From: a phage
Length of the DNA: 64,000 nt
Assembly: GCA_014161675.1 (NCBI GenBank)
Contig: GCA_014161675.1_4760.1
Strand: one strand, 5' to 3'
Shown: piece after piece, positions 1-64,000 of the stretch
How the letters are laid out: each line of letters opens with the position of its first letter
Numbering within the stretch: position 1 is the stretch's first letter
Position numbers and translations under genes: made by a program
Notes under the pieces: model-generated
The model's input: the letters and a program-made list of their open reading frames with translations, nothing else
Told to the model about the DNA's origin: nothing
The model's database searches: none

Positions 1-1
1 A

Positions 2-1651
2 GATCTATTATGGATTACGCCAGTACAAGATATTACAAGCGCGGCGATCTCCGGTATCGGTCAAAGCCCTACTGGTATTGTTGAAGGTTCAATGGTATTT
101 GGTTTGGCTTTAGATGAACGTTATTTAAACTGCGTTATTCTTGGTACTATTGCCGGACAATATACAGAGAAACCACTCACTACAGAGGGTTTTTGTGACC
201 CTTCTGGTGCATATCCTCGTTATATTGGTAATGATGTTAATATTCTTGCTCGTGGCGGTATTAACCCAGAAACCGGACAAACAACAAAACCTGATAGTGT
301 CTATATTCGAGATGAAAACACTGGAGTTGCAGTAAATCCAGACGACGAGCCATTAGACCAAATTCCGGTTGATGATAATCCTGATTTTACAATAGAAAAA
401 ATGCTGCGGGGCGATGAGGGATATCGCGAGAAATGGTATCTTGATTCAGAAGGATATCCGACAATAGGCATCGGGCATTTGATCATTTATAAGAAAACCA
501 GTGATCTTGGTATTATCAATAATGAACTTTCTAAGCTGGTAGGGCGTGAAGTTACAAACGGAAGACTTACCGCCGAAGAAGTTAGTAAAGTATTTGCTGA
601 CGATATAGAAAAGACTCGTCGTGATATGCGCAAACATCCACGAATTGCACCTGTCTATAATAAATGTAATGCCTCACGTCGTATGGCATTAGAAAATATG
701 GCGTTTCAAATGGGTGTTGGTGGATTGGGTAAATTTAAGAATAGTCTTGCTGCGATGTTAGCGGAAGAATGGAAACAAGCCTATGATGGATTACGTCAAT
801 CGGTATGGGCTAACCAAACTCCAGGACGCTCCAGCCGTGTTTCTAAAATTATTTTAACTGGTAACTTAGAATCATATGGCGTAATTGCTCCAAAGAAAGA
901 GGAATCAATTTCTGATGATCCGCGAGCACGTTTAAGAAATGCCCGTATTGCGGCCTATAAGACGCAGAGAGCAGAAGAAGACCCAGAAGCACCGTTTACC
1001 CCACAAGACACACGAATCATGTTTAAAGAGCCTAAGAGTTCGTATTCTGCAAGGTATCCTTATAACCATGTGTACGAGTCAGAGAGCGGTCATATTATCG
1101 AGATTGATGATACTCCTTCTCATGAGCGATATCATCGTAAACATCCTTCTGGTACATTTGAAGAAACCAGACCGGACGGAACGAGGGTAGAAAAGATTGA
1201 AGGCGATGATTATCTGATCGTTAAACAAGGCCGGAAAGTAAACGTTAAGGGTAATTTGCAAGTTGTTGTTGAAGGTGACGCGCAAGTTTATTATATGGGT
1301 AATGTGATGCAAACCGTTGATGGTAACGTCACGGAATTTATTCGTGGTAATGTTAATCAGACCGTTGAGGGTACAGCTAATATGCATGTTGTAGGTGATG
1401 TTACCGCTCAGCTTGACGCTAATTTAACGGCTAACGTCAAGGGTAATGCTGAATTAATGATCGAGGGTAACACTACCGAAACAATTAAAGGTAACTATGA
1501 TTTAACCGTTGAGGGTAATTTTAATATGACCGTCAATGGCACGAAATCAGATCAGGTTAATGGTGACTGGTCCCGTAATTGTGGTGCAAGCGTTAAAGAT
1601 ATTGCATCTGGTACAGTTAAAATTGATGGTAGCCGTATTGATCTTGGGTGA
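2..1651 (+). CDS. 5: gp5 baseplate hub / tail lysozyme, 5'-truncated at window edge
   Basis: Frame open from nt 2 with no upstream stop; T4-lysozyme-like segment 'MLRGDEGYREKWYLDSEGYPTIGIGHLI'; C-terminal VxGxxxV beta-helix repeats (GNVMQTVDGNVTEFIRGNVNQTVEG...). Confidence 0.8.
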   Translation, partial: DLLWITPVQDITSAAISGIGQSPTGIVEGSMVFGLALDERYLNCVILGTIAGQYTEKPLTTEGFCDPSGAYPRYIGNDVNILARGGINPETGQTTKPDSVYIRDENTGVAVNPDDEPLDQIPVDDNPDFTIEKMLRGDEGYREKWYLDSEGYPTIGIGHLIIYKKTSDLGIINNELSKLVGREVTNGRLTAEEVSKVFADDIEKTRRDMRKHPRIAPVYNKCNASRRMALENMAFQMGVGGLGKFKNSLAAMLAEEWKQAYDGLRQSVWANQTPGRSSRVSKIILTGNLESYGVIAPKKEESISDDPRARLRNARIAAYKTQRAEEDPEAPFTPQDTRIMFKEPKSSYSARYPYNHVYESESGHIIEIDDTPSHERYHRKHPSGTFEETRPDGTRVEKIEGDDYLIVKQGRKVNVKGNLQVVVEGDAQVYYMGNVMQTVDGNVTEFIRGNVNQTVEGTANMHVVGDVTAQLDANLTANVKGNAELMIEGNTTETIKGNYDLTVEGNFNMTVNGTKSDQVNGDWSRNCGASVKDIASGTVKIDGSRIDLG

Positions 1652-1659
1652 GGTAACTA

Positions 1660-2226
1660 ATGGTTGAAATTCTTCCGATGAGTTCAAAATTGGAGGATAT
1701 CAGCGAGCGAGAAATCTTTGAGGTGGTGTTCTCTTATAAAGCAACGCCACCGGATGCAAATACCACATACACGATTAAAGAGTTTAAGATCAGCGAGTAT
1801 CGCCCTAATAAGGGCGTTACCGTTGAAGAAACTAAAATATCTGGTGAGTATCGGGATAGTTTTTCGCTTGGCGCGGATTCTCTTAAATATATAACGAAAG
1901 ATCGAATTAAAAAATCTGCCGGAAGTTTTGATGATTTACCAGATCCAACTACCGCAGATCTATATTATTTTAACGCTCCTACACGTCTACAGGAGGTTTA
2001 TACTTATAAAGTAACCCTAACCTATATCCAATCTGTTTCAGAGTCTTCTGGTGGTTCTGGTGAAGGAAATATTGGTGGTTCCAATAGCCGAGAGGGTGCT
2101 GGTGAAACTAATCCGCCTCCGGTAGTAACCGAGCACACAATAGAGAAAGTTTATACTCAAACCGTTTTTGGAAATTGGGATGTGTGGAGTAAACAGTTAA
2201 GAGATTATGTACATAGGGGTGTTTAA
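1660..2226 (+). CDS. gp5.1-like protein (position-based)
   Basis: ORF directly after gp5, syntenic with T4 5.1; Gly/Ser-rich segment; no motif recognised. Confidence 0.4.
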
Positions 2227-2519
2227 TGGCTGGATTATCCTACGATAAAGCTAAAACTACAGGGCACGGAAACTACCCACCTACGGTAATTAATGCAACT
2301 CAATCTAAGGTATTTGTTGAGGGTATCCCTGTATTAGTCGAAGGAGACCCAATTACACCACATACAAAAACAACAAAGCCTTATGATACACACGGGGGAA
2401 CTACGGTCGCCAGTACCCCGAAAGTATTTGTTACCGGAAAGAAAGCAATTCAAATGGCAGATCGTATTAGCTGTGGCGATACCGTCGCTATGGCATCACC
2501 GAAGGTATTCATAAAATGA
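2226..2519 (+). CDS. 5.4: gp5.4-like PAAR-type spike tip protein
   Basis: 97 aa, same length as T4 gp5.4; start overlaps upstream stop (TAATG); position between 5.1 and gp6. Confidence 0.65.
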
Positions 2520-4420
2520 CAAAGCAAAAGATTACACAAATTCCTGATATTTTTAATGCTGCTACATTCGATGAAATTAAAAGCGCATTAACAGACTGGA
2601 TGAGAAACCAGGAAGAATTTAAAGATTTTGATTTTAATGGTGCTGGTATTAACGTATTGATGGACTTGCTCGCATATAACACTCTGTATATTCAGCAATT
2701 CGCTAACGCCGCGCTATATGAATCTTTTATCAGAACGGCAATTAAGCGTAGTTCAGTTGTTCAAGCCGCGCAAGATTTAGGATATTTGCCAGCAAGTAAA
2801 ACTAGTGCATCGACTACAATTATGTTGCACGTAACACATCCTCGAAATCCGGCAAGTATTCGAATCCCACGAGGAACTAAATTTATTGCAAGTGTGGATC
2901 GCCAGACTTCTTACCCGTTTGTGACTACAGAAGACGTTGTGAGCGTTTTAGGTTCAAATGGTTTATATACGCCTATGCTTAAAGTCGCACAAGGTCGTAT
3001 TGTTCGTACAGAAATGTTATTTGATCCGAAGAAACAAATTCTGATCCGCGATCCTGATATTGACCGCGCTCAGGTTAAGTTGTGGGTAGATGGTGCTGAA
3101 TGGAAAGACTGGACGCGAGAAAGTATTGTTAATGCAACTGGCGCTAGTAATATTTTCTATATGCGTGAAACCGTAGACGGACATACTGAAATTTTCTTTG
3201 GTGAGGGTGAATCAACTTTATCTGCCGCTGGCGGTGCACTGGAAGCAAATTATATTGGTGGACTTAAGCCGTCAACTGGTGCTAATATTGTTATCGAATA
3301 TATCAGCACTAAAGGCGCGGAAGCAAACGGTTCAGTTAATTTCACATACGCGGATACATTGGCATCAATTTCTATTGTTAAAATTATTGAGAATCCGACA
3401 AATGATCGTGATTATGTCGGTGCAGATGGTGGTGGTGATCCTGAATCAATCGAACGTATCCGTGAACTTGCTCCGGTAATGCGTGAATCTCAGCGTCGTT
3501 GTGTGACTGCTTCCGACTATGAGGCTTTTGTGTCTAGCCGTTTTGGTAGTATTGTTCAGGCGGTACAATGTTTCACCGACCGAGAAAAACCGGGTTATGC
3601 TTTTGTTGCTGTTAAGCCTAAATCTGGCTTGCGCTTGACAACCGTTCAAAAAGAAGATATGCGGGATTATCTGGCAAAATATAACCTTGCCCCTATCACG
3701 CCGAGCATCATTGACCCTAACTATCTGTATATTAAACAGAATATTAAAGTTTCCTATTCAATCAACGACTTGTCAGAATCAGAGCAGTGGTTGCGCGGTG
3801 CGGTTATTGATCAGATTGATGCATATTATACCGACGAAGTGGAAATTTTTAACCAGACATTTAGTAAGTCTAAAATGCTTGCTCGTATTGACAAAGCTGA
3901 TGTATCTGTGATAGGTTCTAGTGCAGAAATCGAGATGGTGCGAGAGATCGACAACTTCTATAAAGCACCGATGGCGGGAATCAAGTTTTTAAACCAGTAT
4001 AAGAGCGGAATCAAGTCTAGTTCATTCAACTTCGAAAAGGACGACAAGCAATATCCGATCCATTATGTAAGTACAGAAATGAACAAAGAATCCGGTTTAG
4101 CTAAATTGCTGGTTGGACCTTTCCCTGTTGATTCTACAATCGCTTTACCGCACTATTCCGGCACTGATTTTGATAAAGAGGTTATTGACGGGGCGGACCT
4201 ATACTTTGAGGTTGGAGAGGTTCAGCATTATGACGACCTTATTTCATGGGATCTGGGTAAACTGAATATCAATAGCGATCGCTTTACTGGTTCATATATT
4301 GAGTTGACAGCTAAACCGATTGCTGATAACATCTTTACTAAAGACGGTTCTTTGATCGTGTTTGAAAACGATCTCCGTCCTCAGTACACAACTATTAGTC
4401 TGGAGGCAATTGCTCAATGA
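2516..4420 (+). CDS. 6: gp6 baseplate wedge protein
   Basis: 634 aa (T4 about 660); synteny 5.4-6-7-8; start overlaps upstream stop. Confidence 0.8.
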
Positions 4421-7400
4421 TTAAAGCGCCTAGTGTAACTAGCTTGACAATAGAAAAATTGTCTGCTAATCAGGCGTATATCACATGGGATGACGTAGGC
4501 GAAAACTTCTTTTATTTTGTGGAGTTAGCCGAAACCAGAACACGAGACGGGGAGATCATCCCCGTCGATGAGTTAAGCTGGGTAAACCTGGGATATACTG
4601 CCGACCAAAACTGGTTTGAGGATAAAAACCTTTTTCCAGAATATTATTACAAGTTTCGTGTAGCAGTAGCCGCAGAAGGATTTGAACAAAGTAAATGGGT
4701 TGAAACAGAAGAGTTTCAGACATTTAAAACAAACGCATATAATTTTTCTATGATGCGAGAGTTCAACCTTGCAAACGAGTTTATAAAGGAAAAATTTACA
4801 TACGATAATCGAGAGTATGTCAAGTTTAATACTGACCTGATTCAAGCATCATTAATGAAGGAAGATTTTGTCTTTAGTCCTGAATATGCAAACATGACAA
4901 ATATCTCAAACTACATTGTAGTGGATGAGAACTTTCATGAAATACAGGATCACATAGAAAAAGTTTGTACTGATATAAACCGCACTATGTTAGCGGAAAT
5001 GAACGGTGTTTTGTACCTTTTCGAACGGTTCCAGCCGATCGTGAAAGTGTCAAATGATAAAGGCCAATCATGGAAAGCATACAAGGCTTTTAATGACCGT
5101 GTAGGCAATCCGGTTTCCCGTACATGCGTTTATCAGTCTAAAACCACTACTTACGTTTTAGGATATGACCGAATCTTTTACGGACGACAAGCGAGCGATA
5201 CTCGATGGAGCGCGGACGATGTTCGATTTAGTGATGATACGATCACTTTTGCAAAGGTCGGTGACGAAAACGATTTAGGCTTTGACGTTGAGGTCTTTGG
5301 TGTATTTTCCAGATTAACAGGTGATACCACAAAATACGCCGAAGCTATGGCGTGTAGTGATGACTATTTGTGGGTTGGTGCTAAAGATGTTATTCGCAGG
5401 ATTCGTCTTAAGAATACTCCTGTTGATACCGTACAGGGTTCGCCTACGTTTGGAGAAAAAATATTCGATCCTGATGTTATCCGAGTAACAGGAAATGATA
5501 AAGCTGTCATTCAGAAAATGGATGTGATCGACGGTAAATTGCTTGTATTTGTTACGGGTGAAGTTAAACAGCGTTATCAAGATCCAACTAAACCAGAAAA
5601 CGTTGTTCCGTCAGATGATGCGGGTGTATACTTAATAGGGAGTGATGGTCTGTCTTTTCAGAGAGTATTTGGCAACACTCCGCAGGAAAGGGAATATATT
5701 CAGCATGGGTTCAGTAATATGTCAACCAATGGTGATGAGGTGTTCATAAGCCATTATAATCATCACTTCGAAAGCATTTTACCTGATCCAGAAACTGCCG
5801 AGAAATATGAATTGGGCGAAGCTGTAAAATATTCTCAGGAGCCAACTTATCTAACTGATAAGAAAATACATCAAACTACTTTCAGAGCAAGTTATGATGA
5901 TTTGCGTATTTGGGAGTTAGGACCGCAAGCGTATTATAACGAGGCTGATTATACATGGATGCGTCGAAACGGTGTCCGTGTGTGGATCACAAATGATAAT
6001 CGCCCGTTGGTTGTTTATCCAGAGGTTATCTATACTCAAGAAGTTGATACGTCTGGCATTCTTGACCAAAATAGGGTCAACCGAGAAGTTTATGATAAAG
6101 GGACCGTGACCTGTTATCTTAACAATGTTAAATTTGAAGGATTCAAACAATATGCATCCGGTGTAATGTTCCATAAAAACACAGGAGAGATCATAGGATT
6201 CTATCAATTTAATTATCGTGTTCGTGATCAGGTTGGTGTATATTGGAAACCTACAAATGTAGCATTTGTTGCTGAATTGCAAAATCAGGTTCGAGAGGTT
6301 CCCTGGGTTCCGGTTCACTACGATCGAGAGCAAGATCCAGATTTGCGGCCTTTACTGAATAAGATGACCCCTGATAGCTTTTTACTTGAGAACGAAAATT
6401 TCAGAAAATTCTCTGAATATTATCTGCAATTCTTAAGCGATGGTTCAGGAACATATTATAATAAACTAAAAAATCTGATTAAAAACAAATATCCACGCGA
6501 GAAAGATGCATATGAGTATCTTTGGTCAGAGATGAACAAACGAAACATCTATGCAGATAAAAACAAGCGAGATGCGGTAGTAAGATTCTTTGAATCCCGC
6601 AAATCAGATTTTTATTCCACTAAGGGCGTGGAGGCTTCTTATAAGTTCTTGTTTAAGTTACTTTATAATGAAGATGTGGAAATTGAGGTTGAATCACAAG
6701 CCGGACTAGAGTATGATATTGTTGTTAGTTCAACGAACATTGACGAGGATATCGTAGGTCGCACGATTTATACTCCAACCGGACGGGCTAACGTGACGTA
6801 TCTTGAAAGGGAATATGAAGGTGGTCGCCTACGCTGGCGAGTAACCATTCATAACCTGATCGGGCGGTTCGAAGAAGGTCAAGTGATCAAATCAGAGAAA
6901 ACAGCGTTTGAAGGGATGATCCTTGTTGGTGTACGTGGTAAAGAGTTGTTGAGTAGTTCAATCGACTATATCAACCGCTCACGAAGCCAATACACCATGA
7001 AGATTAAAAGTGCATTGCCAGTTTCGCGCTATGCAAATGATGTAATGCGATTCGTTCATCCTGTCGGCTTTGGGTTTATCGGTGTTACCCTGCTTACAAT
7101 GTTCATTAACAGCGGGTTAAGCATGAAGCACACCGAGACTATAATTCAATCTCTGAAAAATTATAAGTTTGACAGCGGATTGCCTAGCGTGTATCCTGAT
7201 CGGGTGGCAGACCTTGACGTTGACGGAAACATTAAGAAAGACCCGCTTACCGGAAAAGCATTATATTTGACTTCACCTTTAATTGGTGAAGAATTTCCGG
7301 TTCCTCCTGAATATGATCAGGAGAACAGCGAATTGTTCCACGGACTTAAAGCAAGCGAACGAAGATTTGCAATGAGTCCACTGTTTGACCAGTCGGCGGT

Positions 7401-7503
7401 AACATTCTCTATGTTCCGTGAACTTGTAGATAAACGGTTGAAGGATAATATAGGGAATCCACGCGATCCGAAGAATCCGACACAGAGGAAAATTAATGGC
7501 TAA
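4417..7503 (+). CDS. 7: gp7 baseplate wedge protein
   Basis: 1028 aa (T4 about 1032); synteny; translationally coupled to gp6. Confidence 0.8.
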   Translation: MIKAPSVTSLTIEKLSANQAYITWDDVGENFFYFVELAETRTRDGEIIPVDELSWVNLGYTADQNWFEDKNLFPEYYYKFRVAVAAEGFEQSKWVETEEFQTFKTNAYNFSMMREFNLANEFIKEKFTYDNREYVKFNTDLIQASLMKEDFVFSPEYANMTNISNYIVVDENFHEIQDHIEKVCTDINRTMLAEMNGVLYLFERFQPIVKVSNDKGQSWKAYKAFNDRVGNPVSRTCVYQSKTTTYVLGYDRIFYGRQASDTRWSADDVRFSDDTITFAKVGDENDLGFDVEVFGVFSRLTGDTTKYAEAMACSDDYLWVGAKDVIRRIRLKNTPVDTVQGSPTFGEKIFDPDVIRVTGNDKAVIQKMDVIDGKLLVFVTGEVKQRYQDPTKPENVVPSDDAGVYLIGSDGLSFQRVFGNTPQEREYIQHGFSNMSTNGDEVFISHYNHHFESILPDPETAEKYELGEAVKYSQEPTYLTDKKIHQTTFRASYDDLRIWELGPQAYYNEADYTWMRRNGVRVWITNDNRPLVVYPEVIYTQEVDTSGILDQNRVNREVYDKGTVTCYLNNVKFEGFKQYASGVMFHKNTGEIIGFYQFNYRVRDQVGVYWKPTNVAFVAELQNQVREVPWVPVHYDREQDPDLRPLLNKMTPDSFLLENENFRKFSEYYLQFLSDGSGTYYNKLKNLIKNKYPREKDAYEYLWSEMNKRNIYADKNKRDAVVRFFESRKSDFYSTKGVEASYKFLFKLLYNEDVEIEVESQAGLEYDIVVSSTNIDEDIVGRTIYTPTGRANVTYLEREYEGGRLRWRVTIHNLIGRFEEGQVIKSEKTAFEGMILVGVRGKELLSSSIDYINRSRSQYTMKIKSALPVSRYANDVMRFVHPVGFGFIGVTLLTMFINSGLSMKHTETIIQSLKNYKFDSGLPSVYPDRVADLDVDGNIKKDPLTGKALYLTSPLIGEEFPVPPEYDQENSELFHGLKASERRFAMSPLFDQSAVTFSMFRELVDKRLKDNIGNPRDPKNPTQRKING

Positions 7504-8491
7504 TGAAAATAGTGTGATCTATCGCTCAATCATTACTAGTAAATTCAGAACGGAAAAACTTCTGAATTTCTATAATTCTGTAGGCGATGAGGCAAATCAA
7601 ATTACAATTTATGGAACGTTTGGACGTTCGGAGCCGTGGTCAGAAAACGAAAAAGAGGTGGGCTTTGCCCCACCTTATCCGACCGATTCAACGGCTGGTG
7701 TTGTTGACATGTGGACCCATATGATGGGGGCGGTTAAGATTAACAAATCACTTCTTGATGCGGTTATCCCTCGTAAAGATTGGGGTGATACCGGACAGGA
7801 TAACCCGCGCACATTCTTTATCAATGACATTGTTGTTGTCAACTCAGCACCATATAACAGAACTGATGTTGGTAGCGGCTGGATGGTGTATCGCGTAACC
7901 GATGTTCCTGATCGCGGTTACTGCTCGATTTCAAGCATTGACGCTAAAGTAGAGTGTTTGAAGTTGGGCGGAAAGTGGACCCCCACTCATGAATCAATTG
8001 CGCCACCTGTAGGAAAGGGCGATTCTATTGATATGGGTGATGGGTATCGTTGGGAATATCTGTACACAATTCCACCTGATGCGGCGATCAACCGTTGCAC
8101 CAATGAACATATTGTTGTACCGTTCCCCGATGAACTGCGACAAGATCCGGCGCGTTGGGGTTATGACAATGTGATCACCTGGTATAATGACTATAATCTG
8201 CTTTATCGGCTGAAAGTAGTAACTTTGCGTTTTCAGGCTTATATGGACTCTGCGCAATTCCCAACTACCGCGTTAGTGGGTAATACTGGTTTCCGTCAGT
8301 TAAGCATTATCCTTAACCCATTGGAAAAGAAAGCACGCCCTAGCGATCCAGACGTTAAAGCGGTCAAAGATAAGTACCGACCGCAAGACTTAGAGCCACA
8401 CTCAGGCGAAATGATCTACATGGAAAACCGACAACCTATCGTTCGGTCATTAGATCAAACAGAACTTGTTTCTGTATTGTTTGAGTTCTAA
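7496..8491 (+). CDS. 8: gp8 baseplate wedge protein
   Basis: 331 aa (T4 about 334); synteny. Confidence 0.8.
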   Translation: MANENSVIYRSIITSKFRTEKLLNFYNSVGDEANQITIYGTFGRSEPWSENEKEVGFAPPYPTDSTAGVVDMWTHMMGAVKINKSLLDAVIPRKDWGDTGQDNPRTFFINDIVVVNSAPYNRTDVGSGWMVYRVTDVPDRGYCSISSIDAKVECLKLGGKWTPTHESIAPPVGKGDSIDMGDGYRWEYLYTIPPDAAINRCTNEHIVVPFPDELRQDPARWGYDNVITWYNDYNLLYRLKVVTLRFQAYMDSAQFPTTALVGNTGFRQLSIILNPLEKKARPSDPDVKAVKDKYRPQDLEPHSGEMIYMENRQPIVRSLDQTELVSVLFEF

Positions 8492-8502
8492 GTGTATGAT
8501 TT

Positions 8503-8531
8503 AAAAGCCAATTCGAGAGAGTTGGCTTTTT
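8503..8531 (+). terminator. Rho-independent terminator after gp8
   Basis: Hairpin AAAGCCAA-ttcgagagag-TTGGCTTT followed by T-run. Confidence 0.5.
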
Positions 8532-8543
8532 CTATTTTGGGTG

Positions 8544-8571
8544 TTGACAATCTTGTCTGATAAGGTATAAT
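8544..8571 (+). promoter_or_regulatory. sigma70-type (early-like) promoter
   Basis: TTGACA (8544-8549), 16-bp spacer, TATAAT (8566-8571); GGAGGA ribosome-binding site at 8589-8594 before ATG 8601. Confidence 0.55.
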
Positions 8572-8600
8572 GATCACATCTAAACAACGGAGGATAAATT

Positions 8601-8858
8601 ATGGCACGTCGTAAATTTACAGATAATTGTGAAGCAATTCAGGTATCCCCTTGCGGTTGGGATGTGATCGCGAACGGTGAAAAGATCGGAGAGATCATCG
8701 ATCATACTCATTCATCACTAGCCGATTACACCGATGAACTATGGGAGGGTATCAACTTCATGAATGACACTAAACGATTCAAGACTATCGACGAAGCTAT
8801 CTATTTTGTGTATAATCCAACTTTCGGTATGTGGGGTAATAGAAAATGGCACGCGTAA
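8601..8858 (+). CDS. hypothetical protein (cassette gene 1)
   Basis: 85-aa ORF with strong RBS; two Cys near N-terminus; no recognised motif. Confidence 0.5.
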   Translation: MARRKFTDNCEAIQVSPCGWDVIANGEKIGEIIDHTHSSLADYTDELWEGINFMNDTKRFKTIDEAIYFVYNPTFGMWGNRKWHA

Positions 8859-9178
8859 ATATTAAATTGCATTACACAATGAATAAAGCTAAGTTCCCAA
8901 TGCAAAAGCATTACTATGGTCTACGTGCACAAGATCCTAAACTCTATGGTACTCATTGGTTTTGTAAACATGATAACCAATGGCACACATACGAAGAAAT
9001 GCACGAGATGATGAAACAGGGTATTGAATTTAGTTATTCTAATTATGACCATCGTATAACTTGCATTCGAAAATTGAAACGATGGATTCGTAAGAATCCG
9101 CAATTTAAAAACTTTGTGTTCTTTATGTCTCATGTTTATTTGGGGCATAGCGTTACCGTCACAGCAAAGGTTAAATAA
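8846..9178 (+). CDS. hypothetical protein (cassette gene 2)
   Basis: 110-aa ORF; start overlaps upstream stop; His/Cys-rich; no recognised motif. Confidence 0.5.
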   Translation: MARVNIKLHYTMNKAKFPMQKHYYGLRAQDPKLYGTHWFCKHDNQWHTYEEMHEMMKQGIEFSYSNYDHRITCIRKLKRWIRKNPQFKNFVFFMSHVYLGHSVTVTAKVK

Positions 9179-10017
9179 TGGCACGACTTTCTAAACAAGA
9201 ACAAAAATTACACGATCGGGTGATGGAGTTGATTAATTCAGATCGCCCATTGACATATGAAGAAAAAGAATTTTGCTATAATAACTATCATGGCGATGGT
9301 CTAGGCGGTTCAGGTGCATTCTTTACCCCAGAAGGGCTTGCATGGGATTTTACCATCGATGCACATTGCACAGGAAAAGTATTAGATCTTTGTGCTGGGA
9401 TCGGTCGCTTATCTTTTTGTATGTTACATCGTTGTAAGCCAGAAAAGATCGTATGCGTCGAACTCAATCCAGAATTTGCGCGGATTGGCAAGAGACTATT
9501 ACCGGAGGCAGAATGGATCACCAGCGATGTATTCGAATTTGAGTCAAACGAAAAATTCGATGTGGTGATCAGCAATCCACCTTTCGGGAAAATCAATACA
9601 ACCGACACAAAGGATGTATTTGAGTACACTGGCGGTGAGTTTGAATTTAAGGTTATGACATTAGGCCAGAAGTTTGCCGATGTAGGTTATTTTATTGTTC
9701 CTTCTGGTTCCGCTGGTTTTGCTTATTCCGGCAGACCTTATTATGACGGGACCATGAAGTCTAATAAATATCTAAAATGGAGCAAACAAACTGGTTTGGT
9801 GACTTATGCCGGATGTGGGATCGATACATCAATCTATCGCGATGAATGGCATAGTACAAACGTTTTAACAGAAGTGGTTGAGGTTCGGTATTACGAGAAA
9901 GAAGCCGTAGAAGCGCCTAAAACACGTCCTAACGAACAAATAGAAGAAAGTAAGGAGATTACCTTACCGAAACAGGAAAGCGAGTCTGGGACGCTCTCAG
10001 ATTTGTTTGACATTTAA
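9178..10017 (+). CDS. gamma-class amino-methyltransferase (putative DNA N6-adenine MTase)
   Basis: Motif X 'GAFFTPEG', motif I 'VLDLCAGIGRL', motif IV 'VISNPPFG' in order X-I-IV; start overlaps upstream stop (TAATG). Confidence 0.6.
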   Translation: MARLSKQEQKLHDRVMELINSDRPLTYEEKEFCYNNYHGDGLGGSGAFFTPEGLAWDFTIDAHCTGKVLDLCAGIGRLSFCMLHRCKPEKIVCVELNPEFARIGKRLLPEAEWITSDVFEFESNEKFDVVISNPPFGKINTTDTKDVFEYTGGEFEFKVMTLGQKFADVGYFIVPSGSAGFAYSGRPYYDGTMKSNKYLKWSKQTGLVTYAGCGIDTSIYRDEWHSTNVLTEVVEVRYYEKEAVEAPKTRPNEQIEESKEITLPKQESESGTLSDLFDI

Positions 10018-10021
10018 TTAT

Positions 10022-10047
10022 AAGCCGTCCTTGTGGGCGGCTTTTTT
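10022..10047 (+). terminator. Rho-independent terminator after MTase cassette
   Basis: GCCGTCC-ttgt-GGGCGGC hairpin (one G-U wobble as RNA) followed by TTTTTT. Confidence 0.5.
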
Positions 10048-10057
10048 GTATGTATTT

Positions 10058-10065
10058 TATAAATA
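10058..10065 (+). promoter_or_regulatory. T4-type late promoter (TATAAATA) for gp9
   Basis: Exact TATAAATA about 28 nt before gp9 ATG; GAGGAA RBS follows. Confidence 0.45.
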
Positions 10066-10092
10066 ATACATCATAACATGAGGAATTAAACA

Positions 10093-10947
10093 ATGGCACA
10101 AGTTCCAAAGAAAAGAATAGACACAGGTACTGTCGGCAATCCATCGACTGGCGATATCTTATATGATGGCGGTAATAAAATTAACGATAACTTTGATTCA
10201 ATATATGACGCATTTGCTGATCAGAGGTTTAAAGACGTAGACCACGGCGTGGGAAGAATGGTTATTCATGCAACCGGATACTATCAGAAGCATCCACGTC
10301 AAAGCTACGCGGGTTCCGCTGTTGAGATTGGGAGTCTACACGATATCGATACAACTCAAGGCGCACTTATTGCTATTCTACCTAAAGCAAAGGTCGGCGA
10401 GGGTGTTGTATTCATAAATAGTAACGGTAGCCTTTCAACGACGACACCTCTCAATATTCGAACTCAAGCAGGTGATTCTATTAGCGGTTATTCCGGTGAT
10501 GCTACAATAACACAACCATTTTCAAAAGTCACTGTTTGGTGTACTGCCGTTGAAGGTAGTCGCGTAACATGGCGATTGGGTATCGAAAGTATGTTTACCG
10601 ATACAACAACGCCATTAGATAAAACAGTTAACGTAACTGGAGTAGCAACAAACGTTGCTATTGCCGCAAAAACAGAATACGTTTCCATCAAATTATTAAC
10701 TACCGCTAGCAATACATCCGGTTCAAAAATGCGTTCAAGTGAAACGCTACTGATGATTGATTCTAAAGCCGGAAAAGTTTATGCGACGGAATATGCAGTT
10801 TTGCAGAAGACAGAAGATGAACTATACACGGTTCGTTATTTCATCGGTTCCGGCGATAAAGTATATGCAGAGTATAAGGCTACTGGCGAAAATATTCGTT
10901 TAGCAGTTAAAGCCGTAGACACTATTAAAATCGGGGTTGCTACATGA
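10093..10947 (+). CDS. 9: gp9 baseplate wedge / long tail fiber socket protein
   Basis: 284 aa; N-terminal 'GDILYDGGNKINDNFDSIYDAF' and 'IHATGYYQKH' match remembered T4 gp9. Confidence 0.8.
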   Translation: MAQVPKKRIDTGTVGNPSTGDILYDGGNKINDNFDSIYDAFADQRFKDVDHGVGRMVIHATGYYQKHPRQSYAGSAVEIGSLHDIDTTQGALIAILPKAKVGEGVVFINSNGSLSTTTPLNIRTQAGDSISGYSGDATITQPFSKVTVWCTAVEGSRVTWRLGIESMFTDTTTPLDKTVNVTGVATNVAIAAKTEYVSIKLLTTASNTSGSKMRSSETLLMIDSKAGKVYATEYAVLQKTEDELYTVRYFIGSGDKVYAEYKATGENIRLAVKAVDTIKIGVAT

Positions 10948-12746
10948 AACAATTAATTAATATCGGTAACGTTGTTGATGACGGTACAGGTGATTATCTA
11001 AGAAAAGGCGGTCAAAAGATTAATGACAACTTTTCTGAACTTTATACTAAGCTGGGGGATGGTGATATCCCTCATGCATCCGGCGCGTGGAAAACTCACA
11101 CACAACCAGTATTAAAACCAAATTTTGGTGATGCATGGGCGATTAATACAACGAACAACGCTGTTTCTGTTGAATTGCCTAAAGGAAGCGCGAGTGATTA
11201 TAATAAAACAATTAAACTTCGTGATGTTTGGCGCTCATGGGCTGCACATAACGTAACGTTGAAGCCAGCACAAGGTGATACCATTAAGGGATCTCCAATC
11301 GACCGTGAGTTGTATAAAGATTTCATGGATGTTGAATTGGTTTATTGTGCGCCCGGACGTTGGGAATATGTCGAAAATAAACGAGTAGATACTATCACCA
11401 CTTCCGATTTAAGCACAGTCGCTAAGGAAGTTTATATTGCAACCGAAGGACAAACAGACTTCCCTAATGTGTTTGGTTCCAATACTTACAATATTCGAAA
11501 TGTTGAAGTGTATTATCGCGGTAACTTGCTTTATTATGGCAAGGATTTAACCGATGATTCTAACTATGGTTCAATCGGTGAAAACGGTGATATTGTTCCT
11601 CTGGACGGTAAAAGCATTAAATTACGCTTCCCTTGTTCGGCGGGTGATACCATTCAAATCATCACTTATATGGACGGTATCGCATCCTTCCGGTCAAGCT
11701 ATATTACTCATACAATCCGCGTTTATGAAACAGGAATGACCACTTTTGAATCCATCCCTGGTGAAGTTTGGGTCGGTGAACTTGCTAATAAGAAAGAGTT
11801 TACTAATGCTGAATTAGGCGTAAGTAAGCGAGATCTTATTAATCCAAATTCATTTGAATTGCTGATCAACGGCACACAAATGATTAAAGCGGGTGATGCG
11901 GATTTACCTTCCTTTATTTGTGAAGGTGCTGACGGTGAAACGGAAGAAACCTGCGTACTTGCTGGCGGTCAATGGGTGGAATCTGGTGAAGATTATTCAT
12001 TAATGTTTGACGAAAACAGCGTGGTGACTGGTATTAAATTATCTAAAGCACTAGATAACAGAGACACTATCACAATTCGCTGGTTTAATAATGATATCGG
12101 AACATTAATGGAATGGGACGGTGTAGGCGGTATTAAAGAAAAAGCAGATAAAATCTATCTTAATAACGAAGATGAAGTTACTCTGACAAATCGAATTGAA
12201 TATACCGATTTCCAGAATCCAAGCCAAGCAACTAAACGCCCAATGGAAGATTATACAGGTCGTGTGATGGATATATATTCCATCTTTGATATTTTCCATC
12301 CTATAGGCACAATTTATGAAAACGCGCATAACCCAGCTAACCCGGCGACATATATGGGAATTGGTACATGGGTACGTTATGCGGAAGGAGAATTTCTGGC
12401 TGGTTGGTCTTCTGACGCAAGCGATCAAAACTTCGCACTAAACAACAACGATCTTGATACACATGGTCAACCTACACACACCGCAGGTGGTAACGGTGGT
12501 GATGTTGCATACCAGATCAAGAAAAATATGATTCCTGAATTACAGAGCAACGATCGAGTTCTTGTAAAAGATGATAACGGAAATATTATTATCGGTGGTT
12601 GTCAGGTAGACCCTGATGCAGTAGGTCCAGCGTTTACCAAATATCGAGAAGATAATGTTAAGGTTAATCAGGGAAATACCGATCCATCAATGATGGGTAT
12701 TCTTCCTCCATACAGAACTGTCTATCGTTGGCTAAGGGTAGGTTAA
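10944..12746 (+). CDS. 10: gp10 baseplate wedge protein
   Basis: 600 aa; N-terminus 'MKQLINIGNVVDDGTGDYLRKGGQKINDNF' closely matches remembered T4 gp10. Confidence 0.85.
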   Translation: MKQLINIGNVVDDGTGDYLRKGGQKINDNFSELYTKLGDGDIPHASGAWKTHTQPVLKPNFGDAWAINTTNNAVSVELPKGSASDYNKTIKLRDVWRSWAAHNVTLKPAQGDTIKGSPIDRELYKDFMDVELVYCAPGRWEYVENKRVDTITTSDLSTVAKEVYIATEGQTDFPNVFGSNTYNIRNVEVYYRGNLLYYGKDLTDDSNYGSIGENGDIVPLDGKSIKLRFPCSAGDTIQIITYMDGIASFRSSYITHTIRVYETGMTTFESIPGEVWVGELANKKEFTNAELGVSKRDLINPNSFELLINGTQMIKAGDADLPSFICEGADGETEETCVLAGGQWVESGEDYSLMFDENSVVTGIKLSKALDNRDTITIRWFNNDIGTLMEWDGVGGIKEKADKIYLNNEDEVTLTNRIEYTDFQNPSQATKRPMEDYTGRVMDIYSIFDIFHPIGTIYENAHNPANPATYMGIGTWVRYAEGEFLAGWSSDASDQNFALNNNDLDTHGQPTHTAGGNGGDVAYQIKKNMIPELQSNDRVLVKDDNGNIIIGGCQVDPDAVGPAFTKYREDNVKVNQGNTDPSMMGILPPYRTVYRWLRVG

Positions 12747-12747
12747 T

Positions 12748-13392
12748 ATGATTTCTAAAACACGTTCAAAAGCTAGTGTATTTTCCAGCGATGCGGCGTT
12801 TATTTCATACGATCCAGGATCGAAAGATCCTGTTATCGGTGGTTCTCGTCCAATTGGTGGCGTTAATGTCGATCAATCAAGAAAAGGTTCCTATGTAAAC
12901 AACGTTCAATCTGCAATTGATGACCTTTATTCATTGTCAATGATCCGAATTGGTGATGTGTTGGTTACAACCGACTCAACTCCACCACAAGCCGCAGGAC
13001 AGATTGAAACTCTGTCATTTTCTGGTTCTGTTAACAATCAGCATAATCCAGACGCAAACAAAGTATTAATTGATGTTTTGGGTTATCCATTTATTGTTGA
13101 TGTTGGGTCTTCCGGCGTTTCTCTATGTGAGAAAGTAACGGAAAAATTTACCGAACTAATGAATAAAAACATTATGTTCAAAGAAGTAAAAAGAAAAGGA
13201 AGTAGCAACGACCAATTAGAAATTCATTATATCGATTCTCTTGAACACCCACCAACCGATATTAACAAGTACGGAATTACAATCACAGGAAATGTTGATT
13301 CTCCTGCTCGTGTTGGTTATGGTTCATGGTCTCGAATGGGTACAGAAGAGAAATTTGGAACTACCCTATATTATTTCAAACGTATTGCATAA
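12748..13392 (+). CDS. 11: gp11 baseplate wedge / short tail fiber attachment protein
   Basis: 214 aa; C-terminus 'TTLYYFKRIA' resembles T4 gp11; synteny. Confidence 0.8.
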   Translation: MISKTRSKASVFSSDAAFISYDPGSKDPVIGGSRPIGGVNVDQSRKGSYVNNVQSAIDDLYSLSMIRIGDVLVTTDSTPPQAAGQIETLSFSGSVNNQHNPDANKVLIDVLGYPFIVDVGSSGVSLCEKVTEKFTELMNKNIMFKEVKRKGSSNDQLEIHYIDSLEHPPTDINKYGITITGNVDSPARVGYGSWSRMGTEEKFGTTLYYFKRIA

Positions 13393-13403
13393 GGTGATGT
13401 ATA

Positions 13404-14804
13404 ATGGCAAACAATACTATTAACCATGTAAAAGACGATGCTCAATACGTCAAGTTTAACCCTGTAAATGATTGGCCTCAAAGCATTACCAACGTACAAG
13501 CGGCTTTAGCCGCTATTAATGGCTTTGCCGTAAATGGATTACCGGACGCTACGGAAGATACAGCCGGGATCGCTGCAATCGCAACTCAGGAAGAAGTAAA
13601 CGACGGCACTGTAGACAATAAGATCGTGACTCCAAAAACACTAGCTGTTAAAATGTCACGTCCAGATGCTACAAAAGAAGTAAAAGGCATTACCCGATTT
13701 GCCACGATGGAAGAATCGCTGCAAGAGAGCAACGAGAACATGGCAATCGGTCCAGACACACTAAACCATTACTTCACCACTAAAAAGGCGTCAGAGAGCG
13801 TTCAGGGGACTATTAAGATATGTTCTCTTGAGGCGGCAAAGATTGGCAGTGATGACACAATGGCAGTAACACCGAAAAAGATGCACACTGCCATTGCACA
13901 GATTGTGCCGGGATTAATTCCAGATCAAAACACAGCAACCGAAAGCGCACAGGGTTTAGTTCAGTTAGCAACTAATGCGCAGGTTTTACAAGGCCAGATT
14001 CGAGAAGGTTTTGCAATTAGCCCTTATGCATTTGCAAATGCTCGCGCCAATGAGAATCAGGCGGGTACTGTTAAGATCGCCAGCCAGTCACAGATGAATG
14101 CTGGTTCAGATGATACTGTAGTTGTTTCTGCTAAGAAGTTTGCAAGCACTAAGGCAACAACGTCTCAATACGGCATTGTTAAACTACGAGACACCGTAGG
14201 AAGTGAGGCTAACGCTGCACTATCAGCAAATGCTAAGGTTCTTCCTAGCACTGGCGGTACGGTAAGCGGAAACGTCTATAAAGGTTCAAACTCAGACGGC
14301 AACCAGTTTGTTACTAAAAATGAATTAGCGAATCACGCAATGCCAATTGGTGGTATTATCCTTTCTGGATTCAATGCCGATCGAGGTGACTTTCTGATCT
14401 GTAATGGTCGTTCACTGAATAAAAATCAATATCCGCAATTATTTTCTGCGATTGGTTATACCTTTGGTGGTTCAGGTGACAATTTTAATCTTCCTGATAT
14501 GCGCGGTTTAGTTGCTCGTGGTTGCGATCATGGAAGAAACCTTGATCCAGGTCGTCGATTTGGTTCTTATCAAGAAGACGCAATGCAGAGAATTACTGGT
14601 AAATTCCCTGTAGCTGACCGCTGGCGCGGTTGGTATGGTGGCGCATTTACTGCACAGCGCGGTCAATGGAGCACGAACTATAAAAACGGTGGTGGTGATG
14701 ATTGGGGTTCTACTGTTAACTTTGATTCAGGAAGATCCGTAAGAACGGCTAACGAGACTCGCGTCAAGAGTCTGGCATTAAACTATATCATAAGGGTGCG
14801 CTAA
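13404..14804 (+). CDS. 12: gp12 short tail fiber
   Basis: 466 aa; C-terminal 'LPDMRGLVARG' and 'LNYIIRVR' resemble T4 gp12. Confidence 0.8.
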   Translation: MANNTINHVKDDAQYVKFNPVNDWPQSITNVQAALAAINGFAVNGLPDATEDTAGIAAIATQEEVNDGTVDNKIVTPKTLAVKMSRPDATKEVKGITRFATMEESLQESNENMAIGPDTLNHYFTTKKASESVQGTIKICSLEAAKIGSDDTMAVTPKKMHTAIAQIVPGLIPDQNTATESAQGLVQLATNAQVLQGQIREGFAISPYAFANARANENQAGTVKIASQSQMNAGSDDTVVVSAKKFASTKATTSQYGIVKLRDTVGSEANAALSANAKVLPSTGGTVSGNVYKGSNSDGNQFVTKNELANHAMPIGGIILSGFNADRGDFLICNGRSLNKNQYPQLFSAIGYTFGGSGDNFNLPDMRGLVARGCDHGRNLDPGRRFGSYQEDAMQRITGKFPVADRWRGWYGGAFTAQRGQWSTNYKNGGGDDWGSTVNFDSGRSVRTANETRVKSLALNYIIRVR

Positions 14805-16573
14805 TGATTGAACAATTAAACATCCACGAGATCCCACATGTTGACGGTGTACCAAGCGAAGGACAGCACCGTATTAACTGGATCAAGAATGGCGAATGTT
14901 TAAGCGCAGCAACGACACAGACTGGCAATGACGGGACGCTTAACCGCGCCCCGGTTGCAATTCAAGAAAACGTTGCACGCGTAAACGAAAACGCAAAATC
15001 AACCGTCGCTAAAGTTAACGAGGTTGTAACGGCGGTTAACGATATTAAAACAACTTTAGGGGTAATTTCTGACGGAAGTATCATTGATGTGGTTAACCAG
15101 ACTGTCGCAAAAGTTGAATCCGTCGAAGATAACTTAGGAGAAACAGCAAGAACTCTACAAACAACGGTAGACGCTGTATCAGAACTTAACATCAAGATTG
15201 GTGATCGCCCCGCTGCCGATCCTAGCACAAGAACAATCTATGATGACATTTCTTTCATCAAACAAGAAATGGGTTCTTATCCTAACTTTAATATCAATGG
15301 TTCCCCTGATGCTGGCAGTTCCGGTTCTGGCATCAAATACCGAGTTATTCAGAATACCGCAGCATTAAATGACCACGGTCGCCGAATCATTCAGCTTGAA
15401 AACGACTGGCAAGATTCTGACGTCGGCGAGTTAACAAAACAAGTTAACAAAATGCGCAGTGAGATCGGCGACACGTCTCTTGCAACACAAGAAAATGTGT
15501 ATGTTCGTCTCCGCACCAACGCAAGAAACATTGCTAACTTATCAAACGAAGTTCTAGAAGTCAAGAAAGCAATTTTGTTTGATTCAATCCCTGATATCGG
15601 GACTAAAGTCACTACGCTGGGAACTAATTATGAACGTCTAAACAATGATGTTAATGGTGTAGATTCCGGTATTCGTCCTCGTCTTCTGGCTGTCGAGAAT
15701 AAGATCGGAACGCCTCAATCGGCTGGAAGCATTGACTATCGATTAACCAACACAGAGCGAGAATTTTTAGATCTTAAACAGGTTGTTGGTGTAAGCGGTG
15801 CTGACGGTTTGCGCGGTGAAGTTGTTCGACTTTCCAATGAGATTGGCACTGACAGCGATCGACATACTCTAGCCGGACGTATTAAAGTTGTAGAAAACAC
15901 TCAGGGTCGGTTAGAAGCAAGCGTACAGGACATGGAACAGATTGTAGGTGATCGCGAATCAGGTTTGACCGCTGGCGTTATTAAACTATCAAGTGATATC
16001 TATGGCGATGATGGTTCAGAAGATCCATTTACTCAGAAAGGCGTGATTAAAATCGTCAAAGAGCTACAAACATCTAACGGAAACAAAGTAGATGATGTAC
16101 CTGATGACGGTTTCCATTATCTGCGTAAGCGCGGAGAATGGGTGCAAGTTGCATATGCTGCTGGAGCATTTAAAAATACCGCAGATATTACGGTTGAGCT
16201 GGACGAACAGGATGTTTATAAACCGATTCCGCTTAACGACATGGCGGAAGAAGTTAATGCGCGTCAAATGGTGAAAAGTGAATCTGTTATTACCGTTCAG
16301 GACAAAGGTTTATTCCGTTGTGTATTCCGTTGTGATGTACAAGCTCAACATAATGCAACATTCATTGTTGCGATTTTCAAAAATGGACAGATGGTACATG
16401 AAGCGAAAAATGGTCATTACGGAACAGACGAATTGATCAGCTATTCTACCAGTGCTTTCCTAAATATTGAAACGGGAGATCAGATTAACATCCGTATTAA
16501 GGGTGTATCTGCCGAAGCAGTAGCACAGCCAGTACAAATTAAAGAGTTCCTCTTTGGGATTTCTCCGGTATAA
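14804..16573 (+). CDS. wac: fibritin (wac) with C-terminal extension beyond the foldon
   Basis: N-terminus 'HEIPHVDGVPSEGQHRINWIKNGE' matches T4 wac; foldon-like 'DGFHYLRKRGEWVQV' at about 16105-16150; about 140 further residues follow. Confidence 0.8.
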   Translation: MIEQLNIHEIPHVDGVPSEGQHRINWIKNGECLSAATTQTGNDGTLNRAPVAIQENVARVNENAKSTVAKVNEVVTAVNDIKTTLGVISDGSIIDVVNQTVAKVESVEDNLGETARTLQTTVDAVSELNIKIGDRPAADPSTRTIYDDISFIKQEMGSYPNFNINGSPDAGSSGSGIKYRVIQNTAALNDHGRRIIQLENDWQDSDVGELTKQVNKMRSEIGDTSLATQENVYVRLRTNARNIANLSNEVLEVKKAILFDSIPDIGTKVTTLGTNYERLNNDVNGVDSGIRPRLLAVENKIGTPQSAGSIDYRLTNTEREFLDLKQVVGVSGADGLRGEVVRLSNEIGTDSDRHTLAGRIKVVENTQGRLEASVQDMEQIVGDRESGLTAGVIKLSSDIYGDDGSEDPFTQKGVIKIVKELQTSNGNKVDDVPDDGFHYLRKRGEWVQVAYAAGAFKNTADITVELDEQDVYKPIPLNDMAEEVNARQMVKSESVITVQDKGLFRCVFRCDVQAQHNATFIVAIFKNGQMVHEAKNGHYGTDELISYSTSAFLNIETGDQINIRIKGVSAEAVAQPVQIKEFLFGISPV

Positions 16574-16582
16574 GAAATTAAA

Positions 16583-16602
16583 GGGGCGTTAAGCCCCTTT
16601 TT
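16583..16602 (+). terminator. Rho-independent terminator after wac
   Basis: GGGGC-gttaa-GCCCC hairpin plus TTTTT. Confidence 0.55.
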
Positions 16603-16619
16603 CGTTTATAGGTGATATT

Positions 16620-17552
16620 ATGTCAGGATATGTAACCAATAACCCAAGAGAATTAAAAGACGCTATTCTGCGTCGTTTAGGCGCACCAGTAATTAACGTA
16701 GAAGTAACAGAAGACCAGATTTACGATTGTATTCAGAGAGCATTAGAACTCTATGGGGAATATCATTTCGATGGTGTGAATAAAGGATATAAAGTATTTC
16801 GTGTTAGTGCCGAGCAAGCGCAACACGGGGTATTTGATTTAAGCGATTCTGGAGTATTCGCAGTAACTAAAATAATTCGAACAAACGTAGGTAGCGCGGC
16901 TACGATGGATGGTACTGCCGTTTATCCGTGGTTTACTGACTTTCTGTTGGGTTTAGCTGGTGTAAATGGCGGTTTAGGATCTGGCTGTAGTAAATTTTAT
17001 GGTCCAAATGCAATGGGTGGTGATCTAGGATATTTCGAACAGCTTATGAGCTATCGAGCCACTATGCAAAATATGCTCAATCCGCTGCCAGATTATTGGT
17101 ATAACAGCGCAAACGGACAACTTAAGATAACAGGAAACTTCCGAGAAGGTGATCTCATTGTTGTTGAATTATATGTTAAAAGCTATGTAGACGTTCCTGA
17201 TATGATCGGCGCGGTTGCTGGTTATGCTCATGCTGGAGGATGTTCTACCGCTGGAGGGATTAGCGCCGTTTATGATAATCCAACTGCTGGTTTAAGCGGG
17301 ATTGTTGCTGGCATGGGACCGATCAGTGAGAACAAGCAGGGCGCATATAATAACCGTTGGGTTAAAGACATGGCAACCGCTTTCACTAAGGAGGTGTGGG
17401 GGTCTATCATGGCTAAACATCAAGGTCTGCAATTACCCGGCGGTGTCACTGTTGATGGTATCCGAATCATTGAAGAAGCACGCGCCGACATTGAGAAATT
17501 GCGACAAGAACTAGAATTATTAGATCCTCCGTTCGGCATCCTCATGATTTGA
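16620..17552 (+). CDS. 13: gp13 neck protein
   Basis: 310 aa (T4 309); synteny wac-13-14-15. Confidence 0.8.
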
Positions 17553-17588
17553 TTTATTGGGGGAGTATTCCCCCATTTGGAGTAACAT

Positions 17589-18329
17589 ATGTTTAACAAC
17601 ACTCTTTTTGCTCGCCTTGAATCGCAAAAGGATTATGAGAATACACGACAAACAGAGATTCTTAATCCTTATGTGAACTTTCACAAATATACAAATACTC
17701 AGACGTTAGCCGACGTTATGGTCGCCGAAGCTATTCAGATGCGAGGTGTAGAATTATATTACATCCCTCGTGAATTTGTCAAACCAGATATGATCTTTGG
17801 TGAGGATGTTCAAAGCAAATTTACTAAAGCATGGAAATTTGCGGCGTATATTAACTCATTTGATGGGTATGAAGGAGCGGGTAATTTCTTCTCTAGTTTC
17901 GGGTATCAAGCTAATGATGAATTAACTTTTACGGTTAACCCCAACCTATTCAAACATCAAGTAGATGATCAAGAGCCAAAATCAGGTGACTTAATTTATA
18001 TTCCGATGAGTAATGATTTATTTGAAATTAATTACGTTGAGCCATATCAGCCGTTTTTTCAGGCTGGCAAAAATGCCATGCGTAAAATTATTGCAGAGAA
18101 ATTCGTGTATAGCGGTGAGGAATTGCGACCAGAATTACAACGCAATGAGGGAATTAATGTTGATGAGTTTGCGGATCTGGATCTTGCACCGATCACTAAT
18201 CTGGACGGGTTAACAGATATCAACCTAGATCAGTACAAAGAAGATAAGCAATTCAGAAGCGAAGGACAAGATTTTATTGATCCGTTTGATCCTATTAATG
18301 GCAAGGGTTCACCTTTCGCCGATTTTTGA
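17589..18329 (+). CDS. 14: gp14 neck protein
   Basis: 246 aa; synteny. Confidence 0.75.
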
Positions 18330-19189
18330 TAAATACTCATAAACAAGGGGGTCAAATGTTCGGTTGGCACTATAATTCGTCAATTAGACGGTATATTGTA
18401 TTGCTGGGTAATTTATTCTCCGGTGTACAAATTAAAAGGGTGCGTAGCGACGGTGAGCGTTTTATTAAAGTTCCTATCACCTACGCAAAGAAAGAAAAAT
18501 TCATGATGAGTCTGGACAAATATAACAATATCTCAAGTGAGGAAGACGTAGCAAAGGTAGAAACTATTTTACCGCGTATGTGTCTTTCTTTGATTGATAT
18601 GACATACGCCCAGAACTTTAAAACAAATATTGCAAATAAGACAGTACCAAAATATACGGCTGATGGAATCAGGAGCGTAACACAATATAATCCTGTACCA
18701 TATAAGTTTACTTTCGAGTTAGGGATTTATACGCGTAACGAAGATGATATGTTTCAGATAATTGAACAGATTCTTCCTTACTTCCAGCCTCATTTTAACT
18801 GTAAGATTAAAGAACTACACGGTAATGATGTATGGATTGATCGAGATATTCAGGTCACAATTAGTTCTATTACTCCAGATGAACAGGTAGGAGAAGATAA
18901 GTTTTCTCGTCGTCGTCTTGAGTGGACCATTATGTTCGAATTTATCGGGTTTATATATCCTCCAGCTACCGACGTTAAGGGGGAAATTAGAACGATTTAT
19001 CTTGATTTTCATGCCAATTCTCGTGAATTGAATCCTAGCGGTAATTTTGAATCCGTGGATCACGAGGTCGTTAAACGTGACGTCGAGCAAGATGATTGGG
19101 ACGGAACTATCAAAGAATCATATTCTAGTGATATTCCAATACCAGTTGCACCGACCCCACCGGGTCCACGTATTGTAAGAGAATTTTAA
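18326..19189 (+). CDS. 15: gp15 tail sheath stabiliser / tail terminator
   Basis: 287 aa; synteny; start overlaps gp14 stop. Confidence 0.75.
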
Positions 19190-19202
19190 GAGGTAATTTA
19201 TT

Positions 19203-22802
<3,600 letters not shown>

Positions 22803-22836
22803 ATACGATAATGCATAAAAAGATGAGGAAATTCTA

Positions 22837-24840
22837 ATGACTCTATTATCACCGGGTTTCGAAACGAAAGAAACTACTCTCTCCACTACCATTGTGCAAT
22901 CTGCGACTGGTCGCGCGGCACTGGTGGGTAAATTCCAATGGGGTCCAGCTTTCCAAATTGTTCAAGTAACTAATGAAGTTGAATTAGTTAATAAATTTGG
23001 TCAGCCGGATAATAACACCGCAGACTATTTCATTAGCGGGGCTAACTTCCTCCAGTACGGTAATGATCTGCGTGTTGTTCGCGTATTGAATAAAGAAAAA
23101 GCGAAAAACGCAACTGCCCTAGCTGGTAACATCGAGTTTGAAATCACAAACGAAGGTTCAAACTATGAAGTAGGTGATACCATCAAGATTAAACATAACC
23201 GTCAAGATATTGAAACGGCTGGTAAAGTAACTAAAGTTGATGGTGATGGTAAAGTTAAGGGCGTATTTATCCCAACTGGTAAAATTATCGCTCACGCTAA
23301 AGCAATCGGTGTATATCCAGAACTTGATGGCGGTTGGACGGCAGAGTTCACTTCTTCGTCAGGTAACGGTAGTGCGGCGCTGTCAGTGACTAAAATTGTT
23401 ACTGATTCCGGTCTTCTGTTAACGGATCTGGAAACTTCCCGCGCCAATATCACAAATCAAACTTTCTTGACTAAACTCCAGAAGTATGATATGCCAGCGG
23501 TAAGTGCAATCTATGCTGGTGAGATCGGCAACTCTCTGGAAGTTGAAATTCTGGCACGTAGCGCGTTCAGTGGCGCGGTAGCACCTGAATTAACCATGTA
23601 TCCGTTCGGCGGAACTCGTGCCGCAGCACGCAACCTGATTCCATATGCACCGCAGAATGATAATCAATATGCATTTATTGTTCGTCGCGATGGTGTTGTG
23701 GTAGAATCCTATGTACTGTCTACTCTGAAAGGGGATAAAGACGTATACGGCAATTCTATCTACATGGACGACTTCTTTGCTCGTGGTTCTAGCCAGTACA
23801 TCTATGCAACCGCTCAAGGATGGGTAGATGGTTTCAGTGGTATTATCTCTCTTGCTGGTGGTGTTTCTGCTAACGAAGCAACGACTGCTGGTGTTGGTGC
23901 TGATCCGTTCATCGGTGCGATGATGCAAGGTTGGGATCTGTTTGCTGAACGAGAATCTATTCACGTAAACCTGTTGATCGCTGGTGCATGTGCTGGCGAA
24001 GGCGATGCGTTCTCTACCGTACAGAAACATGCTGTTTCCATCGGTGATGAGCGTCAGGATTGCTTAGTAATGGTTTCTCCGCCGCGTAGCACTGTTGTTA
24101 ATATTCCGGTGACTACCGCAATTGATAACCTGATTGCATGGCGCGAAGGTTCAGGAAACTATAATGAAAACAACATGAACATTAATACCACTTACGCTGT
24201 TATTGATGGTAACTACAAATATCAGTATGACAAATACAACGACGTAAACCGTTGGGTTCCGTTGGCTGCTGATATTGCTGGTCTGTGCGCTCGTACTGAT
24301 GCTGTATCCCAGCCGTGGATGAGTCCGGCAGGTTATAACCGTGGTCAGATCATGAACGTGGTTAAACTGGCAATTGAGCCTCGCAAAGCGCACCGCGATC
24401 GTCTGTATCAGGCCGCAATTAACCCGGTGATCGGTGCTGGTGGTGAAGGGTTTATCTTGATGGGTGATAAAACCGCTACGACTGTTCCTAGCCCGTTTGA
24501 CCGCATTAACGTTCGTCGTCTGTTTAACATGCTGAAAAAGAATATCGGCGATTCAAGCAAATACAAACTGTTTGAAAACAATGATAACTTTACTCGCGCT
24601 TCCTTCCGTATGGAGGTTTCGCAATATCTCAGCACGATTCGCTCTCTGGGTGGAATTTATGACTTCCGAGTACAATGCGACACCACGAATAACACGCCGG
24701 ATGTAATTGATCGTAACGAATTTGTTGCTAGTATGTTCATCAAACCAGCAAAATCGATCAACTATATCATGCTCAATTTCACTGCTGTTGCAACTGGTTC
24801 TGATTTTGACGAAATTATCGGTCCAGCTAACCAGGCATAA
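22837..24840 (+). CDS. 18: gp18 tail sheath protein
   Basis: 667 aa (T4 659); synteny; N-terminus resembles T4 gp18. Confidence 0.9.
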   Translation: MTLLSPGFETKETTLSTTIVQSATGRAALVGKFQWGPAFQIVQVTNEVELVNKFGQPDNNTADYFISGANFLQYGNDLRVVRVLNKEKAKNATALAGNIEFEITNEGSNYEVGDTIKIKHNRQDIETAGKVTKVDGDGKVKGVFIPTGKIIAHAKAIGVYPELDGGWTAEFTSSSGNGSAALSVTKIVTDSGLLLTDLETSRANITNQTFLTKLQKYDMPAVSAIYAGEIGNSLEVEILARSAFSGAVAPELTMYPFGGTRAAARNLIPYAPQNDNQYAFIVRRDGVVVESYVLSTLKGDKDVYGNSIYMDDFFARGSSQYIYATAQGWVDGFSGIISLAGGVSANEATTAGVGADPFIGAMMQGWDLFAERESIHVNLLIAGACAGEGDAFSTVQKHAVSIGDERQDCLVMVSPPRSTVVNIPVTTAIDNLIAWREGSGNYNENNMNINTTYAVIDGNYKYQYDKYNDVNRWVPLAADIAGLCARTDAVSQPWMSPAGYNRGQIMNVVKLAIEPRKAHRDRLYQAAINPVIGAGGEGFILMGDKTATTVPSPFDRINVRRLFNMLKKNIGDSSKYKLFENNDNFTRASFRMEVSQYLSTIRSLGGIYDFRVQCDTTNNTPDVIDRNEFVASMFIKPAKSINYIMLNFTAVATGSDFDEIIGPANQA

Positions 24841-24913
24841 TCAGTAAATTAGCATAGATTAAAAGTTAAATCAAGCGGGGAGAAAATCCCCGCTCTATTA
24901 AGGAATATCAATT

Positions 24914-25408
24914 ATGGCACTCGATTTGAATGATATTACACGCGGTTTCGAGTCTGGCGATTTTGCTCGTCCTAACCTGTTTGAAGTTGAGATCCCGTAT
25001 CTGGGGCAAAACTTTAAGCTGATGTGTAAGGCTGCGACTGTCCCGGCTGCTACCGTAGAAAAAATTGCTATAGGCTATCAAAACCGTAAAATTAACATCG
25101 CTGGCGACCGTGTATACGACGACTGGACCATCACTGTATTCAACGATGACGCACACAAGATCCGTGATGCTATCGTTGCATGGAGCGATCAGACACACGG
25201 CACTGGTTCGGCGATCACGGGTGCAACTCCTGCACAATATAAGAAACAAGCTATTGTTCGTCAACTTAACCGTAACACCGAATCAACTAGCGAAAAAACA
25301 TTGTACGGTATTTTCCCGACCAACGTTGGTGAAGTAACCCTCGATTGGGAACAAAACAACGAAGTTGAAACGTTTGAAGTTACTTTTGCTATCGATTGGG
25401 TAGAATAA
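24914..25408 (+). CDS. 19: gp19 tail tube protein
   Basis: 164 aa (T4 163); C-terminus 'ETFEVTFAIDWVE'. Confidence 0.85.
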   Translation: MALDLNDITRGFESGDFARPNLFEVEIPYLGQNFKLMCKAATVPAATVEKIAIGYQNRKINIAGDRVYDDWTITVFNDDAHKIRDAIVAWSDQTHGTGSAITGATPAQYKKQAIVRQLNRNTESTSEKTLYGIFPTNVGEVTLDWEQNNEVETFEVTFAIDWVE

Positions 25409-25466
25409 ATATATTATCATGCGGGGAGAAGTTCCCCGCCTAATTTCTCCCAATTCGAGGTGAATA

Positions 25467-27032
25467 ATGTTTAGTAGATTAAAAATGCTTGCGCGTTGGG
25501 CTGATTTTGACAACGACAAATACGAAGAACAAATTAAAGATAAAGCAGAGTCTATCGCCGCACCTAAAAACAATGATGGTGCTACGGAAGTAGAAATTAA
25601 CGATAATTCACCTGCTAGCTCGTGGAACTCTCTTACCCAGCAATTTTACAGCACCGACCAGAAAATCAGCACAACTAAGCAATTAGTTAACACATATCGC
25701 GGTTTGATGAATAACCATGAAGTCGAAAACGCTGTACAAAATATCGTTAACGATGCGATTGTATTTGAAGAAGGTCATGAAGTTGTTTCATTAAATCTTG
25801 AGGCGACTGGCTTTAGTGAATCTGTAAAAGAGCGCATTCATGAAGAATTTAAAGATCTTTTAAACACTATCCAGTTTGATAAGCGTGGTCAGGATATGTT
25901 CCGTCGCTGGTATGTCGATTCTCGTATTTTCTTCCATAAAATCATCGGCAAAAATCCAAAAGATGGTATCGTAGAATTACGCCAGCTTGACCCACGAAAT
26001 CTTGAATATGTTCGCGAGATCATTACAGAAGACACACCGGAAGGTAAAATTTATAAAGCAACGAAAGAATATTTCATTTACACTGTAGGCAATAGCTCTT
26101 ATTGCGCGGGTGGTCAAGTATTCTCTCCCAATAGTCGCGTTAAAATCCCGCGTAGTGCTATTACATACGCTCACAGCGGCTTGATGGATTGCGATGATAA
26201 ATATATCATTGGTTATTTGCATCGGGCTGTTAAGCCAGCAAACCAGCTTAAATTGTTGGAAGACGCAATGGTCGTTTATCGTATCACGCGTGCACCGGAA
26301 CGCCGAGTGTTCTTTATTGATACCGGAAACATGAACAACCGCAAGGCTGCACAGCACATGAACTCAGTGGCACAGTCTTTTAAAAACCGCGTTGTTTATG
26401 ATGCATCGACTGGTAAACTTAAAAACCAGCAAGCAAATCTATCAATGACAGAGGACTACTGGTTACAGCGTCGAGATGGTAAAGCAATCACCGACGTTAC
26501 TACTTTACCCGGTGCATCCGGTATGAGTGATATCGATGATATTCGCTACTTTAACCGTAAATTGTATGAAGCGTTGCGTGTACCATTGTCACGCAGTAAT
26601 CTCTCCGATGCTAATATGGTGATCGGTGGTGACGGTTCAGAAATTACTCGCGATGAGTTGGAATTTTCGAAATTCATTAGAACTCTGCAATCACAGTTTT
26701 CGGAAGTATTGCGCGATCCTCTGAAATATAATCTGATTCTCAAAAATGTAATTACGGAAGACGATTGGGATCGTGAAATAAATAATATCAAGGTGGTTTT
26801 CCATCGGGACTCTTATTATACAGAAGTTAAAGACGCGGAAATTTTAGAACGTCGAATCGGTCTAATCGAACGTATTACACCTTACATTGGTAAATATTTC
26901 TCTAACCAGACAGTGATGCGTGACATTCTGAAATATACCGATGACCAGATGGACACCGAGAAGAAACAGATCGAAGAAGAAGCGAACGATCCGCGCTTTA
27001 AACAAACTCCCGATGAAATAGAGGATTTTTAA
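25467..27032 (+). CDS. 20: gp20 portal vertex protein
   Basis: 521 aa (T4 524); synteny. Confidence 0.85.
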   Translation: MFSRLKMLARWADFDNDKYEEQIKDKAESIAAPKNNDGATEVEINDNSPASSWNSLTQQFYSTDQKISTTKQLVNTYRGLMNNHEVENAVQNIVNDAIVFEEGHEVVSLNLEATGFSESVKERIHEEFKDLLNTIQFDKRGQDMFRRWYVDSRIFFHKIIGKNPKDGIVELRQLDPRNLEYVREIITEDTPEGKIYKATKEYFIYTVGNSSYCAGGQVFSPNSRVKIPRSAITYAHSGLMDCDDKYIIGYLHRAVKPANQLKLLEDAMVVYRITRAPERRVFFIDTGNMNNRKAAQHMNSVAQSFKNRVVYDASTGKLKNQQANLSMTEDYWLQRRDGKAITDVTTLPGASGMSDIDDIRYFNRKLYEALRVPLSRSNLSDANMVIGGDGSEITRDELEFSKFIRTLQSQFSEVLRDPLKYNLILKNVITEDDWDREINNIKVVFHRDSYYTEVKDAEILERRIGLIERITPYIGKYFSNQTVMRDILKYTDDQMDTEKKQIEEEANDPRFKQTPDEIEDF

Positions 27033-27272
27033 ATGAAACAATTTATCGAAGCAATTAAAACTCGCGATCTAACGCTGATCGAAAAAGAATTTGATAAGAT
27101 CATGGAGGCTAAAAAAGCCCAGATCATCGAATCCCAGCGTGTCGAAATCGCATCCAGTATCATGATCGAAGGTGAAGAAGAAAAAGACCGCGATGATGAA
27201 GATATGGAAGATGAGGACGACGAAGACGAAGAACACAAAGACGATAAAAAAGACAAAGAAGACGACGAATAA
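27033..27272 (+). CDS. 67: gp67 prohead core protein
   Basis: 79 aa with highly acidic C-terminus; position between portal and gp68. Confidence 0.6.
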   Translation: MKQFIEAIKTRDLTLIEKEFDKIMEAKKAQIIESQRVEIASSIMIEGEEEKDRDDEDMEDEDDEDEEHKDDKKDKEDDE

Positions 27273-27284
27273 TAGGAAGCCAAC

Positions 27285-27692
27285 ATGATTAAAGATTTTA
27301 CTCCTAAAGCTGACTTAGAAACTTTTCTGCCGGAAGCACAGGAAAAATTGGACATGTTGGCTATGTTTGAGTCAGAAGAACTATTGAAAATCGTTGAAGG
27401 TATCTCCGAGGATGAGCCGGAACTGGCGGTAGCAATGCTGTCTATCATCGACGGAATTACTGTAAATGAAGCAATGGTTAAACATGTAAACGCACGCGGG
27501 GAAGTTGCACGTAAGAAAGATCGCAAAACCCGTGAGCGCAATGCTTACATGACTACTGGCCTAAGCAAAGCTAAACGCCGTCAAATTGCCCGTCGTGCTG
27601 CAAAAACCAAACGTGCAAATCCATCTATCGAACGTCATGCGGAACGTAAGCGCAAAAAAGCAATGCGTAAACGTAAGGCGTTAGGATTATAA
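27285..27692 (+). CDS. 68: gp68 prohead core protein
   Basis: 135 aa with basic C-terminus; synteny. Confidence 0.6.
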   Translation: MIKDFTPKADLETFLPEAQEKLDMLAMFESEELLKIVEGISEDEPELAVAMLSIIDGITVNEAMVKHVNARGEVARKKDRKTRERNAYMTTGLSKAKRRQIARRAAKTKRANPSIERHAERKRKKAMRKRKALGL

Positions 27693-27703
27693 CAGGAAAC
27701 AAC

Positions 27704-28399
27704 ATGGAAAAGAACGAATTACTGATCGAACAATGGGGCGTTCCTTGTGCTCGCGGTAGTTCGTCATTGCTTGAATCATTTGATGATAAGGCTACAGGAA
27801 ATCTCTATATTCAAGGGATTTTCCTGCAAGCCGAAACAGTAAACCGCAATAAACGCTGGTATCCTCGCAGTGTTCTAGAAAATGCGGTTACTAAATACAT
27901 ACATGAACAAGTTGAGACACATCAAGCTCTAGGCGAACTTAATCACCCAGCAAGAGCAATGCCAGATCCATCTAATGCTTGCATCATAATTGAAAAATTA
28001 TGGTGGGAAGGTAATAACGTGATGGGTAAAGCCCGTGTTATTGAAGGGGATAAAGGCGCAGGTGATAAACTTGCTGCACTGATTCGCGCTGGCTGGATTC
28101 CTGGCGTTTCCTCCCGTGGGTTGGGTCGGTTGAAAGACTCTGGTCGCGGATACAATATTGTACAGGAAGGTTTTGTGTTGACGGTTGGTGTTGATGTTGT
28201 ATGGGGTCCGAGCGCACCAGATGCGTGGGTAACTCCTGTGGTTGAGTCAACGGATAGCGATTCTAGCGCGTCAGACGCACCAGAAAGCGATAAAACCGAA
28301 AAAGTGACTAACCCTACAGCCTCACAACAAAACATCGTAGAATCGAATAATAGCGCGTTTATGGCGCTCGCAGAAGCGTTATCTAAACGCTATAAATAA
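27704..28399 (+). CDS. 21: gp21 prohead core protease
   Basis: 231 aa (T4 212); synteny 68-21-22-23. Confidence 0.8.
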   Translation: MEKNELLIEQWGVPCARGSSSLLESFDDKATGNLYIQGIFLQAETVNRNKRWYPRSVLENAVTKYIHEQVETHQALGELNHPARAMPDPSNACIIIEKLWWEGNNVMGKARVIEGDKGAGDKLAALIRAGWIPGVSSRGLGRLKDSGRGYNIVQEGFVLTVGVDVVWGPSAPDAWVTPVVESTDSDSSASDAPESDKTEKVTNPTASQQNIVESNNSAFMALAEALSKRYK

Positions 28400-28430
28400 T
28401 AACGTCGTTATCAACAAGAAGGTTATAACC

Positions 28431-29225
28431 ATGCTTAAAGAAATGCTGCTCGAAGAAGCAAAACAGATCACCGTAGACGTTGCTCTCGATGACCTGTTTG
28501 AATCCGTCGAACTGTCGCCGGAAGTAAAAGAAAATTTTGGTACTATCTACGCTCAGGCGGTAAAAGCTAATGCTGTTGCTCTGGCAGAAAGCCACATTGA
28601 AAAAATCGCCGCTAAAGCCGATGAACTGGTAGAATCAAAGGTCGAAGAAGCACGCACCGAGATTGAAACCAAACTGTACGAAGATGCAGATAAATTCCTG
28701 AATCACTTAGGCGCTAAATGGCTGGCAGAAAATAAAGAAGCCGTCACCCGTAATATTAAAGCGGATCTGTGCGAATCCCTGATTGGTTCTCTGAAAGATG
28801 TTTTCGTTACTCACAATGTTGTAGTACCGGAAGAATCTGTAGACGTTGTTGCTGAACTTGACGAAGCACTCAAAGAAGAAAAAGAAAAAACCTCTGAACT
28901 CTTTGATGCCAAACTGCAACTTGAAAGCGAAATTCGTGGCATGAAGCGCGAACAAGCGATCAATGAAAGCACTCGTGATCTTTCCGATACTCAGAAAGAA
29001 AAAGTAACCGCGCTGATTGAAGGTCTGGAATATAGCGAAACTTTCGATAAGAAATTAACTGCAATTGTCGAAATGGTTGCTAAGAAAGAAGACAAACCAG
29101 CGAAGATTGAAGAATCACTAAATACTGATGCCGACAAGCTGAATGTTATTGCAGAAGCTGTCGAAGAATCAGAGAAAAAAGCAACTGTAGATTCCGGCGT
29201 ATCTCGCTACCTGAATTTCATCTAA
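28431..29225 (+). CDS. 22: gp22 prohead core scaffold protein
   Basis: 264 aa, acidic and helical; synteny. Confidence 0.7.
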   Translation: MLKEMLLEEAKQITVDVALDDLFESVELSPEVKENFGTIYAQAVKANAVALAESHIEKIAAKADELVESKVEEARTEIETKLYEDADKFLNHLGAKWLAENKEAVTRNIKADLCESLIGSLKDVFVTHNVVVPEESVDVVAELDEALKEEKEKTSELFDAKLQLESEIRGMKREQAINESTRDLSDTQKEKVTALIEGLEYSETFDKKLTAIVEMVAKKEDKPAKIEESLNTDADKLNVIAEAVEESEKKATVDSGVSRYLNFI

Positions 29226-29242
29226 TGCAATTCAAATCTACT

Positions 29243-29250
29243 AATAAATA
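29243..29250 (+). promoter_or_regulatory. Possible late promoter variant (AATAAATA) for gp23
   Basis: 'ctAATAAATActtt' about 35 nt before gp23 ATG; one mismatch to TATAAATA. Confidence 0.3.
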
Positions 29251-29283
29251 CTTTAGGTTAACAACAAACAAGGTTTAAAGAAC

Positions 29284-30870
29284 ATGAAAACTACCAAAGA
29301 ACTGATGGAAAAATGGTCCCCGCTGCTGGAGAACGAAAAACTGCCGGAAATCGCAACTGCGTCTAAGCAGAAACTGGTTGCTAAAATTCTGGAATCTCAG
29401 GAAGCGGATTTTGCTGTAGACCCGATCTATAAGGATGAAAAAGTTGTTGAAGCATTCGGTGGCTTTATCGCAGAAGCCGAAGTTGCTGGCGACCACGGTT
29501 ATGACGCATCTCAGATCGCGGCTGGTCAGACCACTGGTGCAATCACTAACGTAGGTCCGGCTGTTATCGGTATGGTTCGCCGTGCTATTCCTAACCTGAT
29601 CGCATTTGATATTTGTGGCGTTCAGCCGATGAGCACTCCGACTAGCCAGATCTTTGCAATCCGTTCTGTATACGGTGGCGATCCGCTGAAATCCGGTGCT
29701 CGCGAAGCATTCCATCCGATGTATGCACCTGATGCGTTCCATAGCTCTCTTGCTGCTAAAGAGGCAACTGTAGGTTCACCAACTGGTACTGCATTCGCTA
29801 AACTAACTCTCAATAATCAGATTGAAGCAGGTGATATTGTACACCACACCTTCGCAGAAACTGGTATTGCATATCTGCAAAACGTTACCTCAGATGCAGT
29901 AACCCCAGCCAAAGCTGGCAGCGAGTCAGAAGATGAAGTTGTCATGAAGCTGATGGAAGAAGGTAAACTGGCTGAAATCGCTTTCGGTATGGCTACTTCC
30001 ATTGCCGAAATTCAGGAAGGCTTTAACGGTTCCAGCAATAACCCGTGGGCTGAAATGTCAATGCGTATTGACAAACAGGTTGTTGAAGCGAAATCTCGCC
30101 AACTGAAAGCTCGTTATTCTATCGAAGTTGCGCAGGATCTGCGTGCTGTACACGGTATGGATGCTGACGCCGAACTGAATGCTATCCTGGCTAACGAAGT
30201 TCTGCTTGAAATCAACCGCGAAATCGTTGATGTGATCAACTTTACCGCTCAGGTTGGTAAGACTGGTATGACTCAGACCGTTGGTTCTAAAGCTGGTGTA
30301 TTTGACCTGCAAGACCCGATCGATACTCGCGGTGCTCGTTGGGCTGGTGAATCCTTCAAATCTCTGATCTACCAGATCGACAAAGAAGCTGCTGAAATCG
30401 CTCGTCAGACTGGTCGCGGTGCTGGTAACTTTGTTATCGCTTCCCGTAACGTTGTAAACATTCTGGCTTCTGCTGATCAGGGTATCAGTCTTGCTATGCA
30501 GGGTGCTGCAAAAGGTCTGAATACCGACACCACTAAAGCTGTTTTCGCTGGTGTTCTGGCTGGTAAGTACAAAGTATTCATCGACCAGTATGCTCGTCAG
30601 GACTACTTCACCGTAGGTTACAAAGGCGACAACGAAATGGATGCTGGTATCTACTATGCTCCGTATGTTGCTCTGACTCCGCTGCGTGCAACTGATCCGC
30701 AGTCTTTCCACCCGGTTCTGGGCTTCAAGACTCGCTACGGCATCGGTATTAACCCGTTTGCAGACAGCAAATCCCAGGCACCGTCCGCTCGCATCACCTC
30801 CGGTATGTTGAGCAAAGACAGCGTAGGTAAAAACGCATACTTCCGTCGTGTATGGGTTAAAGGTTGCTAA
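29284..30870 (+). CDS. 23: gp23 major capsid protein
   Basis: 528 aa; long collinear matches to T4 gp23 ('MVRRAIPNLIAFDICGVQPM', 'IDKQVVEAKSRQLKA', 'GIYYAPYVALTPLR', 'KNAYFRRVWVKG'). Confidence 0.95.
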   Translation: MKTTKELMEKWSPLLENEKLPEIATASKQKLVAKILESQEADFAVDPIYKDEKVVEAFGGFIAEAEVAGDHGYDASQIAAGQTTGAITNVGPAVIGMVRRAIPNLIAFDICGVQPMSTPTSQIFAIRSVYGGDPLKSGAREAFHPMYAPDAFHSSLAAKEATVGSPTGTAFAKLTLNNQIEAGDIVHHTFAETGIAYLQNVTSDAVTPAKAGSESEDEVVMKLMEEGKLAEIAFGMATSIAEIQEGFNGSSNNPWAEMSMRIDKQVVEAKSRQLKARYSIEVAQDLRAVHGMDADAELNAILANEVLLEINREIVDVINFTAQVGKTGMTQTVGSKAGVFDLQDPIDTRGARWAGESFKSLIYQIDKEAAEIARQTGRGAGNFVIASRNVVNILASADQGISLAMQGAAKGLNTDTTKAVFAGVLAGKYKVFIDQYARQDYFTVGYKGDNEMDAGIYYAPYVALTPLRATDPQSFHPVLGFKTRYGIGINPFADSKSQAPSARITSGMLSKDSVGKNAYFRRVWVKGC

Positions 30871-30952
30871 TATAAGCCATTCCTGAAAACTCCTGTCGGG
30901 TGCAATGCCCGACTTATCATAAACCTTATGACAGTGTAAAGTGTTAATTCCA

Positions 30953-30983
30953 AAGGGAAGACTCGAAAGGGTCTTCCCTTTTT
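30953..30983 (+). terminator. Strong Rho-independent terminator after gp23
   Basis: 10-bp stem AAGGGAAGAC/GTCTTCCCTT with 8-nt loop, then TTT; a weaker hairpin precedes it at about 30895-30913. Confidence 0.6.
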
Positions 30984-30999
30984 GCGTATTATAACCCGT

Positions 31000-31007
31000 T
31001 ATAAATA
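31000..31007 (+). promoter_or_regulatory. T4-type late promoter motif (TATAAATA)
   Basis: Exact TATAAATA just after the gp23 terminator; target unclear. Confidence 0.35.
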
Positions 31008-31369
31008 AGGTTGCAAGCCTATATTCTATTGGGAGCGAAAATAGATACACACAACAAAGACAGGAAGATGCAGAACATCGGTGGGTTGCGATCCTAAATC
31101 CGGTGGCTATGATATGTGATTGATTTTGATGCTGGATTTATTAAAACACAACAAACAATTCCACCAATTTTCGTAGTAACTGCATGGCAAAGGGACCAAT
31201 GAATGAAATGAGCGTTCATGTTGATATTGGGTCGGATCTATTTGATAGATATACAAGATCTGGTGTATGCCGACCTTGTTATGACATTCCATTGTGACGC
31301 TAGCGGTAATTTTTGGTTTTGGTACGCTGTTCCCCGAATTAACCCAAAATTCTCCATAAGGAGGAATGC

Positions 31370-31522
31370 ATGAGTAAGAAAGAAAACAGCTATGTTATGA
31401 CTCGTAAGGAATACAACGAATTGATGTTAGCATTAGCTTATGCAATTATTCGTTCTGATCATGCAATTAATCTGGTAAACAAAGTTAACCGTAGCGTTGA
31501 TAATGTTTCTAGGAAGAAGTAA
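31370..31522 (+). CDS. small hypothetical protein (50 aa)
   Basis: AAGGAGG at 31358-31364, 5-nt spacer, ATG 31370; below the ORF-track length cutoff. Confidence 0.4.
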   Translation: MSKKENSYVMTRKEYNELMLALAYAIIRSDHAINLVNKVNRSVDNVSRKK

Positions 31523-31561
31523 GTTTATTTTTGGAATCCTTTGGATTCCTTTTTCTTTTTG

Positions 31562-31569
31562 TATAAATA
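31562..31569 (+). promoter_or_regulatory. T4-type late promoter (TATAAATA) for gp24
   Basis: Exact TATAAATA about 38 nt before the gp24 ATG at 31607. Confidence 0.5.
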
Positions 31570-31606
31570 TGATATATCCATTAAGGCAAATACAGGATTC
31601 ATAAAC

Positions 31607-32848
31607 ATGACTCATATTTTTACTGAACTGTTGCGGGAATCTACTTCCTCAGTAGCTAACCAGACAGCGCGACCGCAACTATTATCATTAACTCGCGCGG
31701 TAAACAACCTGATTTTCTCTGATCTGGTAGCAATCCAGCCAACGGATCAACCAGTATCTGCATTGTACGGCCTACGTTATCTTAATCGTGATGGTCAGAT
31801 GACTTTCCGAACTGCTGCGACCTACGGTGGCGCGGCTGGTGATCGCACAGAGATTGAAGAGTTTTCAAAAGAAAAATCTTATGACGAAGGCGCACTGTTC
31901 AAATCAGACGATGTTGTATACGAAGTTGTGACCGCTGGTACAGTCGGTGAAGATGCCGAAACTCCAGAAGCTGCAATCTTTAAAGGCGTAATGACAAACA
32001 AAATTCGTTTCTATAGCGATTGTGCATCGGTAGAATACTTTGAAGATAAAAACACCGAAATTTCGTCTACCTCTATGCAGTTTGACAAGTGGCAAGTTAA
32101 TGTAGGTTCTCGTAAACTGAAAACCTCGTTCACGACCGAATTGATGCAGGATCTTGAGGCAAGCCAAATCAACTCTGAAAACTCTGTAATTGATCTTCTG
32201 GCTACTGTTGCTTCCGAAGAGATCAACAAAGATATTATTCAGAAGTTGATCACTGTATCATCTCGCTATAAAATTAAAGGGATCACCCCTGATGGCGTAC
32301 TTTCTCTCGTTAGCGTTCAGGATGCACCAACACAAGCGCGTGAACTTTACCGCTATGCTTGCGAAATGAGCAATCAAATGTTGCGGACTTCCTCCTTTGC
32401 TGGTACATACGTTTTGGCGTCTTCTCGCGTGGTTGGCCTCCTGCAATCTACCGGATGGATGGAAGAAACCGACAATGCTCTAAGCGAAGGTCGTCTACGT
32501 TGCGGTCTGGAAGTGTACGCAGACACGACGACACCTTTCGATTATATGCTCGTTGGTTGTAAGCACATGATCGGTGATATGGAGAGTGTAGGTTCTCTGT
32601 TCTACTCCCCATATACAGAAGCCGACGGCGCTGGCGCGTATAAGAGCGTAATTGACCCTAATAGCTTCCAGCATCATGTAGCTATTATGAATCGTTATTC
32701 ACTATCTGTCAACCCATACACATCAAAAGTTGATCAGGAAGAACACCAGGTCATCAAGGGTGACGATTGGGGTAAAATGGCTGGACGTTCAGAAATGTCC
32801 TACATTTTAGGAATCGAACTGCCACCGCTTGAGATTGACAACGCTTAA
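31607..32848 (+). CDS. 24: gp24 head vertex protein
   Basis: N-terminus 'MTHIFTELLRESTSS...' aligns with T4 gp24; ORF-track start 31541 is TTG, ATG 31607 preferred. Confidence 0.85.
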   Translation: MTHIFTELLRESTSSVANQTARPQLLSLTRAVNNLIFSDLVAIQPTDQPVSALYGLRYLNRDGQMTFRTAATYGGAAGDRTEIEEFSKEKSYDEGALFKSDDVVYEVVTAGTVGEDAETPEAAIFKGVMTNKIRFYSDCASVEYFEDKNTEISSTSMQFDKWQVNVGSRKLKTSFTTELMQDLEASQINSENSVIDLLATVASEEINKDIIQKLITVSSRYKIKGITPDGVLSLVSVQDAPTQARELYRYACEMSNQMLRTSSFAGTYVLASSRVVGLLQSTGWMEETDNALSEGRLRCGLEVYADTTTPFDYMLVGCKHMIGDMESVGSLFYSPYTEADGAGAYKSVIDPNSFQHHVAIMNRYSLSVNPYTSKVDQEEHQVIKGDDWGKMAGRSEMSYILGIELPPLEIDNA

Positions 32849-33436
32849 CTAAATATCTAACCAAGACAAGTCAGATCCGCCCAAGATTTTTTCGACGGCG
32901 GATCTATTTTCTTGATGATATAAGTTAAAACATGGTATCCCATGTCTACGGGCAACATAAACAGCAATTCGAGTTCCTCCCGAAACGATTCCATTAACTT
33001 CTTTCGCCCAAAATAACACACAATCTACAGGATCATCAAGTGTCTCACCTAAAACTTGAGCAACATTTCTAGAAAACAGATTTTGCATGTATAACGGTAT
33101 AGAACGAGGATTATCATAAACTTGTTCTAATTCATCCATCGCCAGATTTTTTTGTTCTAAGGTTTGCCATGCAATCACATCATGACCGTTATGCTTGTGG
33201 TCATAAAACTTCCAATTTGGAATGAAAATTTTTCTATAATCTGGATCGTAATATTTCATGAAAGCATTGTCCATACCGTAAGCCCCTCCAGAATGCGCTA
33301 CAACGCGATTTTCTGACAATACCCTCCCAATGGTACTAGCCATTATCAAAATGTCGCTAGGCGCTTTTCTAGAGCCTATTAAAGCACATCTACGAAGTGG
33401 TTTTACTCCAAATAGATCTTGTAACTGGTCAAACAT
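32849..33436 (-). CDS. Rossmann-like protein, possible SLOG/DprA(Smf)-like fold
   Basis: 'CALIGSRKAP...VVAHSGGAYGMDNAF' and 'SGGTRIAVYVARRHGIP' resemble DprA/SLOG motifs; GGAGGA RBS. Confidence 0.35.
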   Translation of the reverse strand: MFDQLQDLFGVKPLRRCALIGSRKAPSDILIMASTIGRVLSENRVVAHSGGAYGMDNAFMKYYDPDYRKIFIPNWKFYDHKHNGHDVIAWQTLEQKNLAMDELEQVYDNPRSIPLYMQNLFSRNVAQVLGETLDDPVDCVLFWAKEVNGIVSGGTRIAVYVARRHGIPCFNLYHQENRSAVEKILGGSDLSWLDI

Positions 33437-33588
33437 AATATTTCCTCCATAGAAAGCAATATCATACTACAAGTTAATAACAAATACAAGTATCCGCGTA
33501 GCGGAAGCGAGCACAGCGAGCAATAAAACACTTCCAGTAATTGATTAATAAATGTTCGAAACAAATTTTTATTATTCTATAAGATAAG

Positions 33589-33614
33589 TCTTCGTTTTGA
33601 TCATAATTTAATCA
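33589..33614. repeat. Direct repeat copy 1 (26 bp)
   Basis: tcttcgttttgatcataatttaatca; identical copy at 33738-33763. Confidence 0.7.
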
Positions 33615-33737
33615 TACATGTAAAAACTACACAAAAGGATATCGCTTCGCGAACTCCTACGGAGTATAACATTTGTGTTACAATATGTAGTGATTAATAA
33701 TTAACCAAAGATACATTTTCTATGTTCTAAAGATCTT

Positions 33738-33763
33738 TCTTCGTTTTGATCATAATTTAATCA
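33738..33763. repeat. Direct repeat copy 2 (26 bp)
   Basis: Identical to 33589-33614; flanking 'aagat' and 'acatgtaaa' also shared. Confidence 0.7.
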
Positions 33764-33818
33764 AACAGTATTAATATTGTGCACATGTAAACTAAAATTA
33801 TGTCAATAATAGATACAA

Positions 33819-33843
33819 AAAAGCCGCCCCGAAGGACGGCTAA
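33819..33843 (-). terminator. Rho-independent terminator (minus strand)
   Basis: On the minus strand GCCGTCC-ttcg-GGGCGGC plus T-run; on the plus strand the stem has a C-A mismatch. Confidence 0.45.
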
Positions 33844-33849
33844 TGTTAA

Positions 33850-34287
33850 TTATTTGTTGATAACGATCTGATTTCGGCGAATGGTAACATTACTCTTAGA
33901 GATGATCAGATCATCCGGCACTACGTTAGTTTTGTATGGTTGGAAGCGAACAAGCATCTGATTGCGTTTAGACCCTTCCTTAATCTTGATTTCCATCTGG
34001 ATATTGTTGCCTACGTGAGCAACCGCAATTTCACCTTTATTCTCATAGACCCACTTGCTGGTAACGTCTCCAGCAAAAGCCTTAATAACTTGCAATGCTT
34101 CGTCGTATGCGGTAGAGCTGTGAACTTTCAGAAGGCCAGCCGTAGCAAGACGGGAGCAGGTGATCGCCGGAGATTGCCAAACATCAACATTAATTTGCTC
34201 AATCAGAGTAACACCGCCCTGATCAACTGCTTTGAATGCTTCGAACATTGCCTTTTTCATTGCTACGTGGTTTTTACGGAATTTCAT
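33850..34287 (-). CDS. hypothetical protein
   Basis: 145-aa ORF with GAGGTGA RBS; no motif recognised. Confidence 0.5.
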   Translation of the reverse strand: MKFRKNHVAMKKAMFEAFKAVDQGGVTLIEQINVDVWQSPAITCSRLATAGLLKVHSSTAYDEALQVIKAFAGDVTSKWVYENKGEIAVAHVGNNIQMEIKIKEGSKRNQMLVRFQPYKTNVVPDDLIISKSNVTIRRNQIVINK

Positions 34288-34333
34288 AATTATTCACCTC
34301 TATTGATTAGTTATTCAGAATATTAATTACAAA

Positions 34334-34609
34334 TCAGGACATTGCCCGTTTGAATGCGTCCATTATAACAGTGTTATTTGGCATGTCAACACGTTTTTGA
34401 ACTTTATTTTTAAATTTTTTGTTGATGTGGTGTTTACGATAAACAACCTTTTCACGATTGGCGTAAGACTCTCGTGCATCTTTTACCATCAACCATGCCT
34501 TAGCCGCATCTTGTCCGCTGATCCCGCCAATCTTCTTAGCAATATCAACAAAATTAAGACCGTGGTCTTCGCGTAGCATGTAAACCATTAACGCTGTTTT
34601 CTTGTCCAT
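34334..34609 (-). CDS. hypothetical protein, possible helix-turn-helix
   Basis: 91 aa; 'LNFVDIAKKIGGISGQDAAKAW' is HTH-like; basic C-terminus. Confidence 0.4.
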   Translation of the reverse strand: MDKKTALMVYMLREDHGLNFVDIAKKIGGISGQDAAKAWLMVKDARESYANREKVVYRKHHINKKFKNKVQKRVDMPNNTVIMDAFKRAMS

Positions 34610-34806
34610 TACTTCGCCTCATTGACGATTAACAGGATAGTGATCAGTACCGGAAACTGGATCATGACAGTACCAAAAAACCGGATAAACGCATTTTCTG
34701 ACTTCCACACATGACATGCGACTAGCTGATAGACCATTGTTGCAACCAAAGCCAGAAAATACATCTCGATTGGTGCTTCTTTGATCAATCGTACAATCTC
34801 ATTCAT
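34609..34806 (-). CDS. small membrane protein
   Basis: 65 aa with two hydrophobic stretches; GAGGTGA RBS. Confidence 0.45.
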   Translation of the reverse strand: MNEIVRLIKEAPIEMYFLALVATMVYQLVACHVWKSENAFIRFFGTVMIQFPVLITILLIVNEAK

Positions 34807-34960
34807 ACTTCACCTCATACATTCATAAACACAACAACGAATAGGACAGTAACAGTTATTAAAGCCATTTTCAACCCCATATTCATAATATTTTCCTCAT
34901 AAGGTAACGCCCTGTTGATGTGTGCCATTATAAGCCACTAAATCACACTGTCAAGCACTA

Positions 34961-34990
34961 AAAACAAAAAAGCCACCCCGAAGGATGGCT
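34961..34990 (-). terminator. Rho-independent terminator after hoc (minus strand)
   Basis: Minus strand GCCATCC-ttcg-GGGTGGC plus U-run. Confidence 0.45.
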
Positions 34991-35001
34991 GATAGATTTC
35001 A

Positions 35002-36216
35002 TTAAGCAGGATGCGTTTCACGAATGCGTAGAACTCGATCTAACGTCTCTCGGTCCAGTTTATGTAACTCTTTGGACTGATACATGAAACCATTGCGAGA
35101 TTCCATGCAAGTGCAATCACTATATTTTTCTTCCGCTGCCGCGATTGTCTCCAGATCTTTGGCGTACTTGCTGGTTGAATAAACTTCTCGGTTACGCCAC
35201 TCTAACCCAGCCTCATTGAATTTAACAATCTCGTCAAATACCCACCATCCAATGTAGATAAATGAAGTTTTGCGCCACGGGATCGGGTGTACGTAACGAA
35301 ACATTTTAACAACTTCCATTGAACATTTTCTACTTGTACTTGTTGCAACTTCTACTGTTTCATCTTCGATCTGTTGATATAGTTTAGCAACACACCAGAA
35401 TTTGGCTGTGTCATCGTAAGTAGCACTCTCTTTGAACAGATGACCGTCTGGAGTGATAGAAAATCCTTCCAGTGCTTCGCCAACCTCACTACCGATCAGA
35501 GTCGGTGACGGTTGCCCTTCGCGCTGCAAATACCAGTTATGTTTGATCGTCAATTCAGGCATACCGCTAGAATCGCCTACAATGTTCTCTGACACAACAT
35601 AATTAAGTAAGATCTCATTACCTAGTGCCACGGTCTTTGATTCCACCACATCCTGATCTACGTTCATTGTTGCCAGCATGATTTTAGTCGATGCGCTAGC
35701 GGCTGAATCTTCCGACTCACCCCACACTTTTACAGTATACACGCCGTTTTTATCTGCTGTAAATTCTTGGATCGTAATATCCTTTTTTGTGTCTATAACG
35801 TCATCGCCCTTACTCCAACTATAATGTAGTTCATAGTTGTCTGATGGAGTCTTCCCACCCGAAAATTTTACTGTTGCATGTAATTCTACGTTTGTTTGTG
35901 ATGATACGTAGAAATGCTGCGGTTCGGTGATATTTACGATTAATTCAGCTTCTTCCATGAGGAAAACTTCAGATTCTACTGATGTCATCGTATCGGTATC
36001 CTGTACCGTTACTTTATAGCTACCCGCATTTTCACTTGTTGCGTCTGCTACAGTTAGCGTAGCTGTGCTATTTTCATGCGGTTGGTCGTCTTTTGTCCAT
36101 GTATATGTCAAATTGCTGGGTAATGGTTCGTCACCCGCTACAGTCGCCGTTAAGGTGAAACCATCTCCAGCAAGAAAACATCTTTTGTCAGATTTAATTG
36201 ATACTGTGAAAGTCAT
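35002..36216 (-). CDS. hoc: Hoc highly immunogenic outer capsid protein
   Basis: 'MTFTVSI' start; Ig-like repeats ('LTYTWTKDDQ', 'YSWSKGDD'); C-terminal 'YVHPIPWRKTSFIYIGWWVFDEI' and 'ESRNGF' match T4 Hoc. Confidence 0.8.
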   Translation of the reverse strand: MTFTVSIKSDKRCFLAGDGFTLTATVAGDEPLPSNLTYTWTKDDQPHENSTATLTVADATSENAGSYKVTVQDTDTMTSVESEVFLMEEAELIVNITEPQHFYVSSQTNVELHATVKFSGGKTPSDNYELHYSWSKGDDVIDTKKDITIQEFTADKNGVYTVKVWGESEDSAASASTKIMLATMNVDQDVVESKTVALGNEILLNYVVSENIVGDSSGMPELTIKHNWYLQREGQPSPTLIGSEVGEALEGFSITPDGHLFKESATYDDTAKFWCVAKLYQQIEDETVEVATSTSRKCSMEVVKMFRYVHPIPWRKTSFIYIGWWVFDEIVKFNEAGLEWRNREVYSTSKYAKDLETIAAAEEKYSDCTCMESRNGFMYQSKELHKLDRETLDRVLRIRETHPA

Positions 36217-36385
36217 ATAAAGCCACTCCCATAGAAAATCCGAATTTAATTAATTGAAATAGTTGATTGCCATCAACCAGATAACCATTGCGAGATTCCA
36301 ATACATGAGTATTAGAATAGTGATGCAACGAGGCCGAAATAGTATCGATCTCGTCTGGGTATTTGTTCTGTTTGATGTAATACAT
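36194..36385 (-). CDS. small ORF resembling the Hoc C-terminal tail (possible fragment)
   Basis: 63 aa; 'KYPDEID...ESRNGYLVDGNQ' parallels T4 Hoc 'DYPEVDVQESRNGYIIHK'; overlaps hoc start by 23 nt. Confidence 0.3.
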   Translation of the reverse strand: MYYIKQNKYPDEIDTISASLHHYSNTHVLESRNGYLVDGNQLFQLIKFGFSMGVALYDFHSIN

Positions 36386-36481
36386 TGATTTTGTTAGACA
36401 TGTAGTATCCTCTTTTTAATTGCATAACGGAACTACAATTAAAATTATAACAAATATTTCACAACTTTTATCACCCAAAAA

Positions 36482-37207
36482 TTACTTGAGTGTGTGGAAT
36501 TGGCTGTGTTTAGTCTCTCGCACCTTGACAGACCCATCGCGTTTGATATAATAGATCAGTGACTTGAGGGTGTCGTGTACATACGCGTGCGGGAAACGCT
36601 CTGGATACTTCTTCCAATCTGGAGTATTAACGATCCAGTCGAAAATCCACCACGGGCAGGAGTAGTAACCACGACCGCCACCGATCAAGCAAATGGTCGG
36701 ACGGAAGCCAGTAAGATCGCAAAATGAATCAGTGTCATGTGCTGGGGAACGATGCTCTGCTTCGTTAGAGAAAATGTTGGCTACCGGAGATTCCACTTTA
36801 ACTTCCGGTGCTTCTTCAACATCTGACTTAACTTCTTCGACCACTGGTTCAACTGCCGGAGATTCTTCTTTTGTTTCTTCAATGACGATCTCAGGTTCTT
36901 TCATTGCTTCAACCAGAGACGGATCAACTTCGTCGAATACCACTTTATCATCTGCGGTGTCTGCTGCCAGAATAAGATCGTTAATACTGGTTCCTTCTGC
37001 CGGAGTTTCTTCTTCCATTTCGGAAGCCAGTTTAGTTAATTCTGTTTCTACGAACTCGATCATGTTCTCTAGCGAGAGCGTCTTTTTGACCTTTATATCA
37101 AATTGTTTTGCGTAGTCCGCTAATTCTGTTTTAGCGGCTTTCTGTGATTCTTTGTCGTCGGACGCCGCAATAGCGCGGAGTTCTTCGAAATATTCTTTAT
37201 CAAACAT
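36482..37207 (-). CDS. inh: Inh-like protein with Hoc-type C-terminal domain
   Basis: Acidic middle region; C-terminal 'CPWWIFDWIVNTPDWKKYPE' parallels Hoc 'GWWVFDEI'; sits at the T4 inh position next to hoc. Confidence 0.45.
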   Translation of the reverse strand: MFDKEYFEELRAIAASDDKESQKAAKTELADYAKQFDIKVKKTLSLENMIEFVETELTKLASEMEEETPAEGTSINDLILAADTADDKVVFDEVDPSLVEAMKEPEIVIEETKEESPAVEPVVEEVKSDVEEAPEVKVESPVANIFSNEAEHRSPAHDTDSFCDLTGFRPTICLIGGGRGYYSCPWWIFDWIVNTPDWKKYPERFPHAYVHDTLKSLIYYIKRDGSVKVRETKHSQFHTLK

Positions 37208-37234
37208 GTTATTCTCCTGATTGGGGGGTGTTTG

Positions 37235-37242
37235 TATAAATA
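37235..37242 (+). promoter_or_regulatory. T4-type late promoter (TATAAATA) for uvsW
   Basis: Exact TATAAATA about 37 nt before uvsW ATG 37279. Confidence 0.5.
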
Positions 37243-37278
37243 TTTGTATACTGTATTTATTGAGTGAGGCTATTCGCT

Positions 37279-38781
37279 ATGCAAGATATTAAAATTCACT
37301 TTCTGAACTACTCCCATGTTCAAATTGAATGTAGCGATTCAATTTTATTAGAAATGCGAGATTATTTTAGTTTTGAAGTCGAGGGAGCGCGGTTTCAAAA
37401 AAGATTTAAGTATGGTGGATGGGATGGGCGTATTCGTCTTTTAGATTACAACGGAAAGCTGCCAATCGGCCTAACTAAAACCGTGGGAATCTTCGCTAAA
37501 AATATGGGCTATAGCGTATGGGTAGATCCTCGCTTATTCGAAAAAGAACAAGTTACAGAAGAAGAAATTACAAAATGGTGTAATGACTTAGAATTATATT
37601 CCGGTGCTAACAGGATCACCCCGCATTGGTATCAATCAAAGGCCGTCTTTGAAGGTATTCATCATAAACGCCGTATGTTAGTTTTGCCTACGTCCGCTGG
37701 TAAATCTGCGATTGCTTGTATGTTGTCTCGTTGGTACTTAGAGAACTACGAAGGGAAAGTGTTGATCATCGTTCCTACCACGTCGCTAGTGCTGCAAATG
37801 CGTGATGACTTTGTTGATTATCGCCAGTTTCCTTATGAAGCAATTCATACTATCATGAGCGGTACTAGTAAACACGTAGGTGATCGCCTGATCGTTGTTA
37901 GTACGTGGCAATCTGCATGTAAACAACCTCGTGAGTGGTTCCAACAATTCGGGATGGTTATTGTTGACGAATGTCATAAAGCCACTGCTAAAAACCTGCT
38001 AAACATCGTTACTGATATGGATCATTGCCAATTTAAGATCGGCATGACTGGTTCCCCTCGTGACGGGAAAGCTAACATGATGCAGTATGTCGGGCTTTTC
38101 GGTGATATTTCTAAGATCGTGAGTATTGACCGCCTGATGGAAGAAGGCCAGGTGACAAAACTGAAAATTAACTGTCTTTTCCTTCGTTATACCGATGAGG
38201 AATGTAGCGCGGTTAAGGGGCGAGAATATGCGGAAGAGATCAAGTATATTACGTCTAACCCACGACGAAATAAGTTTGCTTGTAATTTGGCGCTAAAACT
38301 CGCTAAGAAGGGCGAAAACGTATTCCTGATGTTCCGCAATACTAAGCACGGAAAACTTATGTATGACGCGTTACAGAAGGTACACGACAAGGTTTATTAT
38401 ATTGACGGTGGAGTTAAGACAGAAGAACGTGATGAATTTAAGAAAATGGCGGAGGGTGACACCGGGATCATTTGTGTTGCGTCTTATGGTGTGTTCTCTA
38501 CTGGTGTTTCAATTAAGAATTTGCACCATGTTATTTTCGGTCATCCAGTGAAGGAATCAACTATCGTTCGTCAGAGTATCGGTCGTGCATTGCGCAAACA
38601 TGGTTCTAAGGATATTGCAACGGTCTGGGATCTTATAGATCATCTGGCGGTGAAGACAAAGAGCAAGAATGCTAAGAAACAGTTTAGTCACCTTAATTAT
38701 GCTCTTAAACATGCCCTTGAAAGAATAAAAATTTACAACACCGACCGATTTGAATATGTCACGAAAACCATCGAGATTTAA
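37279..38781 (+). CDS. uvsW: UvsW DNA/RNA helicase
   Basis: Collinear with T4 UvsW ('WDGRIRLLDYN', 'LPTSAGKS', 'IIVPTT', 'DECH', 'TIGRALRKHGSKDIATVWDLID'); ORF-track start 37264 is GTG. Confidence 0.85.
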   Translation: MQDIKIHFLNYSHVQIECSDSILLEMRDYFSFEVEGARFQKRFKYGGWDGRIRLLDYNGKLPIGLTKTVGIFAKNMGYSVWVDPRLFEKEQVTEEEITKWCNDLELYSGANRITPHWYQSKAVFEGIHHKRRMLVLPTSAGKSAIACMLSRWYLENYEGKVLIIVPTTSLVLQMRDDFVDYRQFPYEAIHTIMSGTSKHVGDRLIVVSTWQSACKQPREWFQQFGMVIVDECHKATAKNLLNIVTDMDHCQFKIGMTGSPRDGKANMMQYVGLFGDISKIVSIDRLMEEGQVTKLKINCLFLRYTDEECSAVKGREYAEEIKYITSNPRRNKFACNLALKLAKKGENVFLMFRNTKHGKLMYDALQKVHDKVYYIDGGVKTEERDEFKKMAEGDTGIICVASYGVFSTGVSIKNLHHVIFGHPVKESTIVRQSIGRALRKHGSKDIATVWDLIDHLAVKTKSKNAKKQFSHLNYALKHALERIKIYNTDRFEYVTKTIEI

Positions 38782-38810
38782 TAAATAGGGGCTTTAATGC
38801 CCCTTTATTC
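38782..38810 (+). terminator. Hairpin after uvsW
   Basis: AGGGGC-tttaat-GCCCCT followed by TTTATT. Confidence 0.4.
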
Positions 38811-38824
38811 TACGGAGATTAAAA

Positions 38825-39061
38825 ATGATTAGCTTTAAACGTTTTTTGGTTGAGGCCGCTATTGACGGTTTCATGCGTAAGATTTATTCTTGTAATACTA
38901 TCGAGGGATTAAATGAACTTGAGGCATATTATGAGAAGCGCAAGAAAGAAACAGAATTGAAACCTGCTGATGATATTTCGATCCGTGATGCCATCGCTGG
39001 ACGCCGTAAGCAACTGGAAGCGGACAACGAGCCGGAAGAGGAGCCGGAAGAGGATTTTTAA
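38825..39061 (+). CDS. uvsW.1: UvsW.1-like small protein
   Basis: 78 aa directly after uvsW (T4 uvsW.1 similar size); acidic C-terminus. Confidence 0.5.
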   Translation: MISFKRFLVEAAIDGFMRKIYSCNTIEGLNELEAYYEKRKKETELKPADDISIRDAIAGRRKQLEADNEPEEEPEEDF

Positions 39062-39068
39062 GATATAA

Positions 39069-39092
39069 AAAAGCCCCATCATTGATGGGGCA
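39069..39092. terminator. Bidirectional terminator hairpin
   Basis: AAAAAGCCCCATCA-ttga-TGGGGCAAAA between convergent uvsW.1 and the uvsY cluster. Confidence 0.5.
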
Positions 39093-39124
39093 AAATAAAC
39101 CAATTAAAATCGGTTATCAACAAA

Positions 39125-39301
39125 TTACATTAACAGCATTGTTTGCTCTACGAGTTGTTCTTGTTCTTCGCCGTTCGCATCTTCACTAATCGAACGTTCT
39201 GTTACTAGCTGTAAGCAGTAGCCAGTGTGAACAACGCCGTTTTCTGTCTGGACGGATAACGCATCCTCGACAGGTTGTTTACAACAAATACAGATTTTCA
39301 T
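39125..39301 (-). CDS. small Cys-containing protein (58 aa)
   Basis: AGGAGG RBS then ATG at 39301; 'MKICICCKQ...'; below the ORF-track cutoff; downstream of uvsY. Confidence 0.35.
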   Translation of the reverse strand: MKICICCKQPVEDALSVQTENGVVHTGYCLQLVTERSISEDANGEEQEQLVEQTMLLM

Positions 39302-39322
39302 AAAAATTCCTCCTGCATGTAT

Positions 39323-39730
39323 TTAGCGACCAGATTCCAGCATACGCAATTCTATAGCATTCTTGATCGCAAAGCCACGAGATTTAACGATATCAAGTGC
39401 GCGACCAGCAAAATCCATTACCATCTGGTAATATGCAATTTTCGTATCAAGCGGTAAGATCTCGTCGTCTGCTGCCATGACAACTTTCAATTCTGATTTC
39501 TCATATTCAGCACGACACCAGTCATCACTACGGTTAGTGTAAAAATCAAGACGATTTTTCATAGCCTTTTTCTTTTTAGCCTCAAGAGCAATCGTCTCTC
39601 TTTTCGCCTCGCTGTAAATCCTTAACCACTTTGAGTATACTACCGGATTATTCAGCGCCTCCCATTGCAACTTAGTCGCATCGATCTTCATGTCAGCTTC
39701 TAATTGTTCTTTCAAATCGTTTAGGTCCAT
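39323..39730 (-). CDS. uvsY: UvsY recombination mediator
   Basis: 135 aa; 'YSKWL', 'YEKSELK', 'IVKSRGFAIKNAIELR' match T4 UvsY. Confidence 0.8.
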   Translation of the reverse strand: MDLNDLKEQLEADMKIDATKLQWEALNNPVVYSKWLRIYSEAKRETIALEAKKKKAMKNRLDFYTNRSDDWCRAEYEKSELKVVMAADDEILPLDTKIAYYQMVMDFAGRALDIVKSRGFAIKNAIELRMLESGR

Positions 39731-39777
39731 AATATCCCCTTATTCACACTAAGACCTATATCATATCACACACAAAA

Positions 39778-40164
39778 TCACTTTGCAAGTCTTATGCGTA
39801 GTTGTTCAAGATCATCTGGGTTATCTATTACTGAAAAGTAGATTGATACTATGATTGAGTTATCGTCGTACTGCGGAGTTACTTCTACTGTCAGGTTTCG
39901 GACCCGTGGTTCATAGTTTCGGATCGCCTCATTGATGTTTTTTGATAAGGTATCCACCGTCAGTGGGTTCATGTTCTCAAACAAAGATTTATTGAGATCG
40001 CATCCAAACAGTGGATCAAATGGACGAGATCCCTTGCGAGTAGTCACGATCAGTAGAATAGAATCCTTAACCGCTTTAATCCCTATGTTCTTTTTAACGT
40101 CGTTATTCCACGATCTGGATATATTGAGATCCAAATCAGTATACATCTGATTAATAGTTGCCAT
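39778..40164 (-). CDS. 25: gp25 baseplate wedge protein
   Basis: 'TTRKGSRPFDPLFGCDL', 'IRNYEPR', 'FSVIDNPDDLEQ' match T4 gp25; ATG at 40164 preferred over TTG at 40176. Confidence 0.8.
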   Translation of the reverse strand: MATINQMYTDLDLNISRSWNNDVKKNIGIKAVKDSILLIVTTRKGSRPFDPLFGCDLNKSLFENMNPLTVDTLSKNINEAIRNYEPRVRNLTVEVTPQYDDNSIIVSIYFSVIDNPDDLEQLRIRLAK

Positions 40165-40172
40165 GTTATACC

Positions 40173-40802
40173 TCAAAGAATTTTAAGGAAACTGGATAGA
40201 CCTGATAATGAATATACACCAGATTCCCCGCATTCGCACTTGATCGGTACTGCCAGCGTGATTTGATTTCTTGTTAGCTCGTCGATCACTTCTTCCACTT
40301 TATCCGTGGTAAGCATATCCAGCACGCGGTCAAAGTCCTGTGCGTTCAGGTCGTCTATATTGAATTGCTGATCGCCGATCACGATATATTCGATACATGC
40401 AATTACCATCTGCATAATATCAACATCTTCTGTAAACTTAGGTTGACGAAACTTGATTTTTACTTGTCCTAAGTCTAGAATATATGGTTCAACTTCTGGT
40501 ATCTGTGTGCGTGAAACATCAAGAGAGTATACTTTCTCTTTATTGCATACACCACACACCCAAGTAGCATCAATTTTCATCTTATTGAGGCTGTGACACC
40601 ATAAGAGAAGAAAAATATATTCTGCTTCGCATTTCTCTAGCTCTAATGCATTGATCCCCGTACATTCATGTATGATCTCTATAACAACCTCTGACAGCTT
40701 GCCAGTCTCTTTTGCTGCTACCAGTTTTTGAAATTCGCCGAAGGTGAAAGCACGGGCGTGTATCAACTTTTCGCCTAATTGGATCTTGAAAAAGTATTGC
40801 AT
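40173..40802 (-). CDS. 26: gp26 baseplate hub protein
   Basis: 209 aa (T4 208); 'MQYFF' start; synteny. Confidence 0.7.
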   Translation of the reverse strand: MQYFFKIQLGEKLIHARAFTFGEFQKLVAAKETGKLSEVVIEIIHECTGINALELEKCEAEYIFLLLWCHSLNKMKIDATWVCGVCNKEKVYSLDVSRTQIPEVEPYILDLGQVKIKFRQPKFTEDVDIMQMVIACIEYIVIGDQQFNIDDLNAQDFDRVLDMLTTDKVEEVIDELTRNQITLAVPIKCECGESGVYSLSGLSSFLKIL

Positions 40803-40872
40803 AATAAAACACCCTTTATAAACACATAGAATTATTTAGTATTTTATAAATACCCGAAAGGGGGATTATACC

Positions 40873-41643
40873 ATGAATATTATCCGAATAAAACTACCGG
40901 AAGGTGTGCAGAGATTTAAACCATTCACGGTAAAAGATTATAGAGATTTCCTTCTGGTGTCAACTGAAATTAAGATGAATCCAGAAGAAGAACAAACGAT
41001 TCTTGATGAGCTATTAGAAGAAATATATCCAGACGTAGATCCGGCATTTCGTGAATATATTTTCCTGAATGTCTTTACTAGTTCAATTGGTAAAACTAAG
41101 ATACCGCTTTGTTTTACTTGCCCGACTTGCAACAAAGAAAGAAGAATGTTGCTTAACTTACAGGTTGAAGCACTAAAACCAATCGTTCTAGAGGCCGCAG
41201 GGCTTAAAATAACTTTCCGGTATGTTAAACCATCAACCGACTATGCAAAAACGTTTCTGGATGCGATAGAGCGTGTATCTGATGGTATTAATGACTATCT
41301 ATGGACTGAATTGCCGGAAGAAGTTAGAGAACAGGTTATCGATTCAATCTCATTTTCTGAATTTGAAGAAGTTGTTAAGCAGATGCACACAATCAAGATC
41401 GAACAAAAGATATCTTGTTGTGAGAGTCATGACCTGAAATACATAGGTCTTCTTCCATTATTCAAATTGTTGTTGAATCCAGATGAGTTATTCATCTTTT
41501 ATCGAATAAACCATCTATTGGCAAAATCAAATTATTCTATCAGTGATCTTATGGACATGTTACCCGTCGAGAGAAACATTGCACTGACACTGGTCGAGAA
41601 AGACGTAAAAGAGGCAAACAATGCAAAGAACGGGGTTTCCTAA
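40873..41643 (+). CDS. 51: gp51 baseplate hub assembly protein
   Basis: 256 aa (T4 249); synteny 26-51-27. Confidence 0.65.
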   Translation: MNIIRIKLPEGVQRFKPFTVKDYRDFLLVSTEIKMNPEEEQTILDELLEEIYPDVDPAFREYIFLNVFTSSIGKTKIPLCFTCPTCNKERRMLLNLQVEALKPIVLEAAGLKITFRYVKPSTDYAKTFLDAIERVSDGINDYLWTELPEEVREQVIDSISFSEFEEVVKQMHTIKIEQKISCCESHDLKYIGLLPLFKLLLNPDELFIFYRINHLLAKSNYSISDLMDMLPVERNIALTLVEKDVKEANNAKNGVS

Positions 41644-42730
41644 TGTCTCAATAAAACTTTATCAGGATTATGAGGCATTTCTAAATCATCGCTTTATAGA
41701 ATTGGGTGCTACCTTTGTTACAATGACTCTGCGTGATTCGATTCGTGGGGTGAACGAAGGATTGTTGCAATTCTATGATAATAAGGCGATGCATACAAAA
41801 TTAAACGGGAGAGAGATCATTCAGATTTCGCTATCCACTGCTAATACAGATGAAGTGTTTAACCGAATCTATGGGATCTCTCATAGTAATGTAACAATTG
41901 ACCAAAAATCCGACAACATTTTAACATTCCAGTTAAAGAGCTATCACGAATCATTAAACCTTAAATTTTCTCGCTCATTGACAAATAACGCGGTTAATAA
42001 CGTAACTAGCATGATTGATGCCATCTATAAGGAAGTTCCTTTATGGAAACCTACTATAAAGGGTGATAACGTTGTTATTCCTCGTTGTCCGTGGGTTAGT
42101 ACCATAAATGACTATATGGATTTTGTGAGGGCATACGGGCAAAGCGTAGAAACCGAGTCTTTCGTGTATTGCTGGGAAGATTTTGATGGTATAACGATCG
42201 CTGGACACGATACAATATTAAAAAATGAGCCAATACCAGCTATAATCTGTGAGCCTAGACTCATGGGGCAGTTTATTGATATGTCGCCTAATCTGATGGT
42301 TTTTAATTTCGAGTGGCAGACTAAGAGCAATGCTAAAGTTAAAAATTCATTTAGCAATGTGACATACACAACTATTGATTTTGTTACTAAGCAGTATAAT
42401 AAAATTATTGTTGGTAATGGGGATAACATTGCACACTTTGCTCATGGTGGCGCTTATGGCGATTTAACTTATAAGAATGCGTTTTTGGAAGGTTCTAAAC
42501 TTGCCACAATAGAACAATATGATTCATATGCTACCGCCGTGTGTCACGGTAATTTTTCGTTGCGCCCCGGTATGGTTATTCGATTCTTTGATGAGAAGCA
42601 ACAAGCACGCAATGATTTTATTGTTGACGAAGTTGTGCATGAAATTAGCCGAGAGCAATCATTAACTCACCTGTATATGATCGGTAACAGCGAAGAATTG
42701 CAGGAAGTCAAATTTGAAGGTAAGATATAA
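41621..42730 (+). CDS. 27: gp27 baseplate hub protein
   Basis: 369 aa (T4 391); synteny. Confidence 0.7.
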   Translation: MQRTGFPNVSIKLYQDYEAFLNHRFIELGATFVTMTLRDSIRGVNEGLLQFYDNKAMHTKLNGREIIQISLSTANTDEVFNRIYGISHSNVTIDQKSDNILTFQLKSYHESLNLKFSRSLTNNAVNNVTSMIDAIYKEVPLWKPTIKGDNVVIPRCPWVSTINDYMDFVRAYGQSVETESFVYCWEDFDGITIAGHDTILKNEPIPAIICEPRLMGQFIDMSPNLMVFNFEWQTKSNAKVKNSFSNVTYTTIDFVTKQYNKIIVGNGDNIAHFAHGGAYGDLTYKNAFLEGSKLATIEQYDSYATAVCHGNFSLRPGMVIRFFDEKQQARNDFIVDEVVHEISREQSLTHLYMIGNSEELQEVKFEGKI

Positions 42731-43248
42731 TGACAGAAACTAAACCTATGTTAAAATTTGTTGTTCCTGTAAAAAAATTAGAGATAAACGGGAAACATAT
42801 CAAGATCCCAAAAATGGGGATTAAGCAACATCGATTATTAAAAGATGTTCGTAGCTGTGATGAAACATTAAAGATTCTTCTTGATTCAATCTGTCCTGGG
42901 TTAAACGCTGCCGAGTCTGAATTGGTTATGCTTAACCTTTGTGCGTTTAATGGTAAGTGTCTGGAAGAAAAAGATGGTCTTAAGCTGTCTGATGTGTATA
43001 TTTGTACAGAGACTGAATTTACTTTAAATGGTAAAGTCTTTAAATTTAAAAATCCAATGTATACTTCTGACCCCATTATCGATGACGCTGATTTCTTGAG
43101 TCATCATTATCACGATCCTAGTGTAGACTTCCATGATTTCCCAGCTTTTATTATGGATTGGGCTACAGGATTAAGAAAAACTATTGCACTGGATACACCG
43201 GAAGGTACTATCTATGGTGGAATTAACATATTGGATCGCCTATCATGA
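42730..43248 (+). CDS. 28: gp28 baseplate hub distal subunit
   Basis: 172 aa (T4 177); synteny. Confidence 0.65.
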   Translation: MTETKPMLKFVVPVKKLEINGKHIKIPKMGIKQHRLLKDVRSCDETLKILLDSICPGLNAAESELVMLNLCAFNGKCLEEKDGLKLSDVYICTETEFTLNGKVFKFKNPMYTSDPIIDDADFLSHHYHDPSVDFHDFPAFIMDWATGLRKTIALDTPEGTIYGGINILDRLS

Positions 43249-44978
43249 ATGACGCATTAACATCATTTCGCGGGATGCGCAAGGAAGCGGAAGAAACCCC
43301 GATTGATAAACTTAACAAATTAGATAAACTTGATTCTATTGATAATTTGCAAGCCGCTACCGAATTGGTGGCGGAGACAGTAGAACAAAAATCTAATGAA
43401 GTTGTTGGTGCGGTAGAGGATAACACCGCAGCCAATGAATTGACGGCAGAAAATACACAATCTACCGCTGGCAATACCCAAAAAACTTATGAAGAATTGC
43501 AAAAACTCAATAATTTCTCTTCTCAGATGAATGAGAAATTACGTGGTTTTGGTGTTATGATGGAACGTAGATTTGGTGTTGTCAGTAAAATGGCTAGCGG
43601 TATTGGTGCGATTGAAGAAGCACTGAAAAAACCGGAACAACCGCAAACAATGCCATCACCTCAGCCAGTTTTGCCTACTGTACCGGAACAGCCTAATAAT
43701 GACAACTATCAAGGTCTTCCAAAGAAAAAACCAGATGTTGAGGAACGGAAGAAAAAGAACGCCGCAGATAAGCGCAATGCGGATTCTATGGAAAATCTTC
43801 TTAAAGTTGTTCGTGGAGGATTTAAAGAAACCATAGGTATCTCTAATAAGGTCTTAGGGATGTTATTTAAGATCACCTTGACCGCTATGGCAGAAGCCGC
43901 AAAATGGGGCGCTATTTTGATGGGTATTGTTTTTGCCATTGATACCCTTATGATTCATTTCAGATATTGGAGTGATTTATTCGAAACAAAATTTGATGAA
44001 TTTATGGATAAGGCCGGAGAATGGGCTGGACCAATTAGCGATATCTTAACCACGATTCGTCAAGTTCGAGATTATTGGTCTAAAGGCGAATATGGAGAAT
44101 TAATTAAATCTCTTGTTATGGGTATTGGTGATGCATTCTATAAAACCTTTATCCAACTTGATCGAATTATCACTACTGGTATTGCTAAAATTCTTCGCAT
44201 GATCCCCGGTATGGGTGATTATGCCGATAAGTTAGAATACGGTGCTTTAAAGTCTGCTGTTGCTAAAGGCTATAAGCCAAATGAAAGAGAACTCGAATTA
44301 ATGGATAAGGTCGAGTCTGAACACGAAGAAGACAAATATGGAGAGCGCACAGGATGGACAGGAAAAGCCCGTGATATTGGCGAAGCTATTGGGGATTCTA
44401 TTAAGGATAAAGTTAACGAAGGTCTTGTTAGTCTGGGCTGGAGAGATCAAAAGGATGTTGACGCAGAGAAACGACAAGAAGAATTAAAACGCGGGGAATA
44501 CAAGTCTGTTTCTGCTGAACAACGATCTGCTAGTCGTAAACTTAAAATTAAAAGCGAGGGAGCGATCAATAATATTAATGAAGTTATGGAGAATTTGAGC
44601 GGTGACTATGACAAAGAAAGAATGGAAGAGTTGAAAAAGGATATTGATGTTTACCGTGAGCAAGTTCAAGATCCTACATTAGTTGAAAGTGATCGTTCTC
44701 AGTTAGAGCGTCTTATTGAAAAATTTGATGAGATGTATGCTGATAAAACTAAGGGTGTGGTTCCAACCAAACCTGTTCCTGCAACTGAAACGGAAACAGC
44801 AAAACAAGCGGAACGTACTGAACAAATGCAGAAACAAGCTGCAATCCAGCAACAAACGACAAATCAGACCTCAAACGTAAATAATACACAAATTGTAACA
44901 AACAATAGAACTATTAAACAGGGTGCACCAACAACTAGAATTGATGCCCCCGGTACAATTAATATGGGGAACTTTTAA
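43245..44978 (+). CDS. 29: gp29 tail length tape measure / baseplate hub protein
   Basis: 577 aa (T4 590); helical and charged; synteny. Confidence 0.7.
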   Translation: MNDALTSFRGMRKEAEETPIDKLNKLDKLDSIDNLQAATELVAETVEQKSNEVVGAVEDNTAANELTAENTQSTAGNTQKTYEELQKLNNFSSQMNEKLRGFGVMMERRFGVVSKMASGIGAIEEALKKPEQPQTMPSPQPVLPTVPEQPNNDNYQGLPKKKPDVEERKKKNAADKRNADSMENLLKVVRGGFKETIGISNKVLGMLFKITLTAMAEAAKWGAILMGIVFAIDTLMIHFRYWSDLFETKFDEFMDKAGEWAGPISDILTTIRQVRDYWSKGEYGELIKSLVMGIGDAFYKTFIQLDRIITTGIAKILRMIPGMGDYADKLEYGALKSAVAKGYKPNERELELMDKVESEHEEDKYGERTGWTGKARDIGEAIGDSIKDKVNEGLVSLGWRDQKDVDAEKRQEELKRGEYKSVSAEQRSASRKLKIKSEGAINNINEVMENLSGDYDKERMEELKKDIDVYREQVQDPTLVESDRSQLERLIEKFDEMYADKTKGVVPTKPVPATETETAKQAERTEQMQKQAAIQQQTTNQTSNVNNTQIVTNNRTIKQGAPTTRIDAPGTINMGNF

Positions 44979-46036
44979 TGAAAATTAGTGTTATCAATGA
45001 TGCCGTTGATAGCTTTAAAGCGGGGGTTAAAACCTCCGCTGGTTTTACCTCAAAAAATAAAGGGAAAACATTAACCGCTCAATTCCCCGCTGAACGTGCT
45101 AGCGGTAATGATGCTAGCGGTTATTATATCAACGACTTATATAATAATGGTCTGTTATTCACTGCATACGATTATACATCTCGTACTACTGGATCGTTGC
45201 GTGATTTCAGGAAAAAGAAAAATGTTGCTAGCGGTTTTGGCGGTAGCGTTAATATCGCTGGTTTTGATTTAAATTTGGGTGGGAGAAATGCTGCATTTGA
45301 CCGAGAGGCAATTGCTAATATTCTTCTTCCTCGTAGTCAATCTGACGTTGACGCTGCCAGCCATAAGTTTAATGATGTTGGTGAATCTGTTATTTCTCGC
45401 GGCGGTGGTACTTTAGGCGGTGCTCTTTCTAATATGGCATCTACTGCCGTTTTTGGTGGTATCGAAAGTATTACTGGTGGATACCTTGCCGATCACGGTG
45501 AACAGATTTATAATACTGCGCGAAGCATGTATGCGGGTGCTGACGCACGAACGAAAAACTACGTATGGCATCTAACCCCACGTAGTATTGAAGACCTTCG
45601 CAATATTCTGATCATATACGAAACGTTTTTAGAATTGTCTTATGGTTCTAGTGGTATTTCCAGCACCGCAAAAGAATTAAAAGCGGAAGTTGATGCGTGG
45701 TATAAAAATACACTATTGAGAAAATCCACTCCAGAGGAAGCGAAGAGAAATGATACTCTGTTTGAAGGGATCACCGATTTTCTATCAAACGTAATTACTG
45801 TATCTAACCCGACAATATGGATGATCTCTAACTTCGGCAAGCGTACATCGTTTGAAGGGCGTAGCGATGCATTTGGTCCCGCTCAGATCTCAAGTGTGCG
45901 TCTGGACAAGTCGCCTGATGGTAAGTTTAATGGCCTTGCTATTTCTCCTAACTTGCCGAGTACCTTTGTTCTGGAAGTAACATTTAGAGAGATCTTGACA
46001 CTTTCCCGTGGTACTATATTTGGGAGTGCGGCATAA
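44978..46036 (+). CDS. 48: gp48 baseplate-tail tube junction protein
   Basis: 352 aa (T4 364); synteny. Confidence 0.7.
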   Translation: MKISVINDAVDSFKAGVKTSAGFTSKNKGKTLTAQFPAERASGNDASGYYINDLYNNGLLFTAYDYTSRTTGSLRDFRKKKNVASGFGGSVNIAGFDLNLGGRNAAFDREAIANILLPRSQSDVDAASHKFNDVGESVISRGGGTLGGALSNMASTAVFGGIESITGGYLADHGEQIYNTARSMYAGADARTKNYVWHLTPRSIEDLRNILIIYETFLELSYGSSGISSTAKELKAEVDAWYKNTLLRKSTPEEAKRNDTLFEGITDFLSNVITVSNPTIWMISNFGKRTSFEGRSDAFGPAQISSVRLDKSPDGKFNGLAISPNLPSTFVLEVTFREILTLSRGTIFGSAA

Positions 46037-46968
46037 TGTTTGATTTAAATGACTTTAACGAACAAGCCGCTAACCTTGACTTTCAGCGATCTAACTTATT
46101 CAGCGTGGCATTTGCCACCACTCCAAGTAATAAGACACAAGCGATCCTAGAAAGTATGGGTGGTGCGGTATATGATATTATACCAAATGCATTAAATGAC
46201 TATTTCGGGATTACTCGTGGTGATTATACTGACGCATTAACAAATCTTGCTGTACAGGGTGTTAGGCGTGCTGTTGATTCATCTGGTGTCAAAAAGTATC
46301 TTTTAGGTGCAATGTCATCCCGCGTAGTTCAATCTCTTCTGGGGCAATTTGATGTTGGTACGTATGCTCTTGACTGGTTCAATATGGCATATAAGACAAG
46401 CGGTCTTCTGGTGTATGCTGTTAAGGTTCCAGAAAACAGATTGAATTATGAAATGGACCGTAACCACAATGCGCCAAACATTCGAATTACCGGACGTGAT
46501 TTTGATCCGCTTGTATTGAGCTTTAGAATGGACTCTAGCGCATCAAACTATAGAGCAATGCAGGATTGGGTTAACTCAGTAGAAGACCCCGTTACAGGGC
46601 TTCGTGCGCTTCCTGTTGACGTTGAAGCAGATATTCAGGTCAACTTACATAACCGAATGGGAGTTCCTCACACGATCATGATGTTTAATGGTTGTGTTCC
46701 TGTTGGTGTGAGTGCACCGGAATTAAACTATGAAAACAACAACGAAATCACAACATTCGATGTTACTTTCGCATATCGTTCTATGCAAACTGGTGCTGTA
46801 GGAGAGCAAGCCGCGCGAGAATGGATTGAGGATAAGGCAATAAACGCAATAACAAACACTTTCGGCAATAATTTACTTGATAGTGGGTTATCTGCTGCTG
46901 GTAATGCTTTATCGCGTCTAAATGGCGTTGGTGGGCGTGTGGTGAATACTGTCACTAACTGGTTCTGA
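46036..46968 (+). CDS. 54: gp54 baseplate tail-tube initiator
   Basis: 310 aa; C-terminal 'EITTFDVTFAYRS' resembles the tail-tube-like end of gp19. Confidence 0.75.
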   Translation: MFDLNDFNEQAANLDFQRSNLFSVAFATTPSNKTQAILESMGGAVYDIIPNALNDYFGITRGDYTDALTNLAVQGVRRAVDSSGVKKYLLGAMSSRVVQSLLGQFDVGTYALDWFNMAYKTSGLLVYAVKVPENRLNYEMDRNHNAPNIRITGRDFDPLVLSFRMDSSASNYRAMQDWVNSVEDPVTGLRALPVDVEADIQVNLHNRMGVPHTIMMFNGCVPVGVSAPELNYENNNEITTFDVTFAYRSMQTGAVGEQAAREWIEDKAINAITNTFGNNLLDSGLSAAGNALSRLNGVGGRVVNTVTNWF

Positions 46969-46977
46969 TAAGCGAAA

Positions 46978-47001
46978 GGCGGGGATTATCCCCGCCTTTT
47001 T
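46978..47001. terminator. Terminator hairpin after gp54 (also ends the minus-strand lipoprotein gene)
   Basis: GGCGGGG-attat-CCCCGCC followed by TTTTT. Confidence 0.55.
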
Positions 47002-47485
47002 ATTTTGCTAAATCATTGCAATATTTTAGTGCCTTAGTTTGAAATTCTGCGCTGTTAAGTTCTTCATAACGGTCATAATCACCGTTTAATGCTGCCTTTC
47101 TTGCTTCTTGCTCTATCTGCATGTCAGACATGATAATACAGCGATCCCGTGCTTTCATCTTCTCAAGTTGTATAGACTCTTCTTTCTGCTTGCGCAATTC
47201 TTCTTGACGCTTCTTTTCTTCTTGTGCTTTCTCTTCCCGCGCTTCTTTGATTGCATCCTTGAACATCTGCGTTTGTGGTTCTAAACCAACTTTAACGCGA
47301 TCCACGTCTCGACGTTCCATTTTAGAAATAAAGCACGATTCGATCTGATCATCACTTGCATATGCTGCTTTACATTCACGAAGCAAGAAAACCGGATCTG
47401 ATTTAGCATTCATCATAGCTTCCATGTTGGCACAACCAGTAAGCATGAATGCAGCCGCAAGACCAATCAGTTTAATCATTTTCAT
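47000..47485 (-). CDS. predicted lipoprotein
   Basis: Signal peptide with lipobox 'LTGC'; charged helical region; last gene of the alt operon. Confidence 0.55.
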   Translation of the reverse strand: MKMIKLIGLAAAFMLTGCANMEAMMNAKSDPVFLLRECKAAYASDDQIESCFISKMERRDVDRVKVGLEPQTQMFKDAIKEAREEKAQEEKKRQEELRKQKEESIQLEKMKARDRCIIMSDMQIEQEARKAALNGDYDRYEELNSAEFQTKALKYCNDLAK

Positions 47486-48306
47486 TTAGTCACCTCACCG
47501 AAAATTGTAAATTGTCTACGATTCTCATCACCGAAAGATTCTACTACGTCGTTTACCTTGACGCAAGTCCCGCGCGGTAAAATTACTTCACATTCGCAAG
47601 GATTCCATGCAATTGACCCAACAACAAAACCTTTATGATCTTTTACGTCAATTACCCATGATACATTACAAGAATGTTGCATCTTTCCGGTCATTGATTC
47701 ATATCGATTCTCACAATAAAGGCTAGTGCTGTTTGATAACCATCCTCCAAAGATGATCGGTGTCATGCTGGTAGATACAAAGTTTTTAAAGGTAAACTCC
47801 TTATCTTCAATGATACGCTCTATTGTCTGAATGTCAAGATGTTGACCGCGATAAAGAGTACCGTTTAACTTTTCGGTTTTATCCATGACGCAATCCATCA
47901 AATCGACAATCTCTGATATCTCATCGGTCATGTCTTCTTCCCCTAAGAGAGCACCATTTACCCATTCGTATTGCTCAGACACATAATCACAGATTGCATT
48001 ATATTCTGCTGGGGTTATGTTGTTATGTTTGTAATGTTTGAATACATTATCTCCAAAGTCTTCGGAGTGTACTTCATACATCACATTAATGATTTTCTTG
48101 ACAAATCCATAATCTTGTGTCTCACGCTCAAGGAAGCGGATAACCTTCACATAATCATCAAAGTTAATCTGATCGCTGATCATCTCAGTGATCATGTAAC
48201 CATTAATACCCTCAATGTCATATGTTTCGATGTAATTATCCATACGTTCCATCATTGATTCGCGTGATTCTTCCGAAAGACGAAAATCCTGTAATTTCTT
48301 GAACAT
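47482..48306 (-). CDS. ADP-ribosyltransferase, Alt-like paralog (R-S-E class)
   Basis: 'LYRGQ', 'FVSTS', 'CECEVILPRG' (R, STS, ExE motifs); shares 'IFGGW' with Alt; GGGAGG RBS. Confidence 0.7.
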   Translation of the reverse strand: MFKKLQDFRLSEESRESMMERMDNYIETYDIEGINGYMITEMISDQINFDDYVKVIRFLERETQDYGFVKKIINVMYEVHSEDFGDNVFKHYKHNNITPAEYNAICDYVSEQYEWVNGALLGEEDMTDEISEIVDLMDCVMDKTEKLNGTLYRGQHLDIQTIERIIEDKEFTFKNFVSTSMTPIIFGGWLSNSTSLYCENRYESMTGKMQHSCNVSWVIDVKDHKGFVVGSIAWNPCECEVILPRGTCVKVNDVVESFGDENRRQFTIFGEVTK

Positions 48307-48330
48307 TTTAAACCTCCCATATAACAGAAA

Positions 48331-48362
48331 ACGGGGGCTAGTATAAAACTAGTCCCCGTTTG
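48331..48362 (-). terminator. Hairpin between alt and alt-like gene
   Basis: 14-bp stem AAACGGGGGCTAGT/ACTAGTCCCCGTTT; U-rich tract follows on the minus strand. Confidence 0.45.
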
Positions 48363-48385
48363 AGTCAACCATTATTTCTTAAAAA

Positions 48386-50437
48386 TTACATTTTAAATTT
48401 ATCTGGCATTGCGTCTACAGATACCAGATCAGCGATAAGCTGACGTAGAGTTGCCTTATCTGCTTTCTTACGTTCGGTTTTAGCTTCGCTAATGAAGCTG
48501 GAGAAAGACAGGTCAGAAGCAGGTTTAATAACACCTTCACGGATGAATGCATCACCGTCCGCGATCATCTCGCCAGATTCTTGTAATGCTGCCAGTTCAT
48601 TTTTGTTCATAATATGTGCCTCAATGTAATAAGTTTCTTGTGAATCCGTCGATGCCGTAGCACGAGTTACCGTATCAAAGGATAACACAACACCGCGAGG
48701 AAGTAAAATCTCGCATTCTTTGTAAGCAAATGCTTTGTTACCTACTGGCAATACAGGGATGTTTTCCGCGCCAGCAATGGAGAAAGCAACATTAGCGCCA
48801 CCTTCACCGCGAGAGCCAGCCATAGAGTCAACACCAGCAACGGCACTAGCCACGTTTGCATTCCAGCCGCCAAAAATGTTAGGTGCAAGGGAAGTGCTCA
48901 CATAGTTTTTAAAGTAAAACGCTTTTTGCTTACGTGCAGTTTCCCACATTTGCGACCGGAAGTCCATACCACGATACAGAATAGTACCCGGATCAAGTTT
49001 AACGCCATAGTTGGAGAAGGCATTATCCAGTGCATCGCACATCTTGACCAATTCTTCTGGATCTGCGATGCCTTCAAACTCTTCCAGCTTACGGTCGGTT
49101 AGGAAGTTGTTCATATTGATGTATGCTGCATCGGCATATTCGCTCAACACAAAACCTTCCGCGCCTGGCAGATCAAGATCAATATCTGCCATCATTTCAC
49201 CCATGTTGCTAGCAATTGCTTCAAACATACCGGAGGCAACATTACGTAGGGCATCGGTTTTAATCTGGGTGATATGACTACGCAGCATTTCAGCTTTTAC
49301 ATCTGCTGGCATAGACTGGTCTACTCGATCCATTGCCAGGGCGGTGATCTTGTTTTCGAATACTTCCTCGCTCATGATTTCTTTTAAGCGTTTGACCGAG
49401 GCTGCGATAACTTCCGCAGACAATGGATCATATTGATCCTGAACTTTTACCAGTTCGCTTACTGCGTATTTTGCATCGGCTTCGCTTTCAAAAATAGTAC
49501 GCATGAAACCATAGCGAGTGATAATATCACTTGTCCAGTCATTCAGAGAACGAGCGGTTGAACGTTCTAAGGCTTGACGGTCAATCAGAGTATTAAACTG
49601 TTTCTTAGGTTCTGCTTCGGTGATATCTTCTTCCGGTTTAAGATTAATTTTTTCTGGATGATTCACATAGTCGCTGTTATAGGTCGCTTGAGTTTTCAGC
49701 ATTTCTTCTTTAGTCAAACGAGATTTAGCCGCTACGCGTTGTTCTGCTTCCGCGTTTCGTTCTTCTTCTGACACAAGACTAGCCGCATATGCCTCATCTT
49801 TAGTCAGAGATTCACCAGTAGCCTTAGATACCCAGCGATCACCTAAATCACTTTCTACTTTAGTGAACAAGGATTCATCAAGTTTAATCCCTTTAATCTT
49901 ATCAATCGCCATCCCGCGACGCTTGACAACAACTAAAGCGATCTTTTTGCTGGTCATTACTTCCTGCTGGAATACTTCAAACTTCGGTGTACGACGCACC
50001 AAACGCTCTATAACGCGCTTAACCAGTTCGGTCTTACCTTTCATGCGGGATACGTTAAAACGGAACATAACAGCGTCTAATTGCGCTTTACGGGCTGTTT
50101 CCATAACCACATCAAAAGCACTTGACATAACTGCAATCGGGTTATCGCCTAGACCATTTTTAAGCTGTACAATACGACCGCTTTTGTTCATTTCGCACAG
50201 TACAACATGTGCGGTCTTGTCACCCATACGAATGATTTTAGGTGTTTTGTTGGTGAAGTTACAAAGACGGACAATCACATCTTTATCGCGTGTCTGTACT
50301 GCAAAAAGCTGTTTAGGATTCTGCTTAGGCTTTAAGCACTGTACCGGAGCAATCCTGCCAAAGTTTTCTTCCTCTTCCGTCAACAGCCATTTCTCGAAAG
50401 ATTCAATCATTAGATCGTCGATTTCTAAGTTAAACAT
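48386..50437 (-). CDS. alt: Alt ADP-ribosyltransferase
   Basis: 683 aa (T4 Alt 682); 'ILYRGM', 'YVSTS', 'ECEILLPRG'. Confidence 0.8.
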   Translation of the reverse strand: MFNLEIDDLMIESFEKWLLTEEEENFGRIAPVQCLKPKQNPKQLFAVQTRDKDVIVRLCNFTNKTPKIIRMGDKTAHVVLCEMNKSGRIVQLKNGLGDNPIAVMSSAFDVVMETARKAQLDAVMFRFNVSRMKGKTELVKRVIERLVRRTPKFEVFQQEVMTSKKIALVVVKRRGMAIDKIKGIKLDESLFTKVESDLGDRWVSKATGESLTKDEAYAASLVSEEERNAEAEQRVAAKSRLTKEEMLKTQATYNSDYVNHPEKINLKPEEDITEAEPKKQFNTLIDRQALERSTARSLNDWTSDIITRYGFMRTIFESEADAKYAVSELVKVQDQYDPLSAEVIAASVKRLKEIMSEEVFENKITALAMDRVDQSMPADVKAEMLRSHITQIKTDALRNVASGMFEAIASNMGEMMADIDLDLPGAEGFVLSEYADAAYINMNNFLTDRKLEEFEGIADPEELVKMCDALDNAFSNYGVKLDPGTILYRGMDFRSQMWETARKQKAFYFKNYVSTSLAPNIFGGWNANVASAVAGVDSMAGSRGEGGANVAFSIAGAENIPVLPVGNKAFAYKECEILLPRGVVLSFDTVTRATASTDSQETYYIEAHIMNKNELAALQESGEMIADGDAFIREGVIKPASDLSFSSFISEAKTERKKADKATLRQLIADLVSVDAMPDKFKM

Positions 50438-50483
50438 TTTATATCCTCTAGTTGATAACCTATAAACCTATATTTATGAAAAA

Positions 50484-50498
50484 GGGGCTTAACGCCCC
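50484..50498 (-). terminator. Terminator hairpin (minus strand)
   Basis: GGGGC-ttaac-GCCCC; U-run on the minus strand; downstream of ORF 50508-50720. Confidence 0.45.
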
Positions 50499-50507
50499 CC
50501 CCATTTA

Positions 50508-50720
50508 TTATAATGCACCATCGAGCAATTGCTCTAAGGTGTATCCTGAATAGTCTTTTTCAATCAGGGTATATTTTCCTACTCGTTTAATCCAGCCACG
50601 CATTTCAACGTATTCTGCGTAGTTGATGGTGCGCGTTGTTCCATCTTCCAGTAATGCAGTACCGATTTCGTTAATGCGGTCATAAGTTACGTCGGTAATG
50701 ATGATTTCGATGTTAGCCAT
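50508..50720 (-). CDS. hypothetical early protein
   Basis: 70 aa behind promoter/leader unit 1. Confidence 0.5.
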   Translation of the reverse strand: MANIEIIITDVTYDRINEIGTALLEDGTTRTINYAEYVEMRGWIKRVGKYTLIEKDYSGYTLEQLLDGAL

Positions 50721-50756
50721 TTGATACTCCTTAGTAGTTCGTTTCGGTATGGGTGT

Positions 50757-50785
50757 ATTATGATATACACCATCTGTTATGTCAA
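50757..50785 (-). promoter_or_regulatory. Early sigma70-type promoter unit 1
   Basis: Minus strand TTGACA, 17 bp, CATAAT; inverted repeat GGTGTAT/ATACACC spans the -10. Confidence 0.5.
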
Positions 50786-50791
50786 CAACTT

Positions 50792-50971
50792 TTAGAACAT
50801 TTTTGAAATTAATTCTGCTTTGATTTCGCAGAGAACATCTAAAGATTTCTCGTCACCCGCTTTTGCTGCTTCTGCTTGCATTTTTGAAATGGCTTCAATG
50901 TCAGTGCAATTATAAGCCGCTTGAACTTTAGCGATTGCGATGATTGCCGATTCGATGGTTAAGTGTTTCAT
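50792..50971 (-). CDS. small hypothetical early protein (59 aa)
   Basis: Hand-translated 'MKHLTIESAIIAIAKVQAAY...'; behind promoter unit 2; below the ORF-track cutoff. Confidence 0.45.
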   Translation of the reverse strand: MKHLTIESAIIAIAKVQAAYNCTDIEAISKMQAEAAKAGDEKSLDVLCEIKAELISKMF

Positions 50972-51003
50972 GTTTGATTCTCCTTTCGTTTCGGTATGTG
51001 TGT

Positions 51004-51032
51004 AGTATAGGGGATCACCGATCCCCTGTCAA
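51004..51032 (-). promoter_or_regulatory. Early promoter unit 2 with palindromic spacer
   Basis: TTGACA, spacer GGGGATCGGTGATCCCC (17-bp palindrome, two GATC), TATACT. Confidence 0.55.
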
Positions 51033-51040
51033 CAACTTTT

Positions 51041-51559
51041 TTAGTTATTTTTTAATTGCTCATCTTGCAATAGGGCAATCACATGCTGGCGATGTTCTTC
51101 CGATTGAGGCACACCGAAAAAGTTTGTTTTGTAGAAATACTCTAATCGGTCTTCTCGTGTGCTCTCTTCCATCATGATCGCGGGTAGTCCGAGATTTCGG
51201 AAACGTCGCTTTTCTGCTGGCGTAAAATCACTGTAATACAACATAGAATCATCATTACCAGCAATGCTAAACTCATCCTTCATAAAGGAGAATATTGCGT
51301 TTAAACGCTGTTTACCGTCCACGATTTCGATCTCATAGCGAGAGCCATCATCAATCTTAGCCATTGCGATAGCACCAACCGGAAAATCATTAATCAGGTT
51401 TTCGATAAACATACGTTTGTTTTCTGTGTCCCATACTAAAGGACGCTGATAATCTGGGTTCATGTTGATATAGCCATCTTCTAACCACGCCTCATAAACA
51501 GAGATTACAAAGTTTTTAGTATTGGTATAGTAACGGCGTTTAGGTGTTAAACGGTTCAT
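51041..51559 (-). CDS. DUF262 / ParB-like (GmrSD N-domain-like) protein
   Basis: 'YQRPLVWDTENK...IVDGKQRLNAIFSFM' resembles the DUF262 DGQQR region; ATG 51559 with AGGAGA RBS preferred over TTG 51595. Confidence 0.5.
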   Translation of the reverse strand: MNRLTPKRRYYTNTKNFVISVYEAWLEDGYINMNPDYQRPLVWDTENKRMFIENLINDFPVGAIAMAKIDDGSRYEIEIVDGKQRLNAIFSFMKDEFSIAGNDDSMLYYSDFTPAEKRRFRNLGLPAIMMEESTREDRLEYFYKTNFFGVPQSEEHRQHVIALLQDEQLKNN

Positions 51560-51560
51560 G

Positions 51561-51893
51561 TTATAGTCTCCTGAATGGATCATCACGTAAATCAATATCT
51601 TTTAAGAACTCATCCCATGAATGGCGGATATTGTTCTTAATTCTCCAGATAAGAGCAGGGATTGAACGCTCTCCCATCTGGAAGTATGGATCATATGATC
51701 CGTATGCCCAATATGCTACTACAATTCCACAATCAGCGCAATAGTATTCTATTTCACTTGCTGGCGACCAAAGTCCATCAATATGATCGGTGATCTTGCT
51801 TTCGATGTTATGGCTATGACAATCAGGGCAACGGATGCAATGACCTTGTTTATCGTAATTTGACGTTAGCGAATACTTAAACAATCTCATCAT
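51561..51893 (-). CDS. zinc-ribbon protein
   Basis: 110 aa with 'CIRCPDC' and 'CADC' Cys pairs. Confidence 0.5.
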   Translation of the reverse strand: MMRLFKYSLTSNYDKQGHCIRCPDCHSHNIESKITDHIDGLWSPASEIEYYCADCGIVVAYWAYGSYDPYFQMGERSIPALIWRIKNNIRHSWDEFLKDIDLRDDPFRRL

Positions 51894-52606
51894 AGATCCT
51901 TATTTGCTTCAAATACTGCCTTTGCGAATCCTCGCGGGGTAAGTGACCTGATAGTCTTTGTTTTCGTTCCTTTCCCGCCTAGCTTAGAATGCTGTTTACT
52001 GTACCCTTTATTAATCTGCAACGGTTTCTTTTCTGGCATTATAAAGCCTTGTCCGGTCCATAAGCAAGTCTTTTTCGGGTACATATCACGGGCGGCGATA
52101 TACTCAGGAAAAGTAGGATGTTTATCATCTTCCGGCAAATAACCGCCATATTCCCACGGGTGGAACATGTAATCAGGCTTACGCCACATGCTAGAGATAA
52201 CGCTTACAGGATTCTCTATCATGTAGGGAACTCCTAGCCATTCACCCAAATAAGCGGTTATTTTAGCTGCCCTTACATCATGAACTTGAATCAATGGTCC
52301 TTGTTCTCGTTTCTTTCGTTCAAAGTGTGCAGCGCCACTAACAGCTAAATTGGTGCACGGTGGGAATGCAAAGATAATATCCGGTTTCCCCCATTCAAGG
52401 TCCATTGCTCTTTCCAGCCAATTCAAATCAATCCAGGTGTTTACATAGGTAATGTTTGGATGTTCAAATCTGGTATTATACTTTTTGTATGTGCCGTGGT
52501 CGCCATCATCAGCATTAAAGCAGATCACCTTATGACCTGCTTTAGCCCATTCTAGCCCCATTATCCCCGATCCGTCAAAGTTACAGAATATTAATTTTTG
52601 TTTCAT
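51890..52606 (-). CDS. compact C5-cytosine methyltransferase-like protein
   Basis: Motif I 'LIFCNFDGSGIMG', motif IV 'FAFPPCTNLAVSG', motif VI 'MIENPVSV', motif X-like 'IRSLTPRGFAKAV'; only 238 aa. Confidence 0.55.
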   Translation of the reverse strand: MKQKLIFCNFDGSGIMGLEWAKAGHKVICFNADDGDHGTYKKYNTRFEHPNITYVNTWIDLNWLERAMDLEWGKPDIIFAFPPCTNLAVSGAAHFERKKREQGPLIQVHDVRAAKITAYLGEWLGVPYMIENPVSVISSMWRKPDYMFHPWEYGGYLPEDDKHPTFPEYIAARDMYPKKTCLWTGQGFIMPEKKPLQINKGYSKQHSKLGGKGTKTKTIRSLTPRGFAKAVFEANKDL

Positions 52607-52848
52607 ATACGCCCCTTTAATCCAACACAGATTTTAGAAGGTTCTTTGCCGTGCCACATTAAGTAAAGTCCGTTAATGCGGCCTTGTTTTGTATATGATT
52701 CTTTTCTGATCTTCTTATAGTGTCGTGTTTCCTCAACTGATTGTTTAGAATACCAATCATAAAGGAAGAGGCACAAAGGCCAACCATTAGCGGCCTTAAT
52801 GCAGTTATTAAGAAATTCCTTATTGCGTTTAATTAATTTTCTTTTCAC
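52603..52848 (-). CDS. hypothetical protein
   Basis: 81-aa ORF in operon; start overlaps upstream stop. Confidence 0.45.
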   Translation of the reverse strand: MKRKLIKRNKEFLNNCIKAANGWPLCLFLYDWYSKQSVEETRHYKKIRKESYTKQGRINGLYLMWHGKEPSKICVGLKGRI

Positions 52849-53096
52849 GCTGCCCCCATTGGTTTGATAGTAACAGAATCTAAAAGACCTTTGTTAGCCA
52901 GTTCGCGGCAAGTTTTCAGATCCGCAACTTCCCAGCCAGCCGCAATCAGGTTATCAATCAGGCTGTTAGCAACTTCTTCGCTCATGAAAGAGCACTGTTT
53001 GCCGATGGTGTAGCGTACACGCTGTAATTTCAGTTTACGGAAGCCTTTAACGTTCAGGTCTTTAGCGATTTTCTTTGCGGTTTCGATGTTAGCCAT
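52845..53096 (-). CDS. hypothetical protein
   Basis: 83-aa ORF, first gene behind promoter unit 3. Confidence 0.5.
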   Translation of the reverse strand: MANIETAKKIAKDLNVKGFRKLKLQRVRYTIGKQCSFMSEEVANSLIDNLIAAGWEVADLKTCRELANKGLLDSVTIKPMGAA

Positions 53097-53136
53097 TGTT
53101 TGATTCTCCTAAGTGGTATCTCGTCTTGATGGTTGT

Positions 53137-53165
53137 ATTGTAGGGGAGTTATCCTCCCCTGTCAA
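53137..53165 (-). promoter_or_regulatory. Early promoter unit 3 with palindromic spacer
   Basis: TTGACA, spacer GGGGAGGATAACTCCCC (17-bp palindrome), TACAAT. Confidence 0.55.
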
Positions 53166-53179
53166 CACTTTTTATAAAA

Positions 53180-53347
53180 TTATTTGTTAATTTCTGGTGC
53201 GTTGCTAGGATAGTAACCTTCTTTAACTCCGAGGTATTTCGCAACCATCCCTACAATCTTCTGTGCTACTACAATGTCAAATTTCAGATAATCTTCGCCG
53301 TGGGTTTCAATGATATATGCTTCACATGCTGCTTTAGTCTCGAACAT
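53180..53347 (-). CDS. small early protein (55 aa), paralog of 56438-56605
   Basis: 'MFETKAACEAYIIETHGEDYLKFDIVVAQKIVGMVAKYLGVKEGYYPSNAPEINK'; below the ORF-track cutoff. Confidence 0.55.
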   Translation of the reverse strand: MFETKAACEAYIIETHGEDYLKFDIVVAQKIVGMVAKYLGVKEGYYPSNAPEINK

Positions 53348-53380
53348 TTTGATTCTCCTATTTCGTTTCGGTATGTGTGT

Positions 53381-53409
53381 ATTATAGGGGATCTCCTGAT
53401 CCCCGTCAA
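53381..53409 (-). promoter_or_regulatory. Early promoter unit 4
   Basis: TTGACG, palindromic spacer GGGGATCAGGAGATCCC, TATAAT. Confidence 0.5.
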
Positions 53410-53423
53410 CAACTTTTTTAAAA

Positions 53424-53705
53424 TTATTCGTGATTAGTTTCGATGTTGTGCATTTTGCACCAGTTCAGCCAATCACCCAGATCCTGATAGCTAATGCTTT
53501 TATCTGCTGCCATCGTTTTTGTCTTGATACCCATATGTGCGTTATGAGTAAGCATTTTTACAGTGAACTCAATTTTATCACCTTTAGCTTTAACATCAAC
53601 CAGTTTGGTCCACTGGCTACCAGCGCCGCGAATGTTCATACCAACGATGTTTCCGATGTATGCTTCTTTGTTTTTCAGGATTTCGGTTGCTTTGATGAAT
53701 TTCAT
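53424..53705 (-). CDS. hypothetical early protein
   Basis: 93-aa ORF behind promoter unit 5. Confidence 0.5.
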   Translation of the reverse strand: MKFIKATEILKNKEAYIGNIVGMNIRGAGSQWTKLVDVKAKGDKIEFTVKMLTHNAHMGIKTKTMAADKSISYQDLGDWLNWCKMHNIETNHE

Positions 53706-53738
53706 TTTTGATTCTCCAGTTCGTTTCGGTATGTGTGT

Positions 53739-53768
53739 ATTATGCTATGTTCTTACTTTGGTGTCAAC
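53739..53768 (-). promoter_or_regulatory. Early promoter unit 5
   Basis: TTGACA, about 18 bp, CATAAT, conserved leader ACACACATACCGAAACGAACTGGAGAATC. Confidence 0.5.
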
Positions 53769-53775
53769 AACTTTT

Positions 53776-54045
53776 TTAGATATTTTCAGAAATAAATTTT
53801 AAAACTTGACGTAAATGTTTCTCATCTTTGATGGTAGCCGGAAGTTCTTCTTTTACTTCCTGTGCAAGATAGATATTTCCGTTCCAAGTGAAAGATCCGT
53901 CTTCGTTTACGCGATAGCTGAACATCCACTCGCAATCATTTTCGATTTCATATACACACAGAAGGGTGTAATCGTTAAAGCTATTGATTTCAAGGTCGAA
54001 GCCGTGACGTTTTGCAAAGTTGGTAGTGGTTTTAGTCAGTGTCAT
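53776..54045 (-). CDS. hypothetical early protein
   Basis: 89-aa ORF behind promoter unit 6. Confidence 0.5.
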   Translation of the reverse strand: MTLTKTTTNFAKRHGFDLEINSFNDYTLLCVYEIENDCEWMFSYRVNEDGSFTWNGNIYLAQEVKEELPATIKDEKHLRQVLKFISENI

Positions 54046-54085
54046 TGTTTGATTCTCCTAAGTGGTATCTCGTTTCGATGTGTGT

Positions 54086-54114
54086 ATTATGCTATAGGCC
54101 GGATCTGGTGTCAA
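54086..54114 (-). promoter_or_regulatory. Early promoter unit 6
   Basis: TTGACA, 17 bp, CATAAT. Confidence 0.5.
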
Positions 54115-54170
54115 CAACTTTTTTAAAAATTTGGGCAATAAAAAGCCGACACTAAGGTCGGCTAATAAAA

Positions 54171-54479
54171 TCATTTAGACAAATAATCATTCTGTGCAAT
54201 CCGGTCAGCATGTTCCGGCGTTACGTCAATCGCAATCACTTTAACGCGTGCTTTCTTGCGACCTGGGTTTTCTCGTAACCAGTGCTCATGACCGTGAACA
54301 TTTTTATACTGCGATGCTTCTTCGAAGGTACGGATCGGACCTGGGTAATCAGCGTAAAGGATCTCTAGATCTTCGGTGATGTAAAAATATACATCGTAAT
54401 TGCTGTTCTCTAGCTTAAGCAGAGACTTTCGGAACATTGGGAGATTTTCGCGGGTAAATTCAAAGATATTATCTTTCAT
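54171..54479 (-). CDS. HxHW-family small protein (paralog 1)
   Basis: 'FYITEDLEI...HGHEHWL...VIAIDV'; GAGGATAA RBS. Confidence 0.55.
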   Translation of the reverse strand: MKDNIFEFTRENLPMFRKSLLKLENSNYDVYFYITEDLEILYADYPGPIRTFEEASQYKNVHGHEHWLRENPGRKKARVKVIAIDVTPEHADRIAQNDYLSK

Positions 54480-54507
54480 AGTATTATCCTCAATAGTTGG
54501 ATGAAAA

Positions 54508-54524
54508 GGGGGCTTAACGCCCCC
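54508..54524 (-). terminator. Terminator hairpin (minus strand)
   Basis: GGGGGC-ttaac-GCCCCC; same core as hairpins at 16583 and 50484. Confidence 0.4.
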
Positions 54525-54529
54525 ATATA

Positions 54530-54817
54530 TTAAAACAGCCCTTCCTGTACACCGTAGTAGAGTTCGTCACTGATAATTTCATTAATGCGACGGTGTGCAT
54601 ATTCCTGATTTGCGAAGTTGTCAGCAAGTTCTACTTTAGTTTCGCCGTCATGAGTCCATTTAGTGATAACTTTACCATCTGCAAATTTGAAGTTGAACTC
54701 TTTAGCTACTGCATCGCGTACCAGACGTGCGAACTTGTTGTTACGGATTGCATTGTCTGTTTCGTTTGCAGCGTGAGCAAATTTGTTAACTTTCAGAGTG
54801 ATAGTAATGTATGCCAT
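54530..54817 (-). CDS. hypothetical early protein
   Basis: 95-aa ORF behind promoter unit 7. Confidence 0.5.
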   Translation of the reverse strand: MAYITITLKVNKFAHAANETDNAIRNNKFARLVRDAVAKEFNFKFADGKVITKWTHDGETKVELADNFANQEYAHRRINEIISDELYYGVQEGLF

Positions 54818-54863
54818 AATTTGATTCTCCTAGTTAGAAAGTGTATATCGTTTCGATGGGGAT

Positions 54864-54892
54864 ATTATGCTATATCCCCGATCCGGTGTCAA
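54864..54892 (-). promoter_or_regulatory. Early promoter unit 7
   Basis: TTGACA, 17 bp, CATAAT; inverted repeat GGGGATAT/ATATCCCC spans the -10. Confidence 0.5.
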
Positions 54893-54898
54893 CACTTT

Positions 54899-55192
54899 TT
54901 ATAAAATAATTTTTTGATATTTTTCTATGATGTTCGTGTAAGTCACATCAACCGCTAGCACCGTTGCTTCGAATCCACCGTTTAGCCAATGGCTATGATC
55001 ATGATCGTGAAAGAAACCTAGACCAGTACGAAGACCTTCTTTATATTCTGCGCGTACATTCAGTTTGTCGTCGATAAACAGATAAAACCATGAATTTTTA
55101 CTAGGATTGATGATACAACCTTTCAGATTAGGGAGAATATCACGACTAAGAATAAACTTATCACCTACTTTGAACATAATATTAGTCCTCAC
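54899..55192 (-). CDS. HxHW-family small protein (paralog 2)
   Basis: 'FYLFIDDKLNV...HDHDHSHWL...VLAVDV'. Confidence 0.55.
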   Translation of the reverse strand: MRTNIMFKVGDKFILSRDILPNLKGCIINPSKNSWFYLFIDDKLNVRAEYKEGLRTGLGFFHDHDHSHWLNGGFEATVLAVDVTYTNIIEKYQKIIL

Positions 55193-55502
55193 TTATAAGG
55201 TCAAACCAATTGTTTTTCGCATAATGCTTAATGCGTGCTTGATCTGCTTCCGCTGGTGATAGATTCCATGCAACCACTACAACTTCTGACGCATCGTCAT
55301 CCGTTTCTGATACCCAATGATTGTGATTCATACAGTTATTTGCTATCGAGTGAGCAAATGATTTCATCACTGGAGACGTATAATCATAGTAACGGATTTT
55401 CAGATTTTCATCAACGTACAAATAGATCGTATAAGGTTTATATTCAGTAACCAGTAACAGACAGTTACGCAATTCTGGGAAAATATTTTTAGTTAATTTC
55501 AT
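55182..55502 (-). CDS. HxHW-family small protein (paralog 3)
   Basis: 'YLYVDENLKI...NHNHWV...VVVVAWNL'. Confidence 0.5.
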   Translation of the reverse strand: MKLTKNIFPELRNCLLLVTEYKPYTIYLYVDENLKIRYYDYTSPVMKSFAHSIANNCMNHNHWVSETDDDASEVVVVAWNLSPAEADQARIKHYAKNNWFDLISED

Positions 55503-55716
55503 ATTCTAGTTCTCCGTAATACACGGTAATCCATTTTTCTTCATACTTTGTATCTTTCCAACACACAATCCCGTTTACTGTGCAATCTTTGGAATTGACG
55601 AATGATTCATATTGTTCTGCATCTTCCATCATTGCATGAGCGGTCTTTTCATCGAATATATCGCAGATCGCTTTATATGCTCGATAATCTTTAAATTTGC
55701 TCATAATTAAGACCAC
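55489..55716 (-). CDS. small early protein, tandem duplicate A
   Basis: 'MSKFKDYRAYKAI...MMEDAEQ...GIVCWKDTKYEEKWI' paralogous to the adjacent ORF. Confidence 0.5.
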   Translation of the reverse strand: MVLIMSKFKDYRAYKAICDIFDEKTAHAMMEDAEQYESFVNSKDCTVNGIVCWKDTKYEEKWITVYYGELEYEIN

Positions 55717-55922
55717 TCAAGAGTTTTTGAAAACACATCTATCCATTGTTGAGTATATGCGGTTTCTTTCCATGATACAATACCAGTCGAATAATGGTTT
55801 TTGTTTCCAGAAAAGGACGGGCATTTTGAGGCATCTTCCATCATCTTTTCGGCGAACTCTGGTGCGTATACTCGCAGGATCTGTTGATATGCTTTGTATT
55901 CTTTAAATTTGCTCATAATCAT
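55707..55922 (-). CDS. small early protein, tandem duplicate B
   Basis: 'MSKFKEYKAYQQI...MMEDASK...GIVSWKETAYTQQWI'. Confidence 0.5.
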   Translation of the reverse strand: MIMSKFKEYKAYQQILRVYAPEFAEKMMEDASKCPSFSGNKNHYSTGIVSWKETAYTQQWIDVFSKTLEWS

Positions 55923-56181
55923 TCACTACCTTATCAGCTTCTTTTGTTGTTTTTACATCAACTGCGATAACTCGTAAAGGTTCGTCATGGTTCCACCAGT
56001 GGTCATGAATATCAGCTTGTGATTTATCACCAAAGGAATCACGAATATCATTTTTACATTTATAGCTAATGTGACCTTCATAGTCAACATAAAGGTAATT
56101 ATCGAAAATCGGCGTTTTTAAGATCATACCGAAAAATCTTTCTTTGTGTGTCTTATCCAGCGTTGCAGTAATTCGCATCAT
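55903..56181 (-). CDS. HxHW-family small protein (paralog 4)
   Basis: 'YLYVDYEGHI...HDHWW...VIAVDV'. Confidence 0.55.
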   Translation of the reverse strand: MMRITATLDKTHKERFFGMILKTPIFDNYLYVDYEGHISYKCKNDIRDSFGDKSQADIHDHWWNHDEPLRVIAVDVKTTKEADKVVNDYEQI

Positions 56182-56193
56182 AATATATTCCTC

Positions 56194-56373
56194 TTAGAAA
56201 GGGATGGTCATTTCTTGAGCTTGTACGTTCTCGTTAGGATTAAACTTCATCCAGCCGATATTGTCTACCAGCATATGCACATTTTTATCATATCCTACGT
56301 GGGTAGTCAATACTGTATGTGCTTTACCTTCAATGATGAGTTCCATGTACTTCTGAACTTCGATAGCTTTCAT
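56194..56373 (-). CDS. small hypothetical early protein (59 aa)
   Basis: Hand-translated 'MKAIEVQKYMELIIEGKAHTVL...'; behind promoter unit 8. Confidence 0.4.
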   Translation of the reverse strand: MKAIEVQKYMELIIEGKAHTVLTTHVGYDKNVHMLVDNIGWMKFNPNENVQAQEMTIPF

Positions 56374-56405
56374 TTTGATTCTCCGTTTGTTGTCTTGATG
56401 GGAGT

Positions 56406-56434
56406 ATCTTACTACTCCCTTTAATCATTGTCAA
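56406..56434 (-). promoter_or_regulatory. Early promoter unit 8
   Basis: TTGACA, 17-bp spacer with GGAGTA/TACTCC inverted repeat, TAAGAT. Confidence 0.45.
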
Positions 56435-56437
56435 CTA

Positions 56438-56605
56438 TTATTTGTTAATTTCTGGTGCGTTGCTCGGATAGTAACCTTCTTTAACACCCAGATATTTTGC
56501 GACCATTCCGGTGATCTTCTGTGCTACTACGATATCGAATTTCAGGTAATCTTCACCGTGGTTTGCTACAATGTATGCTTCGCATTCTGCTTTAGTCTGG
56601 AACAT
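56438..56605 (-). CDS. small early protein (55 aa), paralog of 53180-53347
   Basis: Internal ATG at 56605 gives 'MFQTKAECEAYIVANHGEDYLKFDIVVAQK...', near-identical to the 53180-53347 product. Confidence 0.55.
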   Translation of the reverse strand: MFQTKAECEAYIVANHGEDYLKFDIVVAQKITGMVAKYLGVKEGYYPSNAPEINK

Positions 56606-56638
56606 TTTTATTCTCCCATATCTCGTTGGTATGTGTGC

Positions 56639-56668
56639 ATTATAGGGGATCACCGATCCCCTGTCAAC
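56639..56668 (-). promoter_or_regulatory. Early promoter unit 9 with palindromic spacer
   Basis: TTGACA, GGGGATCGGTGATCCCC, TATAAT; spacer identical to units 2 and 10. Confidence 0.55.
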
Positions 56669-56672
56669 AACT

Positions 56673-56966
56673 TTATAATGCTTTATATGCGTATTTCATA
56701 AATTTGTCTGCCACTTCATTGGCATGTTCAGATTCTACGCCTGATTCGAGAACAATAGCTAGGTCGGTTTCGTCATTCCCGCCGTACCAATGATTTGATG
56801 TTCGATTTTTTTCAATTGGAAATTGGTCACTTTTATCTGTGCGACAAAATACATCTAAATGCTCGTCGATGTAAAAGATCCAATCTTCATAAAGAATAAC
56901 GGTATTAGCCAGATTTTTATTGCCTTCAACGAAAGGTTCGGCTACAAACAAATTAGTATGTTCCAT
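56673..56966 (-). CDS. HxHW-family small protein (paralog 5, divergent)
   Basis: 'IFYIDEHLDV...SNHWY...LAIVLESG'. Confidence 0.45.
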   Translation of the reverse strand: MEHTNLFVAEPFVEGNKNLANTVILYEDWIFYIDEHLDVFCRTDKSDQFPIEKNRTSNHWYGGNDETDLAIVLESGVESEHANEVADKFMKYAYKAL

Positions 56967-57023
56967 AGTATTTTCCTCAATTTGTGGGAGAGTATTGCCC
57001 CTCCCGATGTCTGTTATATTACA

Positions 57024-57344
57024 TTACACAAAATGGCGTTTCAATGCTTCTTTTGCGGTTCCGCTAAGACTTTCGATCTCGCCTGGCATAACATCAACTG
57101 CCAGAACTTCTACAACATCCTCTGACCCCAACCAGTGAGTATGACCTTTGTAGAACTTGATAACCAGACTACCTTCCTCATCCCATTTAACGCTATCGCT
57201 AGCCCACCACACATCACCGTCGATAAAGTTGATGTAAAGCACACTACGCCACATTGAATTAATTACTTTCAATACTGCGCCTTTCATATCTTCCACGGTG
57301 TGGTCTTCCATTTTGAAGACCTCGCCTACCTGAACTTTTGCCAT
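57024..57344 (-). CDS. HxHW-family small protein (paralog 6)
   Basis: 'LYINFIDGDV...GHTHWL...VLAVDV'. Confidence 0.55.
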   Translation of the reverse strand: MAKVQVGEVFKMEDHTVEDMKGAVLKVINSMWRSVLYINFIDGDVWWASDSVKWDEEGSLVIKFYKGHTHWLGSEDVVEVLAVDVMPGEIESLSGTAKEALKRHFV

Positions 57345-57361
57345 TTAGTCACCTCTCTTTA

Positions 57362-57541
57362 TTACATAACAATCACGCCAGCCGTTGAAAGTTGATGTTT
57401 CAACTGAGCATTTTCTGCTACTGTCAAATCAATGATTTCTTGTGACGCTGCAATCATATAGCCATTGGTGATATTGTTTTGCATCAGTTCAATGGTTTCT
57501 TCGTTGTAGCGGATTTTAGCGATGATTTCGTTGAAGTTCAT
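57362..57541 (-). CDS. small hypothetical early protein (59 aa)
   Basis: Hand-translated 'MNFNEIIAKIRYNEETIELMQNNITNGY...'; behind promoter unit 10. Confidence 0.4.
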   Translation of the reverse strand: MNFNEIIAKIRYNEETIELMQNNITNGYMIAASQEIIDLTVAENAQLKHQLSTAGVIVM

Positions 57542-57575
57542 GTTTGATTCTCCTAGTTCGTTTCGGTATGTGTGT

Positions 57576-57604
57576 AGTATAGGGGATCACCGATCCCCTG
57601 TCAA
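57576..57604 (-). promoter_or_regulatory. Early promoter unit 10 with palindromic spacer
   Basis: TTGACA, GGGGATCGGTGATCCCC, TATACT; conserved leader to AGGAGAATCAAACATG. Confidence 0.55.
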
Positions 57605-57616
57605 CAACTTTTTGAA

Positions 57617-58093
57617 TTATTTTTCTTGATGCTCGCGATCGTACTTTTCGAAATAAAATTCTACTGGCTGGTCGTGGATTGACAGCAAGCCAAAGCGTTT
57701 AGCCGCTCGCAATCCCATATTGCGCTGAATGTACTTCTGGAAGTTCTCGCGTATACACTTACGCCAGGATTCTAAGCCCATGCAGCTTTTATAAAGATTG
57801 CATTGCACACACGCCGGATTCATGTTATCAAGTATATCATGCTCCGGTTTATGCATTCCTACAACCTTATACTTCCACGATCCATCATCATTACGGGCAA
57901 TTCGTCCATTTTCATCATAGACTACCTTTGAGCGTCGCAATACTGGTTTGATGTGGTCTGCGTGCCAGCGATCCCCTAGTTCCTCGCCACAATAGGCACA
58001 ACGTCCACCATATTTCATTTTCAGGATCTGGCGTTGATCTTTCTTTGACAATTTTTTAGGTTTAGGGGCTTTCGCCCCTTCATTATCACACAT
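57617..58093 (-). CDS. HNH endonuclease (putative free-standing homing endonuclease)
   Basis: 'CAYCGEEL...HADHIKP...N...CVQCN' HNH/zinc motif; start overlaps ligase stop. Confidence 0.65.
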   Translation of the reverse strand: MCDNEGAKAPKPKKLSKKDQRQILKMKYGGRCAYCGEELGDRWHADHIKPVLRRSKVVYDENGRIARNDDGSWKYKVVGMHKPEHDILDNMNPACVQCNLYKSCMGLESWRKCIRENFQKYIQRNMGLRAAKRFGLLSIHDQPVEFYFEKYDREHQEK

Positions 58094-59582
58094 CGAATAC
58101 CTCTTTTACTGTATTTGCAGTGGTCTTGTCGTAGCGAATACGTTTGATGATTGGGAGAAATAAAGAGAACTCCGGTTCATCTTCTTTACGTGATTTGCTG
58201 CGGATATACCCGTTGCATGTCATCTCAATGACTTTGCCAACCAGGTTATGACGGTCAGCCCATAACATTTCTCGGTCGAGTTCATTTCGACGAACGAACG
58301 GAATTACACGTTCAGTACCATCATCACCTTTTTCGGTTGTAGTGTCGGTTAATCCCGATCCGGTGTTAGTCATCATTCGTCCGCACGCACTACGGACAGT
58401 AAAACCGCCTACCTTATTGGGGTCTTTACTATGCGGATATACGTCAACAATTTCCGCGTCGAAGTCAATCACTTCTTTAAATTTAACCTGATCTTTACTA
58501 CGGCGATCTTCAAATACACCATGTAAATTTTTAAGGATAATACCTTCTAAGCCCATGTTGACATAACGATGATATACTTCGCGAGCTTCATCGATATTGT
58601 TAACTACAGTATTTTCGATTATCTGAACACGAGGATCGTTAAGTTCTTCAACAATCTGTTTTAGTTCTTCGAATCGATCTTTATATTGCTTCGTTGCTTT
58701 CTCGTTTCCATAATACACATCACGGTCGATAACATCCCAGACAGTGTAAACAATACATTGGGCTTCTTCTTTTGGAATAGTTCCTTTAAGTGATTTGTTG
58801 AGGATACCATTTCCGGTCTGACGATCTGCAACAACGGATTCTTTCACTGCTTCCGCTACTGGCGTTAATGGCATTTCCTCTTCTTCAAATATCCATGACA
58901 GAGTACCATCATAAACGCTCTCAACGAAGTTCTGCGCTGGTGTTTGCGAAAGGGTAGGCATATATACCAATTCGCCATCTAGAACAATTCCACGGCCTCG
59001 TAGACGCTCTAAAACCGCAAACAAATCATCAAGCCCTTGATAGGTATTACCTGAGCGGGTATAGATTGCTAATGTTTCCCCGTCAATATCAGCCATACCA
59101 CGAGCGCCATCGCTTTTAAGTTGTGCATACGCCGGATACTTGATATTAGCAATAGTCTTATCAGAACATGACGATGCAAGGTGGCACGGCTGCTGGGGGA
59201 TCAGTTTCTTCCATACCTTGTTTGCAGTGGTAGCTGAACAGCCGCATTCCAGATCACGATTCAGGACCATCATTGCAACTTTAGCATCATCCTCTGACAA
59301 GCAAGTCAGAGTATCGGTAACTAGCTGTAATGCTGCATTACCAGTTACTTGACGCGTGGCAAGTTTATTTTTAAAGACCTGTAATGCACCGGATAAAGAT
59401 AATACAGACGAATAGCGAGATGGTTTATCGTATTTCTTTACGCCAAACGTAACCTGTTTGCAATATGCCAGATAAAAGCATTCTTTCAGCGTTTCATTGC
59501 TCGCGGATTCTTTCAGAATCTTTTCTTTCAGCGATGTTTTGTCTGTTGCTGCAAGCTGATTAATGATATTAAGAATTGACAT
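58086..59582 (-). CDS. 30: ATP-dependent DNA ligase gp30
   Basis: 'AQLKSDGAR' (KxDG adenylation motif), 'LDGELVY', 'EGIILKN', 'VKFKEVIDFD' collinear with T4 ligase; ATG 59582 preferred over GTG 59588. Confidence 0.85.
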   Translation of the reverse strand: MSILNIINQLAATDKTSLKEKILKESASNETLKECFYLAYCKQVTFGVKKYDKPSRYSSVLSLSGALQVFKNKLATRQVTGNAALQLVTDTLTCLSEDDAKVAMMVLNRDLECGCSATTANKVWKKLIPQQPCHLASSCSDKTIANIKYPAYAQLKSDGARGMADIDGETLAIYTRSGNTYQGLDDLFAVLERLRGRGIVLDGELVYMPTLSQTPAQNFVESVYDGTLSWIFEEEEMPLTPVAEAVKESVVADRQTGNGILNKSLKGTIPKEEAQCIVYTVWDVIDRDVYYGNEKATKQYKDRFEELKQIVEELNDPRVQIIENTVVNNIDEAREVYHRYVNMGLEGIILKNLHGVFEDRRSKDQVKFKEVIDFDAEIVDVYPHSKDPNKVGGFTVRSACGRMMTNTGSGLTDTTTEKGDDGTERVIPFVRRNELDREMLWADRHNLVGKVIEMTCNGYIRSKSRKEDEPEFSLFLPIIKRIRYDKTTANTVKEVFDV

Positions 59583-60048
59583 TTTCACCTCGTTTTGTTA
59601 AACGTTCACGAATATCATTGAGGATACTACAAAATTCCGATTCAGTCAATATAGTCTTTAACGGATCAGTTCCACCTATGCTATGACGTAATTTCTTATT
59701 TCCGGTAGAGAGTAATGCTTTACAAAATTCTGGGTTATTCCGTGCCATCGTAACAAATGCCAGATGTACCAGTCTGTAATAATGCTCACTCATTCGATGA
59801 ATCGGGCGACCCTGAAAATATAACATGTGATTCTCAATCTTTTCAGTTCTTCCGGTTCTTTTTGCTTTGCCACCGTGCATCAAAAAGATTTCTCTTTGTC
59901 TCTGAGGGTTCTTAAATCTTAGCCCCTGTAAAAATCCTTCTGTGCTGTTAATATCGCAACCAAATAGACGGAATGGTCTTTTATTGAAATTACTCAATTC
60001 ACCCGATGGATAAGGTCCACCCGCATAGATATCAATTTCAGAAGTCAT
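59569..60048 (-). CDS. NADAR (YbiA/DUF1768)-like protein
   Basis: 'IYAGGPYPSGELSNFNKRPF...INSTEGFLQGLRF' parallels YbiA 'INFYS..DYGDFSNF...TSEHYFQAQKF'. Confidence 0.55.
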   Translation of the reverse strand: MTSEIDIYAGGPYPSGELSNFNKRPFRLFGCDINSTEGFLQGLRFKNPQRQREIFLMHGGKAKRTGRTEKIENHMLYFQGRPIHRMSEHYYRLVHLAFVTMARNNPEFCKALLSTGNKKLRHSIGGTDPLKTILTESEFCSILNDIRERLTKRGENVNS

Positions 60049-60250
60049 TGAAACTAATCTCGCTAATCAGAGAGAACGGATCATAATCGTCATTAGGAAT
60101 ATCGATAGTAATCGAATGAGGGTTTACCCATACACCAAACTGGTCTTCTTCGGTGAATACTTCGGTATGGATTTCGTGGATGTTTACATTCATAGTTTTC
60201 ATAATAAAATTTCCTTAATAATCAATAACTTACAAAATCATATAGCCAAA

Positions 60251-60276
60251 ATATAGGCGGGATTATTACCCGCCGT
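60251..60276 (-). terminator. Terminator hairpin after gp31 (minus strand)
   Basis: GGCGGG-taataat-CCCGCC; U-rich tract follows on the minus strand. Confidence 0.45.
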
Positions 60277-60285
60277 TTAAAATCA

Positions 60286-60609
60286 TTAACCGTAAACTAC
60301 CACAATATTCTGTTTGTGCGTTACAGTCCATTTCAGGTCGATCTCTTCTTCCTTCTTAACGCCGTTAATAACGTCTGGATGAGGAACTTTATTCATCTTG
60401 CCATGTGGCAGTAAAACAGTTTTACCCAGCAATTCTTTATCTACCGTTTCACCGATATCAATAATCTTACCTACCAGCGGAATCTCGCCCATAGTGCGCT
60501 TTTGCTCAATAATGATCCCCATAGAGCTTTTTACTTCTGTCCCTGCGCTTTCTGCTTTAGCTTCAATGATCACATAGTCACCAAGTGCTTTAGGAGTTTT
60601 AACGGTCAT
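60286..60609 (-). CDS. 31: gp31 co-chaperonin (GroES-like)
   Basis: 107 aa; 'GDYVIIEAKAESAG' and 'NKVPHPDV' resemble T4 gp31; position between ligase and cd. Confidence 0.65.
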   Translation of the reverse strand: MTVKTPKALGDYVIIEAKAESAGTEVKSSMGIIIEQKRTMGEIPLVGKIIDIGETVDKELLGKTVLLPHGKMNKVPHPDVINGVKKEEEIDLKWTVTHKQNIVVVYG

Positions 60610-60650
60610 AATTTTATTACCTCTTCAAATCAATACAGTTTAATGATGAA

Positions 60651-60965
60651 TTATTTATAAATTTCGACGATCTGCGCTGGAGTCAGCCCGTCTACATTAA
60701 TCAGACTATCAAGCCCAAAACTACGGAAACCTTCAACTGCAATTTCATATACTGGCAAAGATGTTTCTGATTCTTTACGCGGTTTTTCAACATTAGGAAC
60801 TAACCACTTTTCGTATGTTTCAAACGGCATCAGTGCCGGATCTCGCGTGGCGATCATCTCGCGGACAGTACCATCTTTCTTAGTAAACTGCAAAGAGTGA
60901 GTACCGACCGAAAACATTTTCTTGAGTGCTTCACGAAGTGCGATATTATCAATTTGTTCGGTCAT
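60651..60965 (-). CDS. hypothetical protein
   Basis: 104 aa from ATG 60965 (ORF-track start 60971 is TTG); no motif recognised. Confidence 0.45.
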   Translation of the reverse strand: MTEQIDNIALREALKKMFSVGTHSLQFTKKDGTVREMIATRDPALMPFETYEKWLVPNVEKPRKESETSLPVYEIAVEGFRSFGLDSLINVDGLTPAQIVEIYK

Positions 60966-61464
60966 TATCAATACCCTTCAAATCAGTCAATAATGCTTTT
61001 GGAATACGCGTGATCGTAATATCTGCATTATTCAGAATATCAGCCCAATCACGCCCACCATTTCGATCATATGTGTCGCAATAGTATAGATGTTTAATTC
61101 CACTGTTTGCAATTGCTTTAGCGCAATCTGGACACGGTGAAGCAGTGCACCACATACTAGCGCCTTCAATCGATACACCGCTACGGGCAGCAAACAAAAT
61201 AGCATTTAATTCAGCGTGGATCTCGTTTTTCTGTGACCATGCACTATGTTCTGGTCGTTTTTCTGGGATCATTTTACCGTCATCATCCAGCCAACCGTTT
61301 TTATGTGCATGACAGCTACAATTTACTTGCCCTGCTGGAGTTCCGTTAAATCCAGTAGAAATGATTCGCCCGTCTTTTTCGATCAGTGCGCCTACCTTCC
61401 ACGAAACACATTTAGAGTTCTTTGCGATCAGATAGGCGATCTGCATGTAAGTTTGTGACAACAT
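60949..61464 (-). CDS. cd: dCMP deaminase
   Basis: Zinc-binding 'HAELNAI' and 'SPCPDCAKAI' (HxE / PCxxC). Confidence 0.8.
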   Translation of the reverse strand: MLSQTYMQIAYLIAKNSKCVSWKVGALIEKDGRIISTGFNGTPAGQVNCSCHAHKNGWLDDDGKMIPEKRPEHSAWSQKNEIHAELNAILFAARSGVSIEGASMWCTASPCPDCAKAIANSGIKHLYYCDTYDRNGGRDWADILNNADITITRIPKALLTDLKGIDNDRTN

Positions 61465-61485
61465 AATATAATCCTCACATATTAA

Positions 61486-61689
61486 TTAACCGTATACGCG
61501 AAAGTATTCTACTGATCCGTCGCTATACTGTTTTACATTGAATGTATTCACACCATGATCATTGCTCATAATGACATACACACTGCGACGCTCATCACTA
61601 AACGGGTTAACTGGTGCTGGTTCAATTTCAACATTAAAACCACGTTTAGCAAGTGCTTCGCCTAATTGCTTGAGTTTATCGGTAAACAT
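61486..61689 (-). CDS. hypothetical protein
   Basis: 67-aa ORF; start overlaps pseT stop. Confidence 0.45.
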   Translation of the reverse strand: MFTDKLKQLGEALAKRGFNVEIEPAPVNPFSDERRSVYVIMSNDHGVNTFNVKQYSDGSVEYFRVYG

Positions 61690-62567
61690 TAAAAGTCTCC
61701 GTAGTTAACCTGAAAACATTCTACACCAATTGATCGGTACATGTCAACCACTTGATCACGGTCATCTACTGCCAACACAACATGATAACGCGGTGCAATT
61801 TCAGAGAAGAAGATCTCTTTCTTCACTTCATGATCAGGACGACGGTCATTAGTTTCACGTTGAAAGTGATCACTAGGTTCAATACCCTGTTCACGCAACC
61901 ATTGCAGAGTATCTTCTTCGCAAACATCCTCACGCCCTGAGCATGTAATGATACGATAACCATTATCACGATACAGTTTAAGCATTTCTATAACTTGCGG
62001 ACGTGGTTTATCTTCTTTGACCTTTGTCCAGTCAAACGGATGACGACCGCCCTTATCCGCTAATGTTCCATCAATATCAAAGATCACTGCCTTCGGCAGC
62101 ATGGTATTCGGTTTGTATACTTCTTGACCCATATATTCCTGCATCAGATAAAATTGGTTACGCAAATGAGAAAGTGGAATTGCTTTCTCGCCGCGATAGA
62201 AATTACGTTTCTTTAGTGTCTCAAATGATTCATTGAACACTTGTTCAGTATACACCGCGTTAAATTCTTTTGCAAGTTCTTTGTAGAATACACGATGTTT
62301 TTCTTTCAGGTTGGTATCAGAGATAATGATACTCAATCCGCGTGATAGAGTCTCACGAGCAATCATTCTCTGAATAGACTCCACCAGCTTTTCTTTTTCC
62401 TTAGTATACTTGTATTTCAAATGTGAGTCAACACCAAACAACATAAGACGAAGATCATCACGATTCACATTACGATAATTACTAAACCGTTTACATGTTT
62501 CCATAGCCCATGTAGTTTTACCGGACCCAGAACAACCAACGGTTAAAATCACTTCACATTTCGGCAT
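61689..62567 (-). CDS. pseT: polynucleotide 5'-kinase / 3'-phosphatase
   Basis: P-loop 'GCSGSGKTTWA', 'ISDTNL', HAD motif 'VIFDIDGTLA', C-terminal 'IGVECFQVNYGDF' collinear with T4 Pnk; ATG 62567 with AAGGAGA RBS preferred. Confidence 0.85.
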   Translation of the reverse strand: MPKCEVILTVGCSGSGKTTWAMETCKRFSNYRNVNRDDLRLMLFGVDSHLKYKYTKEKEKLVESIQRMIARETLSRGLSIIISDTNLKEKHRVFYKELAKEFNAVYTEQVFNESFETLKKRNFYRGEKAIPLSHLRNQFYLMQEYMGQEVYKPNTMLPKAVIFDIDGTLADKGGRHPFDWTKVKEDKPRPQVIEMLKLYRDNGYRIITCSGREDVCEEDTLQWLREQGIEPSDHFQRETNDRRPDHEVKKEIFFSEIAPRYHVVLAVDDRDQVVDMYRSIGVECFQVNYGDF

Positions 62568-63019
62568 TATTTCTCCTTCGGTTTGCACCGTTCCTCATTA
62601 AGTTCTTTGCGATAATAACACATGATCAACTTACTTTCAAGTGTATATCTCTTAATATCAGCCAACCAGACTCTAAATTTTTGGGAGTCCTCCCACGACA
62701 TAGAAACTCTAGGTTTACCGTCTATTGTATCCACTTTCAGGTCAATGTCAACTTTTTCTATTGGTGCTGGTAGTGGTGGATGTAATTTCGGTTCCTGTGA
62801 ATAATGGTCCATTGTACACGAAGAAAGCGCAAATACAATAGGCACAGCGAAGACATGGATTATGGCGGTCTGAAAATTCTTATGTTCTTTCTTAAACATC
62901 CAGTGTATCACGAAAATTGAAAACACCATCAGGATAATAATGCTTGCACCTATCCCCAGATAATCAACCAGATTAAAATTGCTTATCTGCTCTTGCGTAG
63001 GCAATATTTCTATGCTCAT
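62567..63019 (-). CDS. membrane protein
   Basis: 150 aa with two hydrophobic segments. Confidence 0.45.
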   Translation of the reverse strand: MSIEILPTQEQISNFNLVDYLGIGASIIILMVFSIFVIHWMFKKEHKNFQTAIIHVFAVPIVFALSSCTMDHYSQEPKLHPPLPAPIEKVDIDLKVDTIDGKPRVSMSWEDSQKFRVWLADIKRYTLESKLIMCYYRKELNEERCKPKEK

Positions 63020-63339
63020 TTAGTAGCCTCCTTTAATTCTTCGGTAAACTCCTTAAATGAGTCATTAAGCTGTTTCTCTACCAACTTGGGTTTTTGTGTT
63101 ACTACATAGCCTCGTGTAGCGTCTTTCATTGCTTTGTTTTGTTCTTCTGCAAACTTAGTTCTTATTCCGTACATCTCCTTTTGTAGTGAGTCTACGACCT
63201 TCATCTTTTCATCTGTCTTTTTCTTATATTCTGTAAATTCCCGATTCAGTCGATCTACCTCCTTTTTATTTTCCCACCACATATTGCCACCTATCCCCAA
63301 CAACACAGATATGATAACAATGTATATCAGCTTTGACAT
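63016..63339 (-). CDS. small membrane-anchored coiled-coil protein
   Basis: Start at 'MSKLIYIVIIS' (GGGGG RBS); hairpin GCGGGG-ctagt-CCCCGC at about 63348-63372 lies upstream. Confidence 0.4.
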   Translation of the reverse strand: MSKLIYIVIISVLLGIGGNMWWENKKEVDRLNREFTEYKKKTDEKMKVVDSLQKEMYGIRTKFAEEQNKAMKDATRGYVVTQKPKLVEKQLNDSFKEFTEELKEATK

Positions 63340-63383
63340 ATTACCCCCAACGACAAAAGGCGGGGAACTAGCCCCGCTTATTA

Positions 63384-64000
63384 TTACCAATCAATCTTAT
63401 CAGCCGGAATTAGTTTCTTATAATTCCGTAGATAGTAAGTTTTCATTGAAGCCAGAATACGGTCATAATCAAGACCATCAAATGCAATCATCAGACACAT
63501 GAAAATATATGCTTGTGCATCACCATGTTTACGTGATTCGATAGTCGCATTGGATGCATATGTCTTTCTGTCTTCTCCCGCGTGTGCGTTATAAAATTCT
63601 GTTGCTGTCGTGAAGGCATTGCGAAGAATAGACCTGAATGCTTCCTCGAATAGCTCGATTCGTTCCAGTGCTTCCGGTTCGCCTTCATATGCAGCACGCA
63701 AATCATCGGTTTCACTTTCTACGACATAGTAGATCAGGTTATTAGGAAACATCGATGTGTTTTTAATGTTATGCACACCAATATACCATTCACTCTTCAC
63801 CTTGAACATTTGACCGTCTTTAGTGCGTGCAACAATTCCTTCGATACCTTCTGCGGTCCGAACTTCATCAAGAATATTGCTAAAACGCGCTGAATCAACC
63901 TGTAACGCATTTACCAGATGAGGACGTAGGATTGCGTCCGCAAATAGCATTTGATGCGGTACGTACTCTCCTGTGACGTTATGGCGTACATTCAGAAGTG
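63384..64000 (-). CDS. rnlA: RNA ligase 1, C-terminal part, truncated at window edge
   Basis: 'EGIVARTKDGQMFKVKSEWY', 'GEDRKTYA', 'YLRNYKKLIP' match T4 Rnl1 C-terminal region; N-terminus lies beyond nt 64000. Confidence 0.65.
   Translation of the reverse strand, partial: LLNVRHNVTGEYVPHQMLFADAILRPHLVNALQVDSARFSNILDEVRTAEGIEGIVARTKDGQMFKVKSEWYIGVHNIKNTSMFPNNLIYYVVESETDDLRAAYEGEPEALERIELFEEAFRSILRNAFTTATEFYNAHAGEDRKTYASNATIESRKHGDAQAYIFMCLMIAFDGLDYDRILASMKTYYLRNYKKLIPADKIDW

Follow-up and report, generated by a model that had tools for sequence, protein, structure and literature searches.

A Krischvirus homologue of T4 gene 30.3 (adfN) directly upstream of DNA ligase encodes a phage NADAR with a predicted role against DarTG1

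Gene order and transcription unit

The window analyzed here, a stretch of 64,000 nucleotides of phage DNA (GenBank assembly GCA_014161675.1), comes from a Krischvirus, the RB49-like Straboviridae infecting E. coli, and some 60 Krischvirus genomes (RB49, FL38, MIZ6, and others) match its segment 58000..61500 at 98-99% identity. The minus strand carries, in order, RNA ligase 1, spanins, polynucleotide kinase, dCMP deaminase, a 31.1-like WYL_2 protein, the gene 31 co-chaperonin, a small open reading frame (ORF), the gene under study, DNA ligase, and an HNH endonuclease. The gene under study (59569..60048) is a 159-amino acid ORF running from ATG to TAA, which an earlier note on this DNA had described as NADAR-like; the ORF is real and lies on the minus strand, a point that note did not mention. 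It is a homologue of T4 gene 30.3/adfN, a relationship likewise absent from the earlier account, and encodes a single-domain phage NADAR predicted to act as a guanine-ADP-ribose DNA glycohydrolase.

The gene is codirectional with both of its neighbors and overlaps each of them. Upstream, the stop of a 54-amino acid ORF (60038..60202, minus strand; phrog_15277, a family of unknown function) overlaps the NADAR start by 11 nt, an arrangement that recurs in phage MIZ6 and in a metagenomic relative (L014) whose NADAR is 68% identical, and the two genes are probably cotranscribed and translationally coupled. Between this ORF and gene 31, a consensus scan located a terminator-like feature (60256..60274, minus strand), a perfect 6-bp GC hairpin (GGCGGG/CCCGCC) followed by a T-rich tail, which as read from the sequence may mark the upstream edge of the transcription unit. 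A promoter scan directly upstream returned no convincing promoter, solely this hairpin.

Downstream lies gene 30, encoding an ATP-dependent DNA ligase (58086..59588, minus strand), identified by PF01068 (E = 2.8e-22), phrog_114 (E = 3.6e-141), and the annotation of MIZ6. Its ORF opens with a GTG at 59588, and a GAGG ribosome-binding site precedes an ATG at 59582, which is the likely start and falls inside the last NADAR codons; the overlap between the two genes is 14-20 nt. The earlier placement of the NADAR gene directly upstream of ligase is thus correct in the direction of transcription, with the ligase start inside the NADAR 3' end.

This contact is, however, a matter of inherited gene order rather than a functional link. 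Coupling between NADAR and ligase was rejected as an explanation, since in other genera the spacing between 30.3 and ligase varies or is lacking: the intervening genes are 30.1 and 30.2 in T4 and RB69, one gene in Lazarusvirus, and three in Bragavirus, and the 2.5-kb flanks of the 30.3 homologue contain no annotated ligase in Jiaodavirus, Schizotequatrovirus, Ceceduovirus, and a rhizobiophage. The Krischvirus layout is a compacted form of the conserved interval from gene 31 to gene 30, kept in the 68% identical metagenomic relative, and, lacking counterparts of T4 30.1 and 30.2 in between, the NADAR gene touches ligase directly.

Two further ORFs on the minus strand are recorded as side observations. 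The HNH endonuclease gene (57617-58093) follows ligase directly, overlapping the ligase stop by 8 nt, at the place where T4 and RB69 carry alt.1 and alt, and it may represent a mobile homing-endonuclease insertion. A 184-amino acid ORF (51041-51595) matches GmrSD-type restriction endonucleases in their N-terminal domain alone (PF03235, E = 5e-20) and covers about the first half of phrog_1583 (a profile of 417 positions); it is perhaps truncated, or else a domain that stands alone.

Family, fold, and conserved residues

The protein belongs to Pfam family PF08010, Phage_30_3 ("Bacteriophage protein GP30.3"), which it matches at 130.1 bits (E = 6.5e-38, gathering cutoff 36) with residues 13-148 aligned to profile positions 2-138 of 138. 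It also matches phrog_652 (E = 9e-45) and is colinear from end to end with T4 gp30.3 (NP_049816.1; 38% identity, E = 6e-30). With homologues found by tblastn in 1510 phage records, the match to a NADAR-like family is far above chance; for the family itself, a search of 1.8 billion representative proteins gave 1631 clusters at the 50% identity level. In all 60 Krischvirus records and in the other coding sequence–annotated records listed, the gene is entered as hypothetical or uncharacterized, a few adding the name 30.3 and none a function, and the practical value of the assignment is one of annotation, as "AdfN-like NADAR ADP-ribosylglycohydrolase" for records that carry no function.

The model of cellular NADARs, Pfam PF08719, aligns colinearly to residues 14-120 but stays below threshold (15.6 bits versus 35.1, E = 0.02), as it does for 16 of 41 family members, the best of which reaches E = 3e-4. 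Because Pfam treats the gp30.3 proteins as a separate family, this miss is no argument against membership in the NADAR superfamily, in which the protein is placed by its predicted α+β YbiA fold, with core helices flanked by small β-sheets. The NCBIfam model "NADAR family anti-phage protein" scored far below threshold (14.3 bits versus 240), and PADLOC recognized neither the window protein nor T4 gp30.3. A profile search of PDB sequences built from single-domain members gave a weak match to YbiA (E = 0.027), which served for motif mapping. When fusion proteins were included in the profile, deoxyribonucleotidases alone were returned, because the profile then matched the fused C-terminal domain. 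The top single-sequence PDB match, a D-alanine carrier-protein ligase (E = 7e-4), was rejected, as it lacks domain colinearity and is missing from both fold searches.

The fusions in question are proteins of about 322 amino acids found by the hundreds in Bacteroidales (Muribaculaceae and Prevotellaceae), with an N-terminal NADAR of the gp30.3 family and a C-terminal 5'(3')-deoxyribonucleotidase (PF06941); examples are encoded at L010:6001-6984 and in L011-L013 (proteins P0009-P0123). They sit in a conserved operon made up of a SIR2 gene, three unknown small ORFs, an ARH-type ADP-ribosylglycohydrolase (PF03747), the fusion, and an unknown protein of 223 amino acids, adjoined by a RelA/SpoT gene. 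The same pairing occurs as separate genes in Vibrio phage VH7D (L006:2507-3458), where the gp30.3 homologue is followed by a 5'(3')-deoxyribonucleotidase gene with overlapping stop and start, a hint that part of the gp30.3 family has a link at the level of nucleotides.

Both motifs on which the NADAR signature had been proposed are present as quoted, the "SNF" within "LSNF" (residues 18-21) and "STEGFLQGLRF" spanning residues 35-45, and both align to the N-terminal "FSNF...TSEHYFQAQKF" of YbiA. The signature is confirmed. The codons of S19-N20-F21 lie at 59986..59994, those of S35-F45 at 59914..59946, all on the minus strand. Counted over 280 aligned family domains, S19 is Ser in 270 and N20 is Asn in 271. 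The catalytic glutamate, conserved across NADARs as E43 of PnNADAR, E88 of the E. coli C7 protein, and E36 of T4, is kept as E37 (GAA codon, 59938..59940), which is also equivalent to YbiA E48 and is Glu in 272 of the 280 domains.

Bioinformatic work has placed the gp30.3 proteins in a "phage NADAR" branch with a histidine at the position of a glutamate in YbiA and an aspartate in DarG1 (PMC11543638, PMC11125620). That histidine is present as H122 (codon 59683..59685, minus strand), just past the last β-strand of the model (residues 119-121), and it is His in 266 of the 280 family domains. The modeled C-terminal helix, residues 136-157 (codons 59578..59643, minus strand), opens with the conserved "TILTESEF" and is intact, whereas in the alignment with T4 and RB69 the RB69 allele stops at "...TILT" and lacks the helix.

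The one departure from the usual set of active-site residues is found seven positions past the glutamate, where NADARs carry a phosphate-coordinating lysine (K50 in PnNADAR, K95 in E. coli C7 DarG1, K43 in T4, K55 in YbiA). At this position, the window protein has R44 (AGA codon, 59917..59919), a residue that is still basic but is not lysine. The family-wide count is 268 Lys and 7 Arg among the 280 domains, and when Glu, basic residue, and His are read as a triad in 159 sampled near-full-length domains, E-K-H accounts for 141 and the rare E-R-H for 6. Arg44 is shared by relatives at 98% and 68% identity and by Acinetobacter phage KARL-1 (Lazarusvirus, 50% identity), whose motif reads "GFLQGLRESN" (L004:2492-2974) and whose protein is otherwise intact; two unrelated family members carry the arginine as well. 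Lysine is kept in Bragavirus, T4, RB69, Jiaodavirus, Schizotequatrovirus, and the other sampled phages. Retention of the arginine over such wide divergence, in proteins that are otherwise intact, suggests a maintained working variant rather than decay.

Predicted role against DarTG1 and alternative readings

The biology that would apply to this gene is already known, its fold, chemistry, and counter-defence role having been published for the T4 orthologue between 2012 and 2025. Purified T4 gp30.3 hydrolyzes guanine-linked but not thymine-linked ADP-ribose on DNA in vitro (PMC11125620) and is inactive on the cytosine-linked form (PMC12945103). Johannesman et al. (Nat Commun 2025) traced the DarTG1 resistance of T-even phages to gene 30.3, which they renamed adfN, for anti-DarT factor NADAR (PMC11825919). 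In that work, AdfN removes ADP-ribose from DNA and is both necessary and sufficient for T-even resistance; its deletion sensitizes the unmodified-DNA T4 strain GT7 and likewise wild-type T4, and T4 AdfN supplied in trans restores plaquing of RB69 on DarTG1 cells. In the same study, the E36A and K43A substitutions impair T4 AdfN, K43A leaving it partly defective, the RB69 allele without the last 15 residues goes with DarTG1 sensitivity, and T4 AdfN cut at the RB69 truncation point has lower activity.

By analogy with this work, the gene is probably the Krischvirus orthologue of T4 gp30.3/AdfN that counters DarTG1 by removing ADP-ribose from guanine. A host DarT1 toxin would ADP-ribosylate guanines in replicating phage DNA, and the phage protein, as a minimal NADAR-fold enzyme, would cleave the N-glycosidic bond between ADP-ribose and the guanine N2 amino group in DNA; removal of the adduct would let replication go on, making the enzyme in effect an "orphan antitoxin" carried by the phage. 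The proposal that the gene might serve as a counter-defence against DNA ADP-ribosylation thus gains support from PF08010 membership and from the published T4 orthologue. While the ORF, its family and fold, the Glu and His residues, the intact C-terminal helix, and the operon arrangement are established directly at this locus, the chemistry and the anti-DarTG1 role would be carried over from the T4 studies, and we infer that the Arg44 variant protects its phage well enough.

Our confidence in the role in vivo is good but not higher mainly because of a result obtained with DarG1 by Schuller et al., in which the K95R protein still hydrolyzes its substrate in vitro and yet does not rescue cells from DarT1 (PMC11543638). 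In addition, T4 AdfN fully works only in T-even infection, with no neutralization of DarT1 outside it (PMC11825919, PMC11125620); its behavior is therefore context-dependent and, at 38% identity, may not carry over. The published DarTG1 phage panel consists of Bas35-47, T2, T4, T6, and RB69 and includes no Krischvirus, and our literature search found no paper linking Krischvirus or RB49 with DarTG or NADAR.

Among the readings that depart from this one, it is conceivable, if rather unlikely, that the Krischvirus/Lazarusvirus branch has shifted to another substrate or partner, such as a different DarT1 variant, ADP-ribosylated nucleotides or RNA, or unmodified-cytosine DNA, and is not a simple AdfN equivalent. 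A related and also unlikely reading holds that the Arg44 form is attenuated or retargeted, hydrolyzing in vitro but giving no protection against E. coli C7 DarTG1 and acting on some other DarT1 variant or substrate or in another role. The behavior of DarG1 K95R and the rarity of the E-R-H triad described above would both fit such a form, as would the finding that, across NADAR subfamilies, activity in vitro does not predict protection in vivo (PMC11125620). Arginine can, however, still coordinate phosphate, and its presence in Krischvirus, the 68% relative, and Lazarusvirus, in proteins otherwise intact, is typical of a working enzyme. As a natural Lys-to-Arg variant, the protein bears on what separates NADAR activity in vitro from protection in cells.

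We regard as improbable a third reading, in which the enzyme is an N-glycosidase of nucleotide or NAD metabolism that acts mainly on small molecules (immune signals derived from ADP-ribose, ADP-ribosylated guanine nucleotides of the pool, or RNA-repair by-products) and not on DNA. In the view of Iyer et al. (2022), phage NADARs act mainly on low-molecular-weight ADP-ribose derivatives or in RNA repair (PMC9503650), and NADARs of the YbiA type are N-glycosidases on riboflavin intermediates (PMC11125620). The deoxyribonucleotidase fusions of many Bacteroidales, with their SIR2/ADP-ribosylglycohydrolase operon, and the separate gene in VH7D point the same way, as do window neighbors concerned with nucleotides and RNA repair, namely dCMP deaminase, polynucleotide kinase, and RNA ligase 1. 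These neighbors merely follow the conserved T4-like gene order, however, no deoxyribonucleotidase partner was found in the window, and T4 genetics ties the phenotype directly to DarTG1 and to the stripping of ADP-ribose from DNA.

The earlier suggestion that the enzyme might instead balance the phage's own ADP-ribosyltransferases (ARTs), reversing or limiting their modifications, found no support and is highly improbable: two adjacent ART genes do lie in the window on the strand of the NADAR gene, an Alt-like protein of 683 amino acids (48386..50437; PF03496) and one of 274 amino acids (47482..48306; PF03496, phrog_15144; no PDB relative by sequence), and alt stands just beyond ligase in T4, RB69, and Lazarusvirus, but both belong to the Alt-like/PF03496 exoenzyme family, annotated for RNA polymerase and other proteins rather than guanine and hence of a protein-modifying type, the T4 NADAR is specific for guanine and inactive on thymine- and cytosine-linked ADP-ribose (PMC11125620, PMC12945103), and the published T4 phenotype requires host DarT1 alone.

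Comparison with known NADAR systems

Set against the cellular enzymes E. coli YbiA (PDB: 2b3w) and Phytophthora NADAR (PDB: 8bau), the window protein is about 20% identical and has H122 in place of the last-strand glutamate that characterizes the YbiA family, to which it accordingly does not belong. YbiA, a host enzyme, has further been connected with N-glycosidase activity on riboflavin intermediates and with swarming (PMC11125620).

The protein differs equally from the DarG1 antitoxins (Geobacter lovleyi, PDB: 8bat; the E. coli C7 NADAR; the BC4488 family), which are recognized by a DarT1 neighbor and an aspartate in the last strand. It has histidine where they have that aspartate, it comprises 159 amino acids without an N-terminal extension compared with 219 in DarG1, and the structural alignment gives 11% identity. 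No DarT-family match was obtained by Pfam in the neighboring genes (ligase, HNH endonuclease, small ORF, gene 31, WYL_2, and dCMP deaminase) or in the larger window ORFs scanned, so that the window NADAR is an orphan gene.

Phage-borne orphan NADARs are also represented by AdfN-Bas32 and AdfN-Bas60, from T5-like phages and Vequintavirinae, and these two counter DarTG1. Their authors assign them to other NADAR branches and report independent acquisition, and unlike the gp30.3 type, they neutralize DarT1 without phage infection.

The closest counterpart is T4 gp30.3/AdfN, with which the window protein shares the PF08010 family, single-domain size, the catalytic glutamate, the phage-type histidine, and the C-terminal helix, as well as a location between genes 31 and 30 and a strand in common with ligase. 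It differs from T4 in having Arg44 for K43, in missing the 30.1 and 30.2 homologues, and in being separated from gene 31 by one small ORF.
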